DNA of 25,409 nt from a virus (taxonomy: Duplodnaviria > Caudoviricetes), in IMG/VR virus record IMGVR_UViG_3300047561_000262, positions 1 to 25,409 of that record; one strand, written 5' to 3'. Below the pieces are notes generated by a model. It had not been told where the DNA came from. It ran no database searches and saw only the letters and a program-made list of their open reading frames with translations. The translations under genes and the position numbers were made by a program. Below, in pieces: positions 1 to 25,409 of this stretch (within the stretch, counting starts at the first letter, position 1; each line of letters begins with the position of its first letter).

Positions 1-44
1 ATTTGTAGGTGTTTTCCCTAATATGTTGTTTTTTTGTCAGGATT

Positions 45-300
45 GCAAGATTCAAGGGCATAGCTATCCCTACTATGAGGAATAGCTTGTCAGTCTTGCT
101 TAGTTCTGAGGTGTATATATTGCTTCGATGTCTTTGTCGTGCCTAGGTCTGTCTTTATCACATCATCGGTCTATCCGTACAGTACGGTTCTTTTCTCTAT
201 CCAAGCAATAACGGGTAGGAAAGGGTGCATTAGCACCTAGTAGTTTCTAGGGGTATTTACAGCCTTTACCGTAGCAACACCAATGAGTACGGGCTAGGCA
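45..300 (-). ncRNA. candidate structured non-coding element (RNA or ssDNA origin)
   Basis: No ORF in the track. Nested inverted repeats: 140-146/294-300, 175-180/287-292, hairpin 224-237, 10-bp hairpin 62-87 (needs a G-U pair, so favours the minus strand), 45-50/94-99. Confidence 0.35.
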
Positions 301-310
301 GAAATAGAAA

Positions 311-425
311 AACCCCTTAAGGTAGCTCTAAGTTGATCCCACTTGCTAAAAGATTCCACAACTTTTAGTAAATGCTCAAAGCTACCCTAAAGGGTCTATT
401 GGATTTTGTACAAAACAGGGATCAA
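311..425 (-). ncRNA. C4-antisense-like structured RNA / attenuator
   Basis: Minus-strand 396->375 pairs with 332->311 over 22/22 positions including 5 G-U pairs. Inner stem 374->362 / 352->340 with loop UUGUGGAAU. GGGAUCAA (340->333) is complementary to upstream UUGAUCCC (425->418). U-rich tail follows. Confidence 0.55.
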
Positions 426-435
426 TCTGCCTCAT
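382..435 (-). CDS. putative 17-aa leader peptide MRQIDPCFVQNPIDPLG
   Basis: ATG (435-433) overlaps the TAA of the upstream gene (TAATG). TAG at 384-382 lies inside the 5' arm of the long stem. Confidence 0.3.
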   Translation of the reverse strand: MRQIDPCFVQNPIDPLG

Positions 436-995
436 TAGTATAACCCAAGTCTTTCAAAATTAAAATCCCCGTGAAAGCCAAATGTTTTAATATTAGACAG
501 TTCACGCTCAAAACTGAAATAACGGGCTATTTCTACAGGGGCAAACTTGATACCCTGATTTTCTAAATATATACGGTTTAGGTGGCAAATTTGGTCATCT
601 TCATTGTCATCAGAATAAACAAAATTAGGGCTGGCTGTTAGCTGGCAAAGCACTTTTGAGCGTAGGCTAAAGCCACCATTGCCTACCATTCTACCCATTG
701 GATGCCAAGGCCATACTGCCCCAATGTAGTCATATTCTAAAAATTGATTGTTCCAAGCGTCAGGATTAATGATGTACCCATCCCATTGCACTATTAAAAC
801 AAAGTCCGTGTGGATGTGTTTATGCAGTTCTTGAAGGATAAATTTGCTATACGCTTGGCGGCTATTGATTTGGGGATCAGTTATAAAGATTTCACCGCCA
901 AAATCAAAATATTCCTTGCACCTGTCTATTGCTTTTTTAGCCTTGTCAGGCTGTACCGAATCAATACAGCAAAGGGTAATATTATTTAACCTCAT
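435..995 (-). CDS. DUF5672-like putative glycosyltransferase
   Basis: Motifs IVQWDG, YDYIGAVW, GNGGFSLRS, NED, FGFH. Start trimmed to ATG 995, which overlaps the upstream gene end. Confidence 0.75.
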   Translation of the reverse strand: MRLNNITLCCIDSVQPDKAKKAIDRCKEYFDFGGEIFITDPQINSRQAYSKFILQELHKHIHTDFVLIVQWDGYIINPDAWNNQFLEYDYIGAVWPWHPMGRMVGNGGFSLRSKVLCQLTASPNFVYSDDNEDDQICHLNRIYLENQGIKFAPVEIARYFSFERELSNIKTFGFHGDFNFERLGLY

Positions 996-1722
996 ATTCT
1001 TCTTCTGCCATGTGGCAAAAAATCCCACATTCTATGGCTTGTTCCGTAGGGTAATCACCAGCGTCTACAGGCAGTTCTGTAAGCCAAATGCGTTCACCCT
1101 TGTGTTTAAGGATTTTAGCCCCTACCGTGCGTTCTACAGCCGCCATACGGTCAAATTGTTGGGGAAAGTCGTGGCGTATCTTATTCCAGTACCCAAGACC
1201 GCCCTTGACGCATCCAATACAGTTATTGTTTTGGTAACCAAGTTTATACATTGCTGGTAACTCTATTCCAGCCCTGTCAATCATTGCCAAACAATCAGAT
1301 TTAATAAGACCTTTTTCTATCAAAATAGACCATAGGTTTACATCGTTATTGGCATCTATAAACCTGTCTACCCGATCTTGTTCTTCTGCGGTATATCCAA
1401 ATACTTGTATATCAGTAGGTAATTCAAACGCTTTACGCATATCTTTTTTAAGGTGTACGGTGCATGGAGCACCCCCAATACCTACAATATATTTGCGTTT
1501 TTCAAACACTTCATAGATGCTACCGTTGTATTTGTCGTTTTGTATGATTTTTATGGGTTGACCAAACCATTGCTCACAATCACGCATAAACCGTAAATTG
1601 TCAGGGTGTTCTTCTTTTACATGGCAATAAACCACTTCTACAGGGGTTTTGCTTTCAGTAATAGCCAGCTTAGTAGCTACCGCACTTGCCGCACCACAAG
1701 AAAACCAGCTAATTATTCTCAT
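982..1722 (-). CDS. PAPS reductase-like / adenine nucleotide alpha-hydrolase family protein
   Basis: N-terminal PP-loop variant WFSCGAASA, EHPDN, and Cys motifs PCT, NNCIGCVKGG, ECGIFC. Confidence 0.75.
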   Translation of the reverse strand: MRIISWFSCGAASAVATKLAITESKTPVEVVYCHVKEEHPDNLRFMRDCEQWFGQPIKIIQNDKYNGSIYEVFEKRKYIVGIGGAPCTVHLKKDMRKAFELPTDIQVFGYTAEEQDRVDRFIDANNDVNLWSILIEKGLIKSDCLAMIDRAGIELPAMYKLGYQNNNCIGCVKGGLGYWNKIRHDFPQQFDRMAAVERTVGAKILKHKGERIWLTELPVDAGDYPTEQAIECGIFCHMAEEEYEVK

Positions 1723-1949
1723 TCAAGTTCAGGCCAAATTAACTTGTAATTTTTTGGAAACAAGTTTTTACGGGTAATTAGCCCATGTGATTCTTTTTCT
1801 AGGGTGGCGGCTAGAATCACCAGCTTATCGTAAGGAATGTCCCCGTTTTGCCACATAGATACGGCAGGTACGGACACATTGACTAATTTTGATACCCGTG
1901 TACAACCGCCTAAAAGACGAATCATTGCTGTTGATGATATTTTTTCCAT
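1719..1949 (-). CDS. Cro/YdaS-like HTH regulator
   Basis: 76 aa, LGG..VSKLVNVSVPAVSMW...IP HTH pattern, C-terminal IWPEL; first gene of the divergent operon. Confidence 0.8.
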   Translation of the reverse strand: MEKISSTAMIRLLGGCTRVSKLVNVSVPAVSMWQNGDIPYDKLVILAATLEKESHGLITRKNLFPKNYKLIWPELE

Positions 1950-1961
1950 AAGCTATCTTAA
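1948..1961. promoter_or_regulatory. operator site 1 (ATAAGCTATCTTAA)
   Basis: Imperfect TTAAG-N4-CTTAA palindrome overlapping the cro -10 and start codon. Confidence 0.6.
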
Positions 1962-1982
1962 CATTTTTACAACTATTTGCAA
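1955..1982 (-). promoter_or_regulatory. leftward sigma70 promoter, leaderless cro transcript
   Basis: TTGCAA (1982-1977), 16 nt, extended -10 TGtTAAGAT (hexamer 1960-1955); ATG only 5 nt later and no Shine-Dalgarno. Confidence 0.55.
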
Positions 1983-1990
1983 ATAAACTG

Positions 1991-2019
1991 TTGCTTTATG
2001 TTTTAAGTTAGCTTAATAT
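1991..2019 (+). promoter_or_regulatory. rightward sigma70 promoter with operator 2 (TTAAGTTAGCTTAA, 2003-2016)
   Basis: TTGCTT-17nt-TAATAT; short hairpin ACGGTATATGCCGT downstream, then AGGAG RBS. Confidence 0.65.
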
Positions 2020-2059
2020 CTAAGTACGGTATATGCCGTGTTAATTAGGAGAAACTCTT

Positions 2060-2275
2060 ATGAGTGAGCAAGATCAAGACTTACACAGCTTCCAACAACA
2101 TTTGGAACGCATCTTTAAAGACCTCGAGAATGGGGTATTTATTACAGAAGATGAAATAGGTGACCTACGCTATGCGTGTGGCTTGCCATCACCAATTCGC
2201 AACACCCATGTAAACCCCGTTTTGCGTGATGTTATTAACGACTTTTCAAATATTTTTGGAGCAAAAAATGATTAA
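2060..2275 (+). CDS. hypothetical protein
   Basis: 71-aa ORF with AGGAG RBS; first gene after the promoter. Confidence 0.75.
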   Translation: MSEQDQDLHSFQQHLERIFKDLENGVFITEDEIGDLRYACGLPSPIRNTHVNPVLRDVINDFSNIFGAKND

Positions 2276-2474
2276 AAATACAACAGAATTACGGTCATTT
2301 TTGCTTGACCAAATGGCGTTGGTAGCTGGTGGGCAACAAGAACCTGACAATGCAAAAGCTATTTGCAACTATGCTCAACAACTTTACAATGTCAGCAATT
2401 TGGAACTTAAATATTCTGAAAAGAAATTTAAAGACCCAGCATTTAGCATGACACCACTATCGTTTGAAAAATGA
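2268..2474 (+). CDS. hypothetical protein (68 aa)
   Basis: ATG 2268 preceded by GGAG; overlaps both neighbours. Confidence 0.65.
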   Translation: MIKNTTELRSFLLDQMALVAGGQQEPDNAKAICNYAQQLYNVSNLELKYSEKKFKDPAFSMTPLSFEK

Positions 2475-2944
2475 ACACTTTTGACGATTGGTATAAAAAC
2501 CAAAACCCCAATGACATTGTTACGCTGGTTGCAGTTCCTAGTAAAACATACAACATGGTTCAAACCCATCAAATTATTATGTATGACAGAAAAAAATACA
2601 AATTTTTTGATGGAGAGAATCCAGTTGCTTTAAGAGGGGCTTTGGAATGTAGGTTAGCCAAATACACAAATCAATCTACATATCTGCATTTGGTATGGAA
2701 ACGATACATACAAATGAAAAAAATGACCTGTGTTGATCGTCAAAGTTGGGTTGATGTTGTTTACAAACTACCTAAACCAAGAAGGCACTACCAAAGCAAT
2801 TCTATTGAATCTGCTAGGCCGTTTTGGATGGTTTATGACGATAGAGTGTTAATTAAGGGGAAATCTTACGAAATTGAAAACCCCGAAAGATTAAAGATTG
2901 TTCAAAACATATTTAACCAAGTAAAAAAAATTAAACTACCATGA
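2471..2944 (+). CDS. hypothetical protein
   Basis: 157-aa ORF, ATGA overlap with the previous gene, AT-rich. Confidence 0.65.
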   Translation: MNTFDDWYKNQNPNDIVTLVAVPSKTYNMVQTHQIIMYDRKKYKFFDGENPVALRGALECRLAKYTNQSTYLHLVWKRYIQMKKMTCVDRQSWVDVVYKLPKPRRHYQSNSIESARPFWMVYDDRVLIKGKSYEIENPERLKIVQNIFNQVKKIKLP

Positions 2945-2955
2945 AGGAATTAAAA

Positions 2956-3573
2956 ATGATTATTTCAGACAACAGTAAAGAATTTAAAATAGCCCCTGCT
3001 GGGTTGCACATGGCTCGCCTGTACTCGGTCATTGACTTAGGGCATCAAGCTACCGAATGGGCTGGTGAAACCAAAATTATGCACAAAGTTGTATTGACTT
3101 GGGAATTGCATGGTAATGACGATGCCGACCAACCATTAAAAACAGATGACGGTAAACCTTTAATCGTGTCTAAGCGTTATACAGTCAGCCTTGGGGATCA
3201 AGCTAGGTTGCGTCAAGACCTAGAAGCATGGTCTAACAAGAAAATGACCACAGAAGATCGAAAGAAGTTTGATTTGCGTAACCTGCTAGACAAATTCTGC
3301 ATGGTCAACATTACCCATTCAGAAGATGGCAAATACGCCAACATTAGCGGTATCAGCCCTGTACCGTCTGCCTTGCGTAACGCCCAGCCTAAAGGAATTA
3401 ATCCTTGCTTGCATTTTTGGTTAGCTGAGTTTGACCAAGCTATATACGATGCCCTGCCAAAGTATTACAAAGAGAAAATTGCAGAATCGTCTGAATGGCG
3501 TGGTCAAAAGGCTAGAGAAGCAGATGAGCCAAAGCAAGACAATAGCGATTTAGACGATAAAATTCCGTTTTAA
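2956..3573 (+). CDS. phage ssDNA-binding / replication protein
   Basis: PAG.H.AR...IDLG.Q and YT.SL...A.LR..LE.W motifs; acidic tail DLDDKIPF typical of SSBs; AAGGA RBS before ATG 2956. Confidence 0.7.
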   Translation: MIISDNSKEFKIAPAGLHMARLYSVIDLGHQATEWAGETKIMHKVVLTWELHGNDDADQPLKTDDGKPLIVSKRYTVSLGDQARLRQDLEAWSNKKMTTEDRKKFDLRNLLDKFCMVNITHSEDGKYANISGISPVPSALRNAQPKGINPCLHFWLAEFDQAIYDALPKYYKEKIAESSEWRGQKAREADEPKQDNSDLDDKIPF

Positions 3574-3582
3574 AAGGAAAAT

Positions 3583-3957
3583 ATGAACAACGGACAGGTT
3601 TGCGTTAAATGCAATGTTTTTAAATTGTTTGCCGAATATCACGCTAGAAAAGGTACAAAACTAGGGTATAGACGGGAATGTAAAATTTGCCGTTGTTCAC
3701 ATCAACAAAATTATCAAAAATCTGACGCTGGTAAAGCCGTTCAAGTTGCGGCTGACCAAATAAGAAATAAAAAATATCCTGAACGCAGAAAAGCTAGAAC
3801 TTATTTAAGCAGGGCTGTTGAAACTGGTTTAGTAAAACAATTGCCATGTTTTATTTGTGGCGATAAAGCTGAAGCACATCACCCTGATTATTCCGATTAT
3901 CTTTCTGTTGTTTGGCTATGCAAACCTCATCACAAACAGGCACATCAAATAAAATGA
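3583..3957 (+). CDS. zinc-finger HNH-like endonuclease
   Basis: CxxC...CKIC at the N-terminus; CFICG...EAHHPDY....V.WLC..HH...H at the C-terminus. Confidence 0.75.
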   Translation: MNNGQVCVKCNVFKLFAEYHARKGTKLGYRRECKICRCSHQQNYQKSDAGKAVQVAADQIRNKKYPERRKARTYLSRAVETGLVKQLPCFICGDKAEAHHPDYSDYLSVVWLCKPHHKQAHQIK

Positions 3958-4715
3958 TTATTCAGGAGAAAACACATGGTTCACAACATTGGTACACCAA
4001 GCAAGGCACTCCAGCCTATACAACCATCGGCAAAACTGGCGAGCGACCAACAACGCTTCGGGACGCACGAAAAGACGGACTTTTGCCAAGTGTTACGACA
4101 ATTAACGGACAGCTATCAAAAGCAGGGCTTGATACATGGAAACAGCAACAAGTCCTCTTAGCCGCACTTACCCTTCCTAGAGCAGATGGTGAGGAAGAAC
4201 AGGAGTGGCTAAAGCGTGTCATGCAAGATAGTCGGGCCACGGGCAGGGAAGCGGCAGAGCGTGGTACTGCGATTCACGCCATCATTGAGGGCTATTTTGA
4301 GCAGATGTATTTGCCTGAAAAACCAGCTTACCTTGATGCGATTGATAGTACGCTTAAAAGTGCGTTTGGAAGCCAGCCGTGGCTTGCAGAGAAGTCTTTT
4401 GGGCATCATCTAGGGTACGGTGGCAAATGCGATTTGATGGCTAAACCGATCAACGGGCAGGGTACTGGGTTCATAGTTGACTTCAAAACAAAAGATACTG
4501 ACCTTGATAAAGTTGATGTATATTTTGAACATGAAATGCAGTTAGCGGCTTATCGTGAAGGACTAGGCTTGCCTACTGCTCGCTGTGCCATCGTATTTGT
4601 CAATGGAACGACTAATCAAGTAAAATTGATTGAAATAGAAGAACCCCAGCTTCAAAAGAGTTGGGAGTGCTTTCAACATTTGTTAAGGGTCTATCAGATC
4701 AAGAACAATCTTTAA
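3954..4715 (+). CDS. PD-(D/E)XK exonuclease
   Basis: PSVTTI, RGTAIH, E...GGKCDL, VDFKT, QLAAY motifs; ATGA-coupled start at 3954. Confidence 0.85.
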   Translation: MIIQEKTHGSQHWYTKQGTPAYTTIGKTGERPTTLRDARKDGLLPSVTTINGQLSKAGLDTWKQQQVLLAALTLPRADGEEEQEWLKRVMQDSRATGREAAERGTAIHAIIEGYFEQMYLPEKPAYLDAIDSTLKSAFGSQPWLAEKSFGHHLGYGGKCDLMAKPINGQGTGFIVDFKTKDTDLDKVDVYFEHEMQLAAYREGLGLPTARCAIVFVNGTTNQVKLIEIEEPQLQKSWECFQHLLRVYQIKNNL

Positions 4716-4812
4716 TTCCTTCACGGGAACGGGGGAAACGCAAGGAGTACCCCAACTTATTTAAGGTCTGTGCATTTTCAGCCAGTTAAAGGTTTGCAAA
4801 CCGCCTATTTTT

Positions 4813-4900
4813 AGGGCGTTAAGCCGCCATAGTAGGATGCAGTAAGTTAGGGTTTTTGCGGCTTTCCACCTAACAGTTAGTAACTGCCAAATACTGCCTT
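4813..4900 (+). ncRNA. candidate pseudoknotted structured RNA
   Basis: Stems GCAGT 4839-43 / ACTGC 4883-87 and GTTAGG 4846-51 / CCTAAC 4869-74; loop GCGGCTT 4858-64 complementary to AAGCCGC 4821-27. Confidence 0.45.
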
Positions 4901-4941
4901 GTTGTATTTTTGCATATAAAAGTTTTCCTTAGATAAATATG

Positions 4942-4971
4942 TTGACAGGGTTAAGCTGACTTAACTACACT
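4942..4971 (+). promoter_or_regulatory. sigma70 promoter with operator 3 (TTAAGCTGACTTAA, 4951-4964)
   Basis: TTGACA-18nt-TACACT; hairpin ACTCG..CGAGT follows, then AAGGA RBS. Confidence 0.7.
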
Positions 4972-5012
4972 AGCATTACTCGATTGGCGAGTGAAATAGA
5001 AAAGGATAAAAA

Positions 5013-5240
5013 ATGAGCAATAACTATTTATTTTCGATGTATGTTGGTGATACCTACTTAGATGTTTACGGGTATATAGATAAAGACGAACCTAGCGTTG
5101 GTCATGTAGGCGGCATTGAAATAGAAGATGTCTGCACCTGCGACACTAAAACAAGCGTATGGGAAATGATCCACGCACTCAACTTTGATAAATTTAACGA
5201 ACAGGCTCAAATGGCTTGGTCAGAACGGAACGACAAATGA
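5013..5240 (+). CDS. hypothetical acidic protein
   Basis: 75-aa ORF with RBS directly after the promoter. Confidence 0.7.
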   Translation: MSNNYLFSMYVGDTYLDVYGYIDKDEPSVGHVGGIEIEDVCTCDTKTSVWEMIHALNFDKFNEQAQMAWSERNDK

Positions 5241-5488
5241 AATACTTACTACTACTTACCCCTTTTGTATTGGCCGCTTGTAGTTCTTTTGACCCACCCA
5301 ATGTCAGCTTAGAAACTGATAAACAGGCTTTTCACATGAGCCGTGCTCAAGTCATACTAGGTATTACCGAATGTGAAGAAGCTGGTACACGCCCCGTAGT
5401 TATTACGGCAAAGCGTAGGATTAACGGCATTATGAGTGATGTACCTGTAGAAGTTACCTGCAACCCACGCTATAAAATATTTCACTAG
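5237..5488 (+). CDS. lipoprotein
   Basis: MKYLLLLTPFVLAAC signal peptide and lipobox; two further Cys; ATGA overlap. Confidence 0.75.
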   Translation: MKYLLLLTPFVLAACSSFDPPNVSLETDKQAFHMSRAQVILGITECEEAGTRPVVITAKRRINGIMSDVPVEVTCNPRYKIFH

Positions 5489-5497
5489 GAGATAGAC

Positions 5498-5590
5498 ATG
5501 AAAGAGTTTATTCAAGGCGGTTTAGTAGCTATTTTGATCTGCGTCATTGTGTTTGGTACTAACTATTTAATGCACGGGTATGTGATTTGA
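5498..5590 (+). CDS. 30-aa single-TM membrane peptide (not in ORF track)
   Basis: MKEFIQGGLVAILICVIVFGTNYLMHGYVI; AGGAG RBS; stop overlaps the TTG of the next gene. Confidence 0.65.
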   Translation: MKEFIQGGLVAILICVIVFGTNYLMHGYVI

Positions 5591-6054
5591 GGGTTGATTT
5601 GTCCAAGCATGAGTTATTCCTATGCGAGTATTTCGGTACTATGCGTAGGAAAAACGCCATGCAGTTTAATTTTGATAGGCAAGTTAGTCAGCAAGACCCA
5701 TACGAAATGGATATAGACGGGTTTAAGGGTGAGTATTTGGTGGCCAAGTATTTAAACTTAATGCCCGACTTTTCCATCAATCAGAAGAAAAACCCTGCCG
5801 ATCTCAAGACCGCTGGTGGTAGAACTATTGATGTTAAATCTACCCGTAATAAAAAGGGTGATGTTTATGTCACCGAATACCACCGCAAAAGTCCTTGTGA
5901 CTTTTATATCCTGATCGTTTTAGACGATGCTGGGGGCGATATTGTGGGTTGGGTAGATAAGGATGAGTTATTTCAATTTGCCACGCTTATGGGCGGTTCT
6001 CACCCTGCCTACAAGTATGACCGTAACCGACTTAATCCTATAAGCCAGTTTTAA
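5587..6054 (+). CDS. putative PD-(D/E)XK-fold nuclease
   Basis: G..GE...AKYL, ADL, IDVKST, DFYIL, IVGW motifs. Confidence 0.6.
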   Translation: MRVDLSKHELFLCEYFGTMRRKNAMQFNFDRQVSQQDPYEMDIDGFKGEYLVAKYLNLMPDFSINQKKNPADLKTAGGRTIDVKSTRNKKGDVYVTEYHRKSPCDFYILIVLDDAGGDIVGWVDKDELFQFATLMGGSHPAYKYDRNRLNPISQF

Positions 6055-6470
6055 GCTATCTCTTTACCTTCTTTAAGGTCGGTCAGGGTTAACCCACCCG
6101 TGTACTGAAAATGGGCTAGTTCTTTAAATGTACGCCAGCGACCTGCCCACTCTAATCCTGCTTGTTCACCTAGTTTACCGATTTGATCCCATACAGGGTG
6201 TAGACCATCCCAATTAGGTTTGCCGTTGACCATAGGTACGACATCAACAGCACAACGCCAGTTATGCCAAGAATCACCTGCTTTAGCATTGGTAACCACC
6301 TTTCCAGCCGTAGTCCTACCTTGTTCGTATAAAGCCTGTTGGGATTCATTGTCACGGTATGTAGAAGTCACTAGCAGGTCTATGCCCTCATCCTTGCACA
6401 GACTAAGGAAGTGCTCTACACGCTCCTTTGCAGGTGCTATAAGGTCATCTAGGGATCGGCTGTTTATCAT
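6051..6470 (-). CDS. endolysin, M15 family (L-Ala-D-Glu peptidase-like)
   Basis: YR....Q..LY.QGRT, VTNA..G.SWHN...AVD, W.G.W, E..HFQ. Confidence 0.9.
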   Translation of the reverse strand: MINSRSLDDLIAPAKERVEHFLSLCKDEGIDLLVTSTYRDNESQQALYEQGRTTAGKVVTNAKAGDSWHNWRCAVDVVPMVNGKPNWDGLHPVWDQIGKLGEQAGLEWAGRWRTFKELAHFQYTGGLTLTDLKEGKEIA

Positions 6471-6835
6471 TTTTTTAGGTTAGCCATAATGCGTGTGCCG
6501 AATAAGAAACCAAAGGCAATGTTAGCGGCTTCTATACCAATTCTTTGAATTTCAGGGGTAACCGATAAAAACAATGTACCAATACCTACGCCAATGACAA
6601 ACAATGCCCCTAAATAGCGACTAGATGCCCTCAGATCAATTACCCATTGGCTAGGTGTACCGTAGGGGTTGTCTAACTGTGCAATGGCTTGTAGCTTGTT
6701 TATTTCGTTTTGGTCTAACTTAATCTGCTCATCTACAGAAATAGGTTTTACACCGCCAGTAACCATCCCAATTAGGCTTTTAATTCCGTCAATTCCTACG
6801 GGGACTAAAGCACCAATAATGGTTTCTAGGATCAT
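6467..6835 (-). CDS. putative holin (three hydrophobic segments)
   Basis: N-terminal and two C-terminal hydrophobic segments, FGFLFGTR with basic tail; adjacent to the endolysin. Confidence 0.6.
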   Translation of the reverse strand: MILETIIGALVPVGIDGIKSLIGMVTGGVKPISVDEQIKLDQNEINKLQAIAQLDNPYGTPSQWVIDLRASSRYLGALFVIGVGIGTLFLSVTPEIQRIGIEAANIAFGFLFGTRIMANLKK

Positions 6836-7041
6836 TTACTTGTGAAGTAGTGTGAAATAAAACCAATAAAGGTAGATAGGGCAGATACAACCATCATTCC
6901 TACCCAAAACCCACCCCGACCCTTGTTAGCTAAAGCAAGCAATTCTTCCATACCTTCTTCTAATTTATCAACTTTAGAAGTCAGTTGGTCAACCTTTTCC
7001 CAAAGTTGGCCGTATTTAACTGGGTCGATTTCAAAAGACAT
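6832..7041 (-). CDS. small coiled-coil plus C-terminal TM protein (XhlA-like / holin-associated)
   Basis: Heptad region followed by a TM helix; in the lysis cassette. Confidence 0.6.
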   Translation of the reverse strand: MSFEIDPVKYGQLWEKVDQLTSKVDKLEEGMEELLALANKGRGGFWVGMMVVSALSTFIGFISHYFTSK

Positions 7042-7042
7042 A

Positions 7043-7300
7043 TTAGCCAACTATTGCTTTTACTTCGTCTTGTGTAAGACCTAATGCGGTTAGTTTAGCT
7101 AGTGCTGAAGCCTTTGTATCTATAACGGCTTGTTTTTGTGCGGCTACTGCGGCTTGTGTAGATTCCCATAATGCGTCTAGTTCAGCTTGAGTTGGTTTTG
7201 GCGAGGAATCTAACCAGTTTAAACCCGCATAAGAATTTCCACTTAATGACCATTGTTTGCCAACATAATTAATTGTAAGAATGAGTGCGTAATCAATCAT
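7043..7300 (-). CDS. fibre-associated protein / chaperone, copy A
   Basis: Follows the tail fibre; 65/85 aa identical to 20697-20954. Confidence 0.65.
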   Translation of the reverse strand: MIDYALILTINYVGKQWSLSGNSYAGLNWLDSSPKPTQAELDALWESTQAAVAAQKQAVIDTKASALAKLTALGLTQDEVKAIVG

Positions 7301-8274
7301 GGTGCAATCTCCATTAAAGTAATTGTTGAAGTCAAAGCTGTATCTGCGGTAACTCTTTGGTTAATGTAAGCAGTTCCAGCGTTGCCTTTTATTTGCACTT
7401 TATATGTTGTAGCAGAAGTTGTTGATGGAGAATCTACATAACTAATGCTAAAAGGAAAAATATTATCAGATGACGCTATAAAACAACCAGCACTTCCAGC
7501 AAATGAAGGTGTTGTTGATGGTTGACAAATATTAGTTGAACCTCTAACCAAGTTATAAATAGTTAATCCGCTTGTACTACTATTTGATTGGTAAGAAGTA
7601 ACAAGCACCAATATTTTGTTAGATGCAGAAATTGGCGTAATTGTTGCAGATAATCCTGTTACATCAGTAAAAGATGTACTAGCAGTTGAAAAGGGTGTAT
7701 TTAAAGTTGTAGATTGAATTTGCAACACTTTACCTGAAGATGGGGCAGAAGAAACCCAAGTAGTCCCATTTGAAGTTAATACATTACCTGTTGTGCTTGG
7801 GGCTACAACTTGCGGTGCAGAAGTACCATTGCCAAGAAGAACATTGTTTGCAGTTAATGTAGCCGCCCCTGTACCACCCTGTGCAACAGTTAAGGGGGTA
7901 GTTAAGCCAGTTAAAGAAGTAATGTCGCTATTAGCCCCTGATTTGGCGGCAGTTAAATTACCTCTAGCGGTTGTAGCGTTAGCAACATCTGAAAGATTAC
8001 TAGCTTTTAAAAGATAAGTAGCACCAGCCGCAGTTACTTGGCTAACGGTTGCCCCGTCTGTAGATGCTATTCCATCAGCTAACCCTGTAACCCGATTGCT
8101 ACCCATTTTAAGGTTACCAGTAGCGGTAGTTTGTCCGTCTGCCGCTAATGAGCCTGTAAGGGCAGTAGCAATATCTGTAAGGGTGTTATTAGCCCATGTG
8201 CTAGATATAGTTGTACCAGTTACTACTGGATTACCAGCAGGTAGGGAATATGTACCCGATCCGTTTCTACTCAT
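7297..8274 (-). CDS. tail fibre protein
   Basis: MSRNGSGTY.LP N-terminal anchor-like domain, GGTG shaft motifs, beta-rich tip ending ITLMEI; position after the ejection genes. Confidence 0.8.
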   Translation of the reverse strand: MSRNGSGTYSLPAGNPVVTGTTISSTWANNTLTDIATALTGSLAADGQTTATGNLKMGSNRVTGLADGIASTDGATVSQVTAAGATYLLKASNLSDVANATTARGNLTAAKSGANSDITSLTGLTTPLTVAQGGTGAATLTANNVLLGNGTSAPQVVAPSTTGNVLTSNGTTWVSSAPSSGKVLQIQSTTLNTPFSTASTSFTDVTGLSATITPISASNKILVLVTSYQSNSSTSGLTIYNLVRGSTNICQPSTTPSFAGSAGCFIASSDNIFPFSISYVDSPSTTSATTYKVQIKGNAGTAYINQRVTADTALTSTITLMEIAP

Positions 8275-10117
8275 TTGTTGCTCCTTGTACAGTATTCTGT
8301 ATGCCCTGTATTGTCAAAAGTCTAGCTAAATCGTTGCGTGTTTTAGCATCTGCTTGGGATGCTGGTCGATTACCCAAACGCATTAATCTTAGTGTTTCTT
8401 GCGGTGAAAGCATTGATTCTGCTAATTTATTTTTAAGTTCTTCATTAACATCACCGTAAACAAACCTACCAAGCCTATTACTGGCTGATATAGGTAAACC
8501 AGTTTCATTCATTAAATTGGTGTAAGCCAGCTTTTGAACGGTGTCAGAGCCCACGCCTTTACCAGCTTCAGCGGCAAATTTACCCCTAGCTAAGTCTTGT
8601 TTAATGGCTTCAAGTCTTGCAATTTGACGGTCAGAAACTACGCCTGATTGTTTAAGTTCTTTTAAACCTTTTGAAAACTGACTAATGTAAATTTTTTCAG
8701 TTTCAGCAGAAATAGACTTGTCAGCCAATTTAGCAATGCTTTCAAGTTGGTCAATGGGTTTAGATAACCTATTAAAATTAACTCTTGCAGTTTTATATGC
8801 TGGGCTAATTTTTTCCATAAAATCAAGCAAACCAGTTTTTGCGTTCATTAAACCGTCTAATTCATCGCCTGAAGCACTTTTAATCTTATCTCTTTCATAT
8901 CGGGCTTTTACTTCCCCAATTTTTTTATCTAATGCTATTTTGGTTCTATGCAAACCAAGCATTGATCCAGCGGGGTCAGCAATGTCCATACCCCTGTTAG
9001 CTGAAGTTTCTTTAGCAACTTCCATTGCATCTTTAATAGCTGGTCGCTTAATCAAATTAGTTATTTGAGCAGTTGTTTTGTCATCCAATGTACCTAGATT
9101 TAACGGTTTTAAGGCATCGGCATAAAGGTCATCTGCAACTTGCTCTCTAAAATTTGTATACTTAGAAATTCTTGATTCAGGGGCAATATTACGCAATGCG
9201 TTAGCTTGTGCTTGAGTGTTTTGAAGCTGTCTTTGTGCCATTAAGTTACCAGCAACAGGGCTAGTAGCAATAGCTGTACGTTCTAAAGCGGCTAGGCTTG
9301 GAACTCCTGCGGCTTGTGCGGCAGTTGGCTGTGATCCAGCTACAAACTCTTGAACATTAGCTAAATTACGCATTGCTTTAACTTCTTCACCACCCGACAT
9401 TTCACGCAAAAATCTACCAAGTATTTTTTCTTTACCTGATTCTAAAAATGGTTCAACAATCGCTTTACCAGCCCTGTAAACTTTTTCTACGGCTTGCCCT
9501 ACAGCAGGTGCAACAGCCCCAACAGGTGCTCCAATTAACGCTCCAGTACGGGCATTTTTACCTGCTTCAGTATATAAATCAGCACCAGTTTGACCGCCTT
9601 CTATTGGTTGCAAAGCACCCGATACTGCTCCAGTACCAGCACCAATAACTGCACCTGAAACATAAGGATTTTTTCCAAAACTAGGGATCATTCCAATTGC
9701 TCGGCTCATTCCAACAGCAGGTAGTAAAACGCCACCTACACGACCAGTACCGTAAGACATTGGATTTGCTTCTTGGTATTCACCACTTTCTTTTGCAAGT
9801 CTTTGCACTAACTCATTAACGCTTGGTGCATTGTTTGTGGCTAATTGTGCTCCAGCTAATAAAGGATCAATTGCTGATTTTGTCATGCCAGCTAAAGCAG
9901 ATTCCAATGGTCTAGGTTCTGCTTGTATGTTTCTTTGCCCACGATTAACTGGTCTACCTGTAGCCGCACCACCACCAGTTTCACCAAAAGACATGGGGGA
10001 TGCTGTAGTTGCCATTTGTTCGGCAATCATGGCTTGGGCTTGTTCAGGCGTAGTACCTTCTGCTACTTCAAACCTAGCAATACGACCATCAGGCATTTCA
10101 AATCGTGCTATTGGCAT
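8267..10117 (-). CDS. internal virion / DNA ejection protein
   Basis: 616 aa, Ala/Gly-rich helical with a hydrophobic GA segment; synteny like P22 gp16. Confidence 0.65.
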   Translation of the reverse strand: MPIARFEMPDGRIARFEVAEGTTPEQAQAMIAEQMATTASPMSFGETGGGAATGRPVNRGQRNIQAEPRPLESALAGMTKSAIDPLLAGAQLATNNAPSVNELVQRLAKESGEYQEANPMSYGTGRVGGVLLPAVGMSRAIGMIPSFGKNPYVSGAVIGAGTGAVSGALQPIEGGQTGADLYTEAGKNARTGALIGAPVGAVAPAVGQAVEKVYRAGKAIVEPFLESGKEKILGRFLREMSGGEEVKAMRNLANVQEFVAGSQPTAAQAAGVPSLAALERTAIATSPVAGNLMAQRQLQNTQAQANALRNIAPESRISKYTNFREQVADDLYADALKPLNLGTLDDKTTAQITNLIKRPAIKDAMEVAKETSANRGMDIADPAGSMLGLHRTKIALDKKIGEVKARYERDKIKSASGDELDGLMNAKTGLLDFMEKISPAYKTARVNFNRLSKPIDQLESIAKLADKSISAETEKIYISQFSKGLKELKQSGVVSDRQIARLEAIKQDLARGKFAAEAGKGVGSDTVQKLAYTNLMNETGLPISASNRLGRFVYGDVNEELKNKLAESMLSPQETLRLMRLGNRPASQADAKTRNDLARLLTIQGIQNTVQGATNE

Positions 10118-11319
10118 TATTGTTGTCCTGTTGTGCTTGGTTCAAAACCTCTAAATATAGGTGCTTTTATTGCAGGAACGCCAAATTGTTGATTTAAATT
10201 AGGTTGCGGTGGTGGTGATGCTGGAAGTGGGGCTGAAACTCTTGGTGGAGTTGCTCTACCTGCGGCAATGTAAGCACCTTCTAACAATGTTTCTAAACGC
10301 TGTTGTTTGGCTTTAACAGCTGGTGGTTTATCACCTAAAACAGGAAAATAAGTTTCACGCATAGCAACTAATTGAACAGGAGTATAAGCCGCACCAGTAC
10401 GCAATGTTAAAGCCGCATCAAGAACATCTAATTGAGAATCTTCAACAATTTGACGTTGTGCTGGGGTCATAGAGCGTGAAAGCAAATTAGGCCCAGTTAA
10501 AGCTGATGCAATACTTGCAGGTACATTAGGTTTAACTGCTTTTGGATCAACACCCAAAGCTGTTTGCATCTGCAAAATGTTTCTATCCAAAATGGTGGAC
10601 ATAAAACCAGCTTTTCTTTCCTCGCCCGATGGCATATTAATGTGAGTTGCACCAGCTTTTTTTAATCCAACTTGATAATCTAAAAAACTACCTTTAAATG
10701 GTGAAACTGGGTCTTTAATGGCAATCTGATAATCCTTGTAATCAGAACTTGTTTTTTCACCGCCTGAAGCAACTTCTTTTACAGTACCATCAGGCATTTC
10801 CATAAATCGTTTTCCACCTTCAGGCAAAGTAAATGCTTCAGGCTTTTTAAATGCTTCTGTTGCTATATATGGTAACAATGCCCTAGCTTGTGGGGATTGC
10901 ATATTTATTGCTTCTGCAAATGCTAATTTTGGATTAGCTGGTATTGCTGGTTGAGCAGGAGTTCCTTTAACTGTTTCATAAGTTTCAGTAGGTATGTCAG
11001 GAGTACCAGCAATTGCAGGTTTGCCACCAAAAGTATTCATTAATCTTTGAGTTTCTTCAACGCCTTGCTCACGCAATTGTTTGGCTAAATTTAATTGGGC
11101 TTGCTCTGCCTTTTCAATGCCTCTTTGACCCATGTAAGTATTGGCTAAACCAGCTATATTTTGGAATATGCTAGGGGCAACATAACGACCACTAACCATT
11201 TGACCTTGTGGTTGTTGCATACCTTGTTGCAATAACATTTCAGACATTTTTTGCTGGCGTAATGCCTGTTGCTGTTGCAACATTTGTTCAGGGGTGAGAG
11301 TTCCCATATCAGTTGGCAT
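10117..11319 (-). CDS. internal virion / DNA ejection protein
   Basis: Gln-rich N-terminus; synteny like P22 gp20. Confidence 0.6.
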   Translation of the reverse strand: MPTDMGTLTPEQMLQQQQALRQQKMSEMLLQQGMQQPQGQMVSGRYVAPSIFQNIAGLANTYMGQRGIEKAEQAQLNLAKQLREQGVEETQRLMNTFGGKPAIAGTPDIPTETYETVKGTPAQPAIPANPKLAFAEAINMQSPQARALLPYIATEAFKKPEAFTLPEGGKRFMEMPDGTVKEVASGGEKTSSDYKDYQIAIKDPVSPFKGSFLDYQVGLKKAGATHINMPSGEERKAGFMSTILDRNILQMQTALGVDPKAVKPNVPASIASALTGPNLLSRSMTPAQRQIVEDSQLDVLDAALTLRTGAAYTPVQLVAMRETYFPVLGDKPPAVKAKQQRLETLLEGAYIAAGRATPPRVSAPLPASPPPQPNLNQQFGVPAIKAPIFRGFEPSTTGQQ

Positions 11320-11320
11320 T

Positions 11321-11641
11321 TTATAGTCCTAATTCTGCGTTCATACCACTATATCCTTCACCAGCACCCATGCCGTTGCTATTAGAGCCAAAGTAAGTGT
11401 TATCACCTGAAGTCTGCCAACCATCATAATTAGGTTTTTTAGGGTCTTTTGCACGCAACAATGCCGCCATAGCTAGTGGATTCATGCCACCACCTTGCGT
11501 TTGACCTGCTTGACCAACTAATTGATTTTGTTGTGCAAGTGCCGCTTGTTGATTAGCTTGTTGTTGTCCAAAGTTTTGAAATACAGGGCTTAATCCACCA
11601 AGATCCTGCATTGGTTGACCTTGTAAAATATATGGGTTCAT
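11321..11641 (-). CDS. Gln/Gly-rich small virion protein (putative)
   Basis: 106-aa ORF coupled within the ejection block. Confidence 0.55.
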   Translation of the reverse strand: MNPYILQGQPMQDLGGLSPVFQNFGQQQANQQAALAQQNQLVGQAGQTQGGGMNPLAMAALLRAKDPKKPNYDGWQTSGDNTYFGSNSNGMGAGEGYSGMNAELGL

Positions 11642-12669
11642 AGTAGTCCGTAATCTACGACTTTATAGCCGTCATTTAAAGTTCTAACTGCGTAAGGATA
11701 GACTTGCTCTACTTCTTGGGCCATGTAACCATAATGTACGCCACGACCTGCTAATTCATGGTCTTTAAATTCAGGTTTATATTCGTACTTATATACAGTC
11801 AAGCCATTTTCAGCTACGCCAATTGGCTCAATGTTTTCTTTAGTGCGAATATCTGACATAGCCATTATTCCAGCACCACCAAGACTAAATAAACCGCTTG
11901 TCATTTGATTATTAGCCGCATTTTGAGCATTAGCCGCACCTAATTGGGCGTTATAACCCATCTGTGTTGCACCCAAAATATCAGGCCCAGCGGTATTAGC
12001 TTGTTGTGCAGAGTTTACAAAACTAGGGCCTTGTACCTGTGCTCCTGATCTAACAGCGTTTAGCGTGTTTAATGGCTCGTTACGCAAGTAGGCTTGTTCT
12101 TGCAGGGCAGATTGACGGGCTTGTTGACCAACGCCAAAACCTGAAGTAGTAGCACCTAAACGCAAATCATTTACTCTTTGTGCTTCCGTCATTTGTGCTC
12201 GTTTATATGCTTCAGATCCTATTGGAATACCAGCGTTAGCTAATTTAGTATCTAAGGCTTCTTGGCTTTGTGCAATTTGTGGAGCAAGGCGTTGCATATA
12301 AGCATCTTGATAGCTTTGGCTAGGATTAAACCCAGTTGTCGGCAGTTTGCTTGTATCAAACGGGGTGTCAAGCATAGTGTTGACATAACCCAAGCCTTTA
12401 CCAGTTAATGCACCAAGACCTAAACTAGCTTGATTTTGATAATCTAAAAGTTGTTGTTGTGCAGGAGCAAGGGATTGTGTAGCTGTCCAAGTAGGATTGC
12501 CATAAGGATCTTCACCACTAATGTTGTAATTAAGCGACCCGTAAGGAGTAACTTGATTTACACGGTTTGCCGCAGTAGCGGCTCTTGCCGCATCAAGGTT
12601 TCCTGACGCAGTTTCTTTTGCCGCCGCTGTATAGTCGGGTGCTGGTGGAGCACTAGCTGACTTTCCCAT
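11638..12669 (-). CDS. ejection-type protein with C-terminal intramolecular chaperone (peptidase S74-like) domain
   Basis: MGK..APPAPDY N-terminus; SDIRTKENI...Y.Y...GYMAQEVE...P.AV...VDY. Confidence 0.75.
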   Translation of the reverse strand: MGKSASAPPAPDYTAAAKETASGNLDAARAATAANRVNQVTPYGSLNYNISGEDPYGNPTWTATQSLAPAQQQLLDYQNQASLGLGALTGKGLGYVNTMLDTPFDTSKLPTTGFNPSQSYQDAYMQRLAPQIAQSQEALDTKLANAGIPIGSEAYKRAQMTEAQRVNDLRLGATTSGFGVGQQARQSALQEQAYLRNEPLNTLNAVRSGAQVQGPSFVNSAQQANTAGPDILGATQMGYNAQLGAANAQNAANNQMTSGLFSLGGAGIMAMSDIRTKENIEPIGVAENGLTVYKYEYKPEFKDHELAGRGVHYGYMAQEVEQVYPYAVRTLNDGYKVVDYGLL

Positions 12670-13066
12670 ATCTTTCTCCTAAAAATCTACATTTGTCTTT
12701 TGACATTACAAAAAACAACAAATCTCCAGTAGGAAAAACATCAAGTAATCGTGCTTGTTCCTCAAACCCCAATTTCTTGACAAACTCTACCGACTTGTCG
12801 TTACTACTTACTACTGGGGCAATAATCTTATCTACCCCCAATTGTACAAAAGGATAATCAAAAATGGTATGTAAATATTGCCTATTTAACCCTTTTTTTA
12901 AGTAAATATGGCAAGTTACCGATTTTTTATTAAAGTCCTCGTACCAAACTACTGCTTTTATTTCATCTGTTACCCACCCAATTGTCCTAGAATTTTCAGG
13001 TGTCCATACCATGTTTAACTCTTGGGCGATGAAAGGCCCTAATTTATCCTTATCAAAACATAGCAC
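12653..13066 (-). CDS. GNAT-fold protein (P22 gp14-like position)
   Basis: FDYPFVQL, N.KS..F..KLGF.E; likely GTG start overlapping the upstream TAG. Confidence 0.75.
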   Translation of the reverse strand: MLCFDKDKLGPFIAQELNMVWTPENSRTIGWVTDEIKAVVWYEDFNKKSVTCHIYLKKGLNRQYLHTIFDYPFVQLGVDKIIAPVVSSNDKSVEFVKKLGFEEQARLLDVFPTGDLLFFVMSKDKCRFLGERYGKVS

Positions 13067-14838
13067 TACAGCACTCCACCTTTTTCCATTACATAGTCGG
13101 TTGATGCCCAATGAAACTCAATACCTTGCGATGCAACATTTATGTTAATTGATCCAGCAAAACCTGTTCCTGTAACCCCTTGCCAAAACTTAGTGGTAGT
13201 TAAAGTTCCACCCCAATTAGCATCATCCCAAAGGGCGGTGTCCCATACACCCACATCCAAAGTAGATGGATTAAAAGCAAGTTGGTTAGTTAATGGTATT
13301 GTGTCAAAATCCGTGCTAATACCGCATAAAACAGTCGGTAAGCCGTTATCTGTCTGTAGGATAGGGCGTACTAGGGTAAAGCGTTTTAACTGCCCACGGC
13401 TGTCAAAATAGCTGTAGGCTTGTTGTGCAGTTGCAACAATATTTGCACCGTTATCTGACGGTTGGGTATAAAACTCGCCAACAAATCCATTTGCCCCAAA
13501 GTAAATCTTGTTATTTCCTGATACTTCCCAGCAAATAGCGTTTACCCCTGTAAATCTAGCCCATGACTTAGTAATCGTGTGCATGACATACTGTTCAAAT
13601 CCTGTACCAGTAGGAATGTTAAGGATCAGCATATTTTCACTAGCAAAATAATTAATTTGCCAGCCAAATGAAGCATAGTAAATAGTAGCCGCTTGGCTTA
13701 CAGCGTAATAAATCTTGTCGGTCAGGTTAATTCTTGGGTCTAAGCGTGAAGATTGCAGGGCGGCAGACATTGGCACTAGACCGTCTTGGGTCAGTAATAA
13801 CAAGTCACCACCAAACTTAAAAAAGCACCGTCTAGCAAAGGTTTGACCCATCTGCCAAACTCCAACCTCACTCCAAGCATTAGAATCGCTAGGGTTTGTA
13901 CCCTTGTAAACAATAACTTCACCCATACTGGTTACAAATGCGGATAAGTCATCTACGCCATAACCAGCATCTAAAGTCCATGTACCCATTGCTTGCAAAA
14001 AGCCACCTGATCGGGCAATTGATCCTAATGGGAAATCTAATGCCGCACCACCGATAGATTCCACGGGTAGATACCAAAAGGTCATGCTGTCTTTTTGTAC
14101 AAAAAACAGTCTGTTTTGGCACATATTGACATTAACAAACACATTACTGTTTACGCCTGTTATGCCTAAAACCGTATAAGTTCCTACTACAGTAGCGTTT
14201 GCCGCTGGTGCGGTTGCCATTGTGTAAGTAAAAACCGTTGGGCTTGTTACGGTAATTGCGTAAGTACCGTTGTAATTTGATTCAGTAGCACCTGAAATAG
14301 TAACTCGATTACCTGTAATTAAGCCGTGTGCAGAAGCGGTTGTTAGGGTAGCGGTCAGGTTACCTGTGCCACCCCTTGTAATAGATAAAATAGTTTGTGC
14401 GGTGGTCGTGGTAGCCATCTTGTACCAGCGTGTACCGTCATAAATCATAGCGGCATCTTGACCGTTCACGGCAATAATAAAGTTACCACCATCGGTGCTA
14501 ATCATGCAATGCTGGAATTTACTGTTTCCTAATCCTGTAAATACAGAACTTGCAGTAGAAGTTGATGCGTTATAAATTACCCCGTTGGCAACGGCAAATA
14601 GCGTATTTGTACCGTCATAACCTGCGTAATTCATTAGGGTTTGCACTTCCCCCGTAATACCTGTAGATGCTTGTGAATACCCTTTTCTCAGGGTTACATC
14701 GGTAGGTGTAGGAAAAAAGTTGACTAACTGCACCGCATCTAACGGTTGCATTTCAGCTAACGAATCTCTAGCGTTCCAGCCCCCAATTGGGGAAGCTAGA
14801 GAAGTTACATCGGCTGTGAACTTCTTAGCGACAGCCAT
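13066..14838 (-). CDS. tail nozzle / DNA stabilisation protein (P22 gp10-like)
   Basis: 590-aa beta-propeller-like protein, P.GGWNARD start; synteny after the adaptor. Confidence 0.75.
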   Translation of the reverse strand: MAVAKKFTADVTSLASPIGGWNARDSLAEMQPLDAVQLVNFFPTPTDVTLRKGYSQASTGITGEVQTLMNYAGYDGTNTLFAVANGVIYNASTSTASSVFTGLGNSKFQHCMISTDGGNFIIAVNGQDAAMIYDGTRWYKMATTTTAQTILSITRGGTGNLTATLTTASAHGLITGNRVTISGATESNYNGTYAITVTSPTVFTYTMATAPAANATVVGTYTVLGITGVNSNVFVNVNMCQNRLFFVQKDSMTFWYLPVESIGGAALDFPLGSIARSGGFLQAMGTWTLDAGYGVDDLSAFVTSMGEVIVYKGTNPSDSNAWSEVGVWQMGQTFARRCFFKFGGDLLLLTQDGLVPMSAALQSSRLDPRINLTDKIYYAVSQAATIYYASFGWQINYFASENMLILNIPTGTGFEQYVMHTITKSWARFTGVNAICWEVSGNNKIYFGANGFVGEFYTQPSDNGANIVATAQQAYSYFDSRGQLKRFTLVRPILQTDNGLPTVLCGISTDFDTIPLTNQLAFNPSTLDVGVWDTALWDDANWGGTLTTTKFWQGVTGTGFAGSININVASQGIEFHWASTDYVMEKGGVL

Positions 14839-14840
14839 TA

Positions 14841-15746
14841 CTAAGACCCGTAGCCAGTATCAGGAATATTTGCCCAACCAATAAGCACGGCACTTGGAGC
14901 GGGTGCAAAAGATAGGGTTGCTGATCCTTTATCGTTAGCTTTAGCTATTGATAGGTAACGCATATAGTCTTGTTGCAATGCAGTAGTATCAAATGACTTA
15001 ATTTGGAAGTATTTGAGTTTAGTCAGCAATACAATAATTGCGTCATCTAATACGGATGTATCGGTATCGACTGTAAAGCTATTTTTAACAGCATCAGCCG
15101 CACTTCTCGCCCATCCCTTAGAACGGTACTCAAACCCTAAATATTCTAAGGTGCTGTATGGTGGCCATATCTCAAATTGATTGCCTAAAATTCTCCAACG
15201 AACCCGTGGGCCTGTTGAAATGTAACCCGATTTAAGCCATTGCCATTGTTGTGCAGAAACTGGGCCCAACATTTGCCAATGTTTAGTTTTATCCCAATGC
15301 GTGTTATCGGTAATGGTTTCGTAATCAGGTGGTAATGGGTAAATAGTCTTGCTGAAAGTAACTGTACCGCCTACAGATGTTGCTGAAGATAACTGGCTAC
15401 TATTTAAGCTAGTTGCATTAAGAACGGTATCAACATAGGTATCTTGAGGAACACTTGTACCAACAATAGAATAGGTATTGTCCAAACCTGCGGTACTTGG
15501 AATATTGTTTAATAAATAGCTATTATTTGTTGTATCGCAGGTTGTGGTTATTGCAGTTGTGTAAAAGCGATATTCCAACTCCAATGCTTGCCAATCGTGT
15601 TCCTTAATTAAGTCATACCCTGCACGGTTCATTAACGCAAGAATCTGTTGCACATCTTGGCTAGTGTTCCCTGCTACATAAGTAGGTACGGCTAAGTTAA
15701 GTTCAGCGGTAACTTGCTGGACTAATTGGAGCATTGTTGATGACAT
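14841..15746 (-). CDS. head-tail adaptor protein
   Basis: MLQLVQ...ELNL, W..L, Y.LP.DY, IWP motifs; synteny. Confidence 0.7.
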   Translation of the reverse strand: MSSTMLQLVQQVTAELNLAVPTYVAGNTSQDVQQILALMNRAGYDLIKEHDWQALELEYRFYTTAITTTCDTTNNSYLLNNIPSTAGLDNTYSIVGTSVPQDTYVDTVLNATSLNSSQLSSATSVGGTVTFSKTIYPLPPDYETITDNTHWDKTKHWQMLGPVSAQQWQWLKSGYISTGPRVRWRILGNQFEIWPPYSTLEYLGFEYRSKGWARSAADAVKNSFTVDTDTSVLDDAIIVLLTKLKYFQIKSFDTTALQQDYMRYLSIAKANDKGSATLSFAPAPSAVLIGWANIPDTGYGS

Positions 15747-15747
15747 A

Positions 15748-16395
15748 TTAGGCTTCCTCTGTGGCTACCGCTTTCTTACGGGGTTTCTTTTCACCAACAG
15801 CAACAAGTATAGCGGCCATTTGATCTTGCATTTTAGCCAGCTTTGCATCTGTTTCTGCCTTTATTTTAGCAGTTTCTAGATCCTTTTTGGCAAGTTCTTC
15901 TTTCAAAGCGTTAATTTCGCTTTCACGCTTGTCTGTTTCGGCTGAATTTGTTGCTAGGTTTAAAAATGCCTTTGCCTTGTCACGGAACGCAAAAGGTGAC
16001 ATTCCTGCCGCCATTCCCATACGCTGTAACTGCTGATCTGACGCACTTGCAATAGCTTCTACGGTAAAAAACTTTATAGCCCGTAATTCTTCAGCTTGGC
16101 TTTTTGATACTAAAGGCCATTCTGCTACAGGTGTTCCTACCACTTCTTCGTCATTTGCACCTACCCGATTCATGTAGTTTGCCCATTGGATAGGGAAACG
16201 CTGTCTGTGCTGTTGAAGTGCGTAAGTGTCTATTTCAGTAAGAGTATCGCCAGCAACGCAAATATGTACAAAATCGAACTCTTTGTATATTGGTCTGCCA
16301 GCGTCTACTGATTCTTGCTCTTGTTGTATGGGTTTTTTGTAAAAGCGTACTTGTAAGCGTGCATCTGCTCCGTGCTCATCTGAGGGAAGTGCCAT
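15748..16395 (-). CDS. hypothetical protein with HhH-like segment and C-terminal coiled coil
   Basis: L....FTVE.IA..SD..L..MGM; AGGAG RBS. Confidence 0.7.
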   Translation of the reverse strand: MALPSDEHGADARLQVRFYKKPIQQEQESVDAGRPIYKEFDFVHICVAGDTLTEIDTYALQQHRQRFPIQWANYMNRVGANDEEVVGTPVAEWPLVSKSQAEELRAIKFFTVEAIASASDQQLQRMGMAAGMSPFAFRDKAKAFLNLATNSAETDKRESEINALKEELAKKDLETAKIKAETDAKLAKMQDQMAAILVAVGEKKPRKKAVATEEA

Positions 16396-16425
16396 TTTTA
16401 AATCTCCTAAGTAGTTAGGTAAAGT

Positions 16426-16462
16426 TAAAGAAAAAAGGGGTTAGCCTTGTGAGCCAACCCCC
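16426..16462 (-). terminator. Rho-independent terminator after the capsid/cement genes
   Basis: GGGGTTGGC-loop-GCTAACCCC followed by TTTTTTCTTT on the minus strand. Confidence 0.8.
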
Positions 16463-16494
16463 TGTTTTTACTACATTTTAGCGTTTTAAGCTAA

Positions 16495-16794
16495 TCAAAC
16501 AGAAGCCTTGCTAAACCAACCATAATCGCCTGAAGCCATTGCGACTGCTGGGGCTAAGTAAGTACCAGCAGAACCAGTTGCAACAAAGGTTGATGCGTTT
16601 ACTGAACAAGTAGCTGTTGAAGCTGTAATAGCCGCACCTGCTACTGCCCATACATAACGCAAACCATCGCTACCGAAAGTTTGTGTACCTGCTGGGCCAA
16701 ATGTTGGTACGGTTGTACCGTTAGCCGCTAATTCAACTACGGTTTGTGTATCTACAAGGTCTACACCTGAGATGGGTAGGGTTGAATATGCCAT
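16495..16794 (-). CDS. capsid cement / decoration protein (putative)
   Basis: 99 aa, Ala/Thr-rich, YGWF motif; between capsid gene and terminator. Confidence 0.65.
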   Translation of the reverse strand: MAYSTLPISGVDLVDTQTVVELAANGTTVPTFGPAGTQTFGSDGLRYVWAVAGAAITASTATCSVNASTFVATGSAGTYLAPAVAMASGDYGWFSKASV

Positions 16795-16837
16795 GATAAT
16801 TCCTTTTCTATAAGTTAAGTAAAGTTAATAGATACGA

Positions 16838-17818
16838 TTAAGTACCTGTCAAAATACCTTGCAATGAGCAGTTAGAAGTTGTCAAATTGCCAGCCCAACC
16901 ATATAACTTCACGATTGCATCTTGGTTAATGGACTGTCTTTCACCACCGATAGGAACGAAATTACGCTCTTTGTGTGGGCGGAAGAAGATGTAATTAGTA
17001 TTCAAGAGATACATATATGTAGCTGTTTCTTGAGCACCAATACCACCACCTAATACCACATCAGCGGACATACCGCCACCATAGAACTTCAATGATGCAA
17101 AGCCAGCCGCACCTTCTTCAACACCTGCAATACGCTGGATAGCTTGCAAAGAAGCTACATAGCGTTGATACAGAGTGTTACCAGCGATGATTAAGTCAGT
17201 CTTATCAGTTCCACGAACGGACTTGATAGCGGCTGTAGTCATTGCGGCTTGGATCAAAGCGGATGAATCAGCACCAGTTGTTGCTTGGTTTCTCCAGAAC
17301 GTAAAATTCGCTCTATTAACTCCTCCGTACGTTCCTGTTGTTGGTGAAGTGCTAACAGCCGCGGCTAAACCAGTAATGTTTTTACCGCCATTACCTGTAC
17401 CGTCACCATAGATGTCAGTAGAGATACGGTTTAACAAACGGGCTTCAGAAACTTGCATACGACCATCTAAAAGGTCGATGATTGCTTCTTTGGAACTGTT
17501 TTGCAACATTTCTAGACCACTCATTGTCACAGAATCAGCATACTGAGTAATGCTGTACTGAGCCGCAGAGATAGGGCTATCAGGGGTGATGTTTAATACT
17601 TCGTAGCCACTATAAGAGTTAGCGTTGTTAGTATTTGGATCGTTGTACATGATTTCTTCCAAAATAACATTACCGCCTGAAAACGGGCGTACATTACCTT
17701 TAGAGTTCAATCGCTGTAAAACTGCGTTGTTTTCTGTTAAGTTGTCTGCCAATACTCCGCTACGACTTTGAATGGTGGTAGCGATAATATCGGTGATTGC
17801 TGAGTTAGCAAAAGCCAT
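16838..17818 (-). CDS. major capsid protein
   Basis: 326 aa after the scaffold, strong RBS; GG..I...I.Y and D.YGDGT...K...GL motifs. Confidence 0.85.
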   Translation of the reverse strand: MAFANSAITDIIATTIQSRSGVLADNLTENNAVLQRLNSKGNVRPFSGGNVILEEIMYNDPNTNNANSYSGYEVLNITPDSPISAAQYSITQYADSVTMSGLEMLQNSSKEAIIDLLDGRMQVSEARLLNRISTDIYGDGTGNGGKNITGLAAAVSTSPTTGTYGGVNRANFTFWRNQATTGADSSALIQAAMTTAAIKSVRGTDKTDLIIAGNTLYQRYVASLQAIQRIAGVEEGAAGFASLKFYGGGMSADVVLGGGIGAQETATYMYLLNTNYIFFRPHKERNFVPIGGERQSINQDAIVKLYGWAGNLTTSNCSLQGILTGT

Positions 17819-17841
17819 GATATTTCCTTTATTTAGTTAAG

Positions 17842-18936
17842 TTAAACCCGACCACCCTCTGCATCGGCTAAATTAGCCATCAGCAAGGATCGTCTATCCT
17901 TTGCATCTCCCTTAGACACTTGACCGCTAGGAGTAACGGATCGTGGACTAACAGCAGTTGCTTTAGCTTTTGCTACTTGCTGTGCCTTAGACGCTTGTGA
18001 ACCTGTTGATCTCAGGAGTTTATCCTGCTCCAACTTGAACGCTTCGTCATTCATACGCACCGCTTTGGCATAAGCCGTTTCTAGGTCTTGGGCTAAACCT
18101 CGCTCAAGTAATTGAGCCATATCTTCCCGTACCATTTCAAAGTGCGGAAAAGCCACCTTGTTGCTACTTACCCGATTGATTTCATTACTCAATCGAGCAT
18201 TTTCTTCTTGCTCCCGAATCGCTGACAGTTGTTGCACCTGCTGTTGTGTTGCCTGTAGCTGTTGCATTAACTGTTGCTGATACGGGTCAACATACGCCTG
18301 TTCAGGCATCTGAAGTGCATCTTGGTTTAATTGTATTCCATAATCTTGTGCAAGTCTATGTAGCATATGCACTTTTTGTTCAGGATTGCCATTAGCCAAA
18401 GTATAGTGTGCTCTACCTAGATTATTGATCCAAGCAGACGGTGAAATACCATGCTTTTGGAGTTCAGGCATAAATGGCCCTATAGCATTGGTAAGTTCCC
18501 TTGCATTGTCAGCTTCCTTCTTGTAAACAGATACGCCATTTTTGTACTCAGATTCACGCTGGTTGGCGTATTCAGCAAACTTAGCAAATTCAGCTTTATC
18601 TAGCGGTTTACCATCTGCCATCTTGTCCCATACTTCGCGATACTCTTTTTTCCAAGTAGTCGGCTGTTTTATTTCTTCTTCATTAGCATCACTAGCTTCA
18701 TTAACCAATTCAGATTCTTGATTGGAATTGTCTTGGCTACTGGTTTCTTCGGCATTGCTTTTGAAACGACCCTTTTCGTCACGGTTGTTTTCTTGGCTAC
18801 TTTCGTTGCTTTCTTGGCTACTGGTTTGGATTGGATCGTCATTTACTTCTATCTCCTTTTCAATTGGTGCTTCTAAAGTACCTTCTTCGGCTTGATCTAA
18901 TGCGGCTTCTAGCATTTCTCTGCGGTCATCTGACAT
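17842..18936 (-). CDS. capsid scaffolding protein
   Basis: Acidic N-terminus, RDEKGRF motif, P..W, Gln-rich coiled coil, L..AY..A; directly upstream of the capsid gene. Confidence 0.75.
   Translation of the reverse strand: MSDDRREMLEAALDQAEEGTLEAPIEKEIEVNDDPIQTSSQESNESSQENNRDEKGRFKSNAEETSSQDNSNQESELVNEASDANEEEIKQPTTWKKEYREVWDKMADGKPLDKAEFAKFAEYANQRESEYKNGVSVYKKEADNARELTNAIGPFMPELQKHGISPSAWINNLGRAHYTLANGNPEQKVHMLHRLAQDYGIQLNQDALQMPEQAYVDPYQQQLMQQLQATQQQVQQLSAIREQEENARLSNEINRVSSNKVAFPHFEMVREDMAQLLERGLAQDLETAYAKAVRMNDEAFKLEQDKLLRSTGSQASKAQQVAKAKATAVSPRSVTPSGQVSKGDAKDRRSLLMANLADAEGGRV
18731..18822. repeat. three copies of TCTTGGCTACT (SSQ-E/D repeats in scaffold)
   Basis: Copies at 18731-41, 18791-801 and 18812-22. 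Confidence 0.6.
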
Positions 18937-18944
18937 GGTTTACC

Positions 18945-19322
18945 CTATCTGTAGTTAAGTTTGGAATAAGTAATATCCGCAATCTGTTGCTTGCGTTCTT
19001 GCTGTTCTTTTCTTGAAAATTCATGCACTTTTTGCTGGGTTGGCACATCATTACCCAGTTCAATACAGCCGTTGCGTTTCAGGTTTTCACGGTGTTTAGA
19101 TCGGGAAGATACCCATGTACCATCTGCCATGCTTATGTGACCCTCAATATCTGAAATAACTGTAGGGGCTACTCTAGACTTCATAGCTACTTTATCAAGC
19201 CATGACGCTTTGGCGGCTTCTTCACCAATAGTGGGTGTCCACCACTCAAGAAAGAACTCCTCGTCAGTCTTTTGTGCTTCTATGTGATTTCCTTCGGAAT
19301 ATCCGCAATTAGGGCAAACCAT
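18945..19322 (-). CDS. hypothetical protein with CPNC knuckle
   Basis: CPNCG; S..DG..V.SRS.HRE.LKR.GC.E.GND. Confidence 0.7.
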   Translation of the reverse strand: MVCPNCGYSEGNHIEAQKTDEEFFLEWWTPTIGEEAAKASWLDKVAMKSRVAPTVISDIEGHISMADGTWVSSRSKHRENLKRNGCIELGNDVPTQQKVHEFSRKEQQERKQQIADITYSKLNYR

Positions 19323-20215
19323 TACATTCTCCTTATGATTTCAGATATTTTGTCTAATTCATCTTCTTCAATGGTAACGATTGAGTTGTACCAAGTACCG
19401 TGCTTCCAACGCCAGCACTTGAACTCTTTTCTAGGCATGATTACAATAGTTCTAACGCCCAAAGCACCAGCTAGGTGGGCTATACCCGTGTCTACTGTTA
19501 CCAAGCCTTTAAGGGCTTTAAGGTGGCTTGCGGTTTTAGACCAATCTTGCTTCCAACCATCGTCAGGTAGGGGTGTCCAAAACTTATCTTCATCTACATT
19601 GAGGGAATAAGCGTCATCACCAACCGCTTGATACATTACTTCAGGGTTTAGGGTGCGTATATAGTGCAAGATACCTTTAGAAGTAGCCCAATTCACCCCA
19701 ATTTTCTTAGGAATGTTGCTTGGAACGGCATCTAAGTACCCTTCAGAGCCTACTATTTTCTTTAAAGATATTGGAAATAGGGCTTTAGCGTAGGCAGGGG
19801 CTAGGCTAATGTAATAAGGTAGCGAAATTATGCCAAGCCAGTAGTCTGATTCAACAGCAACGCCTTCTTCGGTCATATTTGTAAAGGCATCAATGCAATC
19901 CATCTGACCTAGCAAGTAATGAAGTGATCCGTTTTGCAGTAAAACGACTTTTTTAGCACCCATTACCTTTAAAAAGGGTAAGAACCGTGCGTACTGGATA
20001 ATATCGCCAAAACCTTGCTCTGCAATGATGGTAATAGACTTACCGATTAGGCTTTCACCTCTCCATACGGGCATTTTTAGGGGTTTAGCGTACCCTTCAA
20101 GGTGGTTTGCCATTACATTAGGATGCCATCGGTACTCAAACAATCTAAAACCAGCGTCTAAACGACCAGCGTGTAGGTGTTCGTAGGCTTTTTTGTATTC
20201 CGTGTGCGGATTTAA
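19322..20215 (-). CDS. GT9-like glycosyltransferase (start uncertain: TTG 20143 or non-canonical ~20215-20230)
   Basis: W.GE.L.GK....AEQGFGD.IQY.RF, SLP, VTVDT..AHLAGALG, WRW, WY.S motifs. Confidence 0.8.
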   Translation of the reverse strand, partial: LNPHTEYKKAYEHLHAGRLDAGFRLFEYRWHPNVMANHLEGYAKPLKMPVWRGESLIGKSITIIAEQGFGDIIQYARFLPFLKVMGAKKVVLLQNGSLHYLLGQMDCIDAFTNMTEEGVAVESDYWLGIISLPYYISLAPAYAKALFPISLKKIVGSEGYLDAVPSNIPKKIGVNWATSKGILHYIRTLNPEVMYQAVGDDAYSLNVDEDKFWTPLPDDGWKQDWSKTASHLKALKGLVTVDTGIAHLAGALGVRTIVIMPRKEFKCWRWKHGTWYNSIVTIEEDELDKISEIIRRM

Positions 20216-20700
20216 TGTAGGAGCAGTAATAGTGAAACCTCATCGTCAAGTTCCTCTTGGCGTTGGGCTTCCATGTATCTCAACTGCTCTTGTATAAGAG
20301 TTTGTTGATTTCTGTAAGCTACTGCCGCAAGGATGTTATTCCGTTGTGCTTCAAGGTAGCTTATAGACCGCTGTAATTCTTGTGTATCGACTGACGGTAT
20401 ATCAGCTTTAACCTCTTGTTTGGATTGTACTTTAGATTGCTTAACTTTTGCAACAGGCGTTGGATCAATCTGATCTTTGAACGCTTGCTTGCGTGATGCG
20501 TTGGCATCTTTGGTGGTTTGCTCTAACTTGCGTTGACGCTCTGCAATCTTTGCAGATAATTTGCGTAACCGCTTTAGTTCTTCAGGTGTCCAAGTAGCGT
20601 CATCCCCACCAGTTAATGTACTGGTAGGGGTTGGTGTTCCTGCTACCTGAAACGCATTATTTTGAAACGCATTAGCCTGAAAAGCTGTTTGAAACATCAT
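20212..20700 (-). CDS. hypothetical protein with N-terminal AFQ repeats and coiled coil
   Basis: FQTAFQANAFQNNAFQ; C-terminus DDEVSLLLLLH. Confidence 0.7.
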   Translation of the reverse strand: MMFQTAFQANAFQNNAFQVAGTPTPTSTLTGGDDATWTPEELKRLRKLSAKIAERQRKLEQTTKDANASRKQAFKDQIDPTPVAKVKQSKVQSKQEVKADIPSVDTQELQRSISYLEAQRNNILAAVAYRNQQTLIQEQLRYMEAQRQEELDDEVSLLLLLH

Positions 20701-20954
20701 CCCACCAATGCTTTTACTTCAGCTTGGGTTAAACCAAGTGCAGTTAGTTTAGCTAATGCTGATTCTTTAATTGCAATAGTTTGTGCTTTTTTCTCGAATA
20801 CCGTTGTTTGTGTAGATTCCCATAAAGCATCTAATTCAGCTTGTGTTGGTTTTTGTGACGTATCTAACCAATTAAGACCATCATAAGAATCGCCATTTAA
20901 TGACCATTGTTTACCAAAATAATTAATAGAAAGAATAAGTGCGTAATCAATCAT
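20697..20954 (-). CDS. fibre-associated protein / chaperone, copy B
   Basis: Paralogue of 7043-7300; ATGA-coupled to the fibre gene. Confidence 0.65.
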   Translation of the reverse strand: MIDYALILSINYFGKQWSLNGDSYDGLNWLDTSQKPTQAELDALWESTQTTVFEKKAQTIAIKESALAKLTALGLTQAEVKALVG

Positions 20955-21814
20955 CCTACAACCTCCATCACAGTAATTGTTGATGCTGACCTACAGTAAG
21001 TTGTGCTATCTCCATCTGCGGCTGACCTGTTTATACATACTGTATTTCCACCATTGATATAAACTTGTAATTTATAAGTTGTTGCACTTGTTGTAGCAGG
21101 GCTATCTAAAAAATTATAAGCACTAGCACCACCTCTATCTCCGTCAAATATTCCACCAGTAGAAACTAAAATACGGCTACCAGCAGTTGCACCAGCACCA
21201 ATTACAGTAGAACCTCTTAATAATGCAACTCCATATACGGCTGGACTATTTGGAGTTACCTGCCCTAGCGAGTATTGAATTAAAATTTTATTTGATGCAG
21301 ATGACGGAGTAATGGTTACTGACATTCCAGTAATATCTGTTAAAGAACCTGATGTTGTAGTAAAAGTGTCTGTTTTAATAGTTTGAAGAACTTTTACAAT
21401 ACTTCCTGCGGCTGGAGAACTAGCAATAGTTATTGAACCAGCTCCGTTTGTAACAGAAACTCCACTACCAGCAGTTAATGTAGTGCGAGTAAATCCTGTT
21501 CCATTACCTATGTCTAAAGCACCATTTGCAGGGGTTGAAGTTAAACCTGTTCCACCATTAGCAATAGCGACTGTGCCTGTTACATTAGATGCTGTACCAG
21601 TTGTATTTTGATTGAGGGTTGGGAAAGTACAATTAGTTAGCGTTCCAGAAGAAGGAGTACCTAAAGCTGGAGTAACTAAAGTTGGACTTGTATTTAGTAC
21701 AACTGAACCTGTACCAGTAGAAGTAGTAACCGCAGTACCACCACTAGCAACATCTAGTACACCAGTAGAACTTGCACCATCAGCTAAAATAGATAGGTTG
21801 CGTGAAATTGTCAT
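20951..21814 (-). CDS. fibre protein with tip homologous to the tail fibre
   Basis: GGTG and SPTLVTPALGTP shaft motifs; TITP.SASNKIL, DSP.TTSATTYK.Q shared with 7297-8274. Confidence 0.75.
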   Translation of the reverse strand: MTISRNLSILADGASSTGVLDVASGGTAVTTSTGTGSVVLNTSPTLVTPALGTPSSGTLTNCTFPTLNQNTTGTASNVTGTVAIANGGTGLTSTPANGALDIGNGTGFTRTTLTAGSGVSVTNGAGSITIASSPAAGSIVKVLQTIKTDTFTTTSGSLTDITGMSVTITPSSASNKILIQYSLGQVTPNSPAVYGVALLRGSTVIGAGATAGSRILVSTGGIFDGDRGGASAYNFLDSPATTSATTYKLQVYINGGNTVCINRSAADGDSTTYCRSASTITVMEVVG

Positions 21815-22173
21815 ATAGCTACCCAAGTTTTAGTTGTTTCATCCCAGTTGTATTTATTTTCATCTGTAGGATAAGGTGTTGGGGGTGTCCAAGTCCATGT
21901 AGGAGCTTCTATAGTCCAACTAGGATATGGTTGTGGTGGATAAAATACATCATTTGTTTTATCGTACATATAACCTATTCCTGCATAGTTACCACGCAAG
22001 GCTATACCATTATCAGGTTGACCATCTTGACCATAATGAATTCCACTTCTTGTGTTGTAGGAAGTTTGAATCCACTCGCCAGCACTTGAATCTACAAAAT
22101 GTGTAAAAAAGTCTGCTTCGGCAGAAATCACTTGAGTAACCGTTCCATTACAAACTTTAGCGTAATAACTCAT
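21811..22173 (-). CDS. fibre-associated small protein
   Basis: V..VI.A, W.QTSYN, RGNYAGIGY.YD, PQPYPSW, Y.WDE; follows the Gly-rich fibre. Confidence 0.7.
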   Translation of the reverse strand: MSYYAKVCNGTVTQVISAEADFFTHFVDSSAGEWIQTSYNTRSGIHYGQDGQPDNGIALRGNYAGIGYMYDKTNDVFYPPQPYPSWTIEAPTWTWTPPTPYPTDENKYNWDETTKTWVAI

Positions 22174-24662
22174 GCTGTGTATGTCCCTGAAGATGTATAT
22201 TTAAGGATAGTATTTGAACCTGAAGTTGTAACGGTTGGTGAACCTGTTGTTGTCCCTGAATAGTATGCAGTTGGAATAGATAAAATAACAACTCCTGAGC
22301 CACCTGCACCACCTGTTCCTGCTAAAAGTGCAGTACAACCGCTACCACCACCACCTGAACCCGTATTAACTGTTCCTGCACTACCAGTAGCGTTAGCTAC
22401 CCCGCCTGCACCGCCTACTCCTGATGAACCACCAGCACCAGCAGTTCCACCAAGATAAGTACCGCCACCACCACCTGCGGCATAAATAACAGCAGAACCA
22501 GTTATTGAATTTGATGTTCCTGCCCCACCAGCACCACCAACTGTGCCTGAAGGTGCAGTAACTCCAGCAGTACCTGAGCCACCACCACCACCACCAGGAT
22601 AATTTGTGGCAGAATTTAATCCATTACCGCCAGCATTTCCTTGCCCTGAAGTTCCACTACCACCAACACTTCTATAAGCTCCACCACCACCTGAACCGCC
22701 TGAAGCACCAGCTATAGATGTTGTAGTAGTGTTGTTGTAACCGCCAGCACCGCCAGCTACTGCCTCTATTAATCCTGTAATAGATGAATTTGTTGCGGCA
22801 GTTGGAGATGCACTACCAATACCGCCTGCACCGCCTGCACCAACAGTAATAGTGTAAACAGTACCACTACTTGCAATTAATATATTTGAAATTAATCCAC
22901 CAGCACCACCGCCAGCCGCACCACCGCCAGCCGCAATCGAACCGCCACCACCGCCACCGCCTGCAGCCATTAAATAATTTACTGGATAACCTAAAAATAC
23001 TGTTCCTGTAGACGCTGGAAATGTAATGGTATTAGTACCAGCAACCGCAGGTACAGCTAAAGTAATACTTCCTGAAGTTGCACCTGCTATTGCAGGGGTT
23101 GTTAAAGAAGGACTTGTAGATAAAACAACATTACCTGTGCCTGTTTTTGTAGTTACCCCAGTACCACCGTTTGCTACGGCAAGAGTACCGCCCAAAGTTA
23201 CATTTCCTGTAGTTCCTGTACTTGGGGTTAACCCTGTAGTTCCTGCACTAAATGAACTAACTGTATTTGCTACGCTAATTGTTGAAAAAGCAATGGTTTC
23301 TACAATATCGCCTAAATTACAAGCCACTCCCAATACTACGCTTGTGCCATTTGAAGCGGTGTAATCAGCATCATTTAACAATACACCATTAACATAAACT
23401 TCAACATATCCAGCCGTGTAAGTTACGGTAAATGTGGTTTGTGCGGCTGTAGCTGTAAATGAAGTCCTAGTATAAGCATTGCCACTTGCTACAGTTGCCC
23501 AAGAAGTATTTGTGCCATCAGTTGTTAAATATTTACCACTATTGCTAGTTTGGCTTGGGGCTAATGCGTTAAATGCTGTATTGGCAGTTGTTTGACCAGT
23601 TCCACCATTAGCTATTGGTAAGGCCGTTCCTGAATAAGTTAAGGCTAATGTGCCACTTGATGTAATTGGGCTACCTGCAACACTTAGAAAACTAGGTACA
23701 GTTGCGGCAACGCTGGTTACTGTTCCTGCACCCTTACCATTAAAGGTATTCCAATCGGTGCTTGAAAGATAACCATTTACGCTAGTAGTGGCTTGAGCCA
23801 TGCTTATAGCTGGAGTATTACCGCCTGAAGATACTACGGGTGCTGTGCCTGTAACGCTAGTGACTGTACCGCCTGAACTTGGGCTAGTGTTGGTAATAGT
23901 AAAGTTGGGATATGTACCAGTAACACTTATACCCGTTCCATTAGCAATAGCTACAGTTTGGTCAGGTGCAGTATTAGTAATGTTTAATGTGCCACTTGAT
24001 GTTATAGGACTACCTGTTACGCTAATGCCTGTCCCTGCGGTAGCCGCTACGCTTGTAACTGTTCCAGTAGTGGAATCAGTAGAAGTAATAGTAAAGTTAG
24101 GGTAAGTACCAGTTACTACAGTTGTTCCTGCACCAGTTAAAGCAACAGTTTGGTCGGGTGCGGTGTTGGTTACTGTCACAGCACCAGTTGCACCACTAAC
24201 GCTAATACCAGTTCCAGCTACGGCAGAAGTAACGCCCGTGTTGGCTACTGTAAACGCAGGATATGTTCCTGTTGCCGATATACCAGTTCCGTTTGCAATG
24301 CTAACTGTTTGGTCAGGAGCGGTATTGGTAATATTTAAAGTACCGCTGGTAGTAATAGGGCTTCCAGTAACAGAAATGCCTGTTCCAGCAGTTGCCGCTA
24401 CGGAAGTAACTGTACCTAGTGGGTTTACAGACCAAGAACTATCTGTTCCGTTAGTAGTCAAGTATTTACCACTATTACCAGTTTGGCTTGGGGCAAGGGC
24501 ATTAAATCCATCATTAGCCGTAGCCGCACCTGTTCCACCGTTAGCTACAGGGACAGTTCCCACTAGCGTATGGTCAGCGTTCCAATCACTAGGGCGAACT
24601 AACGATGTGTCTGCATCGTCAGGTATTGTTGAAACCTTACTATGTTTGACTGTTATAGCCAT
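22170..24662 (-). CDS. long repetitive fibre protein with glycine-rich C-terminal domain
   Basis: GTVTSV, AGTGIS and TNTAPDQTV repeats; AGGGGG...GSGGGG...GGSGVVI glycine-rich tip. Confidence 0.8.
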   Translation of the reverse strand: MAITVKHSKVSTIPDDADTSLVRPSDWNADHTLVGTVPVANGGTGAATANDGFNALAPSQTGNSGKYLTTNGTDSSWSVNPLGTVTSVAATAGTGISVTGSPITTSGTLNITNTAPDQTVSIANGTGISATGTYPAFTVANTGVTSAVAGTGISVSGATGAVTVTNTAPDQTVALTGAGTTVVTGTYPNFTITSTDSTTGTVTSVAATAGTGISVTGSPITSSGTLNITNTAPDQTVAIANGTGISVTGTYPNFTITNTSPSSGGTVTSVTGTAPVVSSGGNTPAISMAQATTSVNGYLSSTDWNTFNGKGAGTVTSVAATVPSFLSVAGSPITSSGTLALTYSGTALPIANGGTGQTTANTAFNALAPSQTSNSGKYLTTDGTNTSWATVASGNAYTRTSFTATAAQTTFTVTYTAGYVEVYVNGVLLNDADYTASNGTSVVLGVACNLGDIVETIAFSTISVANTVSSFSAGTTGLTPSTGTTGNVTLGGTLAVANGGTGVTTKTGTGNVVLSTSPSLTTPAIAGATSGSITLAVPAVAGTNTITFPASTGTVFLGYPVNYLMAAGGGGGGGSIAAGGGAAGGGAGGLISNILIASSGTVYTITVGAGGAGGIGSASPTAATNSSITGLIEAVAGGAGGYNNTTTTSIAGASGGSGGGGAYRSVGGSGTSGQGNAGGNGLNSATNYPGGGGGGSGTAGVTAPSGTVGGAGGAGTSNSITGSAVIYAAGGGGGTYLGGTAGAGGSSGVGGAGGVANATGSAGTVNTGSGGGGSGCTALLAGTGGAGGSGVVILSIPTAYYSGTTTGSPTVTTSGSNTILKYTSSGTYTA
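23490..24555 (-). repeat. intragenic repeat modules of the long fibre (approximate bounds)
   Basis: Two copies of P(V/I)ANGGTG..TAN..FNALAPSQT.NSGKYLTT.GT..SW; two of GTVTSVAATAGTGISVTGSPIT.SGTLNITNTAPDQTV; three TNTAPDQTV. Confidence 0.75.
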
Positions 24663-25409
24663 TATTGAACCCCGATTATCTTACCGTCTTGCCCACGAAC
24701 CACTTGTTTAGGTCTATTGTGGTTTTCGTTAATAGTATTCACCAAATCGCTAAGTGCAAGGGTCATCTGTTGATTACTGTGGCCAATAGCATCGGCAATA
24801 GGTTGCATAGGGTGTTGCATAGATTGAGCCATTGCTTCTTCAGACAGATAGGCTTGTTCACCAGTTGATTCATCAGCACCAATACGGGCAACCTCAATCT
24901 TAGCCCCGTTGTTAATGTGTGCTAACAAAACTTGAGTATTACGCTCAGTATTCATCTTCATCTGAGCAACCTTAATTTCCATATCCCGATCCATCATGTT
25001 CCGCTGTTCTTCTAGTTGGAATTTAAGCTGGTTCTCTTGGGCTTGGTACTCTTGTTTGGCTTTCTCCAAGTCCATCTGCATCTGCATTTTCTGTTGTTCC
25101 ATCTGCATTTGCATCTGCATTTCAGCTTGTCTAGCCTGTACTTGGGCTTGCATCTTAGCCTGATCCATCTGCTGTTCCATCTGCAACTTCTGCATTTCAG
25201 GTGATGGTGGTTTAGGTTGACCTTCCATTTGGGCTTGTTGCTGACGGAACTTATCCGCTGTTTCGTCAATTAATCCCTCTAATCCTTTACCAGCCTTAAA
25301 CGCTGTTACACCAAACTTGAGCATTTCAATCAGCATTGGAGTAAGTTCAGGCGTAGCTTGTGCGGCAGGAATAGCTTGGCTTAGGAATCCACCCATAGCC
25401 TGTAAGAAC
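24662..25409 (-). CDS. portal protein, C-terminal part (truncated by window edge)
   Basis: Frame is open to the window end; Gln/Met-rich coiled coil like the P22 portal barrel; position upstream of the head genes. Confidence 0.7.
   Translation of the reverse strand, partial: FLQAMGGFLSQAIPAAQATPELTPMLIEMLKFGVTAFKAGKGLEGLIDETADKFRQQQAQMEGQPKPPSPEMQKLQMEQQMDQAKMQAQVQARQAEMQMQMQMEQQKMQMQMDLEKAKQEYQAQENQLKFQLEEQRNMMDRDMEIKVAQMKMNTERNTQVLLAHINNGAKIEVARIGADESTGEQAYLSEEAMAQSMQHPMQPIADAIGHSNQQMTLALSDLVNTINENHNRPKQVVRGQDGKIIGVQ

Follow-up and report, generated by a model that had tools for sequence, protein, structure and literature searches.

A hairpin RNA with two covarying complementarities behind the cro gene of freshwater phages, a candidate self-sensing attenuator

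The minus strand of a phage genome fragment encodes, behind a cro-like gene, a hairpin RNA in which a bulge (a') and the loop of an inner hairpin (b') are complementary to two sites, a and b, positioned upstream of the hairpin in the same predicted transcript. Both complementarities covary among relatives, and an RNA of this plan follows cro in 82 of 85 distinct neighbourhoods; one of the remaining loci is truncated and two contain something else. With a probability of about one half, the RNA is a self-sensing attenuator: docking of a' and b' onto a and b in cis would block the terminator, and the released short RNA, by covering the leader sites in trans, would restore termination. The RNA class is uncatalogued and common in freshwater phages, with approximately 290 stored stretches estimated for one of its sequence types, family A, alone.

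The hairpin RNA and its surroundings in the window

The window, which is the whole stretch of DNA that was analysed, is a linear IMG/VR virus record of 25,409 nt that is 74% complete. Its genes include those for portal, capsid, tail, and endolysin proteins, and its early region is divergent. The minus strand carries the cro-like gene and, following it, a PAPS-reductase-like gene, a DUF5672 gene, the hairpin, about 300 non-coding bases, and the end of the contig. The features, in window positions, are:

1948-1961 and 2003-2016, divergent cro promoter: inverted repeats of the TTAAG-N4-CTTAA type, likely cro operators
1719..1949 (-): cro-like gene
435..1722 (-): PAPS-reductase-like and DUF5672 genes, variable inserts between cro and the hairpin RNA
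437..442 (-): putative -10 promoter box TATACT of the RNA, overlapping the DUF5672 stop
382..435 (-): mini-ORF of 17 codons, overlapping the DUF5672 stop
415..430 (-): P0, 4-bp 5' hairpin (pairs 430-427/418-415), the loop of which displays site a; the RNA likely begins here
419..425 (-): site a, 7 nt in a U-turn-like loop (N-U-N-R), pairing with bulge a'
400..403 (-): site b, complementary to loop b' over 4 bp in the window
375..396 (-): 5' arm of stem P1; 395-384 can fold on itself as hairpin H, which could hide the foot of the terminator
340..374 (-): inner hairpin P2; loop 361-353 with b' (358-355)
333..339 (-): bulge a', 7 nt, covarying with a
311..332 (-): 3' arm of P1, terminator stem
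302..312 (-): U-tract of the predicted intrinsic terminator

Stem P1 (396-375/311-332) has 22 pairs, five of which are G-U, and the preliminary description was correct in assigning it to the minus strand. The minus-strand fold of 300-445 is predicted at -49.2 kcal/mol (z -4.7, with 0 of 200 shuffles as good), compared to -35.6 kcal/mol (z -2.8) for the plus strand. The inner hairpin (374-340) and the bulge (339-333) are as first described. The 8-nt complement of the bulge, which had been placed about 20 nt upstream of the stem, is real and is located at 425-418, 21 nt 5' of the stem. However, C418 and G340 are each held in a stem, so that seven of the eight pairs are free and the complement is 7 nt long. 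The weaker UCCA/UGGA match noticed near 400-403 was found at 403-400/358-355. It is among the weakest alleles of the b site, and most relatives reach 5-9 bp. The 7-mer of site a has 12 copies on the two strands of the window, compared to 1.8 expected; GATC overall is not enriched.

The preliminary description did not include the -10 box (442-437), the P0 hairpin (430-427/418-415), or the U-tract (312-302). P0 forms in the predicted fold of 300-432. In 53 relatives, 100% of its cells are paired, and one pair exhibits two-sided change. A -10 box with at least five of six consensus matches is located 6-9 nt 5' of P0 in 133 of 141 family-A elements, compared to 18 and 23 of 141 in control windows, and is present whatever the preceding gene. 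The signal of a -35 element with at least four of six matches is weaker (45 of the 141 elements, 14 and 7 in controls). Because of the conserved -10 box, the 5' end of the RNA is most likely near 430, downstream of the start codon of the mini-ORF. At the opposite end, a stable stem runs directly into the U-tract, as in intrinsic terminators, and five U of the tract are invariant in the alignment of relatives described below. The element is likely a promoter-led RNA of about 125 nt with a predicted intrinsic terminator end.

The loop that carries site a has U at the second position and a purine at the fourth in 141 of 141 elements, while positions five to seven vary freely. Its first base is U in 70 elements, G in 70, and A in one; locus L040 is without the purine. 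Loops of the YUNR type have been described to speed RNA-RNA recognition (PMC4737173, PMC10798244).

The gap between cro and the RNA promoter (435-1722 in the window, with its counterpart in relatives) is a hot spot of insertion, with PAPS-reductase-like, DUF5672, and methylase genes as cargo. A third TTAAG-N4-CTTAA-type repeat is positioned at 4951-4964, within the gap 4716-5012 of the window, and such a repeat is also found 3' of the non-coding module in relatives. The repeats are likely Cro operators. Searches of 23 related records, 19 of which are at least 90% complete, detected neither an integrase (PF00589) nor a CI-type S24 repressor domain (PF00717); control searches run alongside were positive in 14 and 9 of 14 genomes. 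A scan of GTDB returned six short contigs of metagenome-assembled genomes of mixed taxa, which are probably mis-binned phage DNA, and no host was assigned.

Covariation among relatives and seven sequence types

Scans of viral contigs by protein and pattern identified 139 loci. An iterated DNA profile yielded 53 distinct full-length elements, which form alignment A1; one locus at an edge was dropped. The A1 structure including both pseudoknots is 95.3% paired, with a covariation score of 0.353, which 0 of 500 shuffles reached, compared to 0.148 after shuffling and at most 0.077 in slid controls. P1 is 96-99% paired in A1, and P2 is 98.1% paired, with two-sided change in 7 of its 12 pairs. The a:a' helix (339-333 with 425-419) is 98.9% paired over the 53 relatives, with two-sided change in six of seven pairs. 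The anticipated co-change of bulge and target in homologues is thus borne out, and the loop and its target covary as well. By column, the b:b' helix is only 65% paired in A1, and since indels cause poor alignment of its columns, it was tested sequence by sequence. The Watson-Crick run of b:b' is 6.1 in cognate and 3.4 in non-cognate combinations (42 allele pairs), and that of a:a' is 6.4 and 3.4 (15 pairs); 0 of 2000 permutations reach the cognate value in either case.

A search outside this sample used a pattern in which only stem bases were fixed and which was blind to a:a'. This stem-only scan of viral contigs covered at least 119 of the approximately 290 estimated stretches. The search as a whole returned 125 loci with 112 distinct elements, of which six were dropped after failing the 5'-hairpin pattern; of the 106 kept, 87 were new. 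In the new elements, a:a' is fully paired (7/7) in 78 of 87 and has at least six of seven pairs in 86 of 87, and b:b' has at least six pairs in 83 of 87. The sequences are related, so that these counts represent non-independent events, and the families were parsed with the author's own patterns, which overstates independence.

In the 141 elements, the a/a' pair has 29 alleles and the loop has 56. Pairwise identity is 0.62 in site a and 0.51 in the b' loop, compared to 0.75-0.85 in the stems. Of 16 identical scaffolds that carry at least two allele pairs, 12, by a count from the alleles listed, have changes on both sides. Such rapid change of alleles on an unchanged scaffold fits specificity groups but also neutral drift. 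The bulge a' has a mean unpaired probability of 0.93 over 132 elements, and invariant G-U pairs and unpaired A residues are present in relatives. A mismatched a/a' pair with a 4-bp run is present in L088:5232-5382, which is possibly a recombinant or a chimeric assembly. The allele-paired natural variants provide ready-made compensatory controls.

The RNAs that follow cro belong to seven sequence types: 45 of type A, 19 of B, 8 of C, 5 of E, 3 of D, and one each of F and G. The model R1, which was built from A1, matches types B and F with E-values of 1e-6 to 1e-4 and type G with an E-value of 0.41; types C, D, and E were not matched by it. In type B, six or seven of the seven a:a' pairs are formed in 11 of 11 parsed elements with six alleles, and no b site was found in this family. 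Matched changes in types C to G were seen by inspection. An RNA of this plan also follows the cro of GenBank record MW202674.1, and it has an extra helix, as family E does. In family E, site b abuts the foot of a P1 of 18-19 bp, and P2 has only 4-6 bp; the reach is therefore too short for both docking and P1 in one molecule. A minority of relatives (L111:5221-5310, L114) have a different, shorter element of a hairpin and a U-tract between cro and a full initiator operon.

Modules and initiator domains behind the predicted terminator

Type E has a gene beginning 13-15 nt past the U-tract. In L098, L105, L106, and L110, this gene encodes a full-length replication initiator; L108 has one other gene in between. 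In types A to D, the U-tract is followed directly by one of five non-coding modules, structured RNAs of about 250 nt, which swap independently of the type of the hairpin RNA. The features of this region are:

27..298 (-): module of the window, type 1, non-coding, with an EGFOA-like core at 161-139
6..20 (-): TAGGG..CCTA box preceded by an A-rich run, present behind every module type
L267:12424-12807 and L271:7031-7423 (-): examples of the stand-alone gene for a C-terminal initiator domain

The type-1 module has 71 predicted pairs, ten of which show two-sided change in 25 sequences. The four modules tested have folds with two-sided changes, and no conserved -10 box was found in their first 180 nt. 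The Rfam family RF02932 (Betaproteobacteria-1) matches L018, L084, L173, and L206 at 102-106 bits. RF02955 (EGFOA) scores 29.1 bits in L214, below its cut-off of 37.7, and the match of the window module to EGFOA is sub-threshold at 17.3 bits (E 0.53). Modules of types 0 and 3, of about 250 nt, are found in L004 from 3909, L029 from 4686, and L060 from 4561. They are represented by 67 (type 0) and 23 (type 3) distinct downstream regions, show many two-sided changes, and had no Rfam match in the loci scanned. In the type-4 module, a long hairpin is followed by an exact G7-TA-G7 tract, located approximately 117-120 nt behind the U-tract in four of four loci (L184, L189, L198, L199). The tract is reminiscent of G-tracts that anchor R-loops.

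The TAGGG..CCTA box is present in 80 of 143 downstream regions and in 0 of 71 control stretches of the window. An operator-like repeat is positioned 3' of the module in 104 of 141 elements, and a promoter is present there in 69 of 141. The proteins encoded downstream probably rely on a promoter of their own, and the terminator would therefore gate the module only. Of the 141 module loci, 93 have a gene for a stand-alone protein of about 125 residues and none has one for a form extended by at least 70 residues; one of the others is without a hit and 47 are too short to tell, and three frames of 179 residues stay under the extension threshold. In 23 of 23 records, the protein matches only positions ~160-280 of the 383 of the initiator family phrog_270. 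DUF1376 is absent from all 23 records. It is possible that these phages encode an unrecognised initiator elsewhere.

The RNA and the modules had no nucleotide match among named phages and plasmids, and no known replicon is therefore linked to them. In seven complete genomes, the detrended minimum of GC skew is less than 2 kb from the element in four and far from it in three, a comparison that is confounded by the divergent promoter. Non-coding motifs linked to plasmid replication have precedents in ARRPOF and PAGEV (PMC5737381), and so do R-loop origins (PMC12599619).

Contigs from four of eight listed sequencing runs were placed on the window; the runs contain only 5-7% of the words. Two contigs from RNA libraries cross the terminator (117-335 and 108-405); they are strandless, and DNA may be present in the libraries. 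Two contigs from different studies match the module exactly and end at 168 and 169, and one of them (27-169) has adapter-like sequence at both ends. This is a weak hint of a discrete or processed module RNA of about 143 nt (window 27-169, minus strand), and it does not bear on the ends of the hairpin RNA.

Proposed mechanism, alternatives, and relation to known systems

During transcription, a' and b' would exit the polymerase ahead of the 3' arm of the 22-bp stem and therefore be free to pair with a and b first. In the minimum-free-energy (MFE) fold of a transcript cut at a', a pairs with a'. Because a' and b' are outside the terminator stem, docking could act only sterically. It would close a ring around the 5' arm, into which the polymerase-tethered strand would be unable to wind two turns. 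Self-folding of the 5' arm may add to the block, and the polymerase would read through. The terminated RNA would keep a' and b' exposed, and accumulating copies could bind new leaders of the same allele until termination prevails. The outcome would be feedback on copy number together with exclusion by allele, both directed at the element downstream: the initiator gene in family E and the structured RNA elsewhere. If the model is true, a terminator is switched by docking without competition for its base pairs, and one transcript is both sensor and regulator.

The spacer from P0 to b is tight (8.9 +/- 1.4 nt, CV 0.16), whereas that from b to the foot is loose (CV 0.57) and does not lengthen with P1; stems of 24 bp have a shorter reach. 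The leader thus appears fitted to P2 and not to the complete P1, and the length compensation expected of a static fold-back is absent. Read-through is apparently needed, because the gene of type E starts shortly behind the U-tract and the modules are without a conserved -10 box. The two RNA-library contigs that cross the terminator agree with read-through, although DNA may be their source. Hairpin H is in the MFE fold of 130 of 132 5' arms; it has no two-sided changes, and 500 of 500 shuffles score as high. A rough sum gives -46 kcal/mol for the open state, before loop penalties, and -51 kcal/mol for the terminator, so that the open state is weaker by about 5 kcal/mol. In family A, P2 (12 bp) together with b:b' (about 8 bp) comes close to P1 (22 bp), and fold-back together with the full P1 is possible. 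The claim that cis docking is geometrically impossible with the full P1 was dropped for this family.

An attenuator that acts in cis only, where docking sets a fixed or pause-dependent fraction of read-through and the released RNA senses nothing, is conceivable though doubtful. Pairing within a single molecule explains all the covariation equally well, no second target demands action in trans, and the pairing in the transcript cut at a' agrees with such a device. However, it offers no reason for the many alleles on identical scaffolds or for the U-turn-like loop, although neither point is decisive. Somewhat less probable is a stand-alone small RNA with a constitutive terminator, in which the pairings are static tertiary contacts or dimer or oligomer contacts of a decoy or scaffold. 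Its own predicted promoter, its strong predicted terminator, and the invariant G-U pairs and unpaired A residues suit this explanation, as does the fold-back geometry possible in family A, and kissing loops can oligomerise short RNAs (bioRxiv 10.64898/2026.07.01.735769). On the other hand, such an RNA would leave unexplained the proximity of the family-E gene to the U-tract, the reach too short for a full monomer fold, the lack of length compensation with P1, and the lack of a -10 box in the downstream modules.

The preliminary description proposed control of the type known from the C4 and CI RNAs, and the logic is plausible, given that both complementarities covary. Membership in these families is another matter. 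No Rfam model matched the RNA at gathering score in window positions 1-2100 (only chance hits at E<=10), in 20 related loci, or in the relatives of families A and C; the C4, c4-2, and c4-a1b1 models gave no hit at E<=10 in the same part of the window. Site a recurs in the next 700 nt downstream in 8 of 76 loci, compared to a non-cognate rate of 10.5%, and the downstream complement of the loop is at chance level (5.68 and 5.58 nt). Without an Rfam match and a second target downstream, the RNA is not a member of C4/CI, and it probably works like these RNAs outside their families. An immunity RNA of the C4/CI type, cut by RNase P, repressing the downstream genes and maintaining a lysogen in place of CI, would share the two-site layout with upstream targets, and it agrees with the missing S24 domain. 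Nevertheless it is improbable: the foot of the stem is GAC and not the GGW reported for C4 (PMC5320573), the RNA ends in a U-tract and not in a C4-type processed end, and the 23 records have no integrase. That it would stand in for CI as an immunity element is hypothetical for these phages, in whose 23 records no sign of a lysogenic cycle was seen. Less probable still is a leader-peptide attenuator operated by the translationally coupled mini-ORF, which had been seen as making the switch ribosome-sensitive. The ORF is indeed present at 435-382 and starts on the DUF5672 stop. Its ATG, however, recurs at the same place in 5 of the 141 elements, with 1 of 22 for those behind DUF5672, and is upstream of the likely transcription start, an ORF of at least ten codons in the same frame exists in 12 of 141, and the distance from a to P1 is spread over all three frames (61/33/47). 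A conserved translated mini-ORF over the switch was therefore rejected, and the ORF of the window is judged to be due to chance and outside the system. Least credible of all is a plain terminator with complementarities by chance; the strong stem with its U-tract and the 12 copies of the 7-mer are compatible with it, but the covariation, seen both within and outside the sample, and the recurrence of the plan in seven types contradict it.

The self-sensing attenuator may be part of an RNA-only control of replication, a tentative extension that is possible but more doubtful than the attenuator. The terminated RNA would count genomes and exclude co-infecting phages of the same allele, the gated RNA would replace the origin-binding half of the initiator and open or prime the origin, and the C-terminal domain would load the host helicase. 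The common slot, the gate, and the loss of the N-terminal half of the initiator tie the orphan structured RNAs to one testable role. If true, this would provide a function for the orphan Betaproteobacteria-1 and EGFOA RNAs and for at least three uncatalogued modules, one of them with the G7-TA-G7 tract.

No description of a matching system was found in open-access full text; the supplementary lists of PMC5737381, PMC2864571, and PMC10690425 may still name it. Betaproteobacteria-1 (RF02932) and EGFOA (RF02955; background in bioRxiv 10.64898/2026.07.01.735769) occupy the slot behind the RNA and correspond to the gated module, not to the hairpin RNA. The RNA resembles P1/P7 C4 (RF01695), c4-a1b1, and c4-2 in having unpaired a' and b' segments with allele-specific upstream complements, except in family B, which has a only. 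C4 systems have a second target set, a2/b2, downstream. C4 is a 77-nt three-stem product of RNase P that starts with GGW, and a small change in a' sets its specificity (PMC5320573; further background in PMC2864571, PMC8198154, PMC8201110). C4 acts on icd-ant. Family A, in contrast, has a single long bulged stem, 86 nt in length, with a GAC foot followed by the U-tract.

The P4 CI RNA derives from the leader of a replication operon, base-pairs with an upstream site of the transcript it comes from, and thereby promotes premature termination; it requires an upstream and a downstream site (PMC4825925). The upstream self-target and the position ahead of replication genes, as predicted here from sequence, are similar to those of P4 CI (seqA/seqC). 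However, CI is cut from its transcript and needs seqC, whereas the RNA described here would end at a terminator and has no downstream site. Unlike P4, these phages display no sign of a lysogenic cycle in the 23 records (no PF00589 or PF00717), and a plasmid-like or carrier state is possible. In the case of IsrK of Gifsy-1 in Salmonella, the short terminated isoform binds the read-through isoform in trans (PMC4825925). Short and read-through isoforms of the same transcript would also pair in trans here, but IsrK activates translation of a downstream ORF, whereas this RNA has no conserved ORF and its predicted effect is on termination. The pT181 attenuation and the IncI pseudoknot switch are, like CopA/CopT, plasmid antisense controls of replication. 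In CopA/CopT, a YUNR loop is recognised in the leader of a replication gene (PMC10798244). The antisense RNA in such plasmid systems is transcribed from the opposite strand, whereas the regulator proposed here would be the terminated product of the same strand.
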